Assembly: GCA_964532495.1 (NCBI GenBank)
Contig: CAZHJZ010000002.1
Coordinates: 1,693-65,692, forward strand
From: an uncultured Candidatus Saccharibacteria bacterium
GTDB taxonomy: Bacteria > Patescibacteriota > Minisyncoccia > Phycocordibacterales > UBA9973
Reading direction: 5' to 3'
Length of the DNA: 64,000 nucleotides
Below are positions 1 to 64,000 of the stretch, one piece after another (within the stretch, counting starts at the first letter, position 1; each line of letters starts with the position of its first letter). The position numbers and the translations under genes were made by a program. A model generated the notes under the pieces. That model worked only from the letters and a program-made list of their open reading frames with translations. It ran no database searches and was not told the origin of the DNA.

Positions 1-1126
1 CCTTTTTCATAGCCTTGATCTGAGCCGATCCTCCCACGCGAGACACTGAGTTACCGACGTTGATCGCAGGACGGATACCCTTGTAGAAGAGGTCTGTTTC
101 CAAAAAGATTTGTCCGTCAGTAATTGAGATCACGTTTGTAGGAATGTACGCTGAGATGTCGCCAGCCTGAGTTTCGATGATTGGAAGGGCTGTGATTGAT
201 CCGCCGCCGTATTCTTTGTTGCGTCGGCACGCTCGTTCGAGCAAGCGGGAGTGCAAGTAGAAGACGTCTCCAGGGTACGCTTCGCGGCCTGGTGGTCGTC
301 GGAGGAGGAGTGAGATTTCGCGGTATGCAACTGCATGTTTTGAAAGATCATCGTACACAATGAGAACATCTTTACCCTGATCCATGAAATATTCAGCGAT
401 CGCAACTCCAGTATATGGAGCTATGTATGAACGAGCTGCCGGTTCTGATGCGCCTGCTGAAACGATAACAGTGTATTCCATTGCGCCACCTTCGCGGAGA
501 CGAGTTTCGATCTTGCGGAGTTTTGAATCTTTCTGACCGATTGAAACGTAGACACAGAGCATGTTCTGGCCTTTCTGGTTCAAGATTGCATCGATAGCCA
601 CAGCTGTCTTACCAGTCTGTCGGTCACCGATGATAAGTTCACGCTGTCCTCGTCCAACCGGAACGAGTGCGTCGATAGCTTTGATACCAGTCTGAAGTGG
701 CTGGTCAACTGACTGACGAGTAACCACACCAGGAGCAACTTTTTCCACTGGCTGAGTTTTGGTAACTTTGATCGCACCTTGTCCATCGATTGGCTGAGCG
801 AGAGAGTTGAGCACGCGGCCGATAACTGAATCACCTACGCCGACTTCAAGAATCTTTCCTGTCGCGCGAACTTCATCGCCTTCTTTGATCTTCTTGTAGT
901 CGTCCAAAACGATGATACCAACGAAGTCTTCTTCGAGGTTAAGCGCTACGCCAGTTTCTCCACCAGCGAACGTCACCATTTCTGATGCCTTGATGTCTGA
1001 GAGTCCAGATACGCGAGCAATACCGTCGGCAATTTCTGCGACGATACCGACTTTTTCACCGCCAGTTGTTTTCTGGAAGGCAGTGATTTCTTTCTTAAGA
1101 TTTTCGATAATTGTATTTTTTGTCAT
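1..1126 (-). CDS. atpA: ATP synthase F1 alpha subunit (N-terminal ~375 aa; C-terminal end lies beyond the window start)
   Basis: Manual translation of minus strand from ATG at 1124-1126: [14 protein letters not shown]...[20 protein letters not shown]...; Walker A and conserved alpha-subunit blocks; ORF absent from track because it runs off the edge. Confidence 0.9.
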
Positions 1127-1131
1127 ATGTT

Positions 1132-1524
1132 TTATGCGGCTAGTTGCTTATGTAACTGGTTGAGCGCGTGACCGAGGCTTGCGTCATGAACCGTATCTCC
1201 GACTTTTACTTTGATTCCTCCGATCAATCGCTGGTCGACTTTTTCGATAACCTCTATCTCTTTTGCTCCGTATTTTTGTTTGAGCGAGAGGGCGAGAGAT
1301 TTGAGCGATGCTTCATCGAGCCTGTTTGCTGTGGTGACGGTTGCTTCGATGATGCCGTTTGCCTTGTTGTAGAGGTTCTGATATTCAGCAATGATCTCTT
1401 TCATTTCCCCTTGCATTCGTTTCTTGTAGACAAGTTCGACGAATTCTTTGAGGCCGGTATTAGATTTCTGTTCGGTAATCTCGAGCAAGAGTTGAGCGAA
1501 GTCTTTTGGTTTTAGTTTGGTCAT
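1132..1524 (-). CDS. atpH: ATP synthase delta subunit (OSCP)
   Basis: 130 aa, position between atpF and atpA, delta/OSCP-like sequence. Confidence 0.75.
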
Positions 1525-2021
1525 GCGGTTACCTCGTTTATGCTTTTGGTAACGAGAGCGCTTTCAACTGATCCTTTGACTGTTCCTTCAAGAACTTTTT
1601 CAGTTGCAGCGATGACGATATCTGCGAGTTCTGTTTTTGCGTCAGCGAGCATTTTTGCCTTGTCTGCTTCAAGCTGAGTTTTTCCCTGAGCAAGAATATT
1701 GTTTGCTTCTGTCTTTGCTGCTTCCATGATTCGTGTTTTCTCACTTTCAGCAGTTTTCTTTGCATCGGTGATCAGTTCGCTTGCTTCTTTGCGTGCCTGA
1801 GCAAGTGCTTCAGCGTATTCCTTTTCAGTGAGAGCAAGCTTGGTAGCATTTTCTTTTGCATCAGTAAGTCCTTTTGAAATAGTATTGCCTCGCTCTTCCA
1901 TGAGTTTGCCGAGCGGCTTGATTGCATATCTGTAGAGAACAAAGAAGACAATGCCAAAGTTCACCATCTGAGCGATGATGATTTTCCAGTCGATGTGAAA
2001 TGTTGAAATGAGTGAATCCAT
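1521..2021 (-). CDS. atpF: ATP synthase F0 subunit b
   Basis: 166 aa, N-terminal TM helix then long charged coiled-coil (AEALAQARKEA...), operon position. Confidence 0.8.
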   Translation of the reverse strand: MDSLISTFHIDWKIIIAQMVNFGIVFFVLYRYAIKPLGKLMEERGNTISKGLTDAKENATKLALTEKEYAEALAQARKEASELITDAKKTAESEKTRIMEAAKTEANNILAQGKTQLEADKAKMLADAKTELADIVIAATEKVLEGTVKGSVESALVTKSINEVTA

Positions 2022-2105
2022 AGTATGTTTGTTTGATTAACTCCGGAATAATATCCAGAATCCGATGCCTGACCGATAGGAAGTCAGGCGCCGATTTCTT
2101 TGATA

Positions 2106-2333
<228 letters not shown>

Positions 2334-2424
2334 CTAATTAATAATCTTTTTGACCAACTCCGTAAAACGGATGGGTTGCAGTGAGAACGCTGTTCTCCGC
2401 ACAACCCAGCCGTCTTATGAATTT

Positions 2425-3375
2425 TTAATGTAACGCTACTTCTTCGAGGTTGTGCACCGTTTCTGATTCATGTGCGTGTTCCTCGTTGTGCTCCTCATGA
2501 TCATCCGAGGCAACCGTGAAGTATACCAGGGTGAGCATTGAGAAGATCAGGGCTTGGATCACGCCGACGAGGATTTCGAGGAACAAGAACGGGATCGGTA
2601 CAAAGTACGCGATCAGTGCTGCCATTGAGGCAAGGAGAACTTCTCCCGCAAACACATTTCCGAAAAGACGGAATGAGAGAGAGGCTATCTTCGCAAATTC
2701 GCCGATGATTTCAAGCAATCCTACGAAGAATGTAATCGGTGCTACAACCACTATGGTCGGATCCTTGCGAATCTTTCCAGGAATGCTTGCGAGCGCCTTA
2801 AGGTTAACAAATTTGTTGAACATTTTCCAGATACCGAGTGTGACGATACCGAAAACGTTTGCGCCGATAACTGCCATGACAGCAAGAGCGATGGTGGTGT
2901 TGATGTCAGCCGTTCCGCTTCGGACGAACGGGATGAAAGAAGAGAGTCCGTGATGTGTTTCTACAAGTCCAAATCCGCCGACAGGAAGAATTCCAAGCCA
3001 GTTGTTGATGAGCACGAAGAAGAATATTGAAATGACGATTGGAAATACCTTTTGGGATTTTGCGCGATTGTTTGTAACTTGGTCAGCAAGCGCGAGACCC
3101 TGTTCATAGACTATTTCCATGACATGCTGGAACTTGCCTGGTATTTTTTTGAGGTGGAGTTTTACCGCGAGAGCGATAATAACAATGATAACTACGGCAA
3201 CCCAGCTCGTAATAAGGGCGTTAGTGATAGCAAAAGTACCGATATGTGCTACCGGTTCAGCATAGAGAGTTATCTCATGCTTAATCTCAGATGAAGCTGT
3301 GGTTGCTTCATGCGTGGTTTCAGTATTATGCGTTGTTGTCGTTGTTTCGTGTGTTGTTTCCATTTTTTTTCTCAA
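2425..3375 (-). CDS. atpB: ATP synthase F0 subunit a with Thr-rich N-terminal and His/Glu-rich C-terminal extensions
   Basis: 316 aa, multi-TM, conserved C-terminal helix pair (SLSFRLFGN...); start codon uncertain, overlaps atpZ-like ORF by ~40-50 nt. Confidence 0.8.
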   Translation of the reverse strand: MRKKMETTHETTTTTHNTETTHEATTASSEIKHEITLYAEPVAHIGTFAITNALITSWVAVVIIVIIALAVKLHLKKIPGKFQHVMEIVYEQGLALADQVTNNRAKSQKVFPIVISIFFFVLINNWLGILPVGGFGLVETHHGLSSFIPFVRSGTADINTTIALAVMAVIGANVFGIVTLGIWKMFNKFVNLKALASIPGKIRKDPTIVVVAPITFFVGLLEIIGEFAKIASLSFRLFGNVFAGEVLLASMAALIAYFVPIPFLFLEILVGVIQALIFSMLTLVYFTVASDDHEEHNEEHAHESETVHNLEEVALH

Positions 3376-3601
3376 GGTCTCTCATGTATTGCATGGTTTC
3401 TTTGTAAATACCAAAGCATGAGATTAAAAAAGCGAATGCAGTCAGTCCTAGGAAGATGAACGGCTTCGTGCCGAATCTTGTATCCAAGTATCTGCCTAAA
3501 AAAAGACAGATGATGACGGGTGTTACCACCCAGCCAGAGATTTTTGTAAAAACCAGAAGCGAGTCGCGCCAGAGGTTTTGTGTGTCTTGTTTCTCCTTCA
3601 T
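3326..3601 (-). CDS. atpZ: AtpZ/AtpI-like small membrane protein (putative ATP synthase gene-1 protein)
   Basis: 91 aa, two predicted TM helices, motif LGRYLDTRFGTKPFIFLGLTAF resembling the AtpZ LGxWLDxxxGTxP signature; first gene of the atp operon. Confidence 0.5.
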   Translation of the reverse strand: MKEKQDTQNLWRDSLLVFTKISGWVVTPVIICLFLGRYLDTRFGTKPFIFLGLTAFAFLISCFGIYKETMQYMRDLEKKNGNNTRNNDNNA

Positions 3602-3608
3602 GGCGGGG

Positions 3609-3680
3609 TGAGCATGGATGGAATCGGACCATCGACCTCTGTCTTATCAGGACAGCGTTCTACCACTGAACTACATGCTC
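3609..3680 (-). tRNA. tRNA-Ile (anticodon GAU), CCA not encoded
   Basis: Manual fold of minus strand: acceptor GAGCAUG/CAUGCUC, D-arm UAGUUCAGUGGUAGAACG, anticodon stem CUGUC/GACAG with loop CUGAUAA (GAU), T-arm GAUGG-UCCGAUU-CCAUC, discriminator A. Confidence 0.8.
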
Positions 3681-3725
3681 ATATCGTCGCAAATAAGCGA
3701 AAATGCCAGTTAATCTGGCGCCGTT

Positions 3726-3754
3726 ATTCTATCAAAAAGTACGAGAGAAAGCAA
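3726..3754 (-). promoter_or_regulatory. putative sigma70-type promoter for tRNA-Ile (TTGCTT-17-TAGAAT)
   Basis: -35/-10 hexamers with 17-nt spacer on minus strand ~35 nt upstream of the tRNA 5' end. Confidence 0.3.
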
Positions 3755-3773
3755 TAAACGCAGATTTTAAATC

Positions 3774-4754
3774 CTAGTCTTCGTCCGCTTCGTCTCCAAC
3801 CACTCCAGAATTGAGCGCATCAATGATCTTTTGGATCTGCCCGTTTTGTATAGCTGGGATGTTTGACCATGATTGGCGAATGCGGTGGTCGGTCACGCGG
3901 TCTTGCGGAAAGTTATATGTGCGGATTTTTTCGCTTCGATCCCCTGTTCCAATCTGGTTTTTACGGTCAGCTGCATATTTCTTTGCTTCCTCCTCTTCTT
4001 TCAGCGCTTGGAGTTTTGCGGTAAGGATGCTCATAGCCTTTTCTCTGTTGCCGAGCTGGCTGCGCTCAGATGTCGATCGTACGTCGATACCAGTTGGTTT
4101 GTGGATCAATCGCACTGCTGTTTCAACTTTGTTGACGTTTTGTCCTCCAGCACCTCCTGAACGTGAATATTCCATCTCAAGATCGCCTGGATCAATGACA
4201 AAGTTAACCTTCTTTCTCATTGGAAGAACGGCAACTGAAGCAGTAGAAGTGTGAATGCGGCCATTTTTTTCAGTTCCAGGAACTCGCTGTACGCGATGGA
4301 CGCCAGTTTCGTAGCGGAGATCCTTATAAACATCTTTTCCTTTAATTTCAAGAGAGACTTCTTTGTAACCGCCCACATCGCTTTTTGCTTCTTCTGTAAT
4401 CTTTGAAGACCAGCCTCGGCCTTCTGCGTATCGCTGGTACATTTCTGCCAATTCCCATGCAAACAATGATGCCTCGTCGCCTCCTGCGCCAGCTCGTACT
4501 TCCATGATGATTTCATTCGGGAATTCCTCCTCTTCTTTCTCGCTTTCCTGGATTTGTTTTACCTGCGACTCGATAGCCTCGCGCTGAATTTTTAGAGATT
4601 CGATCTCTTCTTTGCCAAGTTCAAAAAGCGATTCGTCGTCGCCAATGGCTTCGCGAACTTTTTCTTCTTCGACTTCAAGACGCTCGTATTCGTCGACGAG
4701 GTAGCTCAATCTGTGGTTTTTGCGAAGTTCATCGCGGGTGGTTATATCTAGCAT
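3774..4754 (-). CDS. prfA: peptide chain release factor 1 (PxT-type, motif PGT; GGQ present)
   Basis: 326 aa; RVQRVPGTE...GRIHTS and [11 protein letters not shown] motifs; no SPF motif (not RF2). Confidence 0.85.
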
Positions 4755-4764
4755 ACGTTATTCC

Positions 4765-4846
4765 TACACTTAGTGGCTGCACGAGCCTGGTCGAGGAAGT
4801 ATGGAAGTACCACGCCGCTCGCGGCAACCTGCTTATCAGCAGGTTG
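4765..4846 (-). ncRNA. conserved structured RNA element, copy A (hairpin with GAUA loop engulfing the rpmE stop codon; ends in the prfA Shine-Dalgarno sequence)
   Basis: 82-nt element shared with 34509-34590 and 19939-20016; conserved blocks CCGCG...GCGUrrUAC...CGAyCArG...CGUGCAGCCAyWAAGUGUA; compensatory changes in two helices. Confidence 0.5.
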
Positions 4847-4847
4847 G

Positions 4848-5120
4848 CTATTTTGACTTCTTTTTTGAAGCAGTAGCTTCCTGGCGCTTCTTGAACTTGT
4901 CCACGCGTCCTGCAACGTCAAGGAGAACTTCAGTTCCAGTATAAAAAGGATGAGATACGCTTGAAATTTCAACACGGTACAAAGGATATTCTTTGCCGTC
5001 GTCTTTCGAGATGCCAGTTTCTTTTGTAGGTACAGTTGAGTAGATAAGAAATTGAGCTCCGGAAGTCATATCTTCAAATATAACCTGGCGATAGTCTTTT
5101 GGGTGGATGTCTTTTTTCAT
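4848..5120 (-). CDS. rpmE: 50S ribosomal protein L31 (non-zinc type B)
   Basis: 90 aa, [10 protein letters not shown]... typical L31 N-terminus, no CxxC. Confidence 0.9.
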
Positions 5121-5165
5121 ACCGGGCTACTATAGCATTTTTTCAAAGATTTGCAAGATGCGACT

Positions 5166-6569
5166 TTATCTTCTTGAAATTCCATACTGTTTAAGGTAGT
5201 CAATATCGCTCTGGATTGATGCTTTGAGCTTCATAACGCTTGTTCCATAGGAACATGAAGCACCACCGCTACCGTAGTATTTACATGCTGCTTTGATCTG
5301 AGCGCTATAGCTTGTCCCGACGGCTCCGAGGTCAGTTAGGTACATAGATGAGGCCATAAATGCGTCTTCTGCATTCCATGGATTCGCATCATGTCCGAGT
5401 GCAGTTTTGAGACGATTTACAAAAATTTTCCAGGTTGAAGCAATGAACTGAGCAGGTCCCATGGCTCCTCCATATCCTCCGGCGCTTGGGATTGGACAGG
5501 AAACAGCAGTCTTCAAGGGGTCAAGGCCAAGCTTCCCTACTATGTCTAGGAATGGAGGAATATCTCGGCTTGGTTTCATGACATTGGTAAATGTTTTTCC
5601 CGTTGTTGGATTGTACCCGGCTCCGCTTGTTGTATCGCTCAAGTAACATTTTCCCACGTTAGAACCGAGGTTTGACTCCTGGGTAAGGATTGCAAGAACG
5701 AATGCTGGATCTACTCCAGTTGCGGTGGAAGCTTTCTCTGCATACTGAAGAGCAACGTCGAATCGAATAGCTGAAGATCCTCCGGCAAGACTGAAGAGTT
5801 TCGCCTTGATTGCAGAAACTTTTGCAGCGCGGTCAGCGAGGATTGCCTGGTATTCTTTTTCTTTGTTTTTACTGATTGAAAGAAGCTGGTTCTGCTCAGC
5901 CTGGTTTTTTTCAATTTGCGTTTTGCTTTTTTCAATTGCAGCTTTTGCGTCACGCTCTTGGTCCTGTTTCTTTTCGAGCAATTGTTTTGCTGTTTCTGTT
6001 TGAGTCTTGAGGCCAAGGATCTCGTCGATAGAATTTTTTACTGCAAATTTGATCGAGTCAAAAGCAGCGACGTCGCTGTAAAATTCTGAGATGGAATGTT
6101 CAGACAAAACAAGATCTACTACGGTAGACTGGTCCATTGCGTGAGTGTTTCGGATGAGCTGAGCAAGTGACTCTTTCTCGCTGTCGATCTTTTCTTTTAA
6201 GTCTTCGATTTCGTTTGATTTGTCAGTGATTTCCCCTGAAAGCTCGCTAATAGCAAGGTTCTTGGCCTTGATATTGAGTTTGGCAGTATCGACTTGCTTC
6301 TTTAAACGAGAAATATCGCTCGTCAGCGTCTGTGATTGCCCCTGCTGATTCTTGAGTTCTGCCTGTTTCTGGGCAATTTCTGCTTCGAGGGCGGCAAGGT
6401 CGCTTTGGAGCTTCGCTCTATCTATCTGCGCTTGAGTTAGTTGAGCTTGCTGGGCGTATACGAGCGGAGAAAGTGGAAGTATGACGGCCAAAACAAAAAC
6501 CGCAAAAGCGATAACGCTTTTTGCAGTTTTTGTTTTAAGTCTCTTTTGTTGGTCAAAGAAGTTCCACAT
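5166..6569 (-). CDS. membrane-anchored coiled-coil protein with C-terminal lytic transglycosylase (SLT, family 1) domain
   Basis: 467 aa; N-terminal TM, ~250 aa coiled coil, C-terminal ...ILTQESNLG... and GAMGPAQFIASTW (ES / GLMQ-like SLT motifs). Confidence 0.6.
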   Translation of the reverse strand: MWNFFDQQKRLKTKTAKSVIAFAVFVLAVILPLSPLVYAQQAQLTQAQIDRAKLQSDLAALEAEIAQKQAELKNQQGQSQTLTSDISRLKKQVDTAKLNIKAKNLAISELSGEITDKSNEIEDLKEKIDSEKESLAQLIRNTHAMDQSTVVDLVLSEHSISEFYSDVAAFDSIKFAVKNSIDEILGLKTQTETAKQLLEKKQDQERDAKAAIEKSKTQIEKNQAEQNQLLSISKNKEKEYQAILADRAAKVSAIKAKLFSLAGGSSAIRFDVALQYAEKASTATGVDPAFVLAILTQESNLGSNVGKCYLSDTTSGAGYNPTTGKTFTNVMKPSRDIPPFLDIVGKLGLDPLKTAVSCPIPSAGGYGGAMGPAQFIASTWKIFVNRLKTALGHDANPWNAEDAFMASSMYLTDLGAVGTSYSAQIKAACKYYGSGGASCSYGTSVMKLKASIQSDIDYLKQYGISRR

Positions 6570-6593
6570 AATAAGTCTCGCCTGAGGCGTGAA

Positions 6594-7232
6594 TTACTCC
6601 GCAGCTGGCTCCTCTTCGTCTTTCTTTCCTTTCTTTTCAACTTCGATTTTCGACAAATCGATCGGTGTAGCTGTATCTTCGACTTCTTCTACCTGTGCTG
6701 CAAGTGATGCAATAACCTCGTCCTGTCCTGCTGTTGCAGTGACTCCTGCTGGAAGTTTCAAGTCTGAAACAAGGATCTGGTCATGAAGCGCTACGAGTTT
6801 TGAGAGATCAACGGTTACTGAGTGAGGCATGTGTTTTGGAAGTCCTGAAACTTCGATTTCATGCATAACTTTAACCAAAGTACCAAGGTTTCCTTTTACT
6901 GCTGGTGACACACCGTCGAATTCGAGCGGGATAGCCACTTCGATTGGCTTGTTCATGTCGACTACGAGGAAGTCTACATGAAGAGGAGTTCCTCTCAACG
7001 GATCAAACTGGACTTCGTGGATCAAAACGTCTACTTTTTCGCTTCCTACTGTAAGAGTGACAGTTGAAGATTCGCCAGCTTCCTTGAAAGCCTTCTCGAA
7101 TTCCTTCTGTTTAATGCTAATTGGAGTTGTTTCTTTGCCTGCGCCGTAAAAAACTGCTGGAACCATGCCCCCTGTTCGGATTGCAGCGAGATTTTCTTTA
7201 GGATCGCGTGTTGTTGCTGTGATATTTGACAT
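6594..7232 (-). CDS. rplY: 50S ribosomal protein L25 / general stress protein Ctc
   Basis: Start moved to internal Met (MSNITATTRDPKENL...), 213 aa; the upstream part of the track ORF runs through GC-rich non-coding-looking sequence. Confidence 0.8.
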   Translation of the reverse strand: MSNITATTRDPKENLAAIRTGGMVPAVFYGAGKETTPISIKQKEFEKAFKEAGESSTVTLTVGSEKVDVLIHEVQFDPLRGTPLHVDFLVVDMNKPIEVAIPLEFDGVSPAVKGNLGTLVKVMHEIEVSGLPKHMPHSVTVDLSKLVALHDQILVSDLKLPAGVTATAGQDEVIASLAAQVEEVEDTATPIDLSKIEVEKKGKKDEEEPAAE

Positions 7233-7318
7233 ATTGGGATAGTTTAGCAGAAAAACCCAAAAATGCAAGGTTAGGATTAGCAGGAATATAGGATACAGGA
7301 GGATACTGCGGTGAGACA

Positions 7319-7427
7319 GTGCGCGATGTCGCCTGCCCGTGGAAGGGGCTCGCGGACTGCAGGAGCGGGAGCAAAAATCTCTCAAGATTTTATGCGCACC
7401 CTTCTACGGGCAGGCGGCGAAGCGCAC
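7319..7427 (+). ncRNA. GC-rich structured RNA candidate (6 + 20 bp closing helix, two internal hairpins), identity unknown
   Basis: 5' GUGCGC-GAU-GUCGCCUGCCCGUGGAAGGG pairs with 3' CCCUUCUACGGGCAGGCGGC-GAA-GCGCAC; two G.U pairs on plus strand would be A.C mismatches on minus, so plus-strand transcript inferred; GC content far above flanking DNA. Confidence 0.4.
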
Positions 7428-7454
7428 CCAATAAAATCATATTGGTATCTGTTG

Positions 7455-9212
7455 CTATGAATTATGCGGAACATCTACATGCGGCGGAATCATGTATTTT
7501 TCGATATTCTCCATAGTGGCGCCAACTTTTTTCTTCGGGTTGAAGATCGCAAGCGGATCGAAAATGTTCTTTGTCTGAACAAAGAGGTCATATATTTCTT
7601 TGCCATACATCTGAAGTAGAAATGGTGAACGAATAATTCCATCGTTGTGCTCAGCAGTGATAGATCCATGATACGACAAAACAAGGCTGTATACCTTTTG
7701 AGAAAGTTTGGTAACTATCATGGGCAGCTTTGGGTCGAAAGGATCGACAAGCGGAATAATATGGAAATTGCCATTTTCAGCATGTCCTGCGATTGTATAA
7801 ATGAGTGATGGGTATTCAGCTATAAGCGCATTCACCTTTGGTAAAAATTCCGACAAAAACTCGGGACGGACGATAATATCATCAATAAACGGTGCAGTTC
7901 GCAATCCTTTTACATGCTTGCGGAGCAGGTTGAAGCTATCTCGGCGCATATCCCAATATTTTTCTGCTTCGTTTTCGCTGCGAGTGATGCGCGACTGATA
8001 TCCAAATCGCTTTATTTTTTCCATTCCGAGGCGGCATTTTGCGTCGATTTCCTGTTCCGTATCGCCAGAATATTGCGTCATAAGTACCATCTTCGGAATA
8101 CCTCCGGTAAGAAGCATCCAAAATTCTGGAATGAATGAGAGTGTGAACTTGATAGTCCCCCATACTCCTTTTGATTTCAAAAAGTCGGTAAAGAATTTGA
8201 GTGCAAGCTTAAAAGTTTTGTCGTCGTATGACTCGATACTTTCAGGATTAGTAGAAAGTAATTCGTTTGCGATCTCCCCAACTTTTGAAAAGTCGGGAAG
8301 AAACACAACGAGCAATTTTGATTTCTTTTGTTTGTCTACTAATCTAAAAACTATTTCAGTGACAATGCCAAGTGTTCCCTGTGATCCGATGATGAGCTGT
8401 GAAAAATCAAAAACATCTTCGTCTTCAGTTTTTCCTCGTTTAAGAATATGCCAGAGCGAATATCCTGCAGAGTTTTTGGAAACATGCGGCTTTGATGCGC
8501 GGATTAATGCCTCATGATCTTTGATGAGTTCAAACATTTGCTTGTATGCTTTTCCTTCGAACGTTGGCTCAGTAATTTTGTTGTATAGTTCGCGGCGCGT
8601 GATGGGGCTAAAAGTGTATTCGTATCCGTCAGCAAGTACTACTTTCAGCTCTTTAACATAGTCCTCAGTTTTGCCGTAGCGAAGAGTCAATTCCCCGCCG
8701 GAATTGTTGCCCACCATTCCTCCGACGGCATTCAAAGTTTTGGATGCGGTATAACATGGAAGCAATAGATCCTGCTTGAGCGTTTCCGCTTCAAAATCAC
8801 GATAAAAACATCCCGGCTGCACGCGAGCTTCGCCGACGATTGTTACTTCATTACTATTTTCAAATAGCGGCTTGATTGTATATGGTACAGCAAGTCGCTG
8901 CACAGTGAGAATATTCCCCATATATCGAGTTGTATCCATAATGATGGAATCATTGATGGCTCCTCCTGACATGCAAGTACCCGCTGCGCGAGCAGTGATA
9001 GAAAGCGATGGGTATTTTGCTTTATTTTCGTTCACCCATTTTACGAGCACTTGTATATCCGCAGAGTCTTTTGGAAAGACGACAACCTGGGGACGGATTT
9101 CAAAAAGCGACGCATCATGGCTGTACGCAGAAAGCGTAGCATCGCTGACATCGATGTCGCCTTTGAAATTTTTCTTGAGGTCTTCAAACATTGCATAAAG
9201 TATATCATGCAA
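7455..9212 (-). CDS. FAD-linked oxidase (GlcD / D-lactate dehydrogenase-like, FAD-binding PCMH domain)
   Basis: 585 aa; N-terminal FAD_binding_4-like region and C-terminal FAD-oxidase_C-like region. Confidence 0.65.
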   Translation of the reverse strand: MHDILYAMFEDLKKNFKGDIDVSDATLSAYSHDASLFEIRPQVVVFPKDSADIQVLVKWVNENKAKYPSLSITARAAGTCMSGGAINDSIIMDTTRYMGNILTVQRLAVPYTIKPLFENSNEVTIVGEARVQPGCFYRDFEAETLKQDLLLPCYTASKTLNAVGGMVGNNSGGELTLRYGKTEDYVKELKVVLADGYEYTFSPITRRELYNKITEPTFEGKAYKQMFELIKDHEALIRASKPHVSKNSAGYSLWHILKRGKTEDEDVFDFSQLIIGSQGTLGIVTEIVFRLVDKQKKSKLLVVFLPDFSKVGEIANELLSTNPESIESYDDKTFKLALKFFTDFLKSKGVWGTIKFTLSFIPEFWMLLTGGIPKMVLMTQYSGDTEQEIDAKCRLGMEKIKRFGYQSRITRSENEAEKYWDMRRDSFNLLRKHVKGLRTAPFIDDIIVRPEFLSEFLPKVNALIAEYPSLIYTIAGHAENGNFHIIPLVDPFDPKLPMIVTKLSQKVYSLVLSYHGSITAEHNDGIIRSPFLLQMYGKEIYDLFVQTKNIFDPLAIFNPKKKVGATMENIEKYMIPPHVDVPHNS

Positions 9213-9223
9213 AAGAATAAAGC

Positions 9224-9262
9224 ATAAAAAAATCCGTCACGTTTTGGTAAACGTAACGGATT
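9224..9262 (-). terminator. rho-independent terminator downstream of purL
   Basis: 12-bp stem AUCCGU(U)ACGUUU/AAACGU(G)ACGGAU with UGGU loop followed by U7 on minus strand. Confidence 0.6.
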
Positions 9263-9290
9263 GTAGTAAAAATCAATTCCTCTATTTAAG

Positions 9291-12200
9291 TTAGGCTGGT
9301 ACATTCTGTTCCAACCATCTGTACATATTCTCAATGCGTAGCCTCCAAATGTGAGTTTTTATCTTTCTCCATTCTTCAGGCAGGTACGGAATATGGTTAT
9401 TAGTAGCGAATCGCTCTATGTGCGGCATTTCAAAATTAATGCGTCCATTCAGCGAACATAAGCCCGCAATGCCATACGGTGAACCGTTTGGATTGTGGGG
9501 ATAATCATCAGTTGGCTTGCCATTGTAGCCTGCATACTGAGCAGTAACCATGCCGGAATCCATCAATTTTTGGTAGTCATTTGGGTTTTCAAGCCGGAAG
9601 TTTCCTTCAGCATGAGCGCTCCATGCGGGCATAACAGCACCGCCAAGACCATTGAACAAAATTGATTTACTTTCCGGAATATATAGTGATACTGGGCGGT
9701 GTTCAAACCTGCCAGATTTGTTATGTGTCATACGAGGCGAGCCTTGAATGCCAAGTTTCGCAAAGTCTTCATCAAACAAACCTACAAGCGTTGCCCATTG
9801 CTTACCATTGCATCTGCCGTTAACAAACGTATACGGCAAGGCTATAAGATCTTTCAGAATTTTATTTAATTTTTCGTTAAACAAAAAGCTTCCAGCTAAA
9901 CCTTTGCCGCTGCCAAGCACATCTCCGTAGGAAAATCCTCCGGGAATTTCAAGGCAGTGGAAATCCAATAAATCAGGAATTTCCCCCGATTGTAGTTTAC
10001 TCAGTAGTATATGGTGTACTTCAAAACGATTTCTACCTAGCATTCCATACATATATGCTGATTCATCCTGACCGTTTGTCCCCGGTGCCGCAAGTACGGC
10101 AACCTTGAAGGTTCGTCTGGTTTCGAATGTCACCGGCATATCTGGCTGGTGCACTAGTTTGTATGTTGGTATACCTGATTTACCGCCAGCTTCGCGATAT
10201 GCGAGTCTCTCTGGTACGCCGTTCATTATTTCTATTTCACTGCCTTTTTTCAGTAGCAATTGTTGTAGTTCTACTCCCGAAGCGCTGAATACTGCGTTAT
10301 TACCGGAAGGATTTTTCTGTATATGCAATCCTGACCAGCCTACTGTTGTTTTGCCAATTGCATAAGCAGTTAAGCCAAGGTTATTGGCTAACGTAATAAT
10401 CTCTTTAGCTTTTGCGCATTCAAGCACAATACCGGCCTCCTCGTTAAACAAAAATGAAATCTCATCCACGCCATCTGGCAATGTTACTGTTATTCCATTG
10501 TTGGTTGAGAGAACCATTTTTGCAAGCGTAGTGATAAGGCCGCCCGGCTGTATAGCCATGCCTGCGGTTAGTTTTTTCTTGCGCAATAATAATTGTACAA
10601 GATTGAAGCATTTCATTGCTTCAGTAATTTTAACATCAGGCACTTTATTGCCGGTTGCATTGTAACTTTTGTAGAGAGCTCCGCCGCCCATGCGAGCTTT
10701 GCCCCCACCAAGATCAATGTATACCAGTTCTTTGTTGCCTTGTACGCTCGGTGTTATCCGTTTACGGAAATCGCTCATATGAGCACCAGCTTCTAAGATT
10801 GCTGTATCTGCTGAAGCGACAGTCTGTCCATCAAAGGTAGTTGAGAGCGAAAAACTATCTTTTCCGCCATTCGCACTTAGTTCTGATTCAACCATTGCTT
10901 CAGTTAAACTTTCAGCAGCGCTATAAAAGCGGGCTTTTCCACCTAGGGCTTTGAAGAACCACATCCAGTTAAGGCGAGTACTTATTTTTCTAGTGCCGCC
11001 AGGTATATGTGTGCATGCAAGCGTCAGCAGTAAGTTAGCCACAAGCATTCTACTAGTAGCTCTTTCGTCGATTTGCATTGCGATCGGATTGCTCCGAACG
11101 AATGTTCCAACTACAGCGCTTAGGCCAGTAAAGCCTTGCGACTGAATGCCGTATGTATTAACTGGTAGTAAGTGCACGCCATCGCGTGGCCCCTGAACTA
11201 CTTTTCCGCCTACGCTATGGTCAAAAGTGTTAACCATATAAGTAAGCAACGCAACGCTTGATAAACGAGAAACCCATTCGAAATGTTGGCGTACGCTTTT
11301 TTCCGGCAGAACATACGGCTGGAAATCTCTACGTACGGTTGTATCGGTATAGGTTTTTTGCGGCAGCTTGCCCAGTATATGTTCAAGTTCCAATCTTTCA
11401 GGTTCCCGATTATTTCCTGGCGTAGTATCAATTACGCGCAATAATCCATCACCGGTAATTTCACCTAAAATTTCATAGCCGCAGTTAAACCATTTGCAGA
11501 TCTGAATAAATAGCGGGATGTTTTCTTTTTTAATCAGTGCGCCGTAAATTTCCTGCGATTCCGCAGTCCATACCGTGCGCTGATTGAGTGTTTCAACCGC
11601 TTTGCGAATTTTCTTCAGGTCTACAAACCCTCCTACAGGTGCCATAAGTTCGGTCAGCATGTTCGAAGCACCACCCGCACCTTGATCTTCAAGGCTTTCA
11701 AGCGGATTATCTTCGAGCAATGACAGACAAAAAGTAATTACATTGGCTGCGCAGAGGCCGATCATCGGCTCGCCGCGCTGTACGCTCTTAAAATCAAGCT
11801 TGGCGTTGTTAGTGCCGGCATCCATACTCGATGCAGAACCTCCGCCAACCCCAATATCAAACGTCTTGCCGCCAAAACGCACTATCTGCATACCTACCTG
11901 TGGCACTTGTTTTTCTTTTGCACGTGCAGGTATAGAACCAATGCCACCGGTATAAATAATCGGCTTAATTGTTTCCATCCTTGAACCGTCAGGCAATTCG
12001 ATTCCAACCTCATCATTTCCAAACACAAGCGTAGGCTCTCCAAATGGATTGCCGTAGCCAGCTGCGCCTTTAATTGAGCCAGTTAAAACTGCGCGTGGAT
12101 GAGCCATGTTTTTGGGATATTTCCAGCCCGATGTGTTTTTCAACAAACCAGTTTGAAAATATATTAATCCAAAGCCTACCCATGCACCGGTTTTGATAAC

Positions 12201-13124
12201 TTTGCTGTCGCGCAATCTTCCGCCCGGTCCTGTTTTAGCTCCAGCTTCGGGGCAAAACAACGTTGGGTGGTTGTGCGTTTCAGCAGTCATTGTGTGATCT
12301 ACAAGCAAGCGAACTTTTTGGTAAACGCCTTTTACAGGCATCCATACTTCAACCCATCCTCCTGCAATCACGCCGCCGTTGTCTTTAAAGGCAACTTTGA
12401 CATTTGTGTGCTTGGATGTAAGCGTTCTTTTTACCAATTCAAACGGCGTCATTTCTTTCTGTTTTCCGTCAATAATGTACATGCCTGCAAACTCCCAGTG
12501 CCGGCAATGGCTTGAATTGCCTTGGCCAAGATGGGCAAGGGCAACCTCCGTTGGGTTTGTTTTATAAATGTTTGCAAACATATTGTAGTAATACTGTATG
12601 TCGGCAGCATCCATAGCAAGGCCAAGTTCCGTATTAGCTTTTTCTAATTCTTTGGGTCCATTGCCGAGCAAGTCATATACGATTGTCGGTTCGTATTCCG
12701 TTTGAAGAACTAACTGCCGCGGCAATTCGTTCTCGTAGTAAGTCTCACGCATTTGGTCTACCGTTCCGGCTACTAGCGATGCAACATCGCTTTTCTCGGC
12801 CAGGTAAGCTGTAAACTGTTCAATTTTCACGATGCAGTCAATGCCAGAATTGTGGCAGATAACCGTCGCCTTTTCAGACTCCGGTGTTTCAAACCGCAAG
12901 TTAGGTCCAATGAACCCAATTTGTTGGTTCCTGTTTGGCTGCATGTAGTGCGCGATATTCGTACTGTGTGATTTGGAAAAAGGATGGGGGTTGAGCAGCC
13001 AAAGAAGACGTTCAGTCTCTTGTGGTGTCGGTTCCCTCCTCACTTCTACCGCAAACGCAGTCAACGAATTCGGATGTTGAGAATTGCTGAAAAATAAATA
13101 CAAAATTTTGTTCATACGTAACAA
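9291..13124 (-). CDS. purL: phosphoribosylformylglycinamidine synthase, single-chain large type (FGAM synthetase + C-terminal glutamine amidotransferase)
   Basis: 1277 aa; ...AETHNHPT... (ETHNHP signature), duplicated PurM-like fold, C-terminal GATase with conserved Cys (NGRCNGKQ). Confidence 0.85.
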   Translation of the reverse strand: MLRMNKILYLFFSNSQHPNSLTAFAVEVRREPTPQETERLLWLLNPHPFSKSHSTNIAHYMQPNRNQQIGFIGPNLRFETPESEKATVICHNSGIDCIVKIEQFTAYLAEKSDVASLVAGTVDQMRETYYENELPRQLVLQTEYEPTIVYDLLGNGPKELEKANTELGLAMDAADIQYYYNMFANIYKTNPTEVALAHLGQGNSSHCRHWEFAGMYIIDGKQKEMTPFELVKRTLTSKHTNVKVAFKDNGGVIAGGWVEVWMPVKGVYQKVRLLVDHTMTAETHNHPTLFCPEAGAKTGPGGRLRDSKVIKTGAWVGFGLIYFQTGLLKNTSGWKYPKNMAHPRAVLTGSIKGAAGYGNPFGEPTLVFGNDEVGIELPDGSRMETIKPIIYTGGIGSIPARAKEKQVPQVGMQIVRFGGKTFDIGVGGGSASSMDAGTNNAKLDFKSVQRGEPMIGLCAANVITFCLSLLEDNPLESLEDQGAGGASNMLTELMAPVGGFVDLKKIRKAVETLNQRTVWTAESQEIYGALIKKENIPLFIQICKWFNCGYEILGEITGDGLLRVIDTTPGNNREPERLELEHILGKLPQKTYTDTTVRRDFQPYVLPEKSVRQHFEWVSRLSSVALLTYMVNTFDHSVGGKVVQGPRDGVHLLPVNTYGIQSQGFTGLSAVVGTFVRSNPIAMQIDERATSRMLVANLLLTLACTHIPGGTRKISTRLNWMWFFKALGGKARFYSAAESLTEAMVESELSANGGKDSFSLSTTFDGQTVASADTAILEAGAHMSDFRKRITPSVQGNKELVYIDLGGGKARMGGGALYKSYNATGNKVPDVKITEAMKCFNLVQLLLRKKKLTAGMAIQPGGLITTLAKMVLSTNNGITVTLPDGVDEISFLFNEEAGIVLECAKAKEIITLANNLGLTAYAIGKTTVGWSGLHIQKNPSGNNAVFSASGVELQQLLLKKGSEIEIMNGVPERLAYREAGGKSGIPTYKLVHQPDMPVTFETRRTFKVAVLAAPGTNGQDESAYMYGMLGRNRFEVHHILLSKLQSGEIPDLLDFHCLEIPGGFSYGDVLGSGKGLAGSFLFNEKLNKILKDLIALPYTFVNGRCNGKQWATLVGLFDEDFAKLGIQGSPRMTHNKSGRFEHRPVSLYIPESKSILFNGLGGAVMPAWSAHAEGNFRLENPNDYQKLMDSGMVTAQYAGYNGKPTDDYPHNPNGSPYGIAGLCSLNGRINFEMPHIERFATNNHIPYLPEEWRKIKTHIWRLRIENMYRWLEQNVPA

Positions 13125-13231
13125 TTTTTATTGGTTATGGAAATGAGTTCGAATCACAATTTATGACAGTTTGACCCAAATCTATAACACATATCACCTC
13201 ATGTCAAACGAGCGATTCCGCACAAAATAAT

Positions 13232-13267
13232 AAAAAAAATCCCACGCACAATGAAGTACGAGGGATT
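13232..13267 (-). terminator. weak terminator-like hairpin downstream of lipoprotein gene
   Basis: AAUCCC...GGGAUU stem followed by U-rich tract on minus strand. Confidence 0.3.
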
Positions 13268-13291
13268 TACGATTTTGATGAGATGAACTGA

Positions 13292-13852
13292 TTAGTTTTT
13301 CCGGGAAAACTTTTTTCCCTTAGCAACTCTTTGGCTAACTTCTAGCCTTAGATATTGTCTAAGGTCAACGAGAAGGTATGTGTACTGGCTGCGAGTGTCT
13401 GTGTAGTACACTCTTTTGTTGTAGTGGATTTTACCTATGTCTTCTTTCCAGCCGTCAGCAAGCAAAGTAAAGCGCAAGCTCGGGTCGTTAGGATTTTCTC
13501 CATAACTAAGGTAGTGGTCCTTGGTCAGTTCAAAACTGATCAAGAATTTTTTGGTAGATGGCATATATGACATCTTGCCGGGTGTAACGGTATTGATGAC
13601 AACACGGTCAACTTTTTTTCCATCAACTACTTTTATGATACCGTCAACGATGGTATCGTCCGGGGCTTTGGTAAGCTCACGGGTCAATATAACTGGTCCA
13701 GATGTATAGAATTGCATCTTCTCGAAATCTTTTTGTTCCCAGCCGTATTTGGCTCTCAGAGAGTCTGAGTAAGGAACTAAATGATGTCTGCAGCTCGAGA
13801 AAGTAGTAATGAAGATCAATGCGTAAACGGTGTTCAATGCTATTTTTTTCAT
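13292..13852 (-). CDS. putative lipoprotein (signal peptide + Cys, lipobox-like FSSC)
   Basis: Start at internal Met MKKIALNTVYALIFITTFSSC...; 186 aa; no SD, 14-bp perfect inverted repeat immediately upstream of ATG. Confidence 0.45.
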   Translation of the reverse strand: MKKIALNTVYALIFITTFSSCRHHLVPYSDSLRAKYGWEQKDFEKMQFYTSGPVILTRELTKAPDDTIVDGIIKVVDGKKVDRVVINTVTPGKMSYMPSTKKFLISFELTKDHYLSYGENPNDPSLRFTLLADGWKEDIGKIHYNKRVYYTDTRSQYTYLLVDLRQYLRLEVSQRVAKGKKFSRKN

Positions 13853-14006
13853 GATTGTTGGTTTTATCAAAAACGGCGTGACCGGCTTTGATAAAACCAA
13901 CAATATTTTTCAATGTGTGTACCTTTTATACATTATACTACTTTACAGCCTACTTGTCAATATATAAAATAAGGCCAAAAATAAGCCTAAATGCTATACT
14001 TTTCCT

Positions 14007-14915
14007 ATGCAAAATAACGATTTAGGCTATACAAAAAAGCTGTGTATTCTCCCCTTTGACCATAGGTCATATTTTGAGAATTTACTTGGATATCATGAAC
14101 CCCTTACTGAAGATCAAAAAGGCCAGCTTTCTGATTATAAAAAAATAGTATATGCAGGTTACGAAGCCTCGCTAGGACAGGGCGTATCCATGGCAGATTC
14201 TGCTATTCTCGTTGATGATGTATTTGGCTTCGATATTCTCCTCGATGCAAAAAAGAAAGGCTATACCATTCTACAAAGTACCGAGATCAGCGGTATTGAT
14301 CATTTTGAATTTGAGCACGGTGAAGCTTGGCAAGAATGGATAGAAAAAGTGAAACCAGAGTTTACTAAGGTACTTGTCAGATACAATCCCGATGGCAATC
14401 GTGAATTGAATGATAAGACATTAGGAAACTTAAAAAAACTTTCAGACTATTCGCATGCAAACGGCTACAAAATGATTAATGAAGCCCTTGTTCCTGCAAC
14501 AGAAAAACAGCTTGCAGATCTCGGAAATGACAAATCAAAATATGATCATCTACTGCGCCCAGATTTAACTGTTCGAATGATACAAGAAATGCAGGATGCT
14601 GGAACAGAACCTGATGTTTGGAAAATAGAAGGAATGTACACTGAAGCAGATTATCAAAAAGTTGTAGCGGCGGCACAGCGTGATGGACGCTCAAATGTCG
14701 GCATTATTTCTCTTGGGAGAAATGAAACTGATGAAGTAGTAGAAACATGGCTCCGGGTTGGGGCAAAAGTTCCTGGTGTCATTGGCTTCGCGGTAGGTAG
14801 AACAATTTTCCTTGCAGCGCTTTTAAACTACCGTGAAGGAACTTTCACTCGAGAACAAGCAATAGCAGAAATCGCCTCTCGATTCCTGCATTTCTATCAA
14901 GTATTCAACGGCTAA
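14007..14915 (+). CDS. class I aldolase-like protein (DhnA/LacD/DUF2090-type)
   Basis: 302 aa; N-terminal LCILPFDHRSYF resembles the (I/L)xPxDHG block of DhnA-type aldolases; adjacent to transaldolase and PfkB kinase. Confidence 0.4.
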   Translation: MQNNDLGYTKKLCILPFDHRSYFENLLGYHEPLTEDQKGQLSDYKKIVYAGYEASLGQGVSMADSAILVDDVFGFDILLDAKKKGYTILQSTEISGIDHFEFEHGEAWQEWIEKVKPEFTKVLVRYNPDGNRELNDKTLGNLKKLSDYSHANGYKMINEALVPATEKQLADLGNDKSKYDHLLRPDLTVRMIQEMQDAGTEPDVWKIEGMYTEADYQKVVAAAQRDGRSNVGIISLGRNETDEVVETWLRVGAKVPGVIGFAVGRTIFLAALLNYREGTFTREQAIAEIASRFLHFYQVFNG

Positions 14916-15764
14916 CTAAGCAAACAAGTTTTTCCAATCGCTTGCGAATTTCTCGATACCTTTATCTGTAAGGTCGTGCTGTATATTATATGAATTCCAC
15001 TCCCCTTCATTCAGGTTTTTGTACGGGATCTTTTCTTTTGGCTGCGTAGGCGCTGGAATAGTTAGTTCCGGATTGGCGACCCATTCTTTATAAATTGAGA
15101 GCGGCGCTGTAATAATATCGATTCCTCCATCTACGCATTTTTTTACATGTTCAAGATTGCGAATACTTGCTCCTAATACTGAAACATGGCTGTTCCAATC
15201 TAGATACATTCGTTTAATATTTGTAACAAGATCTGAGCCTTCGAGTCCGATGTCGTCCAATCTGCCGATAAACGGTGAAACAAAAACTTGATCGCGGGCA
15301 GCTCCTTTTGTGGCAGCATGTACGGCTGCAGCTTGTTCTTGGGAGAAACAAAGTGTCATGTTTACTCTTATTCCCTCACTCGTAAGGATCTGAGCGGTTT
15401 TTAAGCCGGCTTCAGTCGTGGGCAGTTTTACATATACGCCAGGAAACCAACTAGCCAAAATCCTTCCTTGTGCAAGCATTGTTTCGTGGGTTGTGTCGCT
15501 ATCTGCAAAAACTTCAACTGAAATGGCACCATTGGGAATAACTTCTTTAATTGCCAAAGCTACTTCTTTATATTTGTCCCATATTACCGTTTGATCCAAA
15601 GCCTTCTGTTCTTTAAGTTCAAGAATATGCGGGTTTTTTGCCACAAGTGAGGGGTTAGTTGTCTGACCATCAAGGAATCCAAGTATAGCTAGTGCTTCCT
15701 CAGTCTCAGCTGGGTTGCCGCTATCTAGGAATAATCTGGTTTGTTTGTGTTCAACTGATTTCAT
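14916..15764 (-). CDS. tal: transaldolase / fructose-6-phosphate aldolase family protein (short type with C-terminal extension)
   Basis: 282 aa; LFLDSGN, TTNPSL, VKLP motifs of TalC/FsaA family. Confidence 0.8.
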   Translation of the reverse strand: MKSVEHKQTRLFLDSGNPAETEEALAILGFLDGQTTNPSLVAKNPHILELKEQKALDQTVIWDKYKEVALAIKEVIPNGAISVEVFADSDTTHETMLAQGRILASWFPGVYVKLPTTEAGLKTAQILTSEGIRVNMTLCFSQEQAAAVHAATKGAARDQVFVSPFIGRLDDIGLEGSDLVTNIKRMYLDWNSHVSVLGASIRNLEHVKKCVDGGIDIITAPLSIYKEWVANPELTIPAPTQPKEKIPYKNLNEGEWNSYNIQHDLTDKGIEKFASDWKNLFA

Positions 15765-15810
15765 CTGGAAAGTATAGCATGACGGAATTCATATGCTAGA
15801 ATAAGCGTAT

Positions 15811-16821
15811 ATGAATGAACAAAAGATTGATTTCTTGGCAATTGGCGATGTCTTTAATGATACATTTATTGAACTTGAAGATGCTCATGTTACTTGCGAT
15901 ATAGACCATGAAGATTGCACTATTTCAATGAAATTTGGAGACAAGCTTCCATACAAGCGAGCGGAAGTAGTTCGAGGCGTGGGAAATGCTGGAAACGCGG
16001 CTACTGCTGCTAGTAGATTAGGAGTCTCTTCTGCCCTCCTCGCTATCACTGGAAATGATGATGACGGTGCAAAAATCTGGGATTATTTTGCAGAACAAAA
16101 AGTTTCGCAGTTATTTATGAGTAAAGATTCATCTTTGCCAACAAACAATGCGTATGTACTTCAGTACGGTCCCGAGCGAACAATCTTAGTAAAACAAGAA
16201 CCGTATTCATATATTGTTCCCGAAGAAACATTAGCAAGTCATATGCCAGTTTGGGTGTATCTTACATCGCTGAGCAAGAGCACTGTGGCCTTCCATCATG
16301 AGTTTATTGCTTGGCTTAAAAAAAATCCTAGTGTAAAACTTGCCTTTCAGCCTGGAACATTCCAGATGCAGCTTGGTAAGGAAGAATTGGCAGATGTATA
16401 TGCTGCTACTGATGCTTTTTTCTGCAACAAGGAAGAGGCTCAGCGTATTTTGAGTTTACCACATGCAGATTTTAAGGAACTTCATGTTGCTATGCGAAAA
16501 CTCGGACCTAAGATAGTTGTTATTACTGATGGTACAAATGGACTGACTGCTTCTGAAACAGACGAAGTAATTTGGAAATTGCCGATGTATCCAGATCCAA
16601 AGCCGCCAACCAGCCGAACAGGGGCCGGAGATGCAACTTCCTCTACTACCGTAGTTGCCCTGGGAATGGGAATGCCTCTTAAAGAAGCAATTATGTGGGG
16701 ACCAGTAAACTCTATGAATGTGGTTCAACATGTTGGCGCACAAAAAGGATTGCTTACTCGAGAAGAATTGCTCGCATGGCTCGCAAAAGCACCAGCAGAT
16801 TATCAGCCTAAAGAACTCTAA
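15811..16821 (+). CDS. PfkB-family carbohydrate kinase (ribokinase-like)
   Basis: 336 aa; N-terminal GG dipeptide region (VRGVGNAGNAA), C-terminal TGAGDA anion-hole motif. Confidence 0.8.
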   Translation: MNEQKIDFLAIGDVFNDTFIELEDAHVTCDIDHEDCTISMKFGDKLPYKRAEVVRGVGNAGNAATAASRLGVSSALLAITGNDDDGAKIWDYFAEQKVSQLFMSKDSSLPTNNAYVLQYGPERTILVKQEPYSYIVPEETLASHMPVWVYLTSLSKSTVAFHHEFIAWLKKNPSVKLAFQPGTFQMQLGKEELADVYAATDAFFCNKEEAQRILSLPHADFKELHVAMRKLGPKIVVITDGTNGLTASETDEVIWKLPMYPDPKPPTSRTGAGDATSSTTVVALGMGMPLKEAIMWGPVNSMNVVQHVGAQKGLLTREELLAWLAKAPADYQPKEL

Positions 16822-16822
16822 T

Positions 16823-17332
16823 ATGGGAATGGAAACACCAGGAGATGGAGGCAAGAAACCCGAAAAGATTCCAAACAAAATAGTAATGAGTACCACCGAA
16901 GCGATAGAGGCTGGGAAAATAATTAATTCATTAGGGACGCGAATTCGTGAAAATAGCAGCGGTAAAGAACAGGCAGTGCTTTTTTTGTTCAGACAGTATC
17001 AAGATATGCGCAAAAGCATCCTGGAGATCGAAAAGGAAATGAGGCAAATAGAAACTGAATTATCAGATCCCGATATTGTAAAAGGTGATTTATACAAGAA
17101 AGTCGAAGTAGGATTCGAAGGTGATGGTAAAGAAAAACCTGAAGATAGAGCTGCTCGCTTGGACGGAATCTATAAAGCATTGACCACTGCACGAGATGGT
17201 TTAGAAGAAACTTGTAAAGATTTTATGGAAGAAATTGAGGTGGCTCTCCCAGATGTTTTCAGTGAAATGGATAAAATGATTAATAGTGTCAGAACCCAAG
17301 AATCTGACGAAATCAATATTGGTTTAAACTAA
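16823..17332 (+). CDS. hypothetical protein (charged, coiled-coil-like)
   Basis: 169 aa from ATG 16823 immediately after kinase stop; followed by terminator. Confidence 0.35.
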   Translation: MGMETPGDGGKKPEKIPNKIVMSTTEAIEAGKIINSLGTRIRENSSGKEQAVLFLFRQYQDMRKSILEIEKEMRQIETELSDPDIVKGDLYKKVEVGFEGDGKEKPEDRAARLDGIYKALTTARDGLEETCKDFMEEIEVALPDVFSEMDKMINSVRTQESDEINIGLN

Positions 17333-17334
17333 AT

Positions 17335-17366
17335 AAAAAGCAGCTACCAAGAGTAGCTGCTTTTTA
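17335..17366. terminator. bidirectional rho-independent terminator
   Basis: AAAAAGCAGCUAC-caagag-UAGCUGCUUUUU. Confidence 0.7.
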
Positions 17367-17369
17367 TTA

Positions 17370-18374
17370 TTAGTGTGCTCCTTTTCTGTTGAGTACCTTT
17401 ACGATTGCCTCCTCGATTTTTCTCTGTCCCATTCCATAGTGTTCGATCAGCTGTTCAGGCGTTCCTGATTGGCCAAACAGGTCGTGTACGCCGATGAATT
17501 CTATGGGCACTGGGAATTGCTGGGCGAGAACCTCAGCGACTGCGCTGCCCATTCCTCCTGCTATTTGGTGTTCTTCAACCGTGACTATTGCCTTTGTTTC
17601 TTTTGCGAGAGCGATGATTGCTTCCATATCGAGCGGCTTGATGGTAGCAAGATTCATGACTTTTGTTTTAATTCCCTTTTTTTCGAGTTCGCGAGCTGCC
17701 ATCAGAGCTTTGTGAACGAGCGCTCCGGTTGCGATGACTCCGACATGCGCGATGCCATGATCCGGCTCCCAAAAGATTTGCGCCTTGCCGATCTCAAACG
17801 GTGTTTCGCTCGTTGTCATGATCGGAGTTTTTTCTCGAGCAAGACGAAGATATGTTGGCAATTCATTCTGTGCGATGGCCTGTGTGGCCTTCTCTGCCTC
17901 GATACTGTCGCATGGAGAAACGACTGACATGTTTGGGAGGACTCGCATGAGCGCGATATCTTCGATTGCTTGGTGTGTTCCGCCGTCAGGTCCGACTGAG
18001 ATGCCCGCGTGAGAGCCTACAATGACCACCTTGCGGTCGTTATACGCAATTGTGGTGCGTATCTGCTCCCAGTTTCGTCCTGGCGAAAACATCGCGTATG
18101 AGGACGCAAATGGGATCTTGCCCATTGCTGCCATTCCAGATGCAACAGTGACAAGATTCTGTTCAGCAACGCCGATTTCGATGAATCGTTCCGGGAATCG
18201 TTCTTTAAAGACATGCATTTGAGTAGATTCGGTAAGATCTGCACAGAGTGCGACAATATTCGCATCTTTTTCTCCTGCGATCTTGAGGCCAGTTCCAAAT
18301 CCTTTGCGGATCGGTACTTGCTCGACGTCATCCATGAAAAGTTTCGGGTTAAGTTTTAGTTTTGGGTTAAGCAT
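17370..18374 (-). CDS. transketolase, C-terminal section (pyrimidine-binding + C-terminal domains)
   Basis: 334 aa; ...ASGMAAMG..., split-transketolase B subunit pattern. Confidence 0.85.
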   Translation of the reverse strand: MLNPKLKLNPKLFMDDVEQVPIRKGFGTGLKIAGEKDANIVALCADLTESTQMHVFKERFPERFIEIGVAEQNLVTVASGMAAMGKIPFASSYAMFSPGRNWEQIRTTIAYNDRKVVIVGSHAGISVGPDGGTHQAIEDIALMRVLPNMSVVSPCDSIEAEKATQAIAQNELPTYLRLAREKTPIMTTSETPFEIGKAQIFWEPDHGIAHVGVIATGALVHKALMAARELEKKGIKTKVMNLATIKPLDMEAIIALAKETKAIVTVEEHQIAGGMGSAVAEVLAQQFPVPIEFIGVHDLFGQSGTPEQLIEHYGMGQRKIEEAIVKVLNRKGAH

Positions 18375-18375
18375 A

Positions 18376-18795
18376 TTAGAAAGTAAGTAATTTTAATCCT
18401 GTTTGCTCATCTTTGACCCGTTCGATGTGCGTTTCAAAATCACTGACAAAAATTTCAAGCGTCATATCTGTCACCAATTTCATGACATGACCGCCGATAG
18501 TGCTGAAGTCCTTCTTTCCGAAGACTCCATGGATATGGAAAAACGGCGCGTCATTGAGCTCAGTGATGGTTCCTGAAATGGAAAGAACTTCAAGATTTTC
18601 TTCATACGTTTTTCGTTCGTATTCTGCCTGTTCGCTGTCAAAGTAGCCGAGCTCAACTTCTCGCGCCATGCCGATGCCTGAGATATGGCCGGATTGGATC
18701 TGGTGCTGGAGCGCAAAAATATCCAGGGCTTGATAGAGCTCTTCCCCTTGATCGAGACGTATGAGGAAACCTTTTGGAACGCGTTTAGTTGTCAT
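18376..18795 (-). CDS. PPC-domain (DUF296) protein
   Basis: 139 aa; DUF296/PCC-type fold pattern; inserted between transketolase halves. Confidence 0.5.
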   Translation of the reverse strand: MTTKRVPKGFLIRLDQGEELYQALDIFALQHQIQSGHISGIGMAREVELGYFDSEQAEYERKTYEENLEVLSISGTITELNDAPFFHIHGVFGKKDFSTIGGHVMKLVTDMTLEIFVSDFETHIERVKDEQTGLKLLTF

Positions 18796-18797
18796 GA

Positions 18798-19046
18798 TTA
18801 TTTACTCAAGTGCTTAGCAAGCTTATAAAAGACGAATGAAAGGATGATCGAACCAGCTAGTATTGCAAACGGAATGTAATTAGCATACGGAGCAGAAGCC
18901 ACCAGGGTCGGACAAACGTTGCTGCCCCATATGTTATTGCAGGCCGCAGGATTAAGAATATCTATAACTATGCGGAGAAACCACAATGCGGTTGCGATAA
19001 AAAAAAGTGAAAGAAAATATGAAATGAAAGAGAGAAGTTTTTTCAT
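18798..19046 (-). CDS. small membrane protein
   Basis: 82 aa, 2-3 predicted TM helices. Confidence 0.35.
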   Translation of the reverse strand: MKKLLSFISYFLSLFFIATALWFLRIVIDILNPAACNNIWGSNVCPTLVASAPYANYIPFAILAGSIILSFVFYKLAKHLSK

Positions 19047-19047
19047 G

Positions 19048-19917
19048 TTATCTATGCTCGCTTTTAATCTTACCTCCTAATGTGCGAAGCTCTTCGAGGG
19101 CCATCTTTGCTTCTTCTTTGTTTGGAGCTTTACCATGCCAGTGGAAATCATACTCGAATTCCTTTACTCCCTTGCCTGGGATAGTTCGAGCAATGATGAC
19201 CGACGGTTTATCGGTTACTGCTTTTGCTGTATTGATCGCAGTGTCTATCTGTCTGAAATCATGGCCATCTATTTCCTGCACATGCCATCCGAATGTTTTG
19301 TATTTTTCACCAAGATCGCCGAGCGGCATGATATCTTCGGTATATCCGTCGATTTGAATATTGTTGCGATCAATAATAGCGATGAGGTTATGAAGCTTTT
19401 CTTTACCGGCAAGAAGTACTGCCTCCCAGGTATTACCTTCGTCATGCTCGCCATCAGAAAGAAGTGCGTAAATAGTTTTGTGCGTTGTCATGCCGTTATC
19501 GATACGGTCAGCGAGTGCCATTCCGGTTGCCTGTGAAAGGCCTGAGCCGAGCGGGCCAGAACTTGTTTCAAGCATTGGTAGATACTCTCTATGCGGATGG
19601 CCTTGGAGGCGAGAACCGAATTTTCTAAGCGTTTGCAGTTCAGTCGTGCTGAAATAGCCTGCATGCGCCATGGTAGCGTATAGTACCGGACAAATATGAC
19701 CATTAGAAAGCACTACTCTGTCGCGATCTGCCCATGTTGGGTTCTTTGGATTATGTTTGAGCGAATGAAAATAGAGATGGGTGAAGATATCAGTCATGCC
19801 GAGCGGCCCGGCAGTATGTCCGGAACCCGCGGTAAGCAGCATAGAAATAATACTTTCGCGAATATCATTTGCCTTAATTGCGAGGTCGGAGATTTTGAGA
19901 TCGTCGAGTGGTTCCAT
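19048..19917 (-). CDS. transketolase, N-terminal section (TPP-binding)
   Basis: 289 aa; GSGHTAGPLGMTDIFTHLYF... N-terminal transketolase signature. Confidence 0.85.
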   Translation of the reverse strand: MEPLDDLKISDLAIKANDIRESIISMLLTAGSGHTAGPLGMTDIFTHLYFHSLKHNPKNPTWADRDRVVLSNGHICPVLYATMAHAGYFSTTELQTLRKFGSRLQGHPHREYLPMLETSSGPLGSGLSQATGMALADRIDNGMTTHKTIYALLSDGEHDEGNTWEAVLLAGKEKLHNLIAIIDRNNIQIDGYTEDIMPLGDLGEKYKTFGWHVQEIDGHDFRQIDTAINTAKAVTDKPSVIIARTIPGKGVKEFEYDFHWHGKAPNKEEAKMALEELRTLGGKIKSEHR

Positions 19918-19938
19918 ATACTTCCAAGTATATCATGA

Positions 19939-20016
19939 TTTACCGGTAGGTAAATTACCGCGCGCGGCGTAGTACATTAAAATTCAGCGACCAGGCGCGT
20001 GCAGCCACAAAGTGTA
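19939..20016 (+). ncRNA. conserved structured RNA element, copy C (plus strand, antisense to flanking tkt/rpe genes)
   Basis: UUUACC-GGUA-GGUAAA hairpin then CCGCGCGCGGCGUAGUAC...CGACCAGGCGCGUGCAGCCACAAAGUGUAGGA; same block order and pairing pattern as copies A/B. Confidence 0.5.
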
Positions 20017-20042
20017 GGAAAAAGTGGAGTAGAAATTACTAC

Positions 20043-20735
20043 TTATAAATCTGTTTTCAAGTTTTGAAAGTCTTCAACCGTGCTTTGAATATCTACTTCG
20101 TCAAAAAGTGCTGAACCAATGACAAGCCTGTTTGCCCCGGCCGCAAGAAGCGGGTGCGCTGTTGTTTTGTTCACTGCGCCGTCAACACTGATAATCATGT
20201 TTGGAGCAAGTGCGCGGACTTTGAGTATTTGCCCGATAACGCGTTCATCGAATGGCTGGCGCTGTTTGCCGATAGCCGCAATGCCCATGCATTGCACGAA
20301 TTTGATATGTGGAAGGAGTGGAATCAAAAGATCTGTATCAGTAGTTGTATTGATCGCTACGCCCATTTCGATGAAATCTTTGTAATACGGATCAACTGTT
20401 TCAAAAAAGCCGAGCAAGTTGTCTTCTGCTTCAAGATGAAAAACCAAACGGTTGGGGCCAATTTTAAGAAGTCGATCAAACTGCTCAGATGCGTTTTTTG
20501 CCATGAGGTCGAACTCGTAGTTCACCTGTTCCCAATATGGCAAGCCGGTTTCTTCGTTGACGATCTCGTTGTAGGCCATTACGTCTTTTCCGTTAAAAGG
20601 CCAGGATTTGGTAGCAACATAGACGCCATCGCAGAAATCTATCTGGATAGTTTTGACCAAGGTAAATACCATGGAAGACTTTGTACGTATTTCACCGACA
20701 TTCTGCGGCATGATTGCTGGAATAATTTCTATCAT
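20043..20735 (-). CDS. rpe: ribulose-phosphate 3-epimerase-like (divergent; first metal-ligand His not conserved)
   Basis: 230 aa; ...FHLEAE..., MGIAAIGKQRQPF (GFGGQ-like), ISVDGAVN, AGANRLVIGSALF blocks. Confidence 0.55.
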   Translation of the reverse strand: MIEIIPAIMPQNVGEIRTKSSMVFTLVKTIQIDFCDGVYVATKSWPFNGKDVMAYNEIVNEETGLPYWEQVNYEFDLMAKNASEQFDRLLKIGPNRLVFHLEAEDNLLGFFETVDPYYKDFIEMGVAINTTTDTDLLIPLLPHIKFVQCMGIAAIGKQRQPFDERVIGQILKVRALAPNMIISVDGAVNKTTAHPLLAAGANRLVIGSALFDEVDIQSTVEDFQNLKTDL

Positions 20736-20739
20736 AGTC

Positions 20740-21231
20740 TTATTGTTCTATTTTGGTAATTCGGCGAACGTGGCGTTCATCCCCTGAAAAAAGCGTATCA
20801 ATAAATACTTTAACTGCCTGCTGTGCATGGCTTTCGAGAATAAAATGAGCACCGAGCGAAAGAATATTCGCATTGTTATGGAATCGCGCTAGCTTTACTA
20901 TCTCATATGGATCTTTACTGGAAGTTCCACCGACATCCACTGCTTCATATGGAATCATTTCGCCATAAAAGACAGCAGCTCGAACGCCGCGAACTTTATT
21001 TGCTACAATCGCCTCGCCTTGTCCGCTTCCTCCAAAGATGATTCCCAAGCTTCCTTGATCGGCGGCAACTGCTTCTGCTGCTGGACGTATAAAATCTGGA
21101 TAGTCGTCTTCTGGTGTGAATTCCAGTGCGCCCATATCGACAATTTCAAGATCCATCATCGAACTCAAATAAGCCTTAATTTTTTCTTTAAGTTTGAATC
21201 CGGCATGATCTGTGGCGAGGTAGATTTTCAT
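20740..21231 (-). CDS. rpiB: ribose-5-phosphate isomerase B
   Basis: 163 aa; MKIYLATDHAGFKLKE... RpiB/LacAB family. Confidence 0.85.
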   Translation of the reverse strand: MKIYLATDHAGFKLKEKIKAYLSSMMDLEIVDMGALEFTPEDDYPDFIRPAAEAVAADQGSLGIIFGGSGQGEAIVANKVRGVRAAVFYGEMIPYEAVDVGGTSSKDPYEIVKLARFHNNANILSLGAHFILESHAQQAVKVFIDTLFSGDERHVRRITKIEQ

Positions 21232-21232
21232 G

Positions 21233-21305
21233 TTTATTTTATAGACTGCCCTGTTTTGATCACATGATCAACGAGGGTGTGCGTATACCTTACTTCGTTA
21301 TTGTA
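21233..21305 (-). pseudogene. relic C-terminal fragment of a second glyceraldehyde-3-phosphate dehydrogenase copy
   Basis: In-frame WYNNEVRYTHTLVDHVIKTGQSIK* ; ~75-80% nt identity to gap 3' end at 21572-21650 (WYDNEMGYTHTLVEHVIKTGNTIN*). Confidence 0.5.
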
Positions 21306-21565
21306 CCATCTCGAGGAGTTTCTGTGATTTGCCCACTTTCTAATTCATCTTTCGCGGTATCTATCGCTTCTAGAAAATCTTCTAATGGAATTTTCCGTGT
21401 CACTTGATTTTCGTCAAGATTAATCCCTGGAAATTCTAACTCAAAAACATCTGGTGCTTCGTGAGTCAACATAACACCGAATTTTCCTTCAAAAGAAATT
21501 TCAGCGACAAGCTTTTCTTTATCTGGATCACTAACAAAGATTATGTTGAAGTTTTGTTTTTCCAT
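21290..21565 (-). CDS. hypothetical small acidic protein
   Basis: 91 aa ORF flanked by the gap 3' end and its relic duplicate; no recognisable domain. Confidence 0.3.
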   Translation of the reverse strand: MEKQNFNIIFVSDPDKEKLVAEISFEGKFGVMLTHEAPDVFELEFPGINLDENQVTRKIPLEDFLEAIDTAKDELESGQITETPRDGTITK

Positions 21566-21567
21566 AA

Positions 21568-22602
21568 CTAGTTAATAGTATTGCCTGTCTTGATTACATG
21601 CTCAACCAAAGTGTGCGTATACCCCATCTCGTTGTCGTACCATGCCAACACTTTGACCAAGTTTCCGCCAACAACGCGAGTCATTGCGAGGTCTGCGATA
21701 GATGCATGTGTTTCGCCAAGGATGTCAGATGATACAAGCGGCTCTTCTGTGACTGCGAAAATTTCCTTCCATCGGTCGCTTTTCGCAGCGTCTTTTAGGA
21801 TTTGGTTTACTTCTTCCGCTGTTACTGTTTTCTTTGAGATAAACGTAACATCAACAATTGAACCTGCTGGAACTGGCACGCGAAGTGAAATACCGTCAAA
21901 GAGTCCTTTGAGATCGGTAAATGCTTCTGTCACAGCGATAGCTGCACCAGTTGAAGATGGAACGATATTTTGAGCCGCTGCACGGCCTTCTCGGAGGTCT
22001 TTCTTTGCAGGACCATCCACGAGTGCTTGAGATGCTGTATAGCCGTGTGTAGTTGATAGCAATGCTTTCTCAATACCAACGGTGTCATGCAAGATTGCAA
22101 TAAGCGGTGATGCAGCGTTAGTTGTACATGAAGCGTTAGAAGTGATCGCACATGTGCCGAATTTGTTTTCGTTTACGCCAACGAGAATTGTCTCGCCTTT
22201 GATGCCTTCGTCTTCTACGTCATGAGCTGGCGCAGTGATAACAACTTTCTTTGCTCCCTGAGTGATATGAAATTCAGACTTGTCATACGCTGCAAAAAGT
22301 CCTGTAGATTCAACAACAACGTCAACTTCCAGTTCTTTCCATGGAAGTTTTGTTGTATCTTTTTCTGAAATAAATTTGATGGGCTTTCCGTCAACAATAA
22401 GGCCGTGCTCATCGCGAGAAACTGCATGGTTCCATTTTCGGTATACAGTATCGTATTGGAGCAGGTATGCGAGTGATTCCAAGGTTCCAAGGTCATTCAC
22501 TGCGACAATTTCCACTTCTGGGCGTTCCCAAGCTAATTTAAAAAACGCGCGGCCGATGCGGCCAAAGCCATTGATGGCTACTTTGATTTTGGTCTGTGTC
22601 AT
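21568..22602 (-). CDS. gap: glyceraldehyde-3-phosphate dehydrogenase
   Basis: 344 aa; KVAINGFGRIGR NAD-binding motif, ASCTTN active-site block. Confidence 0.9.
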   Translation of the reverse strand: MTQTKIKVAINGFGRIGRAFFKLAWERPEVEIVAVNDLGTLESLAYLLQYDTVYRKWNHAVSRDEHGLIVDGKPIKFISEKDTTKLPWKELEVDVVVESTGLFAAYDKSEFHITQGAKKVVITAPAHDVEDEGIKGETILVGVNENKFGTCAITSNASCTTNAASPLIAILHDTVGIEKALLSTTHGYTASQALVDGPAKKDLREGRAAAQNIVPSSTGAAIAVTEAFTDLKGLFDGISLRVPVPAGSIVDVTFISKKTVTAEEVNQILKDAAKSDRWKEIFAVTEEPLVSSDILGETHASIADLAMTRVVGGNLVKVLAWYDNEMGYTHTLVEHVIKTGNTIN

Positions 22603-22621
22603 GCGGGTAGTATACCCTTTT

Positions 22622-23440
22622 TTAGCGTACTACGACAACATCGCCATCATATTTGGCCATACGGCGTTCAAGCGTCGACTGCTGAAGGGGATATTCTCCG
22701 TAGAGAGGGTCTGAAATCATAAACGATGTTTTCCCGTCTACTATTTTATACCCTGAGATAACGGCCACATGGTTTCGGAAAAATCTGATAGATTTGCCTG
22801 CCGGTGTCTGATAGGTAATGCTTCCGGCTGCGTATGAGTCTGGAACATGCCAAAAAATCACTGGGTTGCCATCATCAAGCTCGCGAATAACATCTGACGA
22901 AGTAAATCCAGAATATGCTTCACTGCCAGAGCGATATTCTCTCGCAACTCTGGCAATAGGATCTTTATTCACTCCCCAACCCGTTGCACCGCGCATACCA
23001 TTGGTAGCATTTGAAAAATATCCTTTAACATTGCCAACGAAACCGAGGTTAGGATCGCCCCAGATCATAACTCCATTTTCTGTATAACTCTTGTATGGGT
23101 CGCTAATACCGATTTCTTTTAGAAGTTCATCTTGGCTTTTTTTGATGCCGCGATATTCAAGAGCCATCTGCAAGCTCGCCGATTCGCACGAAAGCGTGTA
23201 AATCTGATAGCGAAGCGGAACAGAAAGGTCTACAATTTTTGAAGGTTTTATTTCTGGCTTTGGTGCAGCTTTGATCGGAGCTGGCGTAGCTACTACCGCT
23301 GGTTGTGTTATCGTAACTTTAACTGTTGGTACCTCTGGATACCATGGCCATTTTTCAATTATCGGCGCATGTGGCAAAGAAACATTTTGGCTTGAAAATG
23401 TAATAAAAGATACGTACAGACTTATAAGTGTTGAAAACAC
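22622..23440 (-). CDS. secreted C39-like peptidase-domain protein
   Basis: 272 aa; signal/TM, Pro-rich linker, YTLSCESASLQMALEY Cys block typical of peptidase_C39-like domain. Confidence 0.55.
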   Translation of the reverse strand: MFSTLISLYVSFITFSSQNVSLPHAPIIEKWPWYPEVPTVKVTITQPAVVATPAPIKAAPKPEIKPSKIVDLSVPLRYQIYTLSCESASLQMALEYRGIKKSQDELLKEIGISDPYKSYTENGVMIWGDPNLGFVGNVKGYFSNATNGMRGATGWGVNKDPIARVAREYRSGSEAYSGFTSSDVIRELDDGNPVIFWHVPDSYAAGSITYQTPAGKSIRFFRNHVAVISGYKIVDGKTSFMISDPLYGEYPLQQSTLERRMAKYDGDVVVVR

Positions 23441-23441
23441 G

Positions 23442-24860
23442 TTATTTTAAGAGCTCTTCAAGAACCTGTTTTGCCAATGCTGGGTTTGCAGCTCCTTTTG
23501 TCTCTTTCATTATCATGCCGACCAGTGACATAAGCGCTTGTACCTTACCGCCTCTGTAGTCTGCTACGATTTTCGGACTGAGATCAATCACTTTTTGCGC
23601 GATCTCTCTCAGTTCTTCTGGATTTTCTTTTTGAATCAAGCCTCGTTCTTCAGCGATAGCTCGAGGAGAACGGTCTTCTGCTTTCAAAATCAAGAGCATG
23701 TCTTTTGCTGCTCGTGATGAAATTGCTCCTTCTCCAAGCATAGTGATAAGTTCGCCAAGCTGGTGCGCATGCGGGAATTCAAAAGCCGGATCTTTCTTGC
23801 GAAGTCCTACGAGGTCTGAAGTAATGTAGTTTGATGCTATTTTTATCTTTTCTTTATCTCCGCCGAGTTCGGTTACTACATCTTCAAAATATGCGGCAAG
23901 ATCGAAATCTGTAACATAGCTTTCAGTATCTTCGGGCTTGATTCCGAACTGTTCGCTGTATCGCAAACGCTTTTGTGCAGGAAGCTCAGGAAGTTCCGCC
24001 TTCATTGCGCTCAAATCAAATGCTTTTGAGAGCATTAATTTTGGAAGATCTGGGTCTGGGAAATAACGGTAATCCTCCGCAACTTCTTTTCGTCGCTGAG
24101 AAAATGTTTTTTGCTTTGAATCATCCCATCCTCGAGTTTCCTTAACAATCTCGTTGATCTTGCCGTCTTCTATGAGCTCAATCATTCGCTTTTGTTCATA
24201 GAGAGCTGCTCGCTCTGCTGCGCGGAATGAGTTGATGTTCTTCACTTCAACTGGCACGCCAAACTTTCCCTCTTCTGTCGAGACGGAAATGTTTACTTCA
24301 ACTCGCATCTGTCCTTTGTCCATGTTTGCTTCGGATGCATTCAAGTATCGAAGGATCATCTGGAATTCTTGCGCAAAAAGACCGATAGTTTCAATATCGT
24401 GAATGACTGGTTCTGTAACAAGTTCCATAAGCGGTACTCCAGCACGGTTGAAATCAACCAGTGAGTAGTCGCCTTTTTCGTGATCAGAAGTCGCAGTATC
24501 TTCTTCTAAGTGAATACGAGTGAGTTTTACCCCTCGAAGCTCGCCTCCTGCGACGATTGGATATTTGTACTGGCTGATCTGGTAAGCTTTCGGGATATCA
24601 GGGTAGAAATAGTTTTTGCGGTCGAATTCAGTAAAGTCAGCGATCTGGCCGTTTAGCGCAAGACCGACTTGTATTACTTTGCGAACCGCTTCCTTGTTGA
24701 TGACAGGCAGCGTACCTGGATGCGCCATACAGACCGGACAGACATTTGCGTTTGGTCGGGCTTCATCAGGATCGTTCTTGCAGCCGCAGAACATTTTTGA
24801 GTTTGTTTTGAGTTCGGCGTGGATTTCGAGGCCGATAGTTGTGTAGTACTGCTTTTCCAT
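23442..24860 (-). CDS. gatB: Asp-tRNA(Asn)/Glu-tRNA(Gln) amidotransferase subunit B
   Basis: 472 aa; MEKQYYTTIGLEIHAELKTNSKMFCGC... and C-terminal YqeY-like domain. Confidence 0.9.
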   Translation of the reverse strand: MEKQYYTTIGLEIHAELKTNSKMFCGCKNDPDEARPNANVCPVCMAHPGTLPVINKEAVRKVIQVGLALNGQIADFTEFDRKNYFYPDIPKAYQISQYKYPIVAGGELRGVKLTRIHLEEDTATSDHEKGDYSLVDFNRAGVPLMELVTEPVIHDIETIGLFAQEFQMILRYLNASEANMDKGQMRVEVNISVSTEEGKFGVPVEVKNINSFRAAERAALYEQKRMIELIEDGKINEIVKETRGWDDSKQKTFSQRRKEVAEDYRYFPDPDLPKLMLSKAFDLSAMKAELPELPAQKRLRYSEQFGIKPEDTESYVTDFDLAAYFEDVVTELGGDKEKIKIASNYITSDLVGLRKKDPAFEFPHAHQLGELITMLGEGAISSRAAKDMLLILKAEDRSPRAIAEERGLIQKENPEELREIAQKVIDLSPKIVADYRGGKVQALMSLVGMIMKETKGAANPALAKQVLEELLK

Positions 24861-24922
24861 AAAAACAGTATACAGAATAACGTGTTTTTATATAACTTGA
24901 CTGAGGAACTAAACCATGTTGT

Positions 24923-25909
24923 CTATTTTTTCAGCATTCCTGCCAATTCCTTCTCAAGAGCTTTTACTGAAGCAGTATCATAGAGCGTAACAGTTAAAAC
25001 CGTTTTGCCCAGCTTTTCAAATTCCTTTACTTTCTTTGCGATTATTTTCGGATCTTCTACGGTGTCAGTCTTGGTAAGAAGTATTACTTCATCTTTCTCT
25101 TCAAGCCCATTTCCATATGCTTTCAATTCTTTGCGGATTTCTTTGTAGACCTTCATCATGCCGCCAGTTTTTGCGAGTTCGTTTTCAAATGAAACGAGGT
25201 GGATGAGTTTGCGTGTACGTTTGACGTGCTTTAAGAACTTTGTTCCAAGTCCCCGGCCTTCGCTTGCGCCTTCGATCAATCCTGGGATGTCAGCAAGAAT
25301 ATATCCGTGAAATTCTCCAAGGTTTGGATCTAGGGTCGTAAAAGCATAGTCGCCAATTTTTGCAGATGCGTTTGTGAGTGAATTCAAAAGGCTCGATTTG
25401 CCAGCATTTGGCAGACCGATCAGTCCAATATCAGCAAAGAGTTCGAGTTCAATATGAAAATTACTTTCCTCTCCAGGCTTTCCTTTTGTCGTCTTGAGCG
25501 GAGTAGTGTGGATTGAACTTTTGAAAAATTCATTACCCATGCCGCCGCGCCCGCCATTAAGAAGCGTAGCTTTTTGGCCATCGGTATCAAGAGCGATGCG
25601 TTCGTTGGTATCAAGGTTCGTAATGATGCTTCCAACAGGAAGTTCAATGACAATATCCTTGCCGTCTCGTCCATGTCGGCTGCGGCCTTCTCCAGGGAAA
25701 CCATCTTCAGCGCGAAATTCTTTCTTGTGGCTGTATTTTGCCAAGGTATGCATATTGCGCACGGCTTTCACCATGATTTTGCCTCCTTTGCCGCCGTCTC
25801 CGCCAGCAGGTCCTCCCTTAGCAATGAATTTCTCTTTGCGCCATCGAACAACGCCGTCGCCTCCCTTGCCGGCTTTTGCCGATATTTTTATTTCATCTAC
25901 GAATGCCAT
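24923..25909 (-). CDS. obg: GTPase Obg
   Basis: 328 aa; Gly-rich Obg fold N-terminus (GGDGGKGG), G1-G4 motifs. Confidence 0.9.
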   Translation of the reverse strand: MAFVDEIKISAKAGKGGDGVVRWRKEKFIAKGGPAGGDGGKGGKIMVKAVRNMHTLAKYSHKKEFRAEDGFPGEGRSRHGRDGKDIVIELPVGSIITNLDTNERIALDTDGQKATLLNGGRGGMGNEFFKSSIHTTPLKTTKGKPGEESNFHIELELFADIGLIGLPNAGKSSLLNSLTNASAKIGDYAFTTLDPNLGEFHGYILADIPGLIEGASEGRGLGTKFLKHVKRTRKLIHLVSFENELAKTGGMMKVYKEIRKELKAYGNGLEEKDEVILLTKTDTVEDPKIIAKKVKEFEKLGKTVLTVTLYDTASVKALEKELAGMLKK

Positions 25910-25945
25910 ATAAATATAATTCTAACACATTTTTGTAAAAATAGC

Positions 25946-25970
25946 AAAAAATGAGCTTGAGCTCATTTTT
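25946..25970 (-). terminator. rho-independent terminator
   Basis: AAAAAUGAGCU-UG-AGCUCAUUUUU palindromic hairpin followed by U-rich tract on minus strand. Confidence 0.6.
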
Positions 25971-26385
25971 ATGCCGCAATATTTTTGCGAGATTCGAGTA
26001 CTTTTCCATCATCAGTTAAGATGTCTTTGAATGTTCCAATCATCTTGTCCATATCGAGTTTTATCTTATAGCTCTCTTTTCCTTGTCTCATGCCGGGTGT
26101 AAAACTCGCAACAGGAGCTCCAAAAATAGCATTGATTGTGTCTACTTTGGGCTGCGCATCCTTGTAATCCCAAAGCAATAACGGTTGTCGAGAGTCAGCG
26201 ATTTGAGTTCGCAATTCTAGCCATTTTTGATAGCGCTTAAACTTTACTTCATGATCTGGAATCTGTTCAAGCAATTTTGCAGGCTGCTTCATTTTAAGAA
26301 TGCCTTCTTTTTCCTTGAGAACCTTTTCGGCTCCTTCCATAGTTAGATTTTTTGGTGTACGCGGCAATCCTCCTTCAAGTTTCAT
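25969..26385 (-). CDS. hypothetical protein
   Basis: 138 aa ORF, no recognised motif. Confidence 0.35.
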   Translation of the reverse strand: MKLEGGLPRTPKNLTMEGAEKVLKEKEGILKMKQPAKLLEQIPDHEVKFKRYQKWLELRTQIADSRQPLLLWDYKDAQPKVDTINAIFGAPVASFTPGMRQGKESYKIKLDMDKMIGTFKDILTDDGKVLESRKNIAA

Positions 26386-26397
26386 ATATAGTGTACT

Positions 26398-27294
26398 TTA
26401 TGCTTCTACTGCCAGTTTGGCAAGCTTTAGGATTGCTTCTTTTGTTTTAGCGATAATCAGCCAGCGTCCATTGTGGCAGAATATTGTGCCAGTAACTCCC
26501 GTCGCGGCATCAAGTTCAGCATCTCGTAACCCTGCCCATGCTTGCGGCATGTCTTTGCGTCGTTCAAAGAGGTTAGTTCCAGTTCCCACTCCCACCATGC
26601 GCCAGCTTCCGTCTGTGTTTGGACGGACTATGAATAACGGCTCGGGAAACTCTTTGAGCACATCTTCCGCCGGAGCGTTGATTTCCATTACGATTATGCG
26701 CTTATCTTCGGCATTGTTGTATGCTGCGAGAGCAATGCTTTCTGCATCGCGGTTGTCACGGGCATTGATTATTTCTCGATCAAGAATTTTTTCAGCGAAT
26801 GCGACCATTTCTAGAAATCTAGCATCTAACTCTGCTTCTTCTTCTTTCCAGGTAGTTCTAAACGCGTAGAGAGCGCTTCGGAGGGTGTATGGAGATACAT
26901 CTCCAGTCGGAGTGTACGTCGAAACACCGTTATCTTCCATATCTATTGGCTGCAAAAGTTTGTGATCAATGCGATCAGCAAGATCCTGGTCACCAGCGAG
27001 AATTACGCCAAGTTCCTTCCACAGCAATCCGCAGGACGCGTACTCAACGCCATTTGCACGCTTGCCCGCTCCGCCTTTTTGGTGGTGATCATATCGCTTT
27101 GTCGCTGGATCGTATATTCCGCCGACATCGAATACAATATCTGCTTCTGCAATGAGCTGTTCATCGCGAGTACGAGTTAAAGTATAGGCCGCGCCTTCTT
27201 TTCTTAGAATTTTAAAAAGAATTGCGCAGGCAAAAATATCATCGATATGAAAATCACGGTTATGAGTGACAAGCTTGTATGTTTTTGGTTCCAT
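26398..27294 (-). CDS. MYG1/UPF0160 family metal-dependent hydrolase
   Basis: 298 aa; THNRDFHIDDIFACAIL ~ THSGxFHxDE signature. Confidence 0.7.
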   Translation of the reverse strand: MEPKTYKLVTHNRDFHIDDIFACAILFKILRKEGAAYTLTRTRDEQLIAEADIVFDVGGIYDPATKRYDHHQKGGAGKRANGVEYASCGLLWKELGVILAGDQDLADRIDHKLLQPIDMEDNGVSTYTPTGDVSPYTLRSALYAFRTTWKEEEAELDARFLEMVAFAEKILDREIINARDNRDAESIALAAYNNAEDKRIIVMEINAPAEDVLKEFPEPLFIVRPNTDGSWRMVGVGTGTNLFERRKDMPQAWAGLRDAELDAATGVTGTIFCHNGRWLIIAKTKEAILKLAKLAVEA

Positions 27295-27296
27295 GA

Positions 27297-27890
27297 TTAT
27301 TCCTCTGATTCAAAGTACTCAATAATAAATCCAACGATGCGCTCTACAAGAAGGAACGCTATGATGCCGAGCAGAAGATAGAGAGCTACTCGCTTCAGAT
27401 CATGTGAGAAAGCAAAAGCTGTGCGGCTGAAAAAATATCCAATTGAAAACATTATTGTTATCCACGCGACAGATGAAACCACTTCTGCCGTTATGTATGT
27501 GCGGAGCTTGGAGCCTGTGTAGCCAGCAAAAATAATGGTGAAATGATTCAATCCGTAAATAAATTTCGAAAAGAAAAGAGACCAAAATGGCTTTTCTTTG
27601 AAATGCGGGAAAGCTATCAGCACGCGTTTTTCAATAAAGTCGAATATCTTATTCTGAGGAATGTATTTTTTGATACCGGCGCCAATCAAGTACCCAAGAA
27701 CAGTTTTTATTGTTGCCCCTGAAACCGCTAGCGTGAGGCCGATTTCAAGCGGAATAATTTTCGTGTGCGCAAGGATACCGATAACAATCAGCGCCACTTC
27801 CCCTTCAATAATAATTGATAGCAGGATCAAAAAGTACACCGCCACGTGGTGGTGTGAGGCAAACAGAGTTGCTGTTTCGATCAACTGCAT
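27297..27890 (-). CDS. DedA/VTT-family membrane protein
   Basis: 197 aa, multi-TM, DedA-like glycine-rich re-entrant region. Confidence 0.55.
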   Translation of the reverse strand: MQLIETATLFASHHHVAVYFLILLSIIIEGEVALIVIGILAHTKIIPLEIGLTLAVSGATIKTVLGYLIGAGIKKYIPQNKIFDFIEKRVLIAFPHFKEKPFWSLFFSKFIYGLNHFTIIFAGYTGSKLRTYITAEVVSSVAWITIMFSIGYFFSRTAFAFSHDLKRVALYLLLGIIAFLLVERIVGFIIEYFESEE

Positions 27891-27893
27891 AGG

Positions 27894-28244
27894 TTATTCA
27901 GTAGCTCGTCCCGCGATCCAGTTTATGATTGAAACAATGAGCGATCCCCAAAATGCCGCTGCGAAGTTTGCAACCGTAAATCCTGAAACGACATAGGCAA
28001 CTCCCCAGAAGAAGAGCGCATTGAGGATGAGCGAGAAGATACCAAGCGTAAGGATATTGATCGGAAGAGTCAAAATGCCGATAACTGGCTTGATAATGGT
28101 ATTAATAAACGCAAGAATTGCTGCTACAACAAGCGCAGTTAGGAATGTATCAACGTGAATGCCTGGCACTACATACTGAGACGCGATGACTGCGAGGGTT
28201 AAGATAATCCAATGTAAAATTACTTTCATGGTGATAGTTAACAA
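27894..28244 (-). CDS. DUF360 / phage-holin-4-like small membrane protein
   Basis: 116 aa, 3-4 TM helices. Confidence 0.45.
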   Translation of the reverse strand: MLTITMKVILHWIILTLAVIASQYVVPGIHVDTFLTALVVAAILAFINTIIKPVIGILTLPINILTLGIFSLILNALFFWGVAYVVSGFTVANFAAAFWGSLIVSIINWIAGRATE

Positions 28245-28700
28245 TTAGATGAACAATGAATCGACAACTTCTTTGACTACAGTGCCGTCTGCTTTTCCAG
28301 CGAGATCTTTCATAAGCATGCCAGTGAGCTTGCCAGCACCAGATTTATCTGTAACGCCAAGTTCAGCTTTTTTGGCTTCAGCAAATGGGCGGACTTCGTC
28401 AGCTGACATGAGCTTTGGAAGATATTTTTCAAGCACTTCGAGCTGGGCACGGTCTTCGTCTGCAAGATCCTGGCGTCCCGCTGCTTCAAATTGTGAAATT
28501 GCATCCTTGCGCTGCTTTGCAGTGCGAGTAATGACCTTGAGTGCCTCCTCATCGGAAAGCATATCCTGCGGAGTACGGTTACTTGATACTAATTCATTGG
28601 TAAATGCGGTTGTAAGTCCGCGGACAACGTTCAAGCGTACAGCATCCTTTGCCATCATCGCTTCTTTAATCTGCCCTTTGATTTGTTCATGTAATGACAT
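28245..28700 (-). CDS. GatB/YqeY-domain protein
   Basis: 151 aa; YqeY-like all-helical. Confidence 0.7.
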   Translation of the reverse strand: MSLHEQIKGQIKEAMMAKDAVRLNVVRGLTTAFTNELVSSNRTPQDMLSDEEALKVITRTAKQRKDAISQFEAAGRQDLADEDRAQLEVLEKYLPKLMSADEVRPFAEAKKAELGVTDKSGAGKLTGMLMKDLAGKADGTVVKEVVDSLFI

Positions 28701-28738
28701 GGCTAGAGTATAGCAAAAAGTGTGATAAAATTCATCTC

Positions 28739-29455
28739 ATGAAAACACTTGTATTTTTGGATACTGAAACTACTGGTATTGGGCCTGACGATCGGCTCTG
28801 TCAGCTAGCGTATATAACTGAAGGAGAAACATATAACGAATTATTCAAACCCCCACTACGGATTCCAGCCGAAGCTAGCGCTGTTACTCACATTACAAAC
28901 AAAATGGTGGCAGACAAGCCAGCGTTTCAAGACTCTCCCGACTACGCGCGCATCAAGGCTCTCTTAGAAGACCCGAATACTATTATGGTTTGTCATAATG
29001 CTCAGTTTGATGAAGGAATGCTAATTCGGGAAGGAATTAACCCCTCACAGTATATTTGTTCGCTTAAAGTCATTCGATATTTGGACAAAGAAGCCAAGTT
29101 CACGCAATACAAGCTTCAATATCTTAGATATTTTCTTGAAATTGAGATTGAAGCCGCGGCTCACGATGCGCTTGGCGATGTATTAGTGCTTGAAAAGTTT
29201 TTTGATTACATTTTAGAAGCAATGATGAAAGAAACTGGCGGCGATGAGGACGCCGCTATTGCAAAGATGATAGAAATTTCGCAGAACCCCTCGTTACTTT
29301 CTAGTATTAATTTCGGTAAACACAACGGGAAGAAAATAGTTGAAGTTGCCCAGATCGATCCGAGCTATCTTGAATGGCTCCTTGCGCAAAAAATTCAAAA
29401 CCCTAATGGTGAAGAAGACTGGATCTATACGTTAAAGTTTCATTTAGGAAAATAA
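28739..29455 (+). CDS. DEDDh 3'-5' exonuclease (DnaQ/PolIII epsilon-like) with C-terminal extension
   Basis: Start at MKTLVFLDTETTG (Exo I), ...HNAQFD (Exo II), ...HDALGD (Exo III, DEDDh). Confidence 0.7.
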   Translation: MKTLVFLDTETTGIGPDDRLCQLAYITEGETYNELFKPPLRIPAEASAVTHITNKMVADKPAFQDSPDYARIKALLEDPNTIMVCHNAQFDEGMLIREGINPSQYICSLKVIRYLDKEAKFTQYKLQYLRYFLEIEIEAAAHDALGDVLVLEKFFDYILEAMMKETGGDEDAAIAKMIEISQNPSLLSSINFGKHNGKKIVEVAQIDPSYLEWLLAQKIQNPNGEEDWIYTLKFHLGK

Positions 29456-29456
29456 T

Positions 29457-29484
29457 AAAAAAAACGCCGTTAGGCGTTTTTTTT
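29457..29484. terminator. bidirectional rho-independent terminator
   Basis: AAAAAAAACGCC-GUUA-GGCGUUUUUUUU. Confidence 0.8.
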
Positions 29485-31849
29485 ATTGAGTGATAGTGGA
29501 ATCTGTTTCTGGCGCTGGAGTCGGATCAGGCGTCGGCTGTGGTTCTGGTGTAAGTTCCGTCTCCATTTGAGGTTGAGTGTCAGATATTACTTCAGGATCA
29601 CTGGCTGGTGGAGTTTCTTCTGGTGTAGTTGGTATTACCGGATCATTATTGAGTTGCCCCTGACTCCCCTGGTTTTGTCCAGAGATTTGATTTTTAAGTT
29701 CAATCAATTGTCGTACATCATTCTCTGTTAAACATTGACCGTCAACACAGAGCTGGTGAGTAGTAACTTTGTCTGAAGAAACATTTCCGAGTCCGTTTGT
29801 GCTACTTCCGAGCCATGACATGAGAGTAGTTTTGAAACTGCTATCACCTATTGTATCAAAATTCTCTATGTTCTTGATCTTAATATCTAATTCACGGATT
29901 GCCTGGAGATTAAGTAAATTTAATCGCGTGTAATTTACTTGTCGATAGCCATCCTTATCAAAGATAACCAAATCTGGAAAGACTGATTCAACATTTTGAG
30001 CAAGCACGCCTAGTTGAGGTATACCGCCAATAAAACCTCGAGACTGTGCTAGTTCGTTCCAGTCAAAAGTTACTAAGTTTACTTGTACAAGCTTATCAAG
30101 CACATTTCCTACTGGCTGAATATTTGTTTTTAAGCGTTCATCTGACGAACAACTTCCACCGAGAATTCCACCGGCAAAGTCTTTCAAACAGCCATTGGAG
30201 CCTGATGTACCGACGCGTATGTCGCCAAATACTTCAAGCTTGTCTCCAGTTGATGGTGTCACCCCTAATCCAACAAAGCCCCCATCCCACACAAGGTTGT
30301 TATTCATAATAAGCGATGTGTTTGCACCAGGAGTAGTCGGGCTGCCTTGTTCCTGCTCATACCGAAGCGTAATCGCTCCATCGACAATATCAATACTGTT
30401 TCGCAAATAGTTATTGATATCGTCAGAATTTTTATTTGAAAAGAGAGATACGCCATTGTTTGTTATATATACTGCTCTGTCGTCGGCACATGGAGTAGCG
30501 CCGGGAATATTGTCGTTACATCGGAAAAATGTTGCATCATCCTTGAACGAGGTGAAGCCGTAGCGCATATTTGTATTGAGGTTTCTTGTTTCCAAAATAC
30601 CCATTGTATTTCCTCCGTTTACTTTTCCGCCAATATCAACTGAAGTGTTTGCCGCATGGTCATTCAACCAAAGTGCTGTGCCATTGTCATCAAGGGCAAG
30701 AAATGAGTCGGTATTCGCATTCATGGTGGAATTCAACTGAACAGAGCCATCATTTGCCATACCAAAGGAATTGTTTGAAGTTGCACCATTGTTGTAAACC
30801 TGGAATAACCCTGGTTTCACATTAAAACTTATATTATCAGTAGAAACAGTTCCTCCCACTTGAAAAGACTTTGCACCATCGTCCCAAGTGAAATCGCTAC
30901 TTCCGCCAAATGCTCCGGTGTTATTAAACTGAATGCTTGTATCTGGTGCAGCCGGATTAGTTGGGCTTCCGCCGCCAACCGTTGCCCATGAGAAGTGACC
31001 AGAACCGTCAGTTACCATAGCTTGGCCATTCGTGCCGTCTACTGTCGGCATAGTAAAGAATGTTCCGTCGTAGTTATAGCGAAAACCACTTCCATCAAGC
31101 TCAATTCCTGTACTAATGCCGCCAGTTGTAGTTGAAGCTAAATTTATGCCACCCGATGCAGGCATGGTTAATACTGAGCCAGTTGAATTTATACCGTTAT
31201 TTGAGAAAAGCTTAATTCGTGGGTTGCCACCATTCCATTCATTTGCAATTGTTGTTGTTTGTTGTCCCGTAAAATCTAAAAGAAAACTCTGAACAGCCTT
31301 ACCTGAACCGACGTTCAAGTCTCCATTTAGCGTTCCGTAGACATATCCGGCTGTTGGATCAACTGATGTTACTCCTGCGAATTGTTCACCACCATCAAGG
31401 AAATTATCATTGTTCCCCATCCTTGTCTCTGTGCCGTCTCCGTGCGTAAAGGTGTTCATGAAGTCGCCGGCTACATGTACTGAATATCCAGGAGTTGTGG
31501 TTCCGATACCTACCTTGCCGTCAGCGAGAACGCGCATCGCCTCAGTATTATTTGTTTTTATTACAAAAGCCTGTGAGTCTGTGGTACCAATGAAGTTAGT
31601 TCCGGGGGTTGTACCTGCATTTCCGTTCAATCCCCATCCGCCAATGTTTTGAAAACAGTTAGACGATCCAGGCGCGCACCCTGGATCAAGGATGCTGTCT
31701 CCTGCAGCATATCCTCCAGATGGCGGAGTAGTCCCGTTCGGCAATTGAGCAGCCATAACCACATACGAATACCCTGTTACCGCAAAGATGCATAGAAATA
31801 GCAAAAAATACTTATTGGCAAATATGCTGCGCCTTGGGTTCATGTACAT
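29483..31849 (-). CDS. secreted tail-fibre-like protein with C-terminal intramolecular-chaperone (peptidase S74-like) motif, paralog 1
   Basis: 788 aa; signal peptide, conserved N-terminal block AQLPNGTTPPSGGYAAGDSILDPGCAPGSSNCFQN, Gly/Asn/Thr-rich fibre-like repeats, ...GGSCSSDERLKTNI... autoprocessing motif, coiled coil, Pro/Thr/Glu-rich tail. Confidence 0.6.
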   Translation of the reverse strand: MYMNPRRSIFANKYFLLFLCIFAVTGYSYVVMAAQLPNGTTPPSGGYAAGDSILDPGCAPGSSNCFQNIGGWGLNGNAGTTPGTNFIGTTDSQAFVIKTNNTEAMRVLADGKVGIGTTTPGYSVHVAGDFMNTFTHGDGTETRMGNNDNFLDGGEQFAGVTSVDPTAGYVYGTLNGDLNVGSGKAVQSFLLDFTGQQTTTIANEWNGGNPRIKLFSNNGINSTGSVLTMPASGGINLASTTTGGISTGIELDGSGFRYNYDGTFFTMPTVDGTNGQAMVTDGSGHFSWATVGGGSPTNPAAPDTSIQFNNTGAFGGSSDFTWDDGAKSFQVGGTVSTDNISFNVKPGLFQVYNNGATSNNSFGMANDGSVQLNSTMNANTDSFLALDDNGTALWLNDHAANTSVDIGGKVNGGNTMGILETRNLNTNMRYGFTSFKDDATFFRCNDNIPGATPCADDRAVYITNNGVSLFSNKNSDDINNYLRNSIDIVDGAITLRYEQEQGSPTTPGANTSLIMNNNLVWDGGFVGLGVTPSTGDKLEVFGDIRVGTSGSNGCLKDFAGGILGGSCSSDERLKTNIQPVGNVLDKLVQVNLVTFDWNELAQSRGFIGGIPQLGVLAQNVESVFPDLVIFDKDGYRQVNYTRLNLLNLQAIRELDIKIKNIENFDTIGDSSFKTTLMSWLGSSTNGLGNVSSDKVTTHQLCVDGQCLTENDVRQLIELKNQISGQNQGSQGQLNNDPVIPTTPEETPPASDPEVISDTQPQMETELTPEPQPTPDPTPAPETDSTITQ

Positions 31850-31941
31850 ATAGTATATGTCTAAATCCTTGATATACCAAGGAAAAACTGTGAATTAGCA
31901 TGTAAATTTTGCTGCAAATCAAATAATGATATACTTCTTGC

Positions 31942-32988
31942 ATGCAAACAGCTCTCATCGCCCTCATATCTATTGTCGTTGGTCTTGCCATTGGCGCTTT
32001 TTTCTTAAGACGGAAAGAAGAAAAAAAGACTGACGATACGGCCATGCAGTTGCTTCTCCAGCAAATCAATGAACTCTCAAGAACGGTAGATAGCAAGCTC
32101 GGTGAATCAAGCAAGCAAGTCAATGAGTCCCTTCGGTACCAATCAACCGAATCCAACAAGCTTATCCGCGAGATAACTGAAGAACTTACCCGTGTTTCTG
32201 AAGGCCAGAAACAAGTTATGTCATTTACCGATCAACTGCAAGATCTCCAAGATATATTGAAAAACCCAAAACAGCGAGGCATCTTGGGCGAATACTACCT
32301 TGAAACACTTCTCAAGAACGTCTTGCCTCCGGGCAGTTACCAAATGCAGTACGGATTTCCAAACGGAGATATTGTTGATGCTGCGGTTTTTGTAAAAGAT
32401 AAAGTAATACCGATTGATTCTAAGTTCTCTCTTGAGAACTACAATCGCATCAGCGAAACCAGAGATCCTGCAGAAAAAGAGCGTTTTGAAAAGATATTCT
32501 TGAACGATCTTAAAAATCGCATAGTTGAAACTTCAAAATATATCTTGCCGGAAAATGGCACTATGGATTTCGCGTTCATGTTTATCCCGCATGAAGCAAT
32601 TTATTATGATCTGATTATCAACAAAATAGGTGCTGTCACTGAAGATACTGAAAACCTCATCCAGCGTGCGGCAAGCAAGTATAAAGTCATCATTGTTTCG
32701 CCTACTTCGTTTTTGGCGTATCTCCAGACTGTTCTCCAGGGGTTGAGAGCAATGCAGATTGAGGAATCAGCAAAGGACATCATTAAACGTGTTGGTGAAC
32801 TTGGTGTGCATCTTCAGCGATATGAAGACTATCATAGCAAGCTTGGCAATGCCCTCTCGACAACCGTCAACCAATTCAATCTTTCAAGCAAAGAACTCAA
32901 GAAAGTAGACAAGGACGTGCTTCGTATTGCTGGCGTATCGCCAGACTTGAAACTCATCGAAGTCGTAAAGCCTGAGCTCGGAGAATAA
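31942..32988 (+). CDS. rmuC: DNA recombination protein RmuC
   Basis: 348 aa; N-terminal TM, coiled coil, C-terminal RmuC nuclease-like domain. Confidence 0.8.
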   Translation: MQTALIALISIVVGLAIGAFFLRRKEEKKTDDTAMQLLLQQINELSRTVDSKLGESSKQVNESLRYQSTESNKLIREITEELTRVSEGQKQVMSFTDQLQDLQDILKNPKQRGILGEYYLETLLKNVLPPGSYQMQYGFPNGDIVDAAVFVKDKVIPIDSKFSLENYNRISETRDPAEKERFEKIFLNDLKNRIVETSKYILPENGTMDFAFMFIPHEAIYYDLIINKIGAVTEDTENLIQRAASKYKVIIVSPTSFLAYLQTVLQGLRAMQIEESAKDIIKRVGELGVHLQRYEDYHSKLGNALSTTVNQFNLSSKELKKVDKDVLRIAGVSPDLKLIEVVKPELGE

Positions 32989-33021
32989 AAAAAATACTTC
33001 TTAGCTTTTGACTAAGAAGTA
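32986..33021. terminator. bidirectional terminator
   Basis: A8-UACUUCUUAG-cuuuuga-CUAAGAAGUA. Confidence 0.6.
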
Positions 33022-33044
33022 GTACTACTATTTATACATGCTCT

Positions 33045-33563
33045 CTAATGAGCGTGTTCTTGTATGCGTTTTCTTCGGGATGTTCGTGGTTTTGGCAATG
33101 CAATCTTTTGCATCAGAAGCGTGCGTACTTCAGTTTGAATAATAATTGCAGGATCACTCAAAAGTGATTGCTGCATAAGCATTGAATGGTGAACCCATTC
33201 ACGTATAGAATCTTTCCTATTGGAAAGTATCCAAAGATAGTAGCAAATAATTTTGTTCTTTTTCTCTACAAAATCTTTGCCGTCAGAAGAAAATAATATC
33301 AATCGCTCTTCGCTTAAGCCCATCCAGATATGGAGAGTTTTGTTCGGCAGTTTGAATGACTGTATGGGAAAATACTTTTCTATTTTTGTATCTTCTGGCA
33401 AATGAAAATTTACCGGCGTAACTATTTGGCATTGAGGAAGCGTATTTCCTCCCCAGATTTTGTTCCAATATTCGTTAAAGAATGCTGTTAAGTTTAATGC
33501 TCGCATAATGAAGTATTTTGGTGGCCGGAAAAAACTCCGCTGCAAGTTTTCTATGGCCGCCAA
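33045..33563 (-). CDS. hypothetical protein (isolated gene flanked by terminators)
   Basis: 172 aa (or 153 aa from internal Met), no recognised domain. Confidence 0.3.
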   Translation of the reverse strand: MAAIENLQRSFFRPPKYFIMRALNLTAFFNEYWNKIWGGNTLPQCQIVTPVNFHLPEDTKIEKYFPIQSFKLPNKTLHIWMGLSEERLILFSSDGKDFVEKKNKIICYYLWILSNRKDSIREWVHHSMLMQQSLLSDPAIIIQTEVRTLLMQKIALPKPRTSRRKRIQEHAH

Positions 33564-33571
33564 AATACAAT

Positions 33572-33617
33572 AAAAAAGGACGCTGTTCCAGTCACTGTAT
33601 CCATTGCGTCCTTTTTT
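33572..33617 (-). terminator. rho-independent terminator downstream of DUF3298 gene
   Basis: AAAAAAGGACGC-22nt-GCGUCCUUUUUU; followed by U-rich tract on minus strand. Confidence 0.6.
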
Positions 33618-33639
33618 GTCAAACCTATAGAATTGTGCG

Positions 33640-34416
33640 CTATTTAAGAAATTCTGGCTTTACTATTCCCTCCAATTCGCTAAATGGAATCGATACTTCT
33701 ATGATTCCCGCGGCGTATGAGGCAATAGCGTATTGCTGAAAGATAATGACAAGATTGCTTCCATTAAACGCGAATGTCGTAAAGTTTCCTGCGTCAGGTC
33801 CAGCGCTCTCAGCTAGCCATTCGGTGTTGATAGCTTCCTTATAATCTGGAAGTGCGAGGGCGTGCTGCTGTACCAATTCAGAAAATCGCTTAATCGCTGC
33901 TTCATCTACAAAGAGATCGGTGGCTACGATAGATTTTCCAGTAAAATCATACGTATATGTTTTTACAACCGTACCCCCGTGCGCTCCTCCTGAGTACGTG
34001 TATGTGTCTAACCGATGCGTCAAAAATGATGCGTTTCCATATGCTTTGTATTGGGTAATAAAGCTGTACTGACGATCTTTGGTGGGGCCGAATTCTTCCA
34101 ATTGTGTGGGAGTAAGCTTTGCTGGATCATTCTCTGCTTTGAACTGTGCTAGCTCCGCGTAGATACGGCCCTTGATATAGTCAGCTCCAAAGATATCTAC
34201 GGGATATTCTCCATGGATTTCAAACCCAGGACTGGAAGTATCTTTGAATGTTTCTTTTTTTATTGAGGAAATCGTAAATCCAGTTGGTTCTTGTATCTGA
34301 GCTTCTTCCTCAAGAACGGGATTGCGTACTATTACTTTTTCACGTATATACAACGCAACTCCTGCGATTACTATAAGTGCGAGAAATAATATGACCTTTG
34401 AGTAGTGTTTATTCAT
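33640..34416 (-). CDS. membrane-anchored DUF4163/DUF3298-domain protein (RsiV-like extracytoplasmic domain)
   Basis: 258 aa; N-terminal TM; YSGGAHG hallmark of DUF3298. Confidence 0.6.
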   Translation of the reverse strand: MNKHYSKVILFLALIVIAGVALYIREKVIVRNPVLEEEAQIQEPTGFTISSIKKETFKDTSSPGFEIHGEYPVDIFGADYIKGRIYAELAQFKAENDPAKLTPTQLEEFGPTKDRQYSFITQYKAYGNASFLTHRLDTYTYSGGAHGGTVVKTYTYDFTGKSIVATDLFVDEAAIKRFSELVQQHALALPDYKEAINTEWLAESAGPDAGNFTTFAFNGSNLVIIFQQYAIASYAAGIIEVSIPFSELEGIVKPEFLK

Positions 34417-34508
34417 AGTGAAAGTATACTCTCAATACAAACACCCCGCAAATAGTTTGCGGGGTGTTTGTATTGAGGCTTGGATCAGGAAATGAATCCT
34501 GTCCTACT

Positions 34509-34590
34509 TACACTTAATGGCTGCACGCCCTTGATCGCTAAAGTTTAAAAGTATCACGCGGGGCGCGGTAACTAGCCTACCGGCTAGTTA
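34509..34590 (-). ncRNA. conserved structured RNA element, copy B (hairpin with GGUA loop contains the dnaK TAG stop; followed by a 15-bp terminator-like hairpin before the next gene)
   Basis: UAACUAGCC-GGUA-GGCUAGUUA then CCGCGCCCCGCGUGAUAC...CGAUCAAGGGCGUGCAGCCAUUAAGUGUA; block order and pairing identical to copy A. Confidence 0.5.
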
Positions 34591-36467
34591 GTCTCAGCAT
34601 CCCGAATCTTTTCATCCTTCACCTCAGCATTCTGAGGTTCAGCTGTAGTACCAGCTTCTGCCTGGCCAGCCTTGTTCATTGCTTCGCCAATCTTTGACAT
34701 AGCAGCTGAAAGTTCCTGACTCGCTTTGGTAATAGCTTCGAGATCTGCGCCATCTTTTACTCCTTTGAGAGCGGTAATTTTAGCATTCACTTCGTCTTTC
34801 ACTTCAGCTGGAATCTTTGCTTCGTATTCCTTAAGTTCTTTTTCAGCTGAGAAGATCATCATTTCCGCAGTGTTCTTTGTTTCTGCGCCTTCTTTCTTTT
34901 TCTTGTCTTCTTCTGCGTGAAGTTCAGCATCTTTCTGCATTTTTTCGATTTCTTCTTTTGAAAGGCCAGATGAAGCTTCGATGCGGATAGTCTGAGTTTT
35001 TCCTGAAGACTTTTCCATTGCCTTCACATTCAAGATACCGTTAGCGTCCACATCAAAGGTAACTTCAACCTGAGGCATGCCTCGTGGTGCTGGTGGCACT
35101 CCATCGAGGATAAATCGTCCGAGAGACTTGTTGTCAGCGGCCATTGGTCGTTCACCCTGAACGATATGGATTTCAACCGAAGTCTGGTTATCAGCAGCGG
35201 TTGAGAATACCTGTGACTTTGAGGTTGGGATGGTAGTGTTTTTTTCGATGAGTTTTGTTCCAACGCCACCAAGTGTTTCAATACCGAGCGAAAGCGGAAT
35301 AACATCAAGCAAGAGCACATCGCGAACATCTCCCTTGAGAACTCCACCCTGAACTGCTGCTCCGAGAGCAACTACTTCATCTGGATTAACTGTGAGGTTT
35401 GGTTCCTTTCCGAAGAATGCTTTTACCGCAGCCTGCATTGCTGGCATACGAGTCTGTCCTCCAACGAGGATGACTTCATTGATTTCGCCAACTTTGAATG
35501 GTGATGCCTCGATAGCGCGTTTAGTGATCATCATTGCGCGGTCGATGAATTCCTGAGTCAATGTTTCGAGATCTGTTCGTGACATTGTTCGAACGAGGTG
35601 CAATGGTCCTGCTTCGCCAGATGTGATGAATGGAATGTTTACTTCTGTCTGAACTGCAGTTGAGAGTTCGATCTTTGCCTTTTCAGCAGCATCGTCGAGA
35701 CGCTGTCGAGCAAGCGCATCCTTGCGGAGGTCGATGCCGTTTTCCTTTTGGAATCCGTCTGCGAGCCAGTTGATGATTTTTTGGTCGATGTCTTTACCTC
35801 CCAAGTGTGAGTCACCATCAGATGACTTCACTTCAATAACATCATCTCCAACTTCGAGAACTGAAACGTCGAATGTTCCTCCTCCGAAGTCGAATACTGC
35901 AATCTTTTCGTTTTTGTTCTTGTTAAATCCGTATGCAAGCGCTGCAGCTGTCGGCTCGTTGATGATACGCATGACATCAAGTCCTGCGATCTTACCTGCG
36001 TCTTTTGTTGCCTGTCGCTGTGCGTCGTTGAAGTATGCTGGAACTGTAATAACGGCTTCAGTGATCGTCTCACCGATGCGAGATTCAGCATCTGCTTTCA
36101 TCTTCTGGAGAATCATCGCTGAGATTTCTTCAGGACGCTTCCATTCTTCTCCGAACTTTACTTCAATTCCGCCGTTTGCAGATTTGCGAACGTCGAATGG
36201 AACTGACTTGATGTCGCTCTGAACATCAGCTTCGTCGAAGTTGTGTCCGATGAAACGCTTGATCTGATAGATAGTGTTCTTTGGGTTTGTAACGCTCTGG
36301 CGTTTTGCAACCACACCAACCAATCGCTCGCCAGTTTTTGAAAGGGCGAGAATGGAAGGAGTCGTGCGCATGCCTTCAGCGTTTTCCAATATTTTCGGCT
36401 GACCACCTTCGATGATAGCAAAGGCCGAGTTTGTTGTACCGAGGTCAATACCAAGTATTTTACTCAT
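34584..36467 (-). CDS. dnaK: molecular chaperone DnaK (Hsp70)
   Basis: 627 aa; [27 protein letters not shown] signatures. Confidence 0.95.
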
Positions 36468-36578
36468 AGTTTTTACTCAAATTACTTCTAATGGTTGTTG
36501 CTAAAAGTTATCCACAGCTATTATATAGAACACTAGAACTTTTGACAAGTATTTCGTGACCACTAAATAACTGTTGAT

Positions 36579-36606
36579 ATTATATAGATATCTGATATAC
36601 TGTCAA
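36579..36606 (-). promoter_or_regulatory. putative sigma70 promoter for dnaK (TTGACA-16-TATAAT) within a divergent promoter region; no CIRCE element found
   Basis: hexamers on minus strand ~100 nt upstream of dnaK ATG; a second TTGTCA-17-TATAAT overlaps; plus-strand TTGACA-16-TAAATA faces the 36784 gene. Confidence 0.4.
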
Positions 36607-36625
36607 ATATCCAATAAATATTAGG

Positions 36626-36665
36626 TAAAAAGAAAAATGGCCAGCGCTCGAACGCTGGCCAATAA
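36626..36665 (-). terminator. strong hairpin terminator oriented on minus strand, upstream of the dnaK promoter
   Basis: GGCCAGCG-cucgaa-CGCUGGCC followed on minus strand by AUUUUUCUUUUU. Confidence 0.55.
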
Positions 36666-36783
36666 ATGATTGATAGATATAATTGTTGCCCTAAAAAATC
36701 GGCATTAAAAAGAACAACGCTACCACGTCCGAATATCGAGAACTTACGGACCTACATTCATAGACAATTATATCACACTATTT

Positions 36784-37314
36784 ATGAAAAAGCAAGACTA
36801 TTCAAAAAAAATCTTAAAGATCCTCTCTGAAAAACCAGCTATTTCAGTGCCTGAACTTGCCGAGAAGGTGGAAACTGATCCTACCAACAAAAAGCTTTCC
36901 TACGCCATTACACGCTCTCTGAAGGGCCTTCGGGAGGCCGGTCTGATCGAGAACTTGCCTTCCGGACAAGGACAATTTGCCCGCCTGACAAAAGAAGGTA
37001 GGAAAAAGGCTCATAGCCTGAACCTCGAATCAAGCTCCATGCTCCCCAACCCTATTTGGGATGGGTTCTGGCGTATTATTATTCTTGATCTCCCTGAAGA
37101 GCGTAAGAACGAGCGAGAGTCACTTCGCTATTTACTAAAGAAAGCAGGATTCGTTTGCCTTAAGAACTCAGTCTGGATATCTATGTACCCTTTCGAACAT
37201 TTGTTTAAAAATATAAAAAAAGATCTCGGGCTTACTACGGAATTTATTATCTTTGTTACGAATACGCTTGATGAAGAAACTGAAGTTGAATTCATGAAAG
37301 TATTTCAAAAATAA
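36784..37314 (+). CDS. winged-helix regulator with C-terminal Cas2-like domain (PaaX-like)
   Basis: 176 aa; N-terminal wHTH (ISVPELAEKV...), C-terminal WRIIILDLPEERKNERESLRYLLKKAGFVCLKNSVW matching Cas2 core pattern hhhhhYDxxxxxxRxRxxLxxxLxxxGxRxQxSVF. Confidence 0.45.
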   Translation: MKKQDYSKKILKILSEKPAISVPELAEKVETDPTNKKLSYAITRSLKGLREAGLIENLPSGQGQFARLTKEGRKKAHSLNLESSSMLPNPIWDGFWRIIILDLPEERKNERESLRYLLKKAGFVCLKNSVWISMYPFEHLFKNIKKDLGLTTEFIIFVTNTLDEETEVEFMKVFQK

Positions 37315-37350
37315 AACACCGACTTTCATCGGTGTTTTATTTTTATTTCT
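37313..37350 (+). terminator. rho-independent terminator
   Basis: AAAACACCGA-cuuuca-UCGGUGUUUU + UAUUUUUAUUU. Confidence 0.8.
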
Positions 37351-37459
37351 TTGGTTCCTTTGCCTTTTTAGGCTTCTTAACCTCCTTTCGCTGGCTGTTA
37401 TTTCCTTTTGCCATAAAATTATGTTGATTATTTGGTGCTAATACTTTTATTGTACACTA

Positions 37460-38113
37460 TTACTTTTTCAATTGGAATATGTTTACTCGTGCTGGACGCA
37501 AAATCTTGTCTTTCGCCTTATATCCTTTCTGAATAACTTTTGCGATCGTGTGATCTTTTGTAGTTTCTTCCGTTTCAATATTTTCAATCGGCTCATGCAG
37601 GTTGTGATCAAATGCATCGCCTTCTTTTGCTGGAATTTCATCGATACCGTTGTCATTCAATACTTTAATCAGCTGCTGATGGATATATTCAACGCCCATG
37701 CGCCAGTTCTTTTCTACTTTCTCCCAAGCTTCCTTGTTTGCGAAAGCCATATCATATGCGTCCAATACAGGAAGTAAGTCCTCTGTCATTTTCTCTCGAA
37801 CATAACCGCCCATTTGGGAAATGCGGTCTGACTCGCCTTTTTTGAAATTCTGAAAATCTGCACGCTCTCGCTGAAGCTGAGTGAGGTAATCCATTTTTTC
37901 TGCGCGAGCTTCCTTGAGATCTTTGCGGAGTTTCTTGAGGGTGGCCTTGAGATCTTCTTCTCCGTCGGCATTGAATACGAATTCAACGACATCATCGGTA
38001 TCTTCTTCGGGAATTTCAGCTTGTATTGGGTCTTTTGGGTCTAGTTCATCATTCATGCTACTCATTATACTCATACAGAAAATAAGTTCAATTCTCTCGT
38101 AAAAAGCCCTCAC
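37460..38113 (-). CDS. grpE: nucleotide exchange factor GrpE
   Basis: 217 aa (start uncertain); acidic N-terminus, long helix, C-terminal GrpE beta domain. Confidence 0.8.
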   Translation of the reverse strand: MRAFYERIELIFCMSIMSSMNDELDPKDPIQAEIPEEDTDDVVEFVFNADGEEDLKATLKKLRKDLKEARAEKMDYLTQLQRERADFQNFKKGESDRISQMGGYVREKMTEDLLPVLDAYDMAFANKEAWEKVEKNWRMGVEYIHQQLIKVLNDNGIDEIPAKEGDAFDHNLHEPIENIETEETTKDHTIAKVIQKGYKAKDKILRPARVNIFQLKK

Positions 38114-38137
38114 TCATTGGGGACTTTTTATTTTTGT
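38101..38137. terminator. terminator-like hairpin with flanking A/U tracts
   Basis: AAAAAGCCCUCACUCAUUGGGGACUUUUUAUUUUUG. Confidence 0.45.
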
Positions 38138-38159
38138 TTGAAGAAAACTTGATAAATAC

Positions 38160-39398
38160 TTAAGCAGATTTACCTGCAACATATCCGGTAGTCCAGCACA
38201 ACTGAAGTGAGAATCCTCCAGACGGTCGGTTGATATGAAGAAGGTCTCCTGTTACATACAGATTGCTGAGCACTTTTGATTGCATAGTTTTGGTATCTAT
38301 TTCATCAAGTGTCACTCCTCCGTCGGCTACGACTGCGCGATCAAATCCCATGAGGTTTGTTACTGTAACAGGGAGCGCTTTGAGCAAGTGCACGATCATT
38401 TTGCGATGTTCTTTTGATACGCTGTGCACTTTTGTTTCAAAATTTATTTCTTGCAGCAATGTCATGATGGCATACGATGTTCCCTCCGGAGTAATTTCTT
38501 TAAATATTGACTTCAGCATTTTGTTTTTGTTTGCATCGAATACTTTGAGAATTTGCTTTTCAAGCGTTCCATGATCAGTATCAGGATACGCATCAATTTC
38601 AGCTCGAACCCAGCCAGACTGGAGCAATTCAGAGACTTGCGTAGAGCTATTTAAGATAAGAGGCCCGGAAAGGCCGAAGTGCGTGAAGAGCACTTTCCCT
38701 TTTTTGGAAAACTGGCGCTTGTCCTCGAGAAAGAAGCTGATCTTCATGAATGAAAGAGAAACGCCGGCGAGAGATTTTATCCATTCTTCATGCACCGCAA
38801 TAGGCACAATTGTAGGAGTCGGAGATTTTACAGTATGACCAAGATCAGTAAGCCATTTAAATCCGTCACCGGTTGAACCGGTTTCTGGATGGGATTGTCC
38901 GCCAGTCGCGAGGATATATGATCGGGCTTGATACTCTTGCTTTCCGGCCATTATTCCAGTGATCTTGCCATCTTCATGAAAGATTCTAGTAACTGTTGCA
39001 TTCGTCTCTACTGTAACGCCGGCTTTCTGAATGGCCTTTTTCATGACGTTGCATACATCTGTCGCCTTTTCTGTTTTAGGAAATGCGCGATTGCGAGCTT
39101 GCACTACAAGCGGCAATCCTCGGGATTCAAAGAAAGTGAAGGTATCTTTTGCGGAAAATTGTGAAAAAGGAGAATGGAGATACGGCTCAGACTTGCCGTA
39201 AATCTTGAGGAATTGCCTAACATTGAACTCTGCGTTGGTAATGTTGCAACGTCCGCCACCGGTGATATTGAGCTTTTCGCCGAGATGCTTGTTCTTTTCA
39301 AGTATGAGAACTTTTTTGCCATTTTCGGCCGCAGTAAGAGCCGCCATCATTCCTGAAGCGCCGCCGCCTACCACTATTACATCCCATACTATATTCAT
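38160..39398 (-). CDS. HI0933/YhiN-family FAD-dependent flavoprotein
   Basis: 412 aa; VIVVGGGASGMMAA Rossmann motif; HI0933-like architecture. Confidence 0.75.
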   Translation of the reverse strand: MNIVWDVIVVGGGASGMMAALTAAENGKKVLILEKNKHLGEKLNITGGGRCNITNAEFNVRQFLKIYGKSEPYLHSPFSQFSAKDTFTFFESRGLPLVVQARNRAFPKTEKATDVCNVMKKAIQKAGVTVETNATVTRIFHEDGKITGIMAGKQEYQARSYILATGGQSHPETGSTGDGFKWLTDLGHTVKSPTPTIVPIAVHEEWIKSLAGVSLSFMKISFFLEDKRQFSKKGKVLFTHFGLSGPLILNSSTQVSELLQSGWVRAEIDAYPDTDHGTLEKQILKVFDANKNKMLKSIFKEITPEGTSYAIMTLLQEINFETKVHSVSKEHRKMIVHLLKALPVTVTNLMGFDRAVVADGGVTLDEIDTKTMQSKVLSNLYVTGDLLHINRPSGGFSLQLCWTTGYVAGKSA

Positions 39399-39430
39399 AG
39401 GGATACTCTACCTTATTTCTGCATATTATC

Positions 39431-39465
39431 AAAAAATCCCAAGCCGTAGCTTGAGATTTTTTTTA
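39431..39465. terminator. bidirectional rho-independent terminator
   Basis: AAAAAAUCCCAAGC-cgua-GCUUGAGAUUUUUUUU. Confidence 0.65.
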
Positions 39466-39473
39466 AGACAAAG

Positions 39474-39635
39474 TTAGTTTTTCTTCATTGTTCCAGTGTC
39501 GCCCGTAAGGTCGAGATGGATACCAGGAGCTTCTTTTTGTGCGACCGGCTTTTTGGTAAAGTACCAAACGCCGAATCCGACAATGAGCACCAAGATAACA
39601 ACGAGAAGTATTGTATTTGTATTATTTGACTGCAT
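39474..39635 (-). CDS. small membrane protein (53 aa; not in ORF track)
   Basis: Manual translation MQSNNTNTILLVVILVLIVGFGVWYFTKKP...; single TM. Confidence 0.3.
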   Translation of the reverse strand: MQSNNTNTILLVVILVLIVGFGVWYFTKKPVAQKEAPGIHLDLTGDTGTMKKN

Positions 39636-39650
39636 GGTGTGAGCGAACTA

Positions 39651-39788
39651 TTATCCGCGAATTATTCTAACAAGGAAAAGGACGATAGCTACAACGAGCA
39701 AGATATGGATGAATGAGCTGACAACATATCCTCCGATAAATCCGAGCGCCCAAAGCAACAAAAGTACGATTGCAATTATTTCAAGCAT
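39651..39788 (-). CDS. lmo0937-family small membrane protein (45 aa; not in ORF track)
   Basis: MLEIIAIVLLLLWALGFIGGYVVSSFIHILLVVAIVLFLVRIIRG matches the lmo0937/DUF5670 pattern. Confidence 0.45.
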   Translation of the reverse strand: MLEIIAIVLLLLWALGFIGGYVVSSFIHILLVVAIVLFLVRIIRG

Positions 39789-39883
39789 GATTAGTAATCT
39801 CTAGTTATTGATAATAACGGCCACCTATCCATACTACTCTTCATTCAGATAATGGCAAGGTGTTTTTACCCTTTACCTGCGAA

Positions 39884-39911
39884 ACAAAAAAACACCCGAA
39901 GGTGTTTTTTT
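39884..39911 (-). terminator. rho-independent terminator downstream of rpsI
   Basis: AAAAAAACACC-cgaa-GGUGUUUUUUU. Confidence 0.8.
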
Positions 39912-39921
39912 GTGAGAGTGC

Positions 39922-40320
39922 TTAACGCTTGGACCACTGTGGTGCCTTGCGAGCCTTCTTGAGTCCGAATTTTCGGCGTTCCTTAGCGCGAGGATCGCGT
40001 TTGAGGTAGCCTTCTTTCTTGACTATTGTTCGGAATGTTTCGTCGAGTTCAACGAGTGCGCGAGCGAGTCCGTGACGAACTGCTTCAGCTTGTGAGTGGA
40101 TTCCTCCGCCCATAACCTTGACCGTTACTTCGAAATCTTTTTCAGGCTTAGCGACTGTAAAAGCGTCGTAGATGATCTTGATCAATTCGCGTGTTGGAAA
40201 GTATTCCTTTGCATCCTTGTCGTTAACGACAATGGTGTTCTTTGCTGCAGGAGTGATTCGTACGCGTGCTGTTGATGTCTTGCGGCGTCCTGTTGTTTCG
40301 ATGTATTTTTTCTTTTCCAT
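39922..40320 (-). CDS. rpsI: 30S ribosomal protein S9
   Basis: 132 aa, C-terminal ...RKAPQWSKR. Confidence 0.9.
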   Translation of the reverse strand: MEKKKYIETTGRRKTSTARVRITPAAKNTIVVNDKDAKEYFPTRELIKIIYDAFTVAKPEKDFEVTVKVMGGGIHSQAEAVRHGLARALVELDETFRTIVKKEGYLKRDPRAKERRKFGLKKARKAPQWSKR

Positions 40321-40321
40321 A

Positions 40322-40666
40322 CTATTCAGAAACAGTTAAATTCTTCATAATGATCGGTCGGAGCTTGTTAGCTGGAAGCATGCCGTAGACTGCAAGCTTG
40401 AACAATTCAGCGTATCCCTTGCGGGCAGCTACGTTGCTCATCTTTTCCTTGGTCAAACCTCCTGGGTATCCTGAGTAGCGAGCATAGGTCTTGGTATCGA
40501 GCTTTGTCTTGCTGATCTTTGCCTGTCCGACATTGATCAAATTGACTTTGCTGCCGGTAACAAGGTGGCGTTCAAATGTTGCCTTGTCCTTTCCCATCAA
40601 GAGTTTTGCTACAGCGCTTGCTGTTCGGCCTAATGTCTTCCCTTTTGCATCAATTGTGTGTGTCAT
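40322..40666 (-). CDS. rplM: 50S ribosomal protein L13
   Basis: 114 aa, L13 family, precedes rpsI. Confidence 0.85.
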   Translation of the reverse strand: MTHTIDAKGKTLGRTASAVAKLLMGKDKATFERHLVTGSKVNLINVGQAKISKTKLDTKTYARYSGYPGGLTKEKMSNVAARKGYAELFKLAVYGMLPANKLRPIIMKNLTVSE

Positions 40667-40683
40667 ATAGATAATTTGTATAA

Positions 40684-41037
40684 TTATACAAAAGCGATTA
40701 TTGCCATTGGGGCGCCGTCCGACTTGCGGGCTGGTAGTTTCATAACGCGAGTGTAACCTCCAGTTCGAGCGCTATAGCGAGGAGCGATCTTGTCGATCAA
40801 AATCTTCACTGCTGCGTCATTGTTCTGAAGTTTTGCGTTCAAAAGACGTCGTTCGCTTGCTCCGCCAACCTTGGCCTGAGTGAGCATCTTTTCGATGTAA
40901 GGGCGCAATTCCTTTGCCTTTGCTTCTGTAGTCTGGATGCTTTCTTTTTTGATAAGAGAAAGAGCGAGACCCTTCAAAAGCGCGCGGCGCTGGTTCTTGT
41001 TTCTTCCAAATTTTCGTACGTTGTTGTGGTGTCTCAT
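40684..41037 (-). CDS. rplQ: 50S ribosomal protein L17
   Basis: 117 aa, MRHHNNVRKFGRN... L17 signature. Confidence 0.9.
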   Translation of the reverse strand: MRHHNNVRKFGRNKNQRRALLKGLALSLIKKESIQTTEAKAKELRPYIEKMLTQAKVGGASERRLLNAKLQNNDAAVKILIDKIAPRYSARTGGYTRVMKLPARKSDGAPMAIIAFV

Positions 41038-41057
41038 AATAATGCTTTAAAAACTGA

Positions 41058-42038
41058 TTACTTAAGCGCCAATCCGTATTGGTCAAGTGTTCGCTTAATT
41101 TCTTCTATACCCTTTTCCCCCAAACCGTCGATCTCGAGGAGATCTTCTTCCTTTTTGCGAGCAATACCCCCAAGTGTTCGGATATTTGCTGCATTAAGTG
41201 CGTTTAAGGTTCGAGTGGAAAGGTTCAAAGTGTCGATGCGAGTCTTCATGACGTCTGTAACGTCTTCTTTGTCTTTTGAAGAGTCATCCTTGTTTGCTGA
41301 TTCGCTCATTGCTGTAGGTGTCGATACATCTGACTGAACGAGGTCTATCTTGAAGTCAAATATTGCCTGGAGCTGAAGGATCATGATTTCGATTGAGCGT
41401 TCGAGAGCCTGTCGTGCAGTGAGTGTTCCGTCTGTCTCGATGATAATGCGCAATCGGTTATAGTTTGTCTTGTCTCCGTATCGCATGTTCTCTACTTCGT
41501 AGGCAACGCGTCGGATTGGGCTGAAGATAGCATCTACGGCGATCGTGCCGATGTCTACCTTGCCTTTCTGGTGCATGTCTCGTGGAACGAATCCAAGGCC
41601 TTTTTCAATAGTGATTTCGATATTGAGCTTTGAGCTTTTATCGGTGAGCTCACAGATGTACTGCTCTGGGTTCAAGACTTCAACTTGTCCTGTTGCTGAG
41701 ATGTCAGCAGCAGTGACTTCCTTGACGCCTTTTGCTGAGAGAGTGACAACCTGAGGTTCGTCAGTCAAAAGCTTGAAGCGCAATTTCTTGAGGTTCAAAA
41801 GAATAAGAACGACATCTTCTTTGATGCCTTCTACTGTTGAAAATTCGTGTGATACGCCGTCGATTTTGACAGACGTAATAGCCGCACCTGGAAGTGACGA
41901 CAAAATGATTCGGCGGAGGCTGTTGCCGAGGGTATGACCGTAACCCGGATAGAGGTTGTCTATCTCGTATGTTCCCTTGCGCTCATCTTCAGAGACGATG
42001 CGAGGTTTTGACGGTAAAATGATGTTATAGTCTGACAT
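41058..42038 (-). CDS. rpoA: DNA-directed RNA polymerase alpha subunit
   Basis: 326 aa; N-terminal dimerisation domain and C-terminal alphaCTD (LNLSTRTLNAL). Confidence 0.9.
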   Translation of the reverse strand: MSDYNIILPSKPRIVSEDERKGTYEIDNLYPGYGHTLGNSLRRIILSSLPGAAITSVKIDGVSHEFSTVEGIKEDVVLILLNLKKLRFKLLTDEPQVVTLSAKGVKEVTAADISATGQVEVLNPEQYICELTDKSSKLNIEITIEKGLGFVPRDMHQKGKVDIGTIAVDAIFSPIRRVAYEVENMRYGDKTNYNRLRIIIETDGTLTARQALERSIEIMILQLQAIFDFKIDLVQSDVSTPTAMSESANKDDSSKDKEDVTDVMKTRIDTLNLSTRTLNALNAANIRTLGGIARKKEEDLLEIDGLGEKGIEEIKRTLDQYGLALK

Positions 42039-42083
42039 ATATATGTTTTGCTTTGGCGCCGGTAGCTAATCGGCGCAATTAAA

Positions 42084-42686
42084 TTAACGACTATAGAATT
42101 CAAGCACTGATCCAATATTGAGGAATCCTTCGGTGTTTTTTGGTTTTCCAACCACTTTACCTTCGATGCTGTCTTCGGTAAGAGTAACCCAGTCAGGCTG
42201 CTTGTAAGTCTTTAGGCGGTCATTCAAGTTTTTGAAAAGTTCTGTGTTCTTGCTTCCTGCTCGTGGAGTGACGACATCGCCAACCTTGATTCGGTATGAA
42301 GGAACAGTTGTTCGAGTGCCGTTAACAGTAAAGTGACCATGAGAGATCATCTGTCGAGCGAATCGGCGTGTGTGAGCGAGTCCAAGTCGGTATACAACGT
42401 TGTCCAAGCGGCTTTCGAGGATTTCGAAAAGGTGGTCCTGAATTGATCCTTTCATTGATCCAGCTTCTTTCACATAGTTTGAAAGCTGGCGTTCAGTAAT
42501 ACCGTAGCTGAAGCGAATCTTCTGCTTTTCGATAAGCTGCTGTCCGAATTCAGAAAGAGCCTTTGGACGCTTTGTAGACGTCTTTGTCTTTCGCTGAACT
42601 GACTGAAGGAACTTAGGAGTCTGGCATTTTTCAAATACACCAGCACCAAGTCTTCGTCCAATTTTATACTTTGCTTTTTTTTCCAT
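42084..42686 (-). CDS. rpsD: 30S ribosomal protein S4
   Basis: 200 aa. Confidence 0.9.
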   Translation of the reverse strand: MEKKAKYKIGRRLGAGVFEKCQTPKFLQSVQRKTKTSTKRPKALSEFGQQLIEKQKIRFSYGITERQLSNYVKEAGSMKGSIQDHLFEILESRLDNVVYRLGLAHTRRFARQMISHGHFTVNGTRTTVPSYRIKVGDVVTPRAGSKNTELFKNLNDRLKTYKQPDWVTLTEDSIEGKVVGKPKNTEGFLNIGSVLEFYSR

Positions 42687-42691
42687 ATGAT

Positions 42692-43120
42692 TTAAACGCG
42701 ACGTGGCTTCTTAGGCTTAGGACCATTGTGTGGGATTGGAGTTTCATCTTTGATACCAGTAAGTTCAATACCGTGAGTCATGAATGTTCGGACAACTGGT
42801 TCGCGGCCTGAACCGACGCCTCGGATGATAACATCTGCTTCCTTGACTCCAAGTGCAGCTGCCTTCTCACCGATAACATCGCCAACTTTTGAAGCTGCGA
42901 AAGGAGTACCCTTTTTCGCACCTTTAAAGCCGAGAGCACCTGCTGAGGCCCAGAAGAGGGTCGCACCATCTTTGTCTGAGAAGACTACTTTGGTGTTGTT
43001 GAAAGTTGCTTCAATGTGAAGCGTTCCTGCAACGACCTTTTTCTTTGGCGCACGTGAACCTGAGGCTCGTGCTCCGCCGCTTTCGGTACCCTTTTGAGTT
43101 GTGATTCTTTTCTTTCCCAT
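42692..43120 (-). CDS. rpsK: 30S ribosomal protein S11
   Basis: 142 aa. Confidence 0.9.
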   Translation of the reverse strand: MGKKRITTQKGTESGGARASGSRAPKKKVVAGTLHIEATFNNTKVVFSDKDGATLFWASAGALGFKGAKKGTPFAASKVGDVIGEKAAALGVKEADVIIRGVGSGREPVVRTFMTHGIELTGIKDETPIPHNGPKPKKPRRV

Positions 43121-43147
43121 GATAATTGAAACGTTGGTATTAAATGA

Positions 43148-43528
43148 TTATGTCTTAGATTCCTTTCGGCGACCTGATGCCATTGTCTTTCTCACATTGC
43201 CTCGAACCGTGCGTGAGTTAGTCTTTGTTCGCTGGCCTCGTACCGGGAGCTTTCGCATGTGGCGAATTCCGCGATATGCCTTGATGTCTTTCAAACGCTT
43301 GATGTTTGCTGAAATTTCGCGTTTGAGGTTTCCTTCGATCTTGAATTCTTCAATGATCTTACGGATTGCGTTCTCTTCGTCCACTGAAAGGCTGTCTGCC
43401 TTGCGGTTTTCGTCGATGCCGACTTCTTTCAAAACCTTGCGTGATCGGGAAATACCGACACCGTAGAGGGCTGTAAGAGCTACGTAGAGCTTCTTTTCGT
43501 TTGGAATTGTTATACCGAGGATTCTCAT
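43148..43528 (-). CDS. rpsM: 30S ribosomal protein S13
   Basis: 126 aa, MRILGITIP... Confidence 0.9.
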   Translation of the reverse strand: MRILGITIPNEKKLYVALTALYGVGISRSRKVLKEVGIDENRKADSLSVDEENAIRKIIEEFKIEGNLKREISANIKRLKDIKAYRGIRHMRKLPVRGQRTKTNSRTVRGNVRKTMASGRRKESKT

Positions 43529-43531
43529 AGA

Positions 43532-43642
43532 TTATTGTTTCTGCTTATGTTTAGGGTTATCACAAATAACACGGAGGTGTCGCTTTCGCAAAACCAACTT
43601 GCATTTATCACACATTTTTCGAACTCGGGATCGTACTTTCAT
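43532..43642 (-). CDS. rpmJ: 50S ribosomal protein L36 (36 aa; below ORF-track size cut-off)
   Basis: Manual translation [36 protein letters not shown] with CxxC...C zinc ribbon pattern of L36. Confidence 0.8.
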
Positions 43643-43785
43643 ATTTTTACAAAAAGATAGAAAACCAAGGGAATTACCCTTAATTTTCCTACTCAGATTC
43701 GTTATTTATCTAACTGAAATCAATATACACTACTTCTAATTATATTGCAAGCCCTCACACGATATGCTAGCTGTGAATTAAGGTT

Positions 43786-45390
43786 TTAAACTGAAGCTCT
43801 CTTAAAAACTTCTTGTATAGTCGAAAGTCCGCCCACAATATCGTCTATTTTTGACTTGATCTTTTCAACTAAACGATCTTCAACGAACTGGCCGTAGGTA
43901 AGTTTAGATTGGTCTTTACTATACTGAAACTCAACATGTCTATTAATAAAATATGTATCTAATTCAGGTAATAATTCAAGATCAGTCTTAATCAGTTGCT
44001 GTAATGCTTCAAAAAGCTTCATTATTTTGGGGTCGCGAAGCAATCCATACAATGCCATATTTTCCATAGCTCTTTCTTTTTCTTTATGCAAAAAACTTCC
44101 AAGAGTCTCTGGTAAATCAATATATTCAAACTCTTTGAAAACGCTTTGGTACTTATACCATGCCTTAAATACCTGATCTAGAGACTGTAGAGATTGGGCG
44201 ACTTCAAATTGCCGCGCTACATTATGTAGCCTGTCAGTCAGAACAAAAATTCTATCGAACTTTTCTTTGTCTGTTTCTAGGGATTTTGAAAGGGGCTCAC
44301 CCACCGGAAAACCAATTTTTTTCCAATCCTCGGCACTACTCGAATGATAGGAAAATTCTTCATTCATTTTTTCTTTGTCTATTAATCGTTTGATTTCATT
44401 CAAAACAAAAGTATGTTGATCTTCAAAAAGGGTTTTATCTACCCCTGCATCTACCCACTTTTCTATGTTAGCTTCATAATGTCTTGGGTCACCCCACGAA
44501 AGGGCTATCGCAAGAGCCCCATCAATAAGGAATTTTTGTATCTCAGAACTTGAGAGCACTTTCCCGTCAAAAAAACTCTTTTCGATACCTATTTCACTGA
44601 ATTTTTCGGTAAATTGTTTGTATTCATCAGGCCCCTTTTTGACTTTATCAAATGCAGCAGCGATAAGGCTACTAAGGAATTCAGGGCTAGACAGCACCTC
44701 ATTCTTGCTGCCTGGAACGACCTTTTCCCAGTCAGCAAGGAACTTACCTAATTTTACATCTTTTGAAGTAAACTCTATCCTTTTTATTGCCTCATCAAGA
44801 ATTATTTTTTTAAATTCTGGGTCTTTCTCAATACTTTCTCTGTTAAAACCACTTGAAACCCAGTTACCCATTTCGTAATCGTAGAATATAGCTGCACTCC
44901 GGGCTTCTGTAAGGCATCTGTGCCTTGCAAGAGCTTGAACTTCAGGCATGTTAATCACCATTTCTACTTCTTTAAAGCCCTCCATTTTAAGTTTGCTAAC
45001 AAAAAGATAGAAAGACATTGTACTGAAATCAGGTTTTTGAATTAACTGACGAACCTTATTTTTAACATCCTCCATTGTTTGAGCTGATGTTTCCTTGGTT
45101 ACAGTAAATGAACCCCCAGCATCATATTTCAGTTTTTTATCAAAATCACCCAGAGTAACATTTGCTTCTGAGATCAATTCACTAACTTTTTGGTAATTAT
45201 TAATTAGAATTTTATTACCAGAGTGCTCAACTGTGTCTGGATGATACCTCAAAGACAACCTTCTAAAGGCCTTCTTTATTTCTTCAGCCGTTGCGTTTCT
45301 CGCAACACCAAGTCGCTGATAAAAATCCTTCTTTTGCCATGAATCAATATCTTCCAGTGTTTGTTCGTCTCCAGTCGTATGACCTTCCAT
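43786..45390 (-). CDS. J-domain (DnaJ-like, HPD motif) protein with ~450-aa uncharacterised C-terminal region
   Basis: 534 aa; DFYQRLGVARNATAEEIKKAFRRLSLRYHPD; markedly AT-richer than flanking ribosomal genes. Confidence 0.55.
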   Translation of the reverse strand: MEGHTTGDEQTLEDIDSWQKKDFYQRLGVARNATAEEIKKAFRRLSLRYHPDTVEHSGNKILINNYQKVSELISEANVTLGDFDKKLKYDAGGSFTVTKETSAQTMEDVKNKVRQLIQKPDFSTMSFYLFVSKLKMEGFKEVEMVINMPEVQALARHRCLTEARSAAIFYDYEMGNWVSSGFNRESIEKDPEFKKIILDEAIKRIEFTSKDVKLGKFLADWEKVVPGSKNEVLSSPEFLSSLIAAAFDKVKKGPDEYKQFTEKFSEIGIEKSFFDGKVLSSSEIQKFLIDGALAIALSWGDPRHYEANIEKWVDAGVDKTLFEDQHTFVLNEIKRLIDKEKMNEEFSYHSSSAEDWKKIGFPVGEPLSKSLETDKEKFDRIFVLTDRLHNVARQFEVAQSLQSLDQVFKAWYKYQSVFKEFEYIDLPETLGSFLHKEKERAMENMALYGLLRDPKIMKLFEALQQLIKTDLELLPELDTYFINRHVEFQYSKDQSKLTYGQFVEDRLVEKIKSKIDDIVGGLSTIQEVFKRASV

Positions 45391-45423
45391 AATATGATTG
45401 GATTCTAGAGGATAGAATGTGTT

Positions 45424-45633
45424 TTAATTTCTTCGAATAATACGACCCTTGCCGCCGTATGGATCCATTAAAACTTCAACTTTGTCTCCAACGAGGATCT
45501 TGATTCGGTGCAATCGCATTTTCCCTGAGAGGTATGCGAGGATTTCATTTTCTTCTATCACTACTCTAAAGAGTGTATTCGGCAATGCTTCGCTGACTAC
45601 TCCCATTTTTGTTTCTCCTTGATCTTTTGCCAT
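45424..45633 (-). CDS. infA: translation initiation factor IF-1
   Basis: Start at internal Met MAKDQGE...; 69 aa S1-like OB fold. Confidence 0.85.
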   Translation of the reverse strand: MAKDQGETKMGVVSEALPNTLFRVVIEENEILAYLSGKMRLHRIKILVGDKVEVLMDPYGGKGRIIRRN

Positions 45634-45677
45634 GTATGGGAGTATTGTAGCAATTCCGTAGTGCAGGGTCAAACTTG

Positions 45678-47006
45678 CTAGTTTGTAGCTTGTTTAACAG
45701 TGACAGTAATTTTTGCGGGATCGCTTGGCAAAACACTCATCCAGAAAGGACGCAGGACAAGTTCTGCTGATGATACTCCCGTTACACTTTCCATTTCGGA
45801 AGAAAACGCACTTCGCTTTTTGCCTGCAAGCAAGTTTTGAACTGCTTGCTGGTCGATCTTCCACACAGCGATAACATCTCCGGTCACTTTAAAGGTGACG
45901 TCTGACGGCACTAATTCTTTCGTTATGTCTGTACTTGTCGCATATACAAGCTTGTCTTCTCCCAGAATAGTTATTTGGTTTGGATCGATTCCTTCGCTGC
46001 CTGGAATAGCCTTAAGTAATTCTTGAGCGAGTTCATCTTTCTTGATCAGGATAGCGCGCTCTTTGCCGCTGTAAGTAACAGTTACTGTAGATGTCTGACT
46101 CGGATTATTTTTTGAATTTGCATCAGTATCTGGCAAGAACTGAAGACTGTCTGGAAGAATCATGTAATTTTCTGGAACTTGCTTGAGTGCATCTTCTTGC
46201 AACTGTCCGTTTACTTGAGTAGCAAGTTCTGCTGAAGCAGCTTTATATTCTGCATCTGACAACGAATACACAGTTCCAGAAGTTCCGCCTGAAAAGGCAG
46301 TCTTGCCGCGGCCATATACCGTTTTTTCCTTAGCAGTTCCTTTGAAGGCAACGATAGTAAAATCTGAAAGCGGGATATTTCCTTCTTCCCCGCCAACATC
46401 GGCAACAAGGGTAGCAGTAACTTGACCAGGAACATCCTTGCCAGCAGAAACTGTTTTCTTTGGAATGGTAACGCTGCTCTGGAGTCGGAAAACTTTTCCA
46501 GAAGGATCAGCAAATCGAGTGGTAGCCACTAAGTCTTGGCTCACAGTTTGGAAGTTGTAAATGACAACAGAACCGCTGGCTTTCATTTTGCCAGTTTCAG
46601 TATTTGTGGCAGGAATTTCCTTTGTTCTGACTTCAGGAATCGTCATAACTTCATAGTGCAAAGCCTTATCCTCAGACTGGCTAGCAGTCAGTGTAATATC
46701 TACAGTGCCAGTAAGTTGCTTTGGAGTGACGATTACAGTAGCGCCATGGAACAAGAACGAAAGCCCATACAAGCCCCCGCCAATAACAAGAAGACCGAGA
46801 ACAATAAAGCCGGCTATCTTGCCCCAGCTTAAATGCGATGGGGTATTTTCTCCAGGTCCTTTGCGTGAAGGTTCGCGATATTCTGGCTCTTCATATACTT
46901 CGCGCTCTTCGCGCAGCTCGGACGAAGGCCGAGCTGCGCTTTCTTTCTTTACCGATCCACCGAGGTGGGTCATTGGACGAATGTCTCCTAAGTATCCTTT
47001 TTTCAT
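45678..47006 (-). CDS. bitopic membrane protein, function unknown (possible PilN/PilO-like partner of the upstream actin-like ATPase)
   Basis: 442 aa; cytoplasmic acidic N-terminus, single TM (IAGFIVLGLLVIGGGLYGL), large extracytoplasmic domain. Confidence 0.35.
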   Translation of the reverse strand: MKKGYLGDIRPMTHLGGSVKKESAARPSSELREEREVYEEPEYREPSRKGPGENTPSHLSWGKIAGFIVLGLLVIGGGLYGLSFLFHGATVIVTPKQLTGTVDITLTASQSEDKALHYEVMTIPEVRTKEIPATNTETGKMKASGSVVIYNFQTVSQDLVATTRFADPSGKVFRLQSSVTIPKKTVSAGKDVPGQVTATLVADVGGEEGNIPLSDFTIVAFKGTAKEKTVYGRGKTAFSGGTSGTVYSLSDAEYKAASAELATQVNGQLQEDALKQVPENYMILPDSLQFLPDTDANSKNNPSQTSTVTVTYSGKERAILIKKDELAQELLKAIPGSEGIDPNQITILGEDKLVYATSTDITKELVPSDVTFKVTGDVIAVWKIDQQAVQNLLAGKKRSAFSSEMESVTGVSSAELVLRPFWMSVLPSDPAKITVTVKQATN

Positions 47007-47011
47007 AGTTG

Positions 47012-48214
47012 TTATTTATTATTACTCATATATTTCGCGACCATCAAAGCACTGATTGACGTTTTGGGGTGAAGCGGAGCTAAATGCCTGACATAATCCT
47101 TCCATTCAATATCACTGAGCGGGACTACCGAGAATTGCTGAGTTGAAAGAAGATTTTGAACAATTGTTTCTTGCGCGACAACTTCTTTGAATAATGGGAG
47201 CATCGATGATTCAGAAACAAGGGCAATTGTCTGAGGTAACGCAAACTGAGAGGCCAATCCTTCTAGTGCGAGACCCAAGCTTCTATTCCAGGCAGCAAGT
47301 ATAGGGTCTAGCAGCTTATTTGTCTTTACCGCCAGCCGTGCTTCAAGTCTGCCAGTTGCATAAAGCGATAGTCGTGCCCTGGCCTCTTCTAAGGTTAGTC
47401 CAGTTGCAGTGCTAAACATTCTAAGAACAGTGTTTGTACCCCAGGGAAATGAAGCTGTTTCCACATACGCATTGTCTTTTACCAAGACAATATCCGTCAT
47501 TTCTCCGCCAATGTTGATAAACAAAAAATGGTCATGCGAAATAAATAGATCGCGAGTAATATGCGCTCCTGCATAACCAAAGGTACGGAATGAAATATCT
47601 TTTCGGTGAAAGGAATTGCCGATTATAGTACGTATTTGATCAATGATAGTTTTAGGACTGATACTGTATACGAGCGAAACTGAAATTTCTTTTACTTTTT
47701 GTCCGTACGGCATAGCTACAGGGTAGCCATTCAAGCGGATTTGGGTAATTTCCCGCTCGATAAGCACTGCTTCATTATTTGAAGCACGATAACTGGATAG
47801 CTCTTCACGGTCAAAAAGATCTGTCTCTCTGCGAACCAGATCAGTGATTAGTTTTTCATTTATGAGAAATGGCACGTTCTTCATAACTCGAACTGTTCGA
47901 GCTTGCGCCGCATACCATGGAGATTCAAGGAAGCAGAGAATTTCATCTGGTGAGCCAATTTTCTCATTCACCATAATGAGCCCTACCTCTTGCAATGCTT
48001 TATTCATTGACCCTATAAGTACTGGAGTTGTTACTTCTACGGAAACAGGAAGTGCCACTGAAACAGCATGTTGTATTTCGGGAATGATTTTTCCTTCAAA
48101 TTCTTCTAAATATACGAAAGCTCCGATAACGCTCTCGCTTCCGATATGGAAAATGAGCGTTCGTTTGCTTTTAGGTGAAGAACGAAAGAGAGACATGCGT
48201 TTATTATACACCAC
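47012..48214 (-). CDS. actin-like ATPase (PilM/FtsA family)
   Basis: 400 aa; phosphate-1-like LIFHIGSESV and FINIGGEMTDIVLV (DxGxxxTD-type) motifs. Confidence 0.5.
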   Translation of the reverse strand: MVYNKRMSLFRSSPKSKRTLIFHIGSESVIGAFVYLEEFEGKIIPEIQHAVSVALPVSVEVTTPVLIGSMNKALQEVGLIMVNEKIGSPDEILCFLESPWYAAQARTVRVMKNVPFLINEKLITDLVRRETDLFDREELSSYRASNNEAVLIEREITQIRLNGYPVAMPYGQKVKEISVSLVYSISPKTIIDQIRTIIGNSFHRKDISFRTFGYAGAHITRDLFISHDHFLFINIGGEMTDIVLVKDNAYVETASFPWGTNTVLRMFSTATGLTLEEARARLSLYATGRLEARLAVKTNKLLDPILAAWNRSLGLALEGLASQFALPQTIALVSESSMLPLFKEVVAQETIVQNLLSTQQFSVVPLSDIEWKDYVRHLAPLHPKTSISALMVAKYMSNNK

Positions 48215-48246
48215 CGAGAACAGGTAACAAATGTATAACTAGCACA

Positions 48247-50004
48247 TTACTGAAGTACTGCCTTGATTCGTCGCACTCCTTGCGAGACAGCTTCTTCTTT
48301 TTGAATTTTAAAGCTGCCAAGTTCTCCTGTGTTAGAAACGTGCGGGCCGCCGCAGAATTCTTTCGAGAAATGAGAGCCATCTTTTTCTTGAATGAAATAG
48401 ACAGAAACTACATCAGGATACTTCGCTCCGAATTCCATTTCAGCGCCAAGTGCTTGAGCTTCTGAAAGCGGCATTTCTTTGCGCACAACATCAAGTTTTT
48501 CAGCTATTTTTTCATTGACTATTCTTTCTACTTCGGCTTTTTCTTCATCAGTCATCTTGCGGTCAAAAATAAAGTCCATGCGGAGGCGTTCTTCAGTGAT
48601 ATTTGAACCTCGTTGCTTGACTGAGGAGCCTAAGACCTGCTGTAAGGCAGCAAGCAGTAAATGATGCGCGGTATGCAGCTTCACTGTCTCTGGATTAGTA
48701 TTCGCAAGGCCTCCTTTGAATGTACCGGCACTTGAAGTTCGAGATTGATCCTGGTGTTCTTTGAGTTTTTGATCAAAAGCCTCACGGTCAATCACCGTGC
48801 CTCGTTCGCGAGCAAGTTCTTCGGTAAGTTCAATGGGGAATCCATACGTCGTAAAAAGAATGAACGGATCAGTTCCCTTTTCAAATTGGCGCAAACCATC
48901 CTTGAGCATTCCACGAAACTTCCTCTCTTCATCAAGTATTACGGCTACTGTTTCGCTTTCTTGTGCGGCAAGCTCAGGATATGCCCCTTTGTATTTGTTT
49001 ATAGTCATGGAGACCAAGCTTGCAAGCGCTTCTTCTGGCAATCCCAGCATATCTGCAAAACGAATAGCGCGTCTGAGCAATCGTCGGACGATATACCCAC
49101 GGTCTTTGTTTGAAGGATGCACGCCGTCTGTTATCAAGAAAACACTCGTGCGCACGTGGTCTGAGATTACACGAGCTGCTTTAAGATCTTCAGTTTTCTG
49201 ATTGCTTTTGATGTATTCCATTACATCAGCAAAAAGATCGGTGTCGTAAATATTGCTTTTGCCCTGCACGACAGTCGTTACGCGTTCAAGTCCAGCACCA
49301 GTATCCACATTGCGTGCTGGAAGCTCTCCTGCTACTTGGCCATTTTCTTGGCGGTACATCATGAAGACGTCGTTCCATATCTCCACAACCTGTTGGGCAT
49401 CTTCAGCTAGTTCAAATTCTTCCTGGCTCATGTCGCCAAGGGTACCAGTGAGATCATAGAACATTTCAGTTGAGGGTCCTGCTGGTGAATTTGGACCTGC
49501 GCTCCACCAATTTGATTTTGAGTTTTTGAAATATATGCGATGCTCTGGCATGCCGAGCTTTTTCCAAATTTCAACTGATTCAAGATCGCGCTCGACAGCA
49601 TCACTGCCGCCAAAAACAGTCACATAGAGGCGTGCTGGATCAAGCCCCAATCCTTCTTCTTTTGAAGTAAGGAACATCCAGCTCCACTCAATCGCATCTT
49701 GTTTAAAATAATCCCCAAGCGACCAGTTTCCGAGCATTTCAAAAAAAGTAAGGTGAGTTGCGTCTCCCACTTCATCTAGGTCTACTGTTCGTACGCATTT
49801 TTGTGAATCTGCGAGGCGAGTGCCGTCTGGGTGCTTTTCGCCCATAAGATACGGCATAAGCGGCTGCATTCCGGCAATATTAAAAAGTGTGGCGTTTGCG
49901 CCATTTCCAGTATCTTGAGTAACCAATGAGGCTGAAGGGATAACAACGTGCCCTCTGTTCTTGAAAAAGGTTAAAAATCGGCTCCGAATTTCGTGTGATT
50001 GCAT
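48247..50004 (-). CDS. alaS: alanine--tRNA ligase, short form lacking C-terminal DHHA1/oligomerisation domain
   Basis: 585 aa; catalytic core and editing-domain HxxxH (HTAHHLL) and ...GGPHV... motifs. Confidence 0.9.
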   Translation of the reverse strand: MQSHEIRSRFLTFFKNRGHVVIPSASLVTQDTGNGANATLFNIAGMQPLMPYLMGEKHPDGTRLADSQKCVRTVDLDEVGDATHLTFFEMLGNWSLGDYFKQDAIEWSWMFLTSKEEGLGLDPARLYVTVFGGSDAVERDLESVEIWKKLGMPEHRIYFKNSKSNWWSAGPNSPAGPSTEMFYDLTGTLGDMSQEEFELAEDAQQVVEIWNDVFMMYRQENGQVAGELPARNVDTGAGLERVTTVVQGKSNIYDTDLFADVMEYIKSNQKTEDLKAARVISDHVRTSVFLITDGVHPSNKDRGYIVRRLLRRAIRFADMLGLPEEALASLVSMTINKYKGAYPELAAQESETVAVILDEERKFRGMLKDGLRQFEKGTDPFILFTTYGFPIELTEELARERGTVIDREAFDQKLKEHQDQSRTSSAGTFKGGLANTNPETVKLHTAHHLLLAALQQVLGSSVKQRGSNITEERLRMDFIFDRKMTDEEKAEVERIVNEKIAEKLDVVRKEMPLSEAQALGAEMEFGAKYPDVVSVYFIQEKDGSHFSKEFCGGPHVSNTGELGSFKIQKEEAVSQGVRRIKAVLQ

Positions 50005-50025
50005 ACTTGTGAGTATAGCAAAAAA

Positions 50026-50532
50026 CTATTTTTTTGCATCCGTTTCGTATTCTGTCTGTTCTCCCCAGGAGATCGGGAGTTTTTTGATTTTTTGTTCAAC
50101 AAACCAAAGCACGACAAAAACGAATAGTGTAAGGAGTGTTGCGAGAAGTGCGAGATCAAATGCGCCATATCCGACAGCCATACCAATACCGGCTGAAACC
50201 CAAAGACTAGTCGCGGATGTAAGTCCTGAAAGATGGTCTTTATCGCGCCAAATCATGAGTCCAGTCCCCAAGAAGCCGATGCCAGAAACAATGGCAGCAG
50301 TAATTACACTTGGGTTATATGCGGGCAATCCAGAATATAACCCAACTGTGACATCAGAAATAATTACAAAGAGTGCCGCTCCCATCGACACAAGGGCATA
50401 TGTGCGCATACCGGCGGTTTTGTGTGCAATGATGCGTTCCACACCGAGAATCAAGCCGAATAGCATGGCAAGAAAGAGCTTGATCAAATATTCATTAAAA
50501 AAAGGACTGAAGGCGAAAATGTGGTGTTCCAT
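50026..50532 (-). CDS. MgtC/SapB-family membrane protein
   Basis: 168 aa; LGVERIIAHKTAGMRTYALV motif. Confidence 0.75.
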   Translation of the reverse strand: MEHHIFAFSPFFNEYLIKLFLAMLFGLILGVERIIAHKTAGMRTYALVSMGAALFVIISDVTVGLYSGLPAYNPSVITAAIVSGIGFLGTGLMIWRDKDHLSGLTSATSLWVSAGIGMAVGYGAFDLALLATLLTLFVFVVLWFVEQKIKKLPISWGEQTEYETDAKK

Positions 50533-50547
50533 ATGTGCCTTATTCTA

Positions 50548-51624
50548 TCACGCAATAATTCCACCACCAAGGCAGATGCCTTTTTTATAGAATACGAGAG
50601 ATTGGCCAGAAGAAGCCGTAACCTCAGGTTGTGAAAAAATAATAGTGGCAGAGTGCCCATCGATAGAAACAATCTCGCAATCAACAAGCGTCGCTCGGTA
50701 TCTTGACCTTGCTTGCAGCTTTTCACTCAACTGTACCTGCTGAATAAAGTTTGTTCGTTCTATTACGATCTCTTTTTTATCTTGAGCAAAAGACGATGTT
50801 GCAGGATTTTCAGAAACAGTAATGGTATTATGCTTAACGTCTTTTGAAACAACATATAGTACTTTTCCGATCACTTTTTTATCGGTAATAGTAAATCCAT
50901 GACGCTCTCCGAGTGTGAAAAACACCGAACCAGGATGAATACCTATCTCAGTTCCCTGTTCATTGAGCACGTTCCCTTCCACAGGCTTAATATATTCCTT
51001 CAGGAAATCTTTCATATCAACAGCTCCTAGCATGCAAATTCCCTGGCTGTCTTTTTTGACAGCCGTTGAAAGGTTATATTTTTCGGCGAGCTTTCGTACC
51101 TGCTTTTTCTCCAAATGCCCTACTGGAAATAGAATATGCTTGAGATCTTCAGGTGTAAGCGTCCATAGAAAATATGTCTGATCTTTTTCTGCGTCTTTTG
51201 AAACTGCGAGCAGATACTCGCCTTTTTTATTTTGGAGCACTTGTGCATAGTGCCCAGTCGCCACAAAGTCAGCACCCTGTGCGAGCGCCCATGTTTTAAA
51301 ACCTCCGAATTTGATCTCGCGGTTGCACATAACATCAGGATTTGGTGTTCGTCCAAGCTTGTATTCCTGGATCATGTAGTCAGCCACGTATTTTTTATAT
51401 TCATCACCAAGATCCAACTCTTTGAATGGAATATCAAGCTTGGCAGCAACGCGCATTGCATCGCGGCGCTCATCGCGCCATGTGCACTCGATAAAGTCCG
51501 GCTGCCAGGTACGTATAAAAACACCCACGACATTGTAGCCTTGGTCTTTCAAGAGTGCGGCCGAGACAGAGCTATCCACTCCGCCTGAGAGGCCGACGTA
51601 TACGGTTTGGTTTTTCTTAGTCAC
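50548..51624 (-). CDS. mnmA: tRNA-specific 2-thiouridylase
   Basis: 358 aa; GLSGGVDSSVSAALL PP-loop, catalytic Cys blocks. Confidence 0.9.
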   Translation of the reverse strand: MTKKNQTVYVGLSGGVDSSVSAALLKDQGYNVVGVFIRTWQPDFIECTWRDERRDAMRVAAKLDIPFKELDLGDEYKKYVADYMIQEYKLGRTPNPDVMCNREIKFGGFKTWALAQGADFVATGHYAQVLQNKKGEYLLAVSKDAEKDQTYFLWTLTPEDLKHILFPVGHLEKKQVRKLAEKYNLSTAVKKDSQGICMLGAVDMKDFLKEYIKPVEGNVLNEQGTEIGIHPGSVFFTLGERHGFTITDKKVIGKVLYVVSKDVKHNTITVSENPATSSFAQDKKEIVIERTNFIQQVQLSEKLQARSRYRATLVDCEIVSIDGHSATIIFSQPEVTASSGQSLVFYKKGICLGGGIIA

Positions 51625-51662
51625 TTCTACCTAGACATTACTAGAGATGTACGATTTTGCCA

Positions 51663-51698
51663 AATAAAAACCGCCCATGACTAATGCCAAGGGCGGTT
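51663..51698 (-). terminator. rho-independent terminator after orphan gene
   Basis: AACCGCCC-14nt-GGGCGGUU followed by UUUUUAUUU on minus strand. Confidence 0.55.
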
Positions 51699-51728
51699 GA
51701 AGGTTATACTTGTTGTGGTTTGTAATAT

Positions 51729-52601
51729 TTATTTTTTATAAACTAAAAACTCATGGTAGCAGTTTTCAGTTTGTTGAATGTTTGAGTTTCCTATCCAGAA
51801 TTGATTTATTTTCCATCTTCCGTTATGTACACGTAACTCAAGGTAAAACTTGTGTCCGTCTAAACTTTCAAACTCGTCTGAATAACAGCGGATATTCTTT
51901 CTTTTTGCTTTATATGGATCTAGAAATTCTTTTACAATTCCAAAATCCTGGTTCTTTTCTAAGAAAAATAAAACTCTGGAATTTAATAGCCCGTAAATAG
52001 TTTCTGTTTCTTTTTTTGCCGTTTCAAAAACCGTATTTTTAAATTCTTCAAGCGAGAGTGTCGGTTTTGGAAAATGCACGAGACAGGTACTAATATTTTT
52101 AGTATCGAAGACTATTAAACCTTGTGATGCAGGTAGCTGGGTTACTTTCAAAAACGGATATGGCGTAGCAACTTTAGCATCTAAATCAATAGTAAGTGTA
52201 ATTTCTACCGTTTTTTGTATTGATCTGCAAAGCGAATGGCAGTATTGAATTTCCGCTTCACTCATGGGAACCATAAGTAAATCAAGATTAAATGTATAGT
52301 TACGAAGTAAGTGTTCAGGATTTGAAATGATTATTTCACCCGAACTTGAATACTCAGTTCCATATACAGCTTTAATTTTCTGTGCAATGCCAGTTGCTTC
52401 TTCTTTCTGAAATACGATATGTACATAGTCTGCAAATTGTTTTTGCATTTCCAGTACACGAGGCATTTTTGCGCTCGGAAGTCCGCCATTAGGTAGTTCA
52501 AAGACTAACGGCTCTGAATTCTCACTGTTTTTAATAATTAGTAATTTGTTTGCGTCTCCATCATATGCTATGGAGAAATAAAGTGTGGCGTTTTTTGCCA
52601 T
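51729..52601 (-). CDS. hypothetical protein (AT-rich orphan with own promoter and terminator)
   Basis: 290 aa; no recognised domain; ~33% GC vs ~47% in neighbours. Confidence 0.4.
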   Translation of the reverse strand: MAKNATLYFSIAYDGDANKLLIIKNSENSEPLVFELPNGGLPSAKMPRVLEMQKQFADYVHIVFQKEEATGIAQKIKAVYGTEYSSSGEIIISNPEHLLRNYTFNLDLLMVPMSEAEIQYCHSLCRSIQKTVEITLTIDLDAKVATPYPFLKVTQLPASQGLIVFDTKNISTCLVHFPKPTLSLEEFKNTVFETAKKETETIYGLLNSRVLFFLEKNQDFGIVKEFLDPYKAKRKNIRCYSDEFESLDGHKFYLELRVHNGRWKINQFWIGNSNIQQTENCYHEFLVYKK

Positions 52602-52670
52602 AAGCGTTTGCCGTTTGGTATACCAGTCTGCTCATCTGGGGGTTGTAAAAGAATGAAAAAATATGCCTGT

Positions 52671-52700
52671 ATTATAGCATATTTTTGTGTATATTGTCAA
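52671..52700 (-). promoter_or_regulatory. strong sigma70-type promoter (TTGACA-18-TATAAT) for the 290-aa orphan gene
   Basis: consensus hexamers on minus strand, ~70 nt upstream of ATG. Confidence 0.5.
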
Positions 52701-52702
52701 TA

Positions 52703-53251
52703 TTACAGCTGCATCAGCTTTTTATACAGTTCCACTGTCGCCCGCACATCGGCAAGCGCCTCATGCTGCTTGTCCTGGACAATACCGAAGTGATTGCAGA
52801 GCGCGCGGAGTGAAAGATGGTCTACGTCCTCATTGTTTCTCAAGAGTGCATAAGCCATTGAAACGGTATCAAGACGATGATAATGCATCTTGTTTTCTAG
52901 GCCTGAATCCTTGAAAGCCTTATCCATGAACGCTGAGTCGAACGCGACATTGTGAGCAACCATGACTGCGCCTTCAGTTTTTTCATTAACAAGCTTCATC
53001 GCTTGAGTGCGGGTCAGGGCTTCAGTCCACTGACTCGGGTCATAATGGTTTATTTTGAGCGAAACTGGGTCTGCATCACTGATACGCTCGGGCTTTATTT
53101 TGTATTCAAATTCATGAAGGACTTCGTATGTTGAAGGATCGCTCGGATTGGTAATCCGCACGACAATGCCGGCCACTTCGATAATCTCGTGGCGCAAATA
53201 ATCCAATCCCGTGGTTTCGGTATCTATAAAGGCGAATACTTGCGGTTTCAT
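52703..53251 (-). CDS. DEDDh 3'-5' exonuclease (DnaQ-like), second copy
   Basis: 182 aa; FIDTETTGLD (Exo I), VAHNVAFD (Exo II), HEALAD (Exo III). Confidence 0.7.
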   Translation of the reverse strand: MKPQVFAFIDTETTGLDYLRHEIIEVAGIVVRITNPSDPSTYEVLHEFEYKIKPERISDADPVSLKINHYDPSQWTEALTRTQAMKLVNEKTEGAVMVAHNVAFDSAFMDKAFKDSGLENKMHYHRLDTVSMAYALLRNNEDVDHLSLRALCNHFGIVQDKQHEALADVRATVELYKKLMQL

Positions 53252-53257
53252 ATCGTA

Positions 53258-54250
53258 CTAGTGTATCAGATACTGCTGAATATTGCGCTTATGCTCTGCG
53301 AATGTCTTTGCATAGTGAGCTACGCCATTTTTATCATGCAAGTAAAATAGATAGTTTGACTTTGTCGGATGAAGTACGGCAGCTATAGAATCGCGGCTTG
53401 GGTTGCCAATCGCTGTCGGAGGCAAGCCAGCGCGCAAATATGTATTATATGGAGAATCAATCTTCAGATCTTCAGGTTCTACTGTGCTCTTATCCAAATA
53501 ATATAAGACTGGGGCATCCACTTGGAGCCGCATGTTGCTATTGAGTCTGTTAAGCATAATGCCTGCGATAATTGCGCGATCATTAGAACCCGCAGCTTCT
53601 TTTTCTACGAGAGAAGCGAGGGTAACCACTTGCTGTTCAGTCATATTACTCTTTGCAATATCAGGCCGCAGCGGAGCAACTTCCTTTTCATAGGTATCCT
53701 TCAATATTTGAATAATTTCGTCGGTATCAGCGGCAGGAGAAATAAAGTACGTGTCAGGATACAAATATCCTTCTTCGTTCTTTGTTTTCTCAAGGAAAAA
53801 TTCAGTATCAAAATATGGCAAATCTTTTACCAACCGTGCCGACATCTGCTTCCTCGTAATACCCTCGTAAAGGATGACGCGTACTGGATCGATATTAAAA
53901 TCTCCGGTCGCCAAGTACTCAGCTACTGTCCAAAATGATACTGGCCGATCAAAGTAATAATCACCGCTTTGCAGCTTTTTGTCATTGCCGAATATTTTCA
54001 CTGCGATTTTAAGCATGAAGCTTGAACGCACCAAATGCAGCACTTCTGCATTATCGGCAACATCCATCAACGTTTGACCATCGCGCACTTTCAAAAATGT
54101 TTTTGTCGGAAAGTCCGAAGGCGCGGAGGAAAGATAGAAGCCTAAGCCGATAACAACGCCAATAGCGAGCATTGCAAAAAGAGTCCCCCAGCGCGGACGC
54201 TTGGGGATCTTTTCCAGTTCGATTGGCATATGTTCCTGAAGTTCATCCAT
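53258..54250 (-). CDS. mltG: endolytic murein transglycosylase MltG (YceG-like)
   Basis: 330 aa; N-terminal TM; SPYNTYLRAGLPPTAIGNP signature. Confidence 0.8.
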   Translation of the reverse strand: MDELQEHMPIELEKIPKRPRWGTLFAMLAIGVVIGLGFYLSSAPSDFPTKTFLKVRDGQTLMDVADNAEVLHLVRSSFMLKIAVKIFGNDKKLQSGDYYFDRPVSFWTVAEYLATGDFNIDPVRVILYEGITRKQMSARLVKDLPYFDTEFFLEKTKNEEGYLYPDTYFISPAADTDEIIQILKDTYEKEVAPLRPDIAKSNMTEQQVVTLASLVEKEAAGSNDRAIIAGIMLNRLNSNMRLQVDAPVLYYLDKSTVEPEDLKIDSPYNTYLRAGLPPTAIGNPSRDSIAAVLHPTKSNYLFYLHDKNGVAHYAKTFAEHKRNIQQYLIH

Positions 54251-54253
54251 AAA

Positions 54254-55561
54254 TTAGAAAGGCAAATTCGATGGTGGTTTTGCGGTCTTTGAATCGATAC
54301 GCTTGAATGATGGTGATTCTGAAACCAAACCTGGGAAGTGAAAGATGGTTGCAAGTTCCTCAGTATTTAGTACGAACACATTCGGCGGATTGGATGGGAA
54401 GAAGAATGAGATCGGTTTTGGAAAGTTAAACGAAAGGAGCAGCGGCGGATAGAAGCATGTGCGGAGCTTATAGTACGTAAGCATACGGCCTTTCAATTTC
54501 TCCAACAACTTTCCTGTCGGATCGCTCCATGGGTAGTCGTATTGGGCTGAGTTTACACGCGCGAATTCATTTGACTCCGGGTCAGCATATTGACGCCAAA
54601 TCAAGCGCGAAGCACGGCGAGTATTGTTAAATGTATGAATATCCACAAGCCGTTTATCAGCCAAGATTACTTGTCGGATAAGCACATCGAACACTAACTT
54701 TGCTTGTTTTTCTTTGACACCTTTCACGGTATCTTTCAGATATTCAGGAACACGGGCATCGAACGATGCAGTAAATGATCCATCCGGCGTATCGTTCTTT
54801 TGCGTACGTTTATAAGGCGCAAGCAATCGTTCCAATTCCTCTTGAGATCCATCCATAAATCCTACCTTGTGGCCATGGTGCACATCGCTCACATATCCTT
54901 TTTCAGATTGTCGAACAATAATTTGCAGCCATACCTGCTCTCCTTTTTCGAGGCTGCCCAAAAATTCAATGACCGGCGTGATCGGATCAACCTTATCTTC
55001 TTCTTTCAATCCAGCCTTATCAAGACCATAGTCTTTGTATGTTTTGATCGGATAGGCGTCATGTTCTTTAAGTTTGAACTCGCAGCCCCAGAGATACCAG
55101 TTGCCATCATTTCTGTATCGAGGAATAGCAAGTGTATAGTCTTCTACTTCCGTTACTCGGACTTGAGGATATTGGGCGTAGAGCTGAGTCTCAACCATTT
55201 TCTTGAGACGTGATGGTACTCGTATGACAAATCGCACTTTACCGTCAATGCCGACAAGTTCGAGGGAATACCAAAAGTGAACGGCACCTTGCCAATAAAT
55301 TTCCCATACGCCTTTCATGCTCATATGGTAGAGAGCGTTCGTTAAGAAAAGTTCCATGGCGAGCGGTGTCTTCTGCATTTCTCGAGGAATAGTGACTTCG
55401 AGCATGCTCCATTCAATGCCACCGATAAATCGTTCGCTCACAAAGTGGTGCCACAGGAAAAAAGCTAACCACCCAAGAAGGAGCGGCGCCCAAATGATGG
55501 ACAATTTCCATATGATGGTGAAGATGACAGAAAGAACTGCAATAATGATGGAACCAATCAT
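54254..55561 (-). CDS. membrane protein, function unknown (two N-terminal TM helices + ~380-aa soluble domain)
   Basis: 435 aa, co-directional and tightly spaced with fibre-protein operon. Confidence 0.35.
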   Translation of the reverse strand: MIGSIIIAVLSVIFTIIWKLSIIWAPLLLGWLAFFLWHHFVSERFIGGIEWSMLEVTIPREMQKTPLAMELFLTNALYHMSMKGVWEIYWQGAVHFWYSLELVGIDGKVRFVIRVPSRLKKMVETQLYAQYPQVRVTEVEDYTLAIPRYRNDGNWYLWGCEFKLKEHDAYPIKTYKDYGLDKAGLKEEDKVDPITPVIEFLGSLEKGEQVWLQIIVRQSEKGYVSDVHHGHKVGFMDGSQEELERLLAPYKRTQKNDTPDGSFTASFDARVPEYLKDTVKGVKEKQAKLVFDVLIRQVILADKRLVDIHTFNNTRRASRLIWRQYADPESNEFARVNSAQYDYPWSDPTGKLLEKLKGRMLTYYKLRTCFYPPLLLSFNFPKPISFFFPSNPPNVFVLNTEELATIFHFPGLVSESPSFKRIDSKTAKPPSNLPF

Positions 55562-55573
55562 GGAGTAAGTATA

Positions 55574-56056
55574 CTATAAACCTGATTTGAAATGAACAGG
55601 AATGCTAATATATTTTTTCTGCAATCCAGGAAGCATGTTTTGTATTATGATAGTTCCCTCTTCGCTGAAGAACGAAACGGGAGGATTGAGTGTTGCTTCA
55701 AAATAGTACGGCTTTCCGTCGGCTATATTTGCTGCTGATACAGGAAGATCTACTTTTGAAATTATAAGACCATTCCCTGCAAGCAATGTCGCTGTGCCGA
55801 TGACTCCGTTTACAGGCTCCCAATCGCATCCATTGCCATATCCATATACTTTATAAGGAAAAGATACGGAAGCATCTTTCTTGGGAGCGTATAACGTTAA
55901 TCCACAATCAAGCTTTAGTATTTTTTTATAATTACCCAAGCCGAACGGATGCTGTTCGGTAAAATACCCCATGGCAAAAAGCGCTACCAAGATGCCAAGA
56001 AAAGTAAGAATGATAAACGGTATTATTCCTCTGTTTGTATTGTTTTTTATTTTCAT
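55574..56056 (-). CDS. small membrane-anchored protein (possible Ig-like extracytoplasmic domain)
   Basis: 160 aa; N-terminal TM; overlaps upstream fibre gene by 4 nt (translational coupling). Confidence 0.35.
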   Translation of the reverse strand: MKIKNNTNRGIIPFIILTFLGILVALFAMGYFTEQHPFGLGNYKKILKLDCGLTLYAPKKDASVSFPYKVYGYGNGCDWEPVNGVIGTATLLAGNGLIISKVDLPVSAANIADGKPYYFEATLNPPVSFFSEEGTIIIQNMLPGLQKKYISIPVHFKSGL

Positions 56057-58023
56057 TGGGATGGTTCCGAAACTGGTAACTGATCAGATTGGTTACTTTC
56101 AGTCGGCGGTGCGACTTCCGTCCCTGTAGCAGAATCCACTGAGGCATTTTCTGAGACTTCAGGTACTTCTGGAACTGAAACTTCTGGAACGGGAACTTGA
56201 ACTTCTGAAACTGGTACTTCTGGAACTGGATTGGATACCTGCTGGGATGAATGCAGCTGTGATTGTGAACTTAAAATCTCATCCACTTGTGAACGGTCAA
56301 GGCATGTTTCTCCGTTCGCATCCGCTACACAGATTTTTTCAGTAGTGAGCTTGTGTGCAAAGATATTTTGGATACCATTCCCTGCACTGCTCAACCACGT
56401 TGCTACTTGAGAAATCAATGAATCTGCACTGAGGTTTGAAGAGCTCTCTAGATGCTTTATTTTAATATCAAGTTCTCGAACCGCTTCTACTAAAAGTGGT
56501 GTCACTCCTGCGTAGTTTGCCTGCAAATAGCCATTTGGCGCTGTTGAAACAAGTTGTGGATAGATGGACTGCAGGTTTTGTGCAATAAATCCGATGTGTG
56601 TATCGCTATCTTGCCCCTCTTTCCAATTATAAGTCACTGTTCTCAGTTGCGTGAGTGTTTCGAGGGTTGAAGGTGGTAAATCAGTAATATTTTTTTTCAA
56701 TCGTTCATCAGAAGAACAAGAGATACCTGCTCCTGATGTCGTGTTGACACTACATGAGGTGAAACCGCTACCGGTAATCACCATATCGTTGATTGGATAC
56801 AAAGTTGAACCGATAACCATTTGATTGCTTGCGGTTATCTGTGCCGCGCGGCCAATAGCTATAGAAGCGTTGAGGCCAGGTGCACTTGCAGCAGAGTCTG
56901 ATCCAATAAAGATATTATTACTCCCGGTTTCATTGTTTGCTCCAGCAGTGTCACCCAGTGCTACGTTAAATGAACCCGATGTATTGTTTTGTCCTGCCAA
57001 TGCTCCAAGAAACATGTTGTTTGACCCGAGACTATTCAATTTTCCCGCCTGATAACCAATAATGACATTTGAAAATGGAGAGGTAGTGTTTGCGCCGGCT
57101 TCATAACCAAGCATTACTGAGTTTCCGCCAGTAAGAGTTGAACCTGCCCCCCAGCCAATCAAAGTATTGGCTCCTTGTGCGTCCTGGCTCGTACCTGCGA
57201 ATGCGCCAATAGAGACTGAACGCTGATAGGTTGCCCCTACAGCGCCTATGCCCGCCTGCTTACCAATAGAAATGTTGTCTGTGCCGGAAGTGTTTTTTCC
57301 AGCTGAAAGTCCAATGTTAAGTTTTCCTGCAAAAGAAATATCGAGTATGTTATCAGTTGTTGTTGATCCAAAAGTAAAGCTGCGTGCTACGTCATCAAGT
57401 AAAAATCTCGTACCATTCGCAGCAATATTTGTATCACCGAGAGAAACAGTTCCAGTAGTTCGGCCAATAATTGTTTGAGCAGTGTCATTCACTTCAATCA
57501 ATGTACTATTTCTTTGATCATCTATATCACCAAGCTGAACAAGATCATCTGGCACATGAACGAAAAATGAAGAATACTGGCCGTCATTTACCCCGAAATC
57601 AACCGCGGTTGCACCTACAGTAGAAGCACCGTCATCAAGGTACAAAACTGTCCCATTTCCAGCACTATTGACATCTCCTGCAAAAAACGTACTCGTTGCG
57701 GTATCAATTGTAGTAGCTTTTGTCGCCGCATCTCTCATAAAACCAGCATCGCCGAATACGTTTCCTGAATTATCTGTATACAGCACTTGATCTGCTGCGC
57801 CTCCGATTATTTTTTGTCCAATATAAATACCCGAATTCTGAAAGCAATTTAATGAACCTGGCGCGCAACCCGGTTGAAGAATACTATCGCCAGCATTATA
57901 TCCTCCGCTTGGAGGAAGCGTCCCATCGGCCAGCTGTGCTGAAAATACGACCACTCCATATCCTAGGACGGAGAGAATAGTGACACAAACAGCAAGCAGC
58001 TTCTTATGAGGAATGAGTGTCAT
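56053..58023 (-). CDS. secreted tail-fibre-like protein with C-terminal intramolecular-chaperone (peptidase S74-like) motif, paralog 2
   Basis: 656 aa; signal peptide; AQLADGTLPPSGGYNAGDSILQPGCAPGSLNCFQN; Gly/Asn/Thr repeats; ...GAGISCSSDERLKKNI...; coiled coil; C-terminal (PEVxV)n repeats. Confidence 0.6.
   Translation of the reverse strand: MTLIPHKKLLAVCVTILSVLGYGVVVFSAQLADGTLPPSGGYNAGDSILQPGCAPGSLNCFQNSGIYIGQKIIGGAADQVLYTDNSGNVFGDAGFMRDAATKATTIDTATSTFFAGDVNSAGNGTVLYLDDGASTVGATAVDFGVNDGQYSSFFVHVPDDLVQLGDIDDQRNSTLIEVNDTAQTIIGRTTGTVSLGDTNIAANGTRFLLDDVARSFTFGSTTTDNILDISFAGKLNIGLSAGKNTSGTDNISIGKQAGIGAVGATYQRSVSIGAFAGTSQDAQGANTLIGWGAGSTLTGGNSVMLGYEAGANTTSPFSNVIIGYQAGKLNSLGSNNMFLGALAGQNNTSGSFNVALGDTAGANNETGSNNIFIGSDSAASAPGLNASIAIGRAAQITASNQMVIGSTLYPINDMVITGSGFTSCSVNTTSGAGISCSSDERLKKNITDLPPSTLETLTQLRTVTYNWKEGQDSDTHIGFIAQNLQSIYPQLVSTAPNGYLQANYAGVTPLLVEAVRELDIKIKHLESSSNLSADSLISQVATWLSSAGNGIQNIFAHKLTTEKICVADANGETCLDRSQVDEILSSQSQLHSSQQVSNPVPEVPVSEVQVPVPEVSVPEVPEVSENASVDSATGTEVAPPTESNQSDQLPVSEPSQ
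56150..56235 (-). repeat. imperfect 15-18-nt tandem repeats (coding, PEVPVSEV low-complexity tail of fibre protein 2)
   Basis: repeated (u)acuucuggaac(u/g)g(a/g)a units. Confidence 0.5.
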
Positions 58024-58067
58024 AGTAATATTGAACTAGTATACCAATAAAATACCTTGCAGCGCAA

Positions 58068-58098
58068 TAAAAAAACGCCCACTCAAGGGCGTTTTTTT
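58068..58098 (-). terminator. rho-independent terminator between regulator gene and fibre gene
   Basis: AAAAAAACGCCC-acucaa-GGGCGUUUUUUU. Confidence 0.8.
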
Positions 58099-58100
58099 AT

Positions 58101-59129
58101 TTAAGCTGCAGAGTAGAGTCCCTGCTTGTTCTTTTTGAAATATTTTGGGTTCTGGAGGTTAACGAGGATCGTATTCTTCTTGAGGTATCGTTCCTTCATT
58201 ACGCGATCAACGACATCATCTTTTGAAAGCGGTCCTTCCTTCTTGATGATTTCGGCGATAACATCCCGGACAACACCAGCCTTGTATCCCCATTCAGCAA
58301 GGGCGTAGATGCCGCGGCCGACGAGAATGAATCGCTTGTCTTTAATGAGCTCGTTGTGGCAAGTAGCAGTGTGAGTTTTCTTGCCGAATGTAGCTTCGAT
58401 TGCCTTTGCAACTTCACGGAAGTGCATAGGTGAACCATGCTTTCGCATAACGAGATATGCATAGTCTTTTACTCCGCGAGTCTTTACGTTCTGAGATTCT
58501 GACTTGCCCCATTCGCCCAACGGATTGCGTGACAATTTCTTTGACATTCCAAGCCATCGCTTTGCAACCTCTTCAGTCTTGTATTCAGCGTTCACTTCTT
58601 TCAAGTGTTCGAGGAATCGGCCGATAAGTTCGCTTTCTGGAACGAGTTCGTCGCTTGAAAGTCCTTCGTAAAGTTTCTTGAGTGAGCCATGGACGATATC
58701 AGCGAGGGCTCCGTCGATAGACCAGCGAGCCTTGAAGTGCTCGTCTTCTTTGTGTTTCAAAAATGCGTCAGAGAGAACGAGGTAGAAGTGGAGGTGGTTC
58801 TGAGTAGCTTCATCTTTCGCAATCATCGGAAGAAGTTCTTCTTCGGCAATAAGCGCACCCAATTCACGGACAACGTTTCGAAGTTCTTCGAACGTATCAG
58901 TTTCAGATTTGTATTCGCCTGACTTTCGAATGGCGTTCAGCGCAGTTGCTTCGATTTGGCGAACACGTTCGCGAGTAATGTTATATGCATCTCCGATCGC
59001 TTCAAGCGTCTTTCGCTCGGAACTCTCTCCGAGTCCAAAACGTGAGACGATGACGTCGTACGAACGGTCCTGAAGCGGTGAAAGAATTCGCTTGGTGACC
59101 TGTTTGGGCTTAAATGTAATTTTTGGCAT
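58101..59129 (-). CDS. DNA-binding protein with N-terminal sigma-70 region-4-like HTH and C-terminal HARE-HTH domain
   Basis: 342 aa; DVIVSRFGLGESSERKTLEAIGDAYNITRERVRQIEATALNAIRK (sigma70 r4.2-like) and ...GSPMHFREVAKAIEATFG...DKRFILVGRGIYALAEW (HARE-HTH pattern as in RpoE-delta N-terminus). Confidence 0.5.
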   Translation of the reverse strand: MPKITFKPKQVTKRILSPLQDRSYDVIVSRFGLGESSERKTLEAIGDAYNITRERVRQIEATALNAIRKSGEYKSETDTFEELRNVVRELGALIAEEELLPMIAKDEATQNHLHFYLVLSDAFLKHKEDEHFKARWSIDGALADIVHGSLKKLYEGLSSDELVPESELIGRFLEHLKEVNAEYKTEEVAKRWLGMSKKLSRNPLGEWGKSESQNVKTRGVKDYAYLVMRKHGSPMHFREVAKAIEATFGKKTHTATCHNELIKDKRFILVGRGIYALAEWGYKAGVVRDVIAEIIKKEGPLSKDDVVDRVMKERYLKKNTILVNLQNPKYFKKNKQGLYSAA

Positions 59130-59234
59130 TTGTGTTGTTTATAACTTATTTCACTACTAATAAATTTGTGTTACTCCAGTTTACCATAAGATAATATTAA
59201 GTCAAATTTCTTATTGGCCCTTACATTATAAGGC

Positions 59235-61013
<1,779 letters not shown>

Positions 61014-61107
61014 AATTAAATAAAATGCTGGTTACTACAAATAAAAAATGCCTGACGGGCATCAAAAGTTATATGAATATAGTAGCACAGATTTTTAGAA
61101 TAGGCAA

Positions 61108-61146
61108 TAAAAAATCAGCACGCCCGGTTGCCCAGTGCATGCTGAT
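61108..61146 (-). terminator. rho-independent terminator downstream of purM-like gene
   Basis: AUCAGCA(C)...(GUGC)aUGCUGAU hairpin followed by UUUUUUAUU on minus strand. Confidence 0.5.
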
Positions 61147-61172
61147 GGTTGGATGCGCGCTTACGCTCAAAA

Positions 61173-62432
61173 TTATCTCGTAAACGAAAGCCACTTATTG
61201 TCTTCTCTCTTTATAAGCAAAACTTTTTTTGCCATATTTTTATTTTCCTCTACACGGCCGATAACATCAGTATGTATACCTAGTTCGCGAGATTGTTGGA
61301 TAAATTCCCGTGCCAGGCCATTATCGCTAAAATATACTTCTTTTAAAACCCCTACATTTGTTGTTTCATGTAGTTCCCTTTCCGAAATTTTTCCGGCTTT
61401 CTGGTATGCACGGAAAACGGGAGGGATAAGCCCTAAATTGTGAAGTGAATTTTTAACAACTTTTATTCCAGGTTGTACGTAACCTAAAACTTTAGTTTGG
61501 CCACCGCCGCTGTTATGGATTATCCCTGTTATTTTCTTTCTGTTTTTAGGAGAAAGGTCATCCAGGAAACTTTTAAACAACGGGGCGCATACTCGAGTCG
61601 GCGATGTTAGTACCTTGCCAAGCGATTCTGCGCCAATAAGCATATCTTCCACGGAATATTTTCCGCGAAAAATCAGTTTTTTATACTTTTTGTCGGTAAC
61701 CTCAGGGGCATACGTCTCAGGAAACTTAGTTTTATACTCAGAATGGAGAAAGCCGTGGCGAAAACCGGTAAAACCGTTTGATGCCGGGCCATAATTCTCT
61801 TCTTCTTCCCATTCAGTTTGGCCATGCGATGCAAGTCCTACTATAATATTGCCCGGGGCAATTCTTTCAGTAGTAATTACATCAGTTTTCTTTATTCTGG
61901 CAGTAACCGACATATCAACTGTTACCGTACGAACTTGGTCCGCAAGGTCTGCAGTCTCTCCGGTTCGATAATCTATTAGAATGCCGAATTTTTTCATATG
62001 CTCGCAAAATGCTTTTGCTCCGGCAATAATCTCATTAATTACTTCGCCAGGAATAAAAAACTTGTTGCGGTTTATAAACATCACGGCTATGTAGGGACCA
62101 GTAACTCCTGATGCCACCATATCGTTTATGTTCATTGCCATTGCATCTATTCCTACGCCGCGCCAAACTCTAATATCTCCTGTTTTCTTCCATAGCAGGT
62201 AGGCAAAAATTGATTTGGAACCGCTGCCGTCTCCATGGCTGCAAGTTACATAGTTTGGGTCACCTGCAAGGTCTAATCCAAATTTACAAAAACAGTACGG
62301 TATTTCACCTTCGCCAAGCTGGGCAACGGCTTTATGTACTTCTTTTTTGCTTGTACTTACTCCAAGTTGCTGGTAAGTTGACTGCGGATTCTTGAGGCGC
62401 TTACGCCTCGTAGTGTTGAGAACAAGTGGCAT
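61173..62432 (-). CDS. purM: PurM-family protein (AIR synthase-like; phosphoribosylformylglycinamidine cyclo-ligase-like, with extended C-terminus)
   Basis: 419 aa; N-terminal block order YQQLGV.., CSHGDGSGSKS (DGVGTK-like), VGIDAMAMNINDMV (IGIDLVAMCVNDLV-like), TGETADL (GGETAEM-like). Confidence 0.65.
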   Translation of the reverse strand: MPLVLNTTRRKRLKNPQSTYQQLGVSTSKKEVHKAVAQLGEGEIPYCFCKFGLDLAGDPNYVTCSHGDGSGSKSIFAYLLWKKTGDIRVWRGVGIDAMAMNINDMVASGVTGPYIAVMFINRNKFFIPGEVINEIIAGAKAFCEHMKKFGILIDYRTGETADLADQVRTVTVDMSVTARIKKTDVITTERIAPGNIIVGLASHGQTEWEEEENYGPASNGFTGFRHGFLHSEYKTKFPETYAPEVTDKKYKKLIFRGKYSVEDMLIGAESLGKVLTSPTRVCAPLFKSFLDDLSPKNRKKITGIIHNSGGGQTKVLGYVQPGIKVVKNSLHNLGLIPPVFRAYQKAGKISERELHETTNVGVLKEVYFSDNGLAREFIQQSRELGIHTDVIGRVEENKNMAKKVLLIKREDNKWLSFTR

Positions 62433-62596
62433 ATAGTTTTCTTTTTGTTGGTTAAAAAATGTGTTTCTTTAGATTTGAATTTATTACTCCAACACTACCA
62501 CGCTATATTCGTACGTCAATGATTTGACTTACTTCAAAAAGTGTTCTATTGTTTGCGTAATCATTTTTTTTTACCACCCAATAAAACCAACCCGTT

Positions 62597-63205
62597 ATGC
62601 AGTACAGCTACACCCCGGTTTCCCGTCAAGACAAATTTGTTGATGACGCAAAAACATTACTGGCATTTTTTATGTACCTTCTTATTCCCGAAATCTTACT
62701 GCTGCCATTTAAAGAGTACAGAGATGACAAGGTAACGAAGGAAATTGCTGCCAGCAAAGCAGAAGAAAAACAAGCTGAGCTACAAAAAATAAAGCGAGCG
62801 AATGACGCCCGCCTTGCATTGATTACCAGGATTGAAGATAGTGTTTTTCCACAATGGAATGACATGCTCACTCTGATAGTAGAATGTTATGGAATTAATT
62901 TCCCCGATGGCGATGTTGGCGCGATGATTAAGCGCAAAATATTAGCAGCAAGCTTTAGTGAAATTATTACGGTGACCGACACGAATATTTTGGGTAAATA
63001 TCCTTACTTTAAAAATTCGCTTTCTTTGCTTGAACACGTATACACAGATGAAACAGACGGACACTACTGCGCGCAGCTGATTGCGGCAGTACAAAAGAAC
63101 GTTGATGAATGTATTAGCAAAAACAAACACTGCACCGGCTATGGTAAAATCATTGCAACAATGAAAGACAAATGCCCTACAGTATTTGCACAGCTAAAAA
63201 TATAA
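62597..63205 (+). CDS. hypothetical protein
   Basis: 202 aa, one hydrophobic segment, Cys-containing C-terminal region; own promoter region and terminator. Confidence 0.35.
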   Translation: MQYSYTPVSRQDKFVDDAKTLLAFFMYLLIPEILLLPFKEYRDDKVTKEIAASKAEEKQAELQKIKRANDARLALITRIEDSVFPQWNDMLTLIVECYGINFPDGDVGAMIKRKILAASFSEIITVTDTNILGKYPYFKNSLSLLEHVYTDETDGHYCAQLIAAVQKNVDECISKNKHCTGYGKIIATMKDKCPTVFAQLKI

Positions 63206-63231
63206 CAGGCACACGGGCCATTTTATAAAAC

Positions 63232-63263
63232 AAAAACGTTTCTCAAGTGAGAAACGTTTTTTT
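63232..63263. terminator. bidirectional rho-independent terminator
   Basis: AAAAACGUUUCUC-aagu-GAGAAACGUUUUUUU. Confidence 0.8.
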
Positions 63264-63265
63264 AT

Positions 63266-64000
63266 TTACCTCATGACTAGTTTGGCAATGTCGTGATATG
63301 TCACCAGCAGCATGAGCGCGATGAGTATAAAGAATCCTACTGTGTTTAAAATGTTAGTGACTTTTGTGGGCAATGGACGGCGGATGATGGTTTCGATGAT
63401 AACGAACAGGAGTCGTCCTCCATCGAGAGCTGGGAAAGGGACCAAATTGATCACCGCGAGAGACAGTGAAATGAGGGCAGCAAAGAGGATGACATATTCC
63501 GCACCAAGATGAGCGGCGTTCCCTACCATGTTCACCATGCCAACTGGGCCAGATACAGCATCAAAGCTTACCTTGCGAGTTATAAGATCTCCCAGACCCT
63601 GCACAGTTTCCTTGATCAAATAGACGCTGGAATGGAATCCCTGAACAATTGCTTGTCCAAACGAGAGTTTGATGTGCCCAGTAAGAGAAGGTGTGATACC
63701 GATCATATATGCAGAGGTGCTCTTACTCAATGCGGGTGTAATTTGTATAGTCTGGAGTTTTGCATCTCGATCAATATTGAAATCAAGTGGCACGCCTCCG
63801 CTTGCGCGTATGAATGCGGTAAGATTTTGCGGAGTATTCTTTTCGAGAACTGCGCCGTCTGTAGTTCGAGTTACTTTTTGGATGATATCGCCAGAACGAA
63901 GCGAGGCGGCATCTGCAGGTGTTCCAGGTGCAACGCTTTCAACCAACAAATGAGTGTTGCCGAGATAGCGAGCTGGAAGTGATTCGTCAAAAATAATAGT
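63266..64000 (-). CDS. rseP: RIP metalloprotease RseP (site-2 protease), C-terminal part; N-terminus lies beyond window end
   Basis: PDZ domain (GTPADAASLRSGDII) and C-terminal TM with ...FPALDGG... motif. Confidence 0.75.
   Translation of the reverse strand, partial: TIIFDESLPARYLGNTHLLVESVAPGTPADAASLRSGDIIQKVTRTTDGAVLEKNTPQNLTAFIRASGGVPLDFNIDRDAKLQTIQITPALSKSTSAYMIGITPSLTGHIKLSFGQAIVQGFHSSVYLIKETVQGLGDLITRKVSFDAVSGPVGMVNMVGNAAHLGAEYVILFAALISLSLAVINLVPFPALDGGRLLFVIIETIIRRPLPTKVTNILNTVGFFILIALMLLVTYHDIAKLVMR

Follow-up and report, generated by a model that had tools for sequence, protein, structure and literature searches.

The window analysed here, a stretch of 64,000 nucleotides from an uncultured Candidatus Saccharibacteria bacterium, contains three copies of a structured intergenic element: copy A between rpmE and prfA, copy B at the 3′ end of dnaK, and copy C, antisense, between rpe and the transketolase-N gene (tkt). 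Read on both strands, the three copies display near-identical architecture and lie where the initial annotation had placed them. Their 19-nt 3′ block, CGTGCAGCCAYWAAGTGTA, occurs three times in the window versus 0.01 times expected from shuffles. When the whole window was searched with filters off, a covariance model derived from related copies (R1) gave 85–94 bits for copies A–C and only 15 bits for the next match, which is unrelated junk; the window therefore holds exactly three copies. The architecture first described thus stands, whereas its length does not: the unit measures ~105 nt rather than ~80 nt. Its parts are as follows.

4755–4846, minus strand: copy A, whole unit, between the rpmE stop (4848–4850) and the prfA ATG (4752–4754)
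4825–4846, minus strand: copy A P1 hairpin, 9 bp, loop GAUA
4780–4823, minus strand: copy A P2 helix, 5′ arm CGCGAGC at 4817–4823, 3′ arm GCUCGUG at 4780–4786
4762–4779, minus strand: copy A invariant block CAGCCACUAAGUGUA plus AGGA (4762–4765), the AGGA lying 7 nt 5′ of the prfA AUG
34486–34590, minus strand: copy B, whole unit
34569–34590, minus strand: copy B P1, holding the dnaK stop TAG at 34584–34586
34561–34567 and 34524–34530, minus strand: copy B P2 arms
34509–34523, minus strand: copy B invariant block
34431–34477, minus strand: native dnaK terminator, outside copy B, also in relatives without the element
34423–34428, minus strand: promoter TATACT downstream of dnaK, outside copy B, also in relatives without the element
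34414–34416, minus strand: leaderless ATG of the DUF3298 gene, outside copy B (whole native stretch, 34414–34477)
19936–20042, plus strand: copy C, whole unit, antisense, between the rpe stop and the transketolase-N promoter
20043–20045, minus strand: rpe stop next to copy C
about 19927–19935, minus strand: transketolase-N promoter TGATATACT
19936–19957, plus strand: copy C P1
19959–19965 and 19995–20001, plus strand: copy C P2 arms
20002–20016, plus strand: copy C invariant block
20017–20042, plus strand: copy C tail

Copy A is shorter at its 3′ end than the family consensus, and its P2 encloses a 30-nt loop with the conserved GGCGUGGUAC ... ACCAG. The opening hairpin had been described as engulfing the upstream stop codon in both copies A and B; this is the case in copy B, whereas in copy A the rpmE TAG ends 1 nt ahead of the P1 hairpin. 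Genes in the window are mostly leaderless and sit behind a TGnTATACT/TATAGT promoter 6–10 nt 5′ of the ATG, with Shine-Dalgarno-like sequences rare; examples are 5121–5165(−), 14007(+), 14916–15764(−), 21568–22602(−), 31942(+), 33640–34416(−) and 48247–50004(−), and the rpmE promoter is canonical, TTGCAA-N16-TGcTATAGT. Two further window genes, 29483–31849(−) and 56053–58023(−), encode 788- and 656-aa proteins with a Peptidase_S74 (endosialidase chaperone) domain, as in phage tail-spike-like or surface proteins, and an 853-aa protein of the same homologue type lies near dnaK in L080.

The family comprises 21 intact copies, three in the window and 18 elsewhere, plus two decayed ones; the covariance search proposed in the initial annotation did return further homologs. 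Outside the window, the carriers are two related MAGs and a small number of metagenome contigs. When 185,579 species genomes were scanned for the exact pattern, only two MAGs gave true copies: the first bears the label Paceibacterota (7 contigs), the second Saccharibacteria (5 hits). Matches to the 3′ block in non-CPR genomes, eight in number, are due to chance. The Chloroflexi MAG matches at L001:1872–1890 and L012:6519–6537 lie in an apparently conserved coding N-terminus (RAAKKCR); what they share is this coding motif and not an RNA family, and they have no relation to the element. A gapped-pattern scan of JGI metagenomes provided five more copies on JACCDG/JACCDT contigs, and the covariance model added the variant copy L004:3636–3739, an intact copy in L049 and the decayed copies in L051 and L080. 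A second, broader model built on all copies (R2) detected no further members in 345 kb of clade DNA, and a scan of viral contigs gave 24 loci, all of them chance matches without P1 or P2. In ~130 kb of DNA from close relatives, whose PrfA is 79–93% identical to that of the window, there are no intact copies, compared with three in the 64-kb window. Given so few carriers and this difference between close relatives, the distribution of the family is narrow and patchy. The literature yielded no specific account of a CPR or Saccharibacteria motif or repeat of such kind. Rfam 15 at the gathering threshold matched only tRNAs across the whole window and 15 loci, and at E≤10 it gave only junk or generic-hairpin matches for copies A, B, C and L006; the element family, as initially proposed, is absent from Rfam and previously uncatalogued.

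Applied to the three window copies, RNAalifold predicts P1 as a hairpin of 9 bp at the start of the element and P2 as a long-range helix; single-sequence folds of the same copies are only modestly more stable than shuffles (z = −1.2 to −2.0). Structure was counted on a 22-sequence model alignment (A7). P1, 8–9 bp long across copies, shows double-sided changes in all eight pairs, with 97% of cells paired; P2, the 7-bp helix CGCGNNC/GNNCGUG, shows double changes at four of seven pairs, with 98% of cells paired. The NN positions of P2 occur as AG/CU, CC/GG, CG/CG, CA/UG and AC/GU, and one G·U of this helix is invariant in the 21 intact copies. The covariation score reaches 0.42, versus 0.13 for shuffles (0/500 reach 0.42) and ≤0.08 for slid registers. 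These data bear out the earlier proposal of a genuine family with covarying helices, including the covarying 7-bp helix. The second proposed helix, the 4-bp UGGU/ACCA, fares poorly in the larger set: it is 86% paired, with G·A or A·C mismatches in up to 6 of 21 copies per pair, and its single compensated lineage consists of copy B and its orthologue. Apart from the invariant G·U, pairing exhibits no strand asymmetry (1 G·U versus 2 A·C). An all-against-all column scan of the alignment identified no further supported helix or pseudoknot; the UGGU/ACCA helix (as P3), a GUACUU/AAGUGU pseudoknot, a CAC-WAA-GUG mini-hairpin, a GUGG/CCAC pairing and an AAGUG/CACUU downstream helix were each rejected as invariant or uncompensated, without covariation support. 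A local CGCG/CGCG hairpin competes with P2 as an alternative pairing.

The best-conserved positions of the element are unpaired: the linker C, NGCGUGGUA on the 5′ side of the P2 loop, and CAGCCAC-AAGUGUA 3′ of P2. The mean top-base frequency is 0.95 in this last block versus 0.66–0.67 in the loop centre and tail. Of the shared motifs initially listed, the 3′ block is common to the whole family, whereas CGAyCArG and UAGGA are not; likewise, the P1 loops are GNNA-type in the window (GAUA or GGUA), with GAAA and also UUUA in copies elsewhere. The copy orthologous to that of L008 (L004:3700–3790) carries C-to-U changes at the linker C and at the C after P2 (UCGCG ... CGUGU). Two sequence subtypes of the P2 loop can be distinguished, and both occur in every carrier genome. 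The element is non-coding, in that six-frame translation of all copies gives no conserved ORF, with stops scattered in all six frames.

Two pairs of orthologous copies, L008/L004b and L002/L049, allow the stems to be compared in situ. In these pairs, 0 of 32 P1 stem positions changed and 2 of 28 P2 stem positions changed, the latter amounting to one compensatory A-U to C-G pair, versus 17 of 32 positions in the variable loop and 12 of 46 in the tail; neighbouring coding DNA diverges by 10–17%. P1 differs completely among paralogues and not at all between orthologues. Since stems are kept or compensated between orthologous copies, the fold is under selection. Pairing and conserved blocks are kept up in resident copies, while those of L051 and L080 have decayed. 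The earlier view that the element is not a simple DNA repeat is supported.

Comparison of orthologous sites reveals that the element is present at some and absent at others. For all three window positions, close relatives have an empty site, and against these the unit amounts to ~105 nt inserted or substituted between a stop codon or terminator on one side and the following promoter on the other. Between rpmE and prfA, five relatives have the stop, a terminator, a TATAAT/TATACT promoter and, 9–10 nt on, a leaderless ATG (A6); in the window, copy A replaces terminator and promoter and ends AGGA-N7-AUG. Between the SLT gene and rpmE, 8–10 nt separate the stop from the −35 TTGCAA in the window and four relatives (A8); L049 and L002 carry the element, antisense, at exactly this gap, and L047 carries an unrelated structured module there. 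The rpe–tkt spacer of L047, L048 and L052 comprises 5–18 nt with a TGcTATACT promoter overlapping the stop (A9); in the window, the 105 nt of copy C separate the stop TAA from TGATATACT. At the 3′ end of dnaK, L078 and L079 have the stop, a terminator and a TATACT promoter and no element (A10); in the window, copy B stands ahead of this same terminator, and in L080 a decayed copy-B orthologue now lies partly inside the dnaK ORF. Relative to L049, L016 bears a clean 240-nt insertion of the element plus another hairpin module, directly 3′ of a terminator T-run and with flanks 92% identical. In L004a the element stands in place of a ~80-nt terminator-like stretch of L008, flanks being identical. 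Ahead of one gene, the spacer is occupied by the element in L020 and by a different module in L009.

These comparisons of empty and filled sites set the ends of the unit at the base of P1 and at about AAUAAnnACU. No terminal inverted repeats are present at these ends, P1 being a hairpin at one end only. The sole candidate target-site duplication is a possible 3-nt TTA/TAA at copy C, with nothing evident at L016/L049 or L049/window. Presence or absence at orthologous sites comes close to the alternative raised initially, that the copies might be ends of a mobile DNA element, although each copy is a small insertion in its entirety rather than the end of something larger, and no clear duplication was seen. 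The polymorphisms are presence/absence differences, with which either gain or loss is compatible. A stop codon inside the opening hairpin most likely reflects insertion of the element where a gene ends, at or within its extreme 3′ terminus.

The ORFs and tRNA genes around each copy were charted. Co-directional genes flank eight copies that read in the same sense; three or four others, copy C at rpe–transketolase-N among them, are antisense. Convergent genes enclose three copies and divergent genes two or more, one copy is 21 nt 5′ of a tRNA gene, and three lie directly 5′ of another structured module. Orientation is mixed, with ~12 copies co-directional with the upstream gene and 7 not, and 6–7 copies (a third) point away from any gene. 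Five or six copies start 0–2 nt after the T-run of an intrinsic terminator, and in several the stop of the upstream ORF overlaps the first bases of P1; a canonical terminator follows the element in two copies, copy B and L015. No recurrent gene class was found beside the copies, all flanks having been mapped, and the neighbours (prfA, the DUF3298 gene, tkt, a tRNA gene, structured modules, convergent gene ends) are unrelated. The behaviour of an autonomous module, first suggested by the antisense copy C, is supported by this mixed placement.

The tail of the element, rGGAAnAACTGrAATAAnnACT (motif CTGrAATAAT), resembles the extended −10 promoter of the clade. In L008 it is the only promoter-like site ahead of the next gene, and in the orthologue L004b it is partially duplicated in tandem (AGCCACAAA ... 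twice), the second repeat ending in a perfect CTGATATAAT promoter. In L006, L009 and L025b, a structured RNA module begins 7 nt after the −10-like motif of the tail. Conservation within the unit is nevertheless at its lowest in this −10-like region, and downstream of most sense copies stands a separate canonical promoter. In copy A, the AGGA is well placed as a putative prfA ribosome-binding site (RBS), and prfA no longer has the promoter that relatives carry. On the reverse complement of its P1, copy C offers a −35-like TTTACC for the tkt promoter. A strong sigma-70-like site at 19895–19922 (+), TTGAGA-16-TATACT with 10/12 matches, lies antisense in the first transketolase-N codons; pointing into copy C, it could transcribe the element strand there. 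Inspection for a sigma-54 motif, an ECF GGAAC motif or a −35/−10 promoter in or upstream of P1 gave no consistent pattern.

Several other modules accompany the element in this clade. A second module of ~75–95 nt consists of GGAGAGCGCUGCC, a long covarying hairpin and CUUCGCGCC, and occurs at L006:4455–4550, L009 about 6600–6700 (−), L025 about 2270–2365 (−) and L049:4340–4420; it lies directly 3′ of the element at three loci and alone, as an rpmE–prfA leader, in L049. Its hairpins are wholly different in sequence and still paired, and have no Rfam match. L006:4455–4755 spans ~300 nt and folds (−174 kcal/mol, z = −13.7) into long, almost perfect hairpins that meet in a three-way junction, which GGGAGAGCGC/GCGCUCUCCC closes; it begins 7 nt after the −10-like motif of the element, ends just before a canonical TGATATACT promoter, and may represent either clustered palindromic modules or an ncRNA. 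A third module, CGGAGCGCGACGGCGCGAG ... AAAAUCNCUCANGAUUUUA, is found at L047:9500–9620, at the same stop/−35 gap upstream of rpmE as the element in L049 and L002, and at L006 about 4640–4720. A fourth, the hairpin module CCUGCGUACAGAUGCGUUCCAAGAUUG ... CAAUCUUGGAACGCAUCUGUAC, is found at L016:1860–1990, co-inserted with the element, and at L009:3470–3580, the site of the element in L020. The atpD–atpC spacers contain other ~110-nt long-hairpin sequences in L045:18069–18180, L049:12973–13084 and L047:18424–18550, and a decayed element copy in L051. Intergenic hairpin modules seem to be a general feature of the clade.

In length (~80–100 nt) and in having covarying helices around conserved unpaired nucleotides, the element resembles riboswitches and structured leaders, from which it differs in lacking a consistent gene association, orientation or expression platform. 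Copies do not occupy the sense 5′ UTR of a related gene set; they occur in both orientations beside unrelated neighbours. Nor does the element bring its own expression platform, as the copy-B terminator is native and no U-tract follows P1 or P2. It does not correspond to an intrinsic terminator either: CCGCG follows P1 and CAGCC follows P2, with no U-tract. The segments GCGUGGUAC/ACCGCG, which we took to resemble a T-box sequence, are in the wrong order and without a match to the Rfam T-box, and this likeness was dropped.

Among small dispersed repeats, MITEs share with the element dispersed copies and presence/absence polymorphism, and are set apart by terminal inverted repeats, which the element does not have. 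REP/BIME sequences are imperfect palindromes of 20–40 nt with a conserved GTAG head and a RAYT gene in the genome; this identity was rejected, the element being 105 nt long, asymmetric and without the conserved GTAG, with no Y1 transposase among the scanned window proteins; integron attC was rejected as well, the R″/R′ boxes (RYYYAAC / GTTRRRY) being absent from the alignment and the neighbours being syntenic housekeeping genes. Correia repeats, which are Neisseria MITEs, are likewise ~100–150 nt long, with many intergenic copies and insertions that differ among close relatives; outward promoters can be present on them, and once transcribed they fold and influence the expression of neighbouring genes (PMC3184786). 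However, Correia repeats have 26-bp terminal inverted repeats and a TA duplication, and the element has neither, being instead asymmetric, with two helices and a single-stranded block that does not vary. Neisseria REP2 and Borrelia IR-A place two stem-loops with a promoter, an RBS and sometimes an ATG before different genes (PMC3184786), much as copy A supplies AGGA-N7-AUG to prfA; in those repeats, however, the promoter comes first and orientation is fixed, whereas in the element the stem-loops come first and a third of copies face no gene. ERIC, BOX and REP (BIME) sequences are transcribed intergenic repeats, patchy among related strains, whose RNA hairpins affect mRNA stability (PMC3184786). 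Yet these are simple imperfect palindromes, with a GTAG head and a RAYT partner in the case of REP, while the element does not form a single long palindrome and is best conserved where it is unpaired. PATEs derived from IS200/IS605 resemble the element in having no terminal inverted repeats, no clear target-site duplication, a hairpin near an end and insertion beside a recognised flank. They differ in that both of their ends carry similar subterminal hairpins and that their target is a fixed tetra- or pentanucleotide; the element has a hairpin at its 5′ end only, and its 5′ flanks tend to be T-rich without a fixed motif. No TnpA or TnpB was found in the window, and Pfam scans of 28 window proteins detected no transposase, reverse transcriptase or recombinase/integrase. 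By analogy, the best reading is that the element would work like Correia, REP2 or ERIC elements while fitting none of their definitions.

We see an even chance that the element is a non-autonomous dispersed repeat, restricted to this clade, whose RNA or single-stranded DNA (ssDNA) fold is under selection and whose tail is SD/promoter-like. Under this model, ~105-nt modules would be gained, lost or swapped at gene boundaries in either orientation, landing just after stops, at terminator T-tracts or in place of a terminator hairpin. Each unit consists of a perfect 8–9-bp P1 with a GNNA-type loop, a single linker C, a 7-bp P2 with its invariant G·U and a 30-nt loop with conserved flanks, followed by the invariant single-stranded CAGCCAC-AAGUGUA and a tail like the clade's RBS plus extended −10. 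We infer that the fold acts on one strand, as RNA or ssDNA, serving either propagation of the element or an RNA role at the host level, and that the unit, when co-transcribed, would supply hairpins and, at some loci, furnish the gene downstream with an RBS (as copy A for prfA) or with an outward promoter. Against this reading, the invariant single-stranded block and the in-situ conservation of stems exceed what one would expect if the repeat were decaying and purely selfish; a family of genuinely functional ncRNA genes would account for them just as well.

Owing to the invariant junction nucleotides, a functional ncRNA, including a new ribozyme, is a serious rival, albeit one that we consider unlikely. 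Each copy would then be a gene or a processed transcript piece dispersed by gene duplication, and the conserved junction plus 3′ block an active site or a protein- or RNA-binding surface, as in a new self-cleaving or processing RNA or a multi-copy trans-acting sRNA; the architecture of two helices, invariant junction and tail would be compatible with a new self-cleaving ribozyme class. Invariant single-stranded segments and an invariant G·U beside covarying helices, stems that are kept or compensated while loops drift, placement independent of orientation, the lack of an Rfam match and the presence of both sequence subtypes in each carrier genome all fit such a family. However, P1 has no conserved promoter upstream and abuts a terminator T-run in five or six copies, the unit is without a terminator of its own, copies decay (L051, L080) or are missing from close relatives, and sites are interchangeable with unrelated modules. 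That the fold is instead the ssDNA substrate of a structure-specific HUH, tyrosine or other recombinase, comparable to PATEs, REP/RAYT or folded attC, appears distinctly unlikely. In such a substrate, P2 would join the conserved 5′ (CCGCG) and 3′ (CGTGCAGCC) segments and the G·T mismatch would mark the strand, consistent with conserved sequence flanking a covarying helix, directional placement beside hairpins and T-tracts, a P1 outer arm resembling native target sequence, and the lack of terminal inverted repeats or an obvious target-site duplication; yet the hairpin stands at one end only, no conserved target tetranucleotide was found, the attC R-box consensus is absent, no candidate enzyme gene was seen in the window and the viral contigs hold no copies.

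A DNA-level cassette, in which P1/P2 stop incoming transcription and the tail restarts it, would account for the exact replacement of terminator plus promoter at rpmE–prfA and of a terminator-like stretch in L004a, as well as for the promoter-like tail. We nevertheless regard it as very unlikely, as P1 and P2 both lack a following U-tract, nothing in the unit is less conserved than the −10-like part, many copies lie beside a separate canonical terminator and/or promoter, and antisense copies exist. Extremely improbable is a cis-regulatory leader or riboswitch, with a P1–P2 aptamer controlling the downstream gene through tail or terminator. The initial annotation saw such a layout in copy A, which ends at AGGA-N7-AUG, and in the terminator after copy B, and the local CGCG/CGCG hairpin that competes with P2 would suit a switch. 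However, the copy-B hairpin is the native dnaK terminator shared by L078 and L079, the copies occur in both orientations beside unrelated genes, a tRNA gene and convergent gene ends, with 6–7 facing away from any gene, and their positions are not conserved in close relatives, being present or absent at orthologous sites. As orientation, neighbours, the native “expression platform” and positional instability all contradict the riboswitch-like model, the element is most probably not a ligand-sensing leader.

The dispersed-repeat reading leaves room for a more specific idea concerning how sites are chosen. In the six copies that abut a T-run, the lower outer arm of P1 is T-rich, with 19/30 T versus 24/75 elsewhere (T-richness of the arm versus flank: Fisher p = 0.004, Mann–Whitney p = 0.006). 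The lower outer arm has a look-alike in the native sequence of three of four empty sites (ATTTA at rpe–tkt, TCACCT/CTCACT after rpmE, TGTCT in L050), whereas the closest empty site, in L049, shares only TG with it. This tracking of the flank by the P1 outer arm may be fortuitous, or may stem from insertion microhomology or from the inner arm pairing with its target like a guide. Because the T-rich arm tracks the T-run, empty sites resemble the arm, and P1 differs among paralogues yet not between orthologues, we tentatively put forward, as a long shot with some merit, a structure-dependent mobile RNA or ssDNA module in which P1 pairs the target flank with a guide arm, and/or a self-processing ribozyme junction. 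The guide arm would let base pairing select the insertion site, with terminator U/T-tracts as the original partners; instead, or as well, the invariant junction would free the unit from read-through transcripts.

For motif hunters, the case carries the lesson that covariation alone does not prove a riboswitch. Patescibacteria (CPR) genomes are ~1 Mb and tightly packed, and repeated 105-nt non-coding modules under structural selection are unexpected in them. The combination of covarying helices, invariant unpaired nucleotides and presence/absence polymorphism provides a tractable case for studying how repeats spread in such reduced genomes, which have few recognisable transposases. It also raises the question of whether repeats rewire transcription units, as at prfA, where a read-through RBS spacer stands in for a terminator and leaderless promoter. 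If P1 is guide-like or the core catalytic, the element would represent a new mechanism of mobility or RNA processing.

Follow-up and report, generated by a model that had tools for sequence, protein, structure and literature searches.

Dispersed intergenic palindromes of ~100-130 bp, among them ERIC, BOX, Correia and RPE, lie in either orientation near gene ends, and their presence is variable. They form a long hairpin upon transcription, and their copies, the terminal arms above all, are alike in sequence. Apart from the universal ones, few non-coding RNAs have, to our knowledge, been described in bacteria of the candidate phyla radiation. Orphan structured RNA motifs of the Weinberg/Breaker type, obtained through comparative genomics, are characterized by covarying helices and conserved loop nucleotides (PMC5737381). 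The element analyzed in this study is closest to these orphan motifs in the type of evidence, and is likewise intergenic, about 100 nt long and of narrow phylogenetic range; however, its closing helix, P1, is unusually long (15-32 bp across the family), and its site and orientation shift between close relatives. In behavior, it is closest to ERIC and BOX, from which it differs in that the arms of its copies are unrelated, whereas the interior is conserved with compensatory changes.

The locus between the oxidase gene and rplY

The window, a stretch of 64,000 nucleotides analyzed at its full length, has a housekeeping gene content comprising ATP synthase, ribosomal proteins, pentose-phosphate and glycolytic enzymes, dnaK and similar genes. 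The element lies in a 222-nt gap between rplY and an oxidase gene, 27 nt from the oxidase stop codon. The initial annotation had pointed to a GC-rich segment of ~109 nt between these two genes, and both neighbors were named correctly according to Pfam. The features of the locus, in window coordinates, are as follows.

6594-7232, minus strand: rplY (ribosomal protein L25/Ctc; Pfam PF01386 and PF14693)
7230-7232, minus strand: ATG start of rplY, 8 nt from the -10 with no ribosome-binding site between
7241-7268, minus strand: promoter-like block of rplY, outside the element (-35 TTGCAT at 7263-7268, 16-nt spacer, -10 TAAACT at 7241-7246)
7319-7427, plus strand: whole element, copy W, consisting of P1, hairpin A and hairpin B (from the fold, the inverted repeat and model R2, 69.8 bits over 7319-7426)
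7319-7347, plus strand: 5' arm of P1 (GUGCGC at 7319-7324, loop GAU at 7325-7327, GUCGCCUGCCCGUGGAAGGG at 7328-7347)
7349-7369, plus strand: hairpin A, with stem 1 formed by CUCGC 7349-7353 and GCGGG 7365-7369
7354-7356 opposite 7363-7364, plus strand: internal loop of hairpin A, GGA opposite GA (family alignments A6 and A8)
7357-7362, plus strand: tip of hairpin A, reduced to one pair, C-UGCA-G (family alignment)
7371-7395, plus strand: hairpin B overall, with the base formed by GCA 7371-7373 and UGC 7393-7395
7374-7380 with 7385-7391, plus strand: upper stem of hairpin B, AAAAUCU with AGAUUUU (family alignment)
7381-7384 and 7392, plus strand: loop CUCA and bulged A7392 of hairpin B (family alignment)
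7399-7427, plus strand: 3' arm of P1 (CCCUUCUACGGGCAGGCGGC at 7399-7418, loop GAA at 7419-7421, GCGCAC at 7422-7427)
7455-9212, minus strand: FAD-linked oxidase, ORF from a TTG start (Pfam PF01565 and PF02913)

The oxidase is 100% identical to a database protein of 578 aa (P0001), and its homologues come from MAGs of Parcubacteria, Paceibacteria and Nomurabacteria within the candidate phyla radiation. A JGI metagenome contig and a Logan contig contain the same sequence, with an intergenic gap that is 100% identical. With a GC content of 63%, compared to 43% for the window, the element forms the top GC peak of the non-coding window sequence. A repeat finder delimited two arms of 29 nt (7319-7347 and 7399-7427) that are 83% complementary and spaced by 51 nt. 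These arms pair as 6 bp, a 3x3 loop (GAU/GAA) and 20 bp including two G.U pairs, in agreement with the closing helix and symmetric loop proposed in the initial annotation; the MFE fold of the window copy has 29 closing pairs, three of them G.U. Folded as plus-strand RNA, the element reached -69.2 kcal/mol (z = -8.59), a value that none of 200 shuffled sequences attained, while the minus-strand fold was weaker (-56.4 kcal/mol, z = -5.81).

The arm sequence has no second occurrence in the 64-kb window, and a plasmid search with the element returned no match. When the whole window was scanned against Rfam 15 at gathering score, only a tRNA was recovered; for the element, a scan at E <= 10 yielded microRNA-type noise only, in line with its initial description as unassigned in Rfam. 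Rfam E-value scans of three different family copies likewise gave nothing relevant. On the plus strand, neither a convincing promoter upstream nor a U-tract terminator downstream of the element was observed. The window copy has a U-tract on neither strand, and the A- and U-tracts that flank P1 in other copies are missing there.

Immediately 5' of the element (7270-7305, plus strand) lie four AGGA(T/A) repeats at a spacing of ~8-10 nt, which were not noticed upstream of other family copies. They include an AGGAGG located 8 nt before GTG 7311, and this GTG opens a 50-codon ORF that spans the hairpin. Neither this ORF nor a second one at 7319-7516 had homologues in a peptide query, and both were treated as spurious; a six-frame peptide query for copies hidden in called proteins gave no match. 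Long hairpins also occur elsewhere in the window, namely at 34431-34477 after dnaK (22 bp, perfect) and at 6490-6536 after rplY (18 bp, 94% complementary), and long-stem terminators seem to be usual in this genome. Two large minus-strand proteins, at 29483-31849 and 56053-58023, contain a Peptidase_S74 (endosialidase chaperone) domain within the otherwise housekeeping region. This domain is found in phage tail fibers.

The promoter-like block upstream of rplY has the same geometry in the related loci L085, L088 and L164, where TTGC(A/T)T, 16 nt, TAnnnT and 8 nt precede the ATG. Together with a block at ~7050-7090 in L085, this arrangement suggests a putative promoter for leaderless rplY and rpmE mRNAs in the clade. 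Given that the block stands between the element and the rplY ATG, the element would lie outside the rplY transcript.

A covarying family with a conserved interior

A blastn search of the gap against 80 related loci found nothing. In contrast, a covariance model built from the single sequence gave a weak match in L085, which, with inspection, led to the family: window positions 7371-7395 and L085:6985-7009 have 25 of 25 bases in common (GCAAAAATCTCTCAAGATTTTATGC). The L085 copy is located two genes away, in the gap between the SLT-like gene and rpmE, and its orientation to the genes is opposite to that in the window. A weaker profile match in L060 contained hairpin B with a compensated stem (AAAACCC-CUCA-GGGUUUU), and a second, inverted copy adjoins the first in the same locus. 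A hairpin-B descriptor, defined as (G/A)CA, a stem of 7 bp, a tetraloop with A at its end, a bulged A and UG(C/U), was run on both strands of 714 kb of related DNA and matched family copies only; more copies were gained with a relaxed form of it. Furthermore, model R2, seeded with eight copies, recovered all eight together with a ninth, L053, from outside the seed (65.7 bits, E = 6e-13), and no further match in 668 kb exceeded 19 bits. Among 719 kb of viral loci preselected by a hairpin-B-like pattern, which served as a control, there were 0 family matches, and viral scans with the arm, the hairpin-B core or a degenerate hairpin-B pattern produced chance matches or none.

The family thus delimited has nine distinct copies of 99-119 nt: that of the window, that of L085 (also present in L086, L087 and L270), two in L060, and one each in L023, L021, L018, L074 and L053. 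P1 is AT-rich or GC-rich, and its sequence is unrelated between copies. Hairpin A has a first stem of 3-5 bp and a second of 1-4 bp, separated by a 5'-G(C/G)A internal loop opposite GA-3', and its loop is GACG, GACUG, GUCG, GGCG or UGCA. A short joiner, often GA, leads to hairpin B, whose base pairs GCA (occasionally ACA or UAA) with mostly UGC; above it stand a 7-bp AU-rich stem and a tetraloop ending in A (CUCA, ACCA, AGCA or AGUA), and the bulged A is missing in two copies. The most conserved part of the family corresponds to hairpin B at 7374-7391. The window copy has this hairpin, the internal loop of hairpin A and the enclosing 29-bp closing helix. The family is new, with no counterpart in Rfam 15 and no previous annotation, and a literature search for Patescibacteria RNAs or repeats found nothing relevant.

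The comparison also refined the inner fold of the window copy. Of the two hairpins in the initial annotation, the AU-rich one (7374-7391) stands as given; hairpin A exists as well, but in a slightly different register, with CUCGC 7349-7353 pairing with GCGGG 7365-7369, and with G7371 and C7372 belonging to the base of hairpin B.

To quantify covariation, we aligned the nine copies over 17 inner pairs and compared them with 500 shuffles and with slid controls. Standard pairs filled 96.6% of the cells, compared to 73.7% after shuffling and 32-54% in the slid controls, and 13 of the 17 pairs had changed on both sides (7.4 when shuffled, 2-5 in slid controls). The covariation score was 0.632, whereas the shuffled score was 0.223, with 0 of 500 shuffles reaching the observed value, and the slid controls gave at most 0.149; these shuffle statistics overstate independence, since only nine copies are available and several are related by descent. 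Both inner hairpins covary, as double-sided changes were observed in two of three and four of four pairs in helices 1 and 2 of hairpin A, and compensatory changes in seven of ten pairs of hairpin B across the family. The conservation with covariation in relatives that the initial annotation had put forward as a check was therefore found.

P1 differs from the interior in that its sequence is free in every copy while its pairing is kept. Between the orthologous copies of L021 and L053, 17 of 22 P1 pairs are identical, three have changed on one side via G.U and two on both sides. The L018 and L074 copies have the inner 13 pairs in common, with about six double changes further out, as counted after a three-pair offset had been corrected by eye. 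Between orthologous copies (Z2/U and V1/V2), the changes that preserve P1 are thus compensatory or G.U-mediated.

A further model, R3, was seeded without the window and L085 copies. On the 64-kb window, it returned a single match, at 7351-7402 on the plus strand (28.3 bits), with an E of about 0.01 that is modest and rests on a rough calibration; the L085 copy was found with a similar score. Hence, the family membership of the window copy is independent of its inclusion in the seed. Collectively, these findings establish the strand-specific, covarying three-way-junction element as real.

Strand, placement and turnover of the copies

The MFE folds of the nine copies contain 22 G.U pairs in the window-plus orientation, compared to three in the reverse complement, and the numbers of A.C single mismatches are one and four, respectively. 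The window-plus orientation was more stable in eight of the nine copies, by 3.7-15.3 kcal/mol, so that the choice of the plus strand, originally made from the G.U pairs of a single copy, holds for the family. The G.U bias is alike in both orientations to the neighboring genes (11 G.U in sense copies, 9 G.U in antisense copies); therefore, a mutation bias linked to transcription or replication is no explanation. These data demonstrate selection on the window's plus strand in its single-stranded form, and a single-stranded DNA intermediate and an RNA explain the strand bias equally well.

The genes around the window copy belong to a conserved order of oxidase, rplY, a ~470-aa SLT-like gene, rpmE (L31) and prfB. 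In about 50 of 80 related loci rplY follows the oxidase gene, and the complete order is present in the closest relatives. In the window, prfB consists of two overlapping minus-strand ORFs, 4748-4975 and 3774-4754 (3774-4975 overall), a split that we take to be the expected outcome of the programmed +1 frameshift of RF2.

Presence, site and orientation of the copies vary among relatives. Five copies follow rpmE, three of them sense and two antisense; prfB is on the other side in L021, L023 and L053, and the L018 and L074 loci end before prfB. One copy is situated, sense, in the SLT-to-L31 gap, the window copy is antisense in the oxidase-to-rplY gap, and the remaining two form the inverted tandem pair of L060, which is flanked by pfkB and a convergent transketolase gene. 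The distance to a stop codon is 3-27 nt in all copies, and the next promoter lies beyond. With respect to the gene that ends beside them, five of the nine are antisense, so that a role as RNA needs a promoter that has not been seen. We counted one copy in the 64-kb window and one in 21.7 kb of the L085 species.

The orthologous gap of the nearest syntenic relatives has no hairpin: between oxidase and rplY it measures 93 nt in L085, L086 and L087 (oxidase 81% identical), 46 nt in L088 (78% identical) and 40 nt in L164 (81% identical). We therefore regard the element as an insertion in the window's lineage. With this absence, and with copies located in other gaps, the idea of a conserved gene at this site is not supported. 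Similarly, only three of 25 delimited L31-to-prfB gaps contain a copy (L021, L023 and L053). Seven of these 25 gaps were not measurable, and the other measurable ones are occupied by plain terminators with long stems of roughly 8-16 bp, most of them with A- and U-tracts, or by unrelated branched hairpins. In L058, the closing arms of the L021 and L053 copies recur in inverted form around a divergent interior. L050, L048, L072, L058 and L019 have, in this gap, large branched hairpins (93-188 nt) with long closing stems, which fall into several unrelated kinds. The gain, loss and inversion of copies beside stop codons is thus the behavior of a duplicating or mobile structured element rather than that of a fixed single-copy gene.

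In copies V1, V2, X, X0 and Z, an A-tract precedes P1 and a U-tract follows it. Because of these flanking tracts, P1 may double as a bidirectional terminator in several copies.

Readings of the element

We consider it probable, at roughly 60%, that 7319-7427 is a copy of a new structured RNA family of Parcubacteria and Paceibacteria that gains and loses copies. Most simply, the folded molecule would be a plus-strand transcript, antisense to both neighboring genes. Its conserved loop, bulge and GA-rich internal loop could act as recognition surfaces for a protein or RNA partner, and the long helix P1 may confer stability or provide an RNase III-type processing site. Insertion of the window copy would have placed it past the oxidase stop codon and ahead of the leaderless-type rplY promoter, where it may also insulate the two transcription units. 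We favor an RNA because conserved internal-loop, bulge and loop nucleotides within a three-way junction resemble the recognition sites of RNA-protein or RNA-RNA contacts.

Chief among the rivals is a mobile, non-autonomous DNA element of the REP or IS200/IS605-derived kind, in which a plus-strand single-stranded DNA hairpin is recognized by a transposase encoded elsewhere and the RNA structure is incidental. Such an element would account for the insertion polymorphism between close relatives, for the different gaps and both orientations, including the adjacent inverted pair of L060, and for the strand-specific pairing, which single-stranded DNA also explains; moreover, related genomes show insertions of other GC-rich palindromes, some of them within coding sequence. 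A conserved hairpin with a bulged base may also resemble the hairpins that HUH-type transposases bind. Like REPs and REPINs mobilized by RAYT, the family has a strand-specific hairpin with a bulged base in a conserved stem and an intergenic position after genes; unlike them, it is a three-way junction whose arm sequences are not conserved, and the window has no RAYT. Its terminal arms cannot be aligned between copies, even between the two copies of one genome (X and X0), a pattern opposite to that of MITEs and REPINs. No target-site duplication flanks 7319-7427, where an 11-nt repeat at 7230 and 7438 is at an estimated chance level and does not bracket the element, and the 68 window ORFs include no transposase, RAYT or integrase. 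The two L060 copies differ by so many compensatory changes that they are better seen as old, selected paralogues than as products of recent transposition, and the architecture of a three-way junction whose internal-loop nucleotides are conserved is one typically seen in RNA. On balance, we regard a mobile DNA hairpin as unlikely, if still to be taken seriously. More speculative, and improbable in our estimate, is a self-propagating class of structured RNA, either a small ribozyme or an RNA or single-stranded DNA that would insert at gene ends and bring or create its own long closing helix, with hairpin B as the recognition or catalytic core in both cases; if true, it would explain at once why the interior is conserved, why the arms are free in sequence and why sites and orientations turn over. 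An integron attC site was rejected, as the ends GTGCGCG... and ...AAGCGCAC contain neither the R'' RYYYAAC nor the R' GTTRRRY core and the window has no integrase.

It appears quite improbable that the element is only an elaborated hairpin for termination or insulation between rplY and the oxidase gene, with a branched tip that has no function of its own. Such a role agrees with the position of every copy, 3-27 nt from a stop codon with the next promoter further on, with the A- and U-tracts around P1 in five copies, which are like those of bidirectional terminators, and with the plain long-stem terminators that fill the L31-to-prfB gap in other genomes. However, the window copy, with its 51-nt interior, has no U-tract on either strand, and close relatives manage with no hairpin at all in the oxidase-to-rplY gap. 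The intrinsic terminators of the same genomes share with the family the location directly after stop codons and the long stems, but not the conserved, covarying, branched interior of 50-60 nt; a terminator needs neither conserved loop, bulge and internal-loop nucleotides nor covarying inner hairpins, and one strand's fold is selected whatever the direction of the gene to be terminated. The resemblance to Y RNAs suggested by the initial annotation fares worse. Size (about 110 nt) and shape, a small branched interior closed by a long helix of the two ends, do recall a Ro60/Rsr-associated Y RNA, or else an SRP or 6S RNA too divergent for Rfam. Yet no Y RNA or YrlA model matched at gathering score or at E <= 10, three family copies had no Rfam match even at E <= 10, and inspection revealed neither a tRNA-like module nor a Ro-binding bulged helix. 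The proposed search for a partner gene (Ro/Rsr, reverse transcriptase or other) found no TROVE-domain (rsr), reverse transcriptase or other candidate partner gene among the 68 ORFs of the 64-kb window. That the element is not an SRP RNA, as originally stated, agrees with the lack of an Rfam match and of the domain-IV motif (GNRA tetraloop with symmetric and asymmetric loops) by inspection; moreover, its absence from most related loci at these sites and its duplication in L060 do not fit a universal single-copy RNA. 6S RNA, too, gave no Rfam match to the element. We consider this whole group of known RNAs very improbable. Hardly credible, finally, is an autoregulatory rplY 5' leader mimicking the 5S rRNA site bound by L25. 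The element is upstream of rplY on the map; however, its folded strand is antisense to rplY, other copies are not beside rplY, and rplY has no such element in the close relatives L085, L088 and L164. As the element is located upstream of the rplY promoter-like block, which is separated from the ATG by 8 nt that lack a ribosome-binding site, and 27 nt past the oxidase stop codon, a leader was ruled out.

The genomes of the candidate phyla radiation are reduced and leave little room for non-functional DNA; therefore, the family should be either a regulatory or protein-binding RNA or a mobile element with free arms and a conserved interior. Either reading would help in the study of gene expression and genome dynamics in a part of the bacterial tree about which little is understood, and the covariance models from this analysis provide a direct search route into all Patescibacteria genomes.

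In addition to the family, the searches touched on other palindromic repeats. A metagenome scan with a two-arm pattern retrieved six high-GC soil contigs (L089-L094) with the palindromic repeat CCGTTCGCCCTGAGCCCGTCGAAGGG followed by its inverted copy. The window arm agrees with this repeat at 12 of 13 core bases and at TTCGCC in register, although the likeness of the core is imposed by the search pattern. With nhmmer, an arm profile of the CTGAGC..GTCGAAGGG repeat from Sphingobium and Comamonas missed 7319-7427 even at E <= 100, and because this independent profile misses the window copy, homology to the soil repeat was dropped. The repeat itself, CCGTTCGCCCTGAGCC(T/C)GTCGAAGGG followed by its inverted copy, is widespread, high in GC, variable in its interior and unannotated. 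It occurs on Sphingobium megaplasmids (L166-L170), in 8-13 places per record in most, and on the Comamonas plasmid L171, and fragments of it are present in the Parcubacteria loci L014 and L070; literature on peptide signatures of the repeat yielded nothing relevant.

GC-rich palindromes of related genomes also interrupt conserved coding sequence, apparently in frame, at L021:4960-5038, L033:3314-3393 and L014:3749-3805, and recall the Rickettsia palindromic elements. The L021 palindrome lies in rplY, with arms CCCCGTTAGAAGT and ACTTCTAACGGGG, and adds about 25 aa, while those of L033 and L014 are carried by the FAD-oxidase gene. An intergenic element with the same CCGTTAGAGG arms was observed at L024:1987-2111.

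What the first reader, a model, noticed from the sequence alone, without database searches (positions are those of the whole stretch)
19918..20042. Copy C of the RNA element is antisense to the flanking tkt and rpe genes
Here the same element is on the plus strand, in the 125-nt gap between two minus-strand genes (transketolase N-terminal section and rpe-like), with no plus-strand ORF downstream. It could mark an independent sRNA gene, an antisense regulator of rpe, or a processing or insulator site. Its orientation independence from neighbouring genes argues against a simple 3'-UTR terminator role.
Basis: seen in the sequence. Interest (0 to 1): 0.5.

Follow-up and report, generated by a model that had tools for sequence, protein, structure and literature searches.

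The report
Inverted copy of new structured repeat
The 125-base gap between rpe and the transketolase gene holds a complete, inverted copy of a previously undescribed ~110-base repeat that folds on one strand and is scattered through the gene gaps of a few related Patescibacteria genomes; it is a real new family, but what it does is still unknown.

Summary
Window 19936-20042 (+) is a full copy of an element that also occurs at 4755-4845 (-) and about 34485-34591 (-). It lies between rpe (20043-20735, -) and the transketolase N-half gene (19048-19917, -).

I found 19 intact copies, from the window, its own sample, two related Patescibacteria MAGs and one metagenome. Nothing matches in Rfam, phages or plasmids.

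One strand folds into a hairpin (P1) and a 7-bp helix (P2), followed by a conserved unpaired block. Over 17 aligned copies, 96% of cells are paired, 8 pairs change on both sides, and no shuffle reached this. An invariant G.U pair marks the folding strand.

Orientation relative to genes is random family-wide: 7 sense and 4 antisense in tandem gaps. Occupancy differs between close relatives; the rpe-tkt gap holds this element only in the window's lineage. One site, rodA-folD, is shared by three genomes with compensated P2 changes, and no decayed copies were found.

Best reading (about 0.4): a REP/ERIC-like dispersed structured insertion element, kept intact after insertion, and not dedicated to rpe or tkt.

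Rivals are an independent small RNA (a plus-strand TTGAGA-N16-TATACT site points into copy C), a cis-acting RNA or ribozyme, and a promoter cassette. This is a new family of a known general kind.

The parts
19936..20042 (+). Copy C of the element, full length (P1, P2 domain, conserved block, tail)
   Evidence: Covariance model hit 19923-20050 at 115.8 bits; nhmmer E 2e-30; boundaries taken from filled versus empty site comparisons.
19936..19957 (+). P1 hairpin: 9 bp including G19937.U19956, loop GGTA at 19945-19948
   Evidence: Six of the 7 modelled P1 pairs change on both sides across 17 copies. The sequence was read.
19959..20001 (+). P2 domain: 19959-19965 pairs with 19995-20001 (includes the invariant G19960.U20000); inner pairs 19969-19970 with 19990-19991; loop of about 20-30 nt, poor in G
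   Evidence: 100% of cells paired. Five complementary variants at the two variable pairs (CG/CG, CC/GG, AC/GU, AG/CU, CA/UG).
19999..20020 (+). Conserved block GTGCAGCCACAAAGTGTAGGAA; its first 3 nt are the end of P2, the remainder has no supported pairing
   Evidence: Invariant or nearly invariant in 17 copies. No partner was found in a column-pair scan.
20021..20042 (+). Tail (AAAGTGGAGTAGAAATTACTAC), corresponding to the family consensus AACTGRAATAAnnACT; it abuts the rpe stop codon at 20043-20045
   Evidence: Alignment. The consensus resembles an extended -10 box, but copy C is degenerate here.
19927..19954 (-). tkt promoter: extended -10 TGATATACT (19935-19927) and -35-like TTTACC (19954-19949), the latter inside P1 of the element
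   Evidence: Promoter scan. The same TGnTATACT box sits 6-9 nt before the ATG of tkt in relatives and of other window genes.
19895..19922 (+). Plus-strand promoter-like site TTGAGA-N16-TATACT pointing into copy C; the predicted start is about 19929, roughly 7 nt before P1
   Evidence: Promoter scan, 10 of 12 matches. It is not conserved in the other divergently placed copies.
4755..4845 (-). Copy A, between the rpmE stop codon (4848-4850) and the release-factor ATG (4754); tail replaced by the gene start
   Evidence: 109.2 bits.
34485..34591 (-). Copy B (approximate 3' end). P1 contains the dnaK stop codon (34584-34586). A canonical terminator follows at 34431-34477.
   Evidence: (110.6 bits).
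19048..19917 (-). Transketolase N-terminal half gene (context)
   Evidence: Pfam PF00456, E 4.5e-64.
20043..20735 (-). Ribulose-phosphate 3-epimerase gene (context)
   Evidence: Pfam PF00834, E 1.1e-18.

Best explanation
Copy C is a complete, inverted member of a previously undescribed family of dispersed intergenic elements about 110 nt long. One strand of the element, the plus strand at this locus, folds into a hairpin (P1) and a 7-bp helix (P2) that closes a loop poor in G. About 45 nt of conserved sequence with no supported pairing follows.

The family behaves like a small non-autonomous insertion element of the REP/ERIC type. It sits only between a stop codon or terminator and the next promoter, in either orientation. 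It occupies different gaps in closely related genomes, and it stays intact once in place.

In the window's lineage one copy landed between the rpe stop codon and the tkt promoter. It is not a terminator for rpe and not a device specific to rpe or tkt. Its P1 arm now supplies a -35-like hexamer to the tkt promoter.

Shown here: the family, the fold, the folding strand, the random orientation, the presence/absence differences between relatives, and the intactness of all copies.

Inferred only: that spread and maintenance depend on a trans-acting factor that recognises the folded strand (as single-stranded DNA or as RNA), and that any effect on neighbouring genes is incidental.
For: Family size: 19 intact copies (103-122 bits) and nothing weaker down to E=1 in 267 kb plus 65 kb of the window and relatives.

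Fold: 96.3% of cells paired, 8 pairs with changes on both sides, 0 of 500 shuffles as high, and slid controls at 28-37%.

Strand: an invariant G.U in P2, further G.U pairs in P1, no real A.C pairs, and loops GRUA or GAAA.

Orientation: 7 sense and 4 antisense in tandem gaps. Copies lie before canonical terminators (window copy B, L101) or directly after them (L008, L059, L102, L115a).

Occupancy differs between relatives.
- SLT-rpmE gap: filled in L002, empty in the window.
- rpmE-RF gap: filled in the window, but a terminator plus promoter in L002.
- rpe-tkt gap: filled only in the window; L124 is empty (15 nt), L121 and L120 hold another repeat, L123 holds an ORF.
- uppP-secD gap: filled only in L011.

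Other points. Assemblies break inside the element. There is no association with any gene class. The published description of REP, MITE and ERIC elements fits in outline: intergenic, either orientation, occupancy varying between strains, structured when single-stranded (PMC2817692, PMC10969869).
Against: No terminal inverted repeats, no target-site duplication and no conserved target sequence were seen.

No transposase was seen next to any copy, although whole genomes could not be scanned.

Copies are saturated in divergence. Mean identity is 74% both within and between genomes, and the maximum is 85%, so there is no sign of a recent burst.

The rodA-folD copy is shared by three genomes and carries three different compensated P2 variants. 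Together with the absence of any decayed copy, this points to selection acting on each copy in place. That is more than a purely selfish element would need.

About 45 invariant unpaired positions are unusual for REP or MITE elements.
Confidence: 0.4

Rival explanations
1. Independent small RNA gene family. Each copy is transcribed on its folding strand, by read-through and processing from the upstream gene or from a nearby promoter, and the stable ~110-nt RNA acts in trans through its conserved single-stranded block. Copy C would be made from the plus-strand promoter at 19895-19922, and its transcript would run antisense into the 3' end of rpe.
For: Strand-specific fold features are kept equally well in antisense copies: G.U pairs are retained and scores are 111-121 bits. 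All copies are intact and none are relics. Compensated changes occur among orthologous copies. A TTGAGA-N16-TATACT site (10 of 12 matches) points into copy C. The other divergently placed copies have TAnnnT hexamers within 35 nt upstream.
Against: No promoter motif travels with the element. Only 2 of 6 divergently placed copies pass a promoter criterion. Four copies start 0-3 nt after a strong terminator with no room for a promoter. No terminator follows the tail. An estimated 20-45 near-redundant genes per roughly 1-Mb genome (my extrapolation from the densities seen) would be unusual for a bacterial small RNA.
Confidence: 0.2
2. Cis-acting RNA module within transcripts. It could be a self-cleaving or RNase-targeted processing site, a 3'-end protecting structure, or a switch: the CGCG of P2 can pair either with the distal CGUG (forming P2) or with the proximal GCGUG, which is followed by a U-rich stretch. 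On this reading, inverted copies such as C would be inactive by-products of insertion.
For: Conserved unpaired nucleotides framed by variable, covarying helices are the usual look of ribozymes and aptamers. Several copies start at, or include, the stop codon of the upstream gene: dnaK, rodA, secY and the gene upstream of the L094 copy. One copy ends right at the 5' end of a tRNA. All three antisense copies that could be compared with relatives are lineage-specific, whereas the one widely shared site is in sense.
Against: No match to any Rfam family, including all self-cleaving ribozyme classes, at E up to 10. Antisense copies are as intact as sense copies. The position relative to terminators is inconsistent. 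The alternative hairpin has no covariation support and its U run is not conserved.
Confidence: 0.12
3. Portable promoter or insulator cassette acting as DNA. The tail (consensus TGRAATAAT) would be an extended -10 box that starts transcription about 7 nt downstream, and the folded part would terminate or insulate upstream transcription. At copy C it would fire antisense into rpe.
For: The tail differs by one base from a true local promoter (TGATATAAT before folD in L011) and resembles the local consensus TGnTATACT. It sits at a fixed short distance from the 5' end of a tRNA (L094) and of the Y repeat in three genomes. In the window the element replaces the terminator plus promoter found before the release-factor gene in L002. 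MITEs carrying sigma-70-like promoters are known, for example Correia (PMC10969869).
Against: In either reading register, a key -10 position deviates in most copies (A at -12, or G at -11). Copy C's own tail is degenerate. Two copies would fire straight into a terminator (window copy B, L101), and several downstream genes have their own promoter after the element. RNA-type covariation of P1 and P2 is not explained by a double-stranded DNA function.
Confidence: 0.08

Closest known systems
REP/BIME elements and their RAYT transposases (PMC2817692)
   Same: Extragenic, many copies, both orientations, a strand-specific stem-loop when single-stranded, and persistence in the genome. The motif GTAG/GTGG occurs in the conserved block (GTGTAGG).
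   Different: REPs are 20-40 nt, with a GT(A/G)G head directly 5' of one GC-rich imperfect palindrome, and are often in inverted doublets. This element is about 110 nt, has two different helices and a long unpaired conserved block, its GTAG lies about 15 nt 3' of P2, and no doublets were seen. The RAYTs of that paper were found only in gammaproteobacteria.
ERIC, Correia and other bacterial MITEs (PMC10969869)
   Same: A 100-200 nt intergenic repeat in either orientation, with occupancy that differs between strains and species. Some affect neighbours through promoters or RNase sites. ERIC sequence conservation is likewise poorly explained.
   Different: MITEs are defined by terminal inverted repeats and target-site duplications and fold as one long imperfect palindrome. 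Here there are no terminal inverted repeats, no target-site duplication and an asymmetric fold. Copies are old and saturated in divergence rather than near-identical.
Orphan structured RNA motifs and small self-cleaving ribozymes of Rfam (twister, hammerhead, pistol, hatchet and others)
   Same: Short, with variable covarying helices framing invariant unpaired nucleotides, several copies per genome, and no fixed gene association.
   Different: No Rfam model matches at E up to 10. No cleavage site or known ribozyme topology could be mapped onto it.
Non-autonomous IS200/IS605 derivatives (palindrome-associated elements)
   Same: No terminal inverted repeats or target-site duplication, subterminal hairpins recognised on one DNA strand, and G.T pairs tolerated (from my own knowledge of the family).
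   Different: No pair of related left-end and right-end hairpins, no conserved target tetranucleotide at the 5' boundary, and no TnpA or TnpB gene seen nearby. Orientation does not follow the direction of most genes.

Membership tests
Any Rfam 15 family | Match to the family's covariance model | tested here: not met
   Gathering-threshold scans of the window and of 13 related loci gave only tRNAs. An E-value scan of 19850-20100 up to E=10 gave two chance hits, CRISPR-DR11 at 14.9 bits and Y_RNA at 12.2 bits.
REP elements | A 20-40 nt unit made of a GT(A/G)G head immediately followed by one GC-rich imperfect palindrome (PMC2817692) | tested here: not met
   The element is about 110 nt with two unlike helices. 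GTAG lies about 15 nt 3' of P2 and is not followed by a palindrome.
REP elements | A cognate RAYT gene flanked by REPs in the same genome | not testable with these tools
   Whole genomes of the source organisms could not be scanned. No transposase lies next to any of the 19 copies.
MITE (including ERIC and Correia) | Terminal inverted repeats | tested here: not met
   The 5' end (P1) and the 3' tail are not complementary. The repeat search and the alignment show none.
MITE (including ERIC and Correia) | Target-site duplication flanking the insertion | tested here: not met
   Filled and empty sites were compared at SLT-rpmE, rpmE-RF, rpe-tkt and rodA-folD, and no direct repeat flanks the element. 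The compared genomes differ by 10-20%, so a 2-3 nt duplication could have been missed.
MITE (including ERIC and Correia) | Presence/absence differences between related genomes at the same site | tested here: met
   Five gene gaps differ in occupancy among relatives.
Intrinsic (Rho-independent) terminator | GC-rich hairpin directly followed by a U run | tested here: not met
   P1 is followed by ACCGCG. Canonical terminators occur separately, before or after the element. On the gene-sense strand at copy C, the scan found only a weak 7-pair stem with 3 G-C pairs.
Stand-alone bacterial small RNA gene | Own promoter at a fixed distance, and own terminator | tested here: inconclusive
   Copy C has TTGAGA-N16-TATACT 14 nt upstream of P1, but only 2 of 6 divergently placed copies and essentially none of the co-oriented copies have a promoter-like site, and none has a terminator. 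Expression data are not available.
Cis-regulatory leader or riboswitch (including T-box, because of the GUGGUAC and CCGCG motifs) | Constant sense position upstream of a functionally coherent gene set | tested here: not met
   The downstream features in sense are unrelated: release factor, DUF3298 gene, trmD, folD, adk, tsaE, a tRNA and another repeat. Six copies point at nothing or at the 3' end of a convergent gene. There is no T-box hit in Rfam.
IS200/IS605-type non-autonomous element | Related subterminal hairpins at both ends, and a conserved target or cleavage tetranucleotide at the boundary | tested here: not met
   P1 and P2 are unrelated to each other, and the 5' flanks of 17 copies share no motif.

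The most novel reading that the evidence does not exclude
The element is a new class of functional RNA, either a self-cleaving or self-processing ribozyme or a multi-copy RNA component of an RNP. It would be specific to a small lineage of Patescibacteria, spread by insertion, and kept under purifying selection at every locus. This would explain the roughly 45 invariant unpaired positions, the compensated helices among orthologues, and the complete absence of decayed copies.
Probability: 0.15. Interest if true: 0.8.

Novelty: new variant of a known kind. Interest (0 to 1): 0.5.

Why it matters
Patescibacteria (CPR) genomes are small and tightly packed, and in the literature I could search no dispersed repeat or multi-copy structured RNA is described for them. 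An element of about 110 nt is kept intact at an estimated 20-45 sites in a roughly 1-Mb genome (my extrapolation from the densities seen). It has covarying helices and a long invariant single-stranded block. So it is either a mobile element with an unusual, structure-dependent way of spreading, or an RNA with a function worth that much DNA.

For annotation, the practical lessons are these.
- These gaps are not terminators or leaders of the adjacent genes.
- The element breaks short-read assemblies.
- The element can replace or supply parts of promoters. Here it provides the -35-like hexamer of tkt, and at copy A it stands where relatives have the terminator and promoter before the release-factor gene.

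Tried and rejected
- **Rfam.** Gathering and E-value scans gave nothing.
- **Viral contigs, phage records and plasmid records.** Only chance matches or none.
- **Extra helices or pseudoknots between the P2 loop and the 3' block.** I tried UUCC/GGAA, UACUU/AAGUG and GUGG/CCAC. None has more than 3 consecutive supported pairs or real compensation.
- **T-box resemblance (GUGGUAC and CCGCG).** The motif order is wrong, the gene contexts are wrong, and Rfam gives no hit.
- **HDV-like topology with the G.U at a cleavage site.** The strand order does not fit.
- **Shine-Dalgarno plus a three-codon mini-ORF in the tail** (CUG-AAA-UAA, or GUG-GAG-UAG in copy C). AGGA is present in only about 10 of 17 copies and the start position is often not a start codon.
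- **Tail as an extended -10 box.** Suggestive, but it deviates at a key position in most copies.
- **Gene conversion as the cause of conservation.** Rejected, because identity within genomes equals identity between genomes.
- **Orientation following the direction of replication.** Rejected. Copies A and B are co-oriented with the minus-strand genes around them and copy C is opposite, and C lies between A and B.
- **The structure 3' of the element in L016, L058 and L115 as RNase P, SRP, 6S or tmRNA.** There is no Rfam hit, and it turned out to be a second repeat family.
- **Literature searches** for CPR repeats or RNA motifs found nothing relevant.
- **Extending the window's genome through exact-protein look-ups** gave little. 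One look-up failed and two returned short contigs.

Full report
**Observation.** The gap 19918-20042 lies between two minus-strand genes. ORF 19048-19917 is the N-terminal half of a split transketolase (PF00456, E 4.5e-64). ORF 20043-20735 is ribulose-phosphate 3-epimerase (PF00834, E 1.1e-18).

The gap sequence is repeated twice elsewhere in the window, both times on the minus strand. One copy is at 4738-4827 (76.7% identity over 90 nt, E 1e-13). The other is at 34509-34583 (78.7% over 75 nt, E 2e-12). The 18-mer GTGCAGCCANNAAGTGTA occurs exactly three times, whereas shuffles gave a mean of 0.47 matches even with up to 3 mismatches allowed.

**Gene context of the window copies.**
- Copy A (4755-4845, -) lies between rpmE and a release-factor gene.
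- Copy B (about 34485-34591, -) lies between dnaK and a DUF3298 gene.
- Copy C (19936-20042, +) is inverted relative to both of its neighbours.

**Family.** Only loci from two MAGs are real matches: 'Candidatus Paceibacterota bacterium CTOTU14203' (DALYCO01, 8 copies) and 'uncultured Candidatus Saccharibacteria bacterium SRP170004_co1_265' (CAYVDC01, 4 copies). The metagenome scan gave two contigs with three copies, one of which duplicates a DALYCO locus. Viral contigs, phage records and plasmid records gave nothing real.

A further copy lies in a contig from the same sample as the window's genome (L128). With a covariance model, all 19 copies score 103-122 bits. Nothing else reaches E=1 in 267 kb plus 65 kb of the window and related loci. 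So copies are either intact or absent, and there are no decayed relics.

No Rfam family matches. Literature searches found no description of such an element in Patescibacteria.

**Anatomy** (coordinates are those of copy C).
- P1, 19936-19957, is a 7-9 bp hairpin with a conserved top, GCC-GRTA-GGC.
- P2 pairs 19959-19965 with 19995-20001. It has 7 bp, the second of which is an invariant G.U, plus two inner pairs. It closes a loop of 20-30 nt that is poor in G.
- The block GTGCAGCCAYWAAGTGTAGGAA (19999-20020) is invariant or nearly so. Its first three bases are the 3' end of P2, and no pairing partner was found for the remainder.
- The tail has the consensus AACTGRAATAAnnACT and runs to 20042.

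On 17 aligned copies, 96.3% of cells form standard pairs and 8 of 16 pairs change on both sides. No shuffle out of 500 reached these values, and sliding the partner columns drops pairing to 28-37%. The two variable P2 pairs occur as CG/CG, CC/GG, AC/GU, AG/CU and CA/UG.

The fold is strand-specific. G.U pairs occur, no genuine A.C pairs do, and the P1 loop is GRUA, or GAAA in one copy. One copy (L128) has the loop flipped to UACC. I found no supported helix beyond P1 and P2.

**Context across the family**.
- Copies lie only in intergenic DNA, tightly packed between a stop codon or terminator and the next promoter.
- In tandem gene gaps, 7 copies are sense and 4 are antisense: window C, L002, L011b and L058. 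This ratio is what random orientation would give.
- Copies lie upstream of a canonical terminator (window copy B, terminator at 34431-34477; also L101) or 0-3 nt after one (L008, L059, L102, L115a).
- The genes on either side are unrelated housekeeping genes: rpmE, prf, dnaK, secY, adk, trmD, folD, rodA, uppP, secD, priA, rpsU, rpsT, ruvA, tyrS, tsaE and recR.
- One copy ends exactly at the 5' end of a tRNA (L094).

These facts rule out a leader or riboswitch role, and they rule out a simple terminator role.

**Turnover and persistence.** Closely related genomes differ in which gaps are filled.
- SLT-rpmE gap: empty in the window (45 nt, holding only the rpmE promoter TTGCAA-N16-TATAGT), but it carries an antisense copy in DALYCO.
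- rpmE-RF gap: it is copy A in the window, but a terminator plus TATAGT promoter in DALYCO.
- rpe-tkt gap: it holds the element only in the window's lineage. Relatives with 84-91% identical transketolase have 15 nt (L124), a different repeat (L121 and L120) or a 111-aa ORF (L123).
- uppP-secD gap: filled only in DALYCO.
- rodA-folD gap: filled in three genomes (L128, L036, L011) and empty (1-10 nt) in three further relatives.

The three orthologous rodA-folD copies carry three different compensated P2 variants: CG/CG, AC/GU and CC/GG.

Pairwise identity among all copies is 63-85%. The mean is 74% both within and between genomes. So there has been no recent burst and no homogenisation by gene conversion. 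The unconstrained positions are saturated while the core is invariant.

**What this means for copy C.** On the gene-sense (minus) strand the order is:
1. rpe stop codon (20043-20045);
2. the reverse complement of the element;
3. the tkt extended -10 box TGATATACT (19935-19927);
4. a 9-nt leader;
5. the tkt ATG (19917).

The same TGnTATACT box, 6-9 nt before the ATG, is found at tkt in all relatives and at most operon-first genes of the window. mRNAs here therefore seem to be leaderless or nearly so. The element was thus inserted precisely between the end of one transcription unit and the promoter of the next.

The promoter scan places the -35-like hexamer of the tkt promoter (TTTACC, 19954-19949) inside P1. 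It also finds a good plus-strand site, TTGAGA-N16-TATACT (19895-19922, 10 of 12 matches), that would start transcription about 7 nt before P1. That site is built from tkt coding sequence and leader. It is not conserved in other copies, and only 2 of the 6 divergently placed copies pass the same criterion. No terminator follows the tail.

**Interpretation.** The data pull two ways. Random orientation, the lack of any gene association, the variable position relative to terminators, the differences in occupancy, and the way the element breaks assemblies all match small dispersed insertion elements such as REP, ERIC and other MITEs (PMC2817692, PMC10969869).

Against that, there are no terminal inverted repeats or target-site duplications, no nearby transposase, saturated divergence, compensated changes among orthologues, and no relics. 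These indicate that each copy is kept intact in place on one specific strand, even where that strand is antisense to the neighbours.

I therefore rank the readings as follows.
1. A REP/ERIC-like structured insertion element, maintained by a factor that recognises the folded strand (0.4).
2. An independent small RNA family (0.2).
3. A cis-acting RNA module, meaning a processing site, ribozyme or switch, with inverted copies as inactive by-products (0.12).
4. A portable promoter or insulator cassette based on the tail's resemblance to an extended -10 box (0.08).

The remainder is left for something not considered. None of these can be settled without expression data.

The element is a real structured element on the plus strand, and orientation independence is a property of the whole family. 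A dedicated antisense or regulatory role at rpe or tkt is not supported by comparison with relatives. An independent transcript is plausible but unproven.

**Novelty.** This is a new family, absent from Rfam and from the literature I could search. It belongs to a known general kind, the dispersed structured intergenic repeats, but has atypical features.

Noticed in passing
L016 4452-4770; L121 9862-9976; L120 1-200; L058 about 6590-6700 (-); L115 about 2225-2350 (-): A second repeat family, which I call Y. In L016 it is about 320 nt and folds into three near-perfect long hairpins closed by GGGAGAGCGC/GCGCTCTCCC (-172 kcal/mol, z -14.8). Shorter versions of about 100 nt occur elsewhere. In three genomes it lies directly 3' of the element studied here. 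In two relatives it occupies the rpe-tkt gap instead of that element. It has no Rfam match.
   Followed up: partly
window, upstream of operon-first genes, e.g. 14916-15764, 31942-32988, 33640-34416, 48247-50004, 4848-5120: Promoters look like an extended -10 box, TGnTATACT (or TATAGT), ending 6-9 nt before the ATG, with no Shine-Dalgarno sequence. Operon-first mRNAs therefore appear to be leaderless or nearly so. Genes inside operons do have AGGA-type sites.
   Followed up: partly
window 7319-7427: A long imperfect hairpin with 29-nt arms that are 83% complementary (fold z -5.5). It lies between the L25 gene and the FAD-oxidase gene. It is unique among the sequences held here. The same gap is 46 nt in relative L124.
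   Followed up: partly
window 17370-19917: The transketolase gene is split, and its two halves are separated by two other genes. The order is the N half (19048-19917), an 82-aa ORF with no Pfam match (18798-19046), a PCC-domain gene (18376-18795), and the C half (17370-18374). The N half, the PCC-domain gene and the C half keep the same order in relatives L120, L121, L123 and L124, with one or two other small ORFs between the N half and the PCC gene (MazG-like in L123).
   Followed up: no
L128 8684-8812; L036 1346-1472; L011 3622-3750; empty sites in L129, L130 and L131: In the rodA-folD gap, the last codon and the stop codon of rodA (TAC TAG) form the 5' arm of P1. Genomes without the element end rodA with TAC TAA. 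The stop codons of dnaK (window copy B) and of the gene upstream of the L094 copy also lie inside P1. The L128 copy has its P1 loop flipped (UACC instead of GRUA).
   Followed up: partly
L127 1-98 (Logan contig SRR12404947_34505): A short-read contig carrying the identical transketolase gene starts inside copy C. This shows that the repeat breaks assemblies.
   Followed up: no
window 21225-21309 and 21559-21643: An 85-nt direct repeat (74% identity) spans the 3' ends of two ORFs, 21290-21565 and the GAPDH gene 21568-22602, and the starts of the genes that follow them. It looks like a partial duplication of the 3' end of the GAPDH gene.
   Followed up: no
all copies, alignment columns 54-66 and 94-97 (copy C: 19959-19971 and 19998-20001): The invariant CGCG of P2 can pair with either of two identical CGUG motifs. 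Pairing with the distal one gives P2, which is supported by covariation. Pairing with the proximal GCGUG gives a 4-5 bp hairpin followed by GUACUUUU in many copies. The terminator scan picked up this hairpin at copy B (34555-34567). It may be an alternative fold, but no covariation supports it.
   Followed up: partly

Follow-up and report, generated by a model that had tools for sequence, protein, structure and literature searches.

In a 64-kb stretch of DNA (the window), two paralogous chromosomal genes encode P1 and P2, which on balance we regard as exported, trimer-forming surface fibers of a probable member of the Saccharibacteria. In both, an S74 domain would fold the fiber and then be removed, and a variable tip would bind a ligand. 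P1 is a complete open reading frame (ORF) of 788 aa (29483..31849, minus strand) with a likely true start at Met3, and P2 is an ORF of 656 aa (56053..58023, minus strand); the two ORFs are present as the original prediction described them. They have a signal peptide, an N-terminal module, a shaft, an S74 domain, and a C-terminal extension with a tail, and the catalytic residues are conserved. PF13884 was the only domain found by Pfam in P1 and P2, and NCBIfam matched nothing in P1, P2, or the unknown neighbor proteins.

The S74 intramolecular chaperone/autoprotease domain of P1 (residues 569–665; 29855..30145, minus strand) ends in a long helix. The cleavage signature GGSCSSDERLKTNI lies within the PF13884 match, as had been claimed, and contains Ser569 (codon 30143–30145) and Lys574 (codon 30128–30130, both minus strand). 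The PF13884 scores were 57.7 bits for P1 569–628 and 62.8 bits for P2 438–492, against a cutoff of 22. The SDxxxK dyad of P2, whose S74 domain starts at Ser438, consists of S438 and K443. Across 45 aligned homologues, and likewise across 12 full-length members, the Ser, Asp, and Lys of SDxxxK never vary. A profile of the family matched the solved S74 domains 6F45 (6e-22) and MyRF 7DC3 (3e-19), and also 8JOV, phi29 3GUD, and T5 8HQZ. Furthermore, the predicted fold of the P1 chaperone region agrees with solved chaperone domains, so that sequence, profile, and fold evidence all support S74 for the C-terminal part of P1. This AlphaFold model of the C-terminal region is a monomer built on a 45-sequence alignment, and it is weak in two places, with pLDDT values of 42 to 59 just before the cleavage site and 51 to 86 in the extension; a single-sequence run on P1 535–725 gave a pLDDT of 32 and was unusable. 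The long helix, modeled at model residues 121–147 (P1 640–666), agrees with the coiled coil that had been placed after the S74 motif. A conserved region precedes the cleavage site (residues 521–568; 30146..30289, minus strand), with a second copy of the VG.G..P...L.V loop motif (525–540) and a Cys554-Cys567 pair. Upon cleavage, this region would become the C-terminal tip.

At the other end, each protein has a single hydrophobic segment, located N-terminally, in line with the signal peptide proposed earlier for P1. The Sec-type signal peptide of P1 (residues 1–33; 31751..31849, minus strand) combines three basic residues (R6, R7, and K13) with a hydrophobic core, and its cut is predicted between VMA and AQ; its K13, Y27, and V31 are invariant across the family. 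The cut was placed by the −3/−1 signal peptidase rule and not by a predictor, and the rule is satisfied in both P1 (VMA, AQ) and P2 (signal peptide 1–28; VFS, AQ). Next comes the family-specific N-module of P1, AQLPNGTTPPSGGYAAGDSILDPGCAPGSSNCFQN (residues 34–68; 31646..31750, minus strand), with its Cys58-Cys65 pair. The block is nearly identical in P2, as had been noted (residues 29–63, Cys53-Cys60), and tblastn found no third copy in the 64-kb window. At about 35 aa, the N-module runs straight into the shaft unit in P1. All Cys residues of P1 outside the signal peptide form local pairs (58/65, 444/454, 554/567, and 701/706), of which C58, C701, and C706 do not vary across the 12-sequence full-length alignment.

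How the fibers might be held on the cell was considered from known anchoring signals. No LPXTG motif, lipobox, second transmembrane segment, or cell-wall-binding domain was found in P1 or P2. Anchoring by sortase (LPXTG) is ruled out by the absence of a C-terminal hydrophobic segment, and lipoprotein anchoring of P1 is ruled out because the signal-peptide Cys20 varies among members and has no lipobox context. Some sources call relatives trimeric autotransporter adhesins, but P1 and P2 do not fit that description, since they have no YadA-type anchor and their Pro-rich C-terminus contains no hydrophobic or β-barrel segment; faint YadA_head-like repeats in some relatives are confined to the shaft.

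The proximal shaft of P1 (residues 69–330; 30860..31645, minus strand) is 55 to 78% identical to that of the relatives P0003–P0005. Its unit at 72–128, W.L.GN.GT..TNFIGTTD..F.IKTNN.E.MRV..G.VGIGTT.P, is common to Bacteroidota fibers and to Bdellovibrio Bd3182, and is 54 to 64% identical to a unit present at least three times in Chryseobacterium P0036; P2 has no obvious copy of the capping-loop unit. P1 88–129 aligns to Bd3182 (8OJN) with E values of 1.4e-3 (full protein) and 3.8e-4 (mature part), and Bd3182 is the sole PDB sequence match of mature P1. The shaft had been described as Gly/Asn/Thr-rich fiber-like repeats. The composition is as described (Gly 12.6%, Thr 10.4%, and Asn 9.8% in P1), but self-BLASTP of P1 and P2 gave no repeats at E≤0.01. 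Thus, the repeats of P1 are a matter of composition and cannot be demonstrated in the sequence.

The distal shaft of P1 (residues 331–520; 30290..30859, minus strand) is a variable cassette with the Cys444-Cys454 pair inside, and is only about 20% identical to P0003–P0005, versus 55 to 80% in its flanks. Similarly, P0003 and P0004 have both ends in common and differ at residues 321–560. In windowed comparisons, P0008 and P0009 are 95 to 100% identical, but only 32 to 62% at 481–720. Distal shafts are thus exchanged like cassettes between family members, and the shafts of P1 and P2 are mutually unrelated. Pfam and the PDB sequence search identified no ligand-binding fold in the distal shaft.

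The scheme that we infer for trimerization, cleavage, orientation, surface retention, and host binding would run as follows. The Sec signal peptide would export the chain, and cleavage after Ala33 of P1 would expose the disulfide-looped N-module as the new N-terminus. Three C-terminal S74 domains would then associate, templating a trimeric shaft. Subsequently, the Ser569/Lys574 dyad (Ser438/Lys443 in P2) would cut just before Ser569, freeing a fragment of about 220 aa that comprises the chaperone, the extension, and the Pro-rich tail. The mature fiber, P1 34–568, would be exposed with its distal, cassette-like variable part available for a ligand, most likely a surface structure on the bacterial host of the episymbiont, and the paralogue-conserved N-module would keep the fiber on the envelope of its producer. 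Host attachment by P1 and P2 is plausible because of the analogy with the mosaic adhesive trimer (MAT) fibers of Bdellovibrio and the mosaic distal shaft.

The family extends well beyond the window. The secreted layout with a common N-terminal module, proposed from the two ORFs, holds here, and an exhaustive representative search found the N-module at residues ~5–70 of ~208 cluster representatives; a word-indexed profile search had returned only three short fragments. The signal peptide and the Cys-loop N-module together mark out a subfamily of this size. Of the N-module members of at least 450 aa, 89 of 95 (94%) also carry S74. Two other scans gave few loci: one in the genome collection with P1 peptides, and three in metagenomes with the N-module. 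The probable assignment of the window to the Saccharibacteria is based on one named MAG, which carries an orthologue with 69 to 71% identity. Two paralogues occur in the window and at least four in one Saccharibacteria MAG; members sit at fixed syntenic chromosomal sites, with fibers of 656/881/914 aa and 1047/1457 aa. For Southlakia, a cultivated Saccharibacterium, the annotation tables contain no S74 or tail-fiber term, and therefore the family may be missing from the only genetically tractable relatives. We found no relevant report in the literature that links any of Saccharibacteria, Patescibacteria, and CPR to a tail fiber, S74, an endosialidase, or an intramolecular chaperone.

Whether such fibers would determine which host is bound is a separate matter. 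P1 and P2 might instead be general surface fibers, serving self-aggregation, biofilm, particle adhesion, a protective coat, or as a phage decoy; their production and processing would follow the scheme above, but they would have no part in setting the bound host. The same shaft unit occurs in S74 'tail fiber domain-containing proteins' encoded by hundreds of free-living Bacteroidota and other bacteria, so this architecture is no mark of a parasitic lifestyle. Moreover, published work on host attachment in Saccharibacteria points to type IV pili and other adhesins and not to S74 proteins. However, the subfamily with N-module and extension is distinct from the Bacteroidota proteins, and replacement of distal-shaft cassettes between near-identical strains is what one would expect of a specificity determinant that is subject to diversifying pressure. 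That replacement could equally reflect phage or immune-type pressure. Weighing these points, we consider a purely general role unlikely.

A less probable explanation is that P1 and P2 are secreted, tailspike-like depolymerases that digest host capsule or cell-wall polysaccharide, so that their function would be digestion or access and not adhesion. S74 domains commonly cap phage depolymerase tailspikes; the PHROG matches include hyaluronidase and tail-spike families, in the S74 region only, and the 3GW6 chaperone itself comes from an endosialidase. Against this, Pfam, NCBIfam, and the PDB sequence search found no glycosidase, lyase, or other catalytic domain in the shaft. The shaft resembles only the non-enzymatic fiber units of Bd3182 and Bacteroidota proteins, and those of P1 and P2 bear no relation to each other. 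We doubt an enzymatic role.

The region beyond the chaperone is the second family-specific part. In P1, the subfamily-specific extension (residues 666–725; 29675..29854, minus strand) comprises a helix with W679-L680...N685-G686, a Cys701-Cys706 hairpin, and a second helix. The tail (residues 726–788; 29486..29674, minus strand) is rich in Pro, Thr, Glu, and Gln and probably disordered. Pro, Thr, Gln, and Glu are abundant over the last 70 residues, in line with the Pro/Thr/Glu-rich tail of the original prediction. P2 similarly has an extension with Cys565-Cys574, followed by a tail rich in Pro, Val, Ser, and Glu. As judged by HMM coverage, the extension is present in most long N-module members and absent from phage families and most cellular S74 proteins, and the PDB sequence search found nothing for the extension and tail. 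S74 proteins with N-module and extension are a distinct and variable family. In Gram-positive bacteria, surface proteins with Pro-rich segments that span the wall are known. Conceivably, extension and tail could tether the precursor in the cell wall, in which case the S74 cut would free a soluble, diffusible N-terminal trimer, somewhat as in MyRF. In its favor, the subfamily-specific extension and Pro-rich tail lie C-terminal to the cut. However, a C-terminal transmembrane segment or sorting motif is absent, and the conservation of the N-module among paralogues whose shafts differ is easier to understand if this module forms the attachment end. We thus judge this arrangement very improbable.

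Housekeeping genes flank P1 on both sides (ExoX-like/YqeY/GatB/Obg and RmuC/DnaK), as they do P2 (sigma-like/BipA and YceG/MnmA/AlaRS), and no phage structural genes occur across the 64-kb window. Neither the N-module nor close relatives of P1 and P2 were found among 2.9 million viral contigs, and the shaft units are common to cellular fibers of Bacteroidota and Bdellovibrio, not to a particular phage. The description of P1 and P2 as domesticated phage receptor-binding proteins is therefore not specifically supported. That P1 and P2 are tail fiber genes left from a prophage or a phage-derived particle (tailocin/PLTS), as the many phage tail-fiber PHROG families matching the C-terminal 100 residues might suggest, is close to refuted by this genomic context, by the syntenic position of the genes, in other genomes too, at these housekeeping sites, by the presence of a Sec signal peptide instead of a virion-attachment domain, and by the lack of viral relatives. 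Directly downstream of P2 lie two membrane-protein genes (54254..56056, minus strand). One encodes 160 aa (55574–56056, minus strand) and overlaps the P2 stop codon, and the other encodes 435 aa (54254–55561, minus strand), with an orthologue that has a faint DUF8128 match and with no hit in the PDB sequence search. Both genes are at the same position in L006 and L009; whether they are parts of the fiber system is uncertain.

The orthologue of P1 begins at the residue equivalent to P1 Met3, and the true start is therefore probably the ATG at 31843. A promoter-like TTGGTA-17-TATACT (31852..31880, minus strand) precedes P1, and its −10-like TATACT stops 2 nt upstream of the P1 ATG. The 17-bp perfect palindrome reported at the start is actually 15 bp long (ACATATA-C-TATATGT, 31846–31860). 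The window contains 10 perfect palindromes of this class, and Markov-1 simulations gave 10.0 ± 2.9; hence, the palindrome is no more than expected by chance. It is not conserved in the orthologue L001 and overlaps the −10-like box. On these three grounds, we reject it as a regulatory element. The intrinsic-terminator-like hairpin (29454..29487, minus strand) is real and, located between P1 and the convergent ExoX-like gene, is shared by both.

Published work on host recognition by ultrasmall CPR/Patescibacteria episymbionts centers on type IV pili, together with a small number of lectin-like adhesins (PMC12206443, PMC10633639). Variable surface fibers resembling phage tail fibers would add concrete candidates for host-range determinants, and would extend the MAT concept to a cell envelope and a lifestyle far removed from those of Bdellovibrio. 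More speculatively, Saccharibacteria and related CPR episymbionts may carry, on their own cells, a counterpart of phage receptor-binding proteins: multi-paralogue, self-processing trimeric S74 fibers at fixed chromosomal sites, with swapped distal cassettes that track the diversity of host surfaces, a lineage-specific signal peptide and Cys-loop N-module as mount on a monoderm envelope, and a lineage-specific extension that aids extracellular assembly. We put this forward tentatively, as somewhat less probable than its opposite. If true, it would be the second independent use, after Bdellovibrio, of a phage-like device by a bacterium living on bacteria, and a candidate determinant of CPR host range. 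If the proteins are merely generic surface fibers, they would represent one more case of S74, a domain already annotated automatically in cellular genomes. Two uncharacterized modules are also defined here, the N-module and the post-chaperone extension.

P1 and P2 can be compared with four known systems. The Bacteroidota 'tail fiber domain-containing proteins' (PF26696 + PF13884, e.g., Chryseobacterium P0036) have the shaft unit of P1 and an S74 end; in contrast to P1 and P2, neither the N-module nor the post-chaperone extension occurs in 70 of 94 such proteins, and some have T9SS sorting domains instead. The phage chaperones of K1F endosialidase (3GW6), T5 pb1 (4UW8), phi29 gp12 (3GUD), and S16 gp37 (6F45) have the same fold and Ser/Lys motif, and the same role would be expected, namely trimer nucleation followed by self-removal. 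However, P1 and P2 do not belong to a virion: a Sec signal peptide takes the place of the virion-attachment N-terminus of phage fibers, and the genes lie in a housekeeping context. Furthermore, the S74 match reaches the protein end in phage profiles, whereas P1 and P2 go on for about 125 aa. The ICA domain of MyRF (7DC3) has the pre-cleavage VG.N/G..P...L.V motif in common with P1. Unlike P1 and P2, MyRF is a transcription factor that is tethered to the membrane and has a transmembrane segment at its C-terminus, and its cleavage frees an N-terminal DNA-binding trimer; P1 and P2 are predicted to be extracytoplasmic and have no such segment.

The closest characterized analogue is the Bdellovibrio MAT fiber family (PDB 8OJN/8ONB/8ONC), in whose members a signal peptide and a conserved N-domain precede a mosaic shaft, 13 of 21 ending in S74 (PMC10769870). 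Self-cleavage (at S782 of Bd3182) and surface localization were shown experimentally (PMC10769870; Caulton et al. 2024), whereas the P1/P2 family is known from sequence and models. In P1 and P2, the N-terminal block spans about 35 aa and contains a Cys loop, whereas that of MATs is about 130 aa and β-rich, and no similarity between the two was seen; about 125 extra residues follow the chaperone in P1 and P2. Besides, their producer is presumably a monoderm CPR bacterium with no outer membrane or periplasmic invasion stage. The likeness lies in a chromosomal multi-paralogue family of a bacterium living on other bacteria, with a signal peptide, a perhaps comparable N-terminal part conserved among paralogues, and a long shaft with the V-G-x-G..P...L loop unit (as V-G-G/N-pi-x-x-P-x-x-x-L at P1 88–129, with a second copy at P1 525–540). 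In both families, distal parts are exchanged among members, and, in the S74 subgroup of MATs as in P1 and P2, an S74 domain with SDxxxK stands at the end.

Both open reading frames of the original prediction were borne out: P1, the fibre protein at 29483-31849 (-), has 788 aa, and P2, its paralogue at 56053-58023 (-), has 656 aa. BLASTP also upheld their near-identical N-terminal block (AQLxxGTxPPSGGYxAGDSILxPGCAPGSxNCFQN); the C-terminal ~180 residues are 36% identical (E 3e-30), and the shafts between these similar regions are unrelated. Self-BLASTP did not recover the internal repeats ascribed to the fibres, and tblastn found no third copy in the window. The predicted signal peptide corresponds to one hydrophobic segment per protein, at the N-terminus, after which the -3/-1 rule is satisfied (between VMA and AQ in P1, VFS and AQ in P2). 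In family alignments, the signal-peptide core (31751-31849 (-)) is unusually conserved, K13, Y27 and V31 being invariant, and the motif S[IV]xGY[GS]xxV[FM][AS]A recurs in members otherwise 27-50% identical. Such conservation may point to a signal peptide with a specialised role or to an anchor that is retained.

The terminator assigned to P1 (29454-29487) was also found, between convergent genes. The palindrome at the P1 start codon is 15 bp long (ACATATA-C-TATATGT) rather than 17 bp; perfect palindromes of this class number 10 in the window, against 10.0 ± 2.9 in Markov-1 simulations, and the one in P1 is not kept in the orthologue. It overlaps a -10-like TATACT, which ends 2 nt upstream of the annotated ATG. 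Since the first residue of the orthologue aligns with Met3 of P1, the actual start is probably ATG 31843, 8 nt from the -10 box, and the P1 mRNA would be nearly leaderless. A -10-like TATACT lies very near the start of each fibre gene (31843-31880 (-) and 58024-58060 (-)), and neither gene shows an obvious Shine-Dalgarno sequence; a -10 box so near the ATG suggests leaderless or near-leaderless mRNAs.

The Pfam profile of S74 (PF13884; cutoff, 22 bits), the intramolecular chaperone of phage tail spikes, matched P1 at residues 569-628 (57.7 bits) and P2 at 438-492 (62.8 bits). When a profile built from 45 C-terminal regions was searched by sequence against solved structures, it matched phage S16 gp37 (6F45, 6e-22), the ICA domain of myelin regulatory factor (MyRF; 7DC3, 3e-19), 8JOV (9e-18), phi29 gp12 (3GUD, 1e-8) and T5 pb1 (8HQZ, 3e-5). 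The Ser, Asp and Lys of SDxxxK are invariant in the 45-sequence alignment and in 12 full-length relatives. Single-sequence AlphaFold gave a pLDDT of 32, and the model used was alignment-based, with a pLDDT of 87-97 across P1 569-659; Foldseek on this model agrees with S74. The profile and structure comparison of the C-terminus proposed beforehand was thus passed, and the S74 domain of P1 and P2 is real. Since PF13884 was already precomputed for P1 itself, what is new here is the subfamily and its biological setting, the domain having been annotated automatically.

Close relatives have a common layout: signal peptide, a short Cys-pair block (N-module; GGY...DP.C...C), variable shaft, S74 and helix, W-L-x(4)-N-G block, Cys-x(4-9)-Cys hairpin and Pro-rich tail. 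When 1.84 billion representatives were searched exhaustively by HMM with an N-module profile, 208 proteins matched at E<=1e-3, with the module invariably at residues ~5-70. Of these, 95 are 450 aa or longer; 89 of the 95 have an S74 region, and in most the match continues across the extension, the residues between S74 helix and Pro-rich tail. The 94 S74 proteins from the first search comprised 20 with N-module and extension, 1 with N-module alone, 3 with extension alone and 70 with neither. Phage PHROG profiles stop at the S74 helix end, and the PDB contains nothing related to the extension. Every Cys outside the signal peptide lies in a local pair, as expected of an extracytoplasmic protein. 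One N-module-bearing protein, P0141, has Kelch repeats in place of S74; on a 746-kb contig (L007 18826-20352), genes for a Kelch-repeat and a DUF4907 protein lie immediately after rplB, within the cluster of ribosomal protein genes.

Both genes are chromosomal and embedded among housekeeping genes. P1 lies between Obg, GatB, YqeY and an ExoX-like gene to one side and RmuC and DnaK to the other; P2 has BipA and a sigma-like protein upstream and YceG, RNase T, MnmA and AlaRS downstream. Elsewhere, the window encodes PurL, GAPDH, transketolase, RpoA and similar genes. The nearest relative in the genome collection, P0002 (69-71% identity), lies on an uncultured Candidatus Saccharibacteria MAG contig and likewise neighbours RmuC; therefore, the window is probably from Saccharibacteria. 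It encodes a full-length PurL-type FGAR amidotransferase (1277 aa; 9291-13124 (-)) and an AIRS-domain gene (61173-62432), purine-synthesis genes that are unexpected in a reduced episymbiont genome, so reduction may have gone less far in this lineage than in oral Saccharibacteria. A literature search found no paper tying S74 or tail-fibre-like proteins to Saccharibacteria or CPR, and the Southlakia Tn-seq annotation tables hold no S74 or tail-fibre term.

One Saccharibacteria MAG (GCA_964450735.1) has at least four members (P0002, P0011, P0015 and P0057). Two further genomes, L006 and L009, keep the P2 site, in the order sigma-like gene, fibre, 159-aa protein, 433-aa protein and YceG, with fibres of 656, 881 and 914 aa across the site; fibres of 1047 and 1457 aa occupy a second fixed site, between SIMPL and tuf-S10. 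Windowed identities show distal shafts being replaced as cassettes. P0008 and P0009 are 95-100% identical save at residues 481-720 (32-62%); P0003 and P0004 have the N-terminus (92-98%) and C-terminus in common but not residues 321-560 (18-32%), while P0003 and P0005 have part of the distal shaft in common (68-88%) but not the N-module. Identity between P1 and P0003-P0005 is 55-78% across residues 121-320, drops to about 20% across 361-520 and rises again to 58-80% across 521-640. P0002 carries an insertion of ~85 aa relative to P1 at its residues ~115-200, which adds an extra VGIGT..P...L.V shaft unit, so shaft length varies by whole units among close relatives. P2 is directly followed (54254-56056 (-)) by genes for two unannotated membrane proteins. 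The gene of the 160-aa protein overlaps the stop codon of P2; the 435-aa protein has a faint DUF8128 hit in its orthologue and a weak phrog_5156 hit in the window copy. Both genes occupy the same position in three genomes (the window; L006 2900-4690; L009 11749-13542); their functional tie to the fibre is uncertain, because they were not found beside fibres at other loci.

Alongside the domain identity, architecture, context and mosaicism observed, the best-supported reading of the fibre has five steps. It would be exported by Sec with removal of the signal peptide; the chaperone would template trimerisation; self-cleavage before Ser569 would release a ~220-aa fragment; the conserved N-module would hold the mature fibre on the cell; and the variable distal part would face outward. 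Trimerisation, cleavage, orientation, cell retention and host binding are what we infer. Rival readings would make the proteins generic surface fibres, tailspike-like depolymerases, phage remnants or MyRF-like released factors. Against a phage remnant, the window has no phage genes, and 2.9 million viral contigs yielded no N-module and no close relatives.

A repeated unit of a Chryseobacterium 'tail fiber domain-containing protein' is 54-64% identical to P1 72-128, which suggests building blocks shared or exchanged with Bacteroidota. Putative Saccharibacteria genomes repeatedly encode proteins with the T9SS C-terminal sorting domain (PF18962, Por_Secre_tail; L003 10719-12404, L004 3802-5478 and L007 1-64), the one in L003 lying between two S74 fibre genes. 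This Bacteroidota-type domain is surprising in a monoderm CPR bacterium and may reflect gene transfer from Bacteroidota or another use of the domain. In a PDB sequence search, the sole solved structure similar to mature P1 was Bdellovibrio Bd3182 (8OJN, E 3.8e-4), an S74-type mosaic adhesive trimer (MAT) fibre. Its structure stops at A781, before the catalytic S782; cleavage there has been shown experimentally and is prevented by the S782A substitution (PMC10769870). By analogy, the P1 cut would fall between Ser568 and Ser569. In each of the 21 Bdellovibrio MAT fibres described by Caulton et al. 2024 (PMC10769870), a signal peptide is followed by a conserved N-terminal domain, through which the fibre is proposed to attach to the predator, and by a trimeric shaft bearing capping loops; the tips are exchangeable, and 13 of the fibres terminate in S74. 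MATs follow the same design logic as the P1/P2 family, whereas their conserved N-terminal part spans ~130 aa against ~35 aa for the N-module, and the post-chaperone extension and a presumably monoderm producer are on the P1/P2 side.
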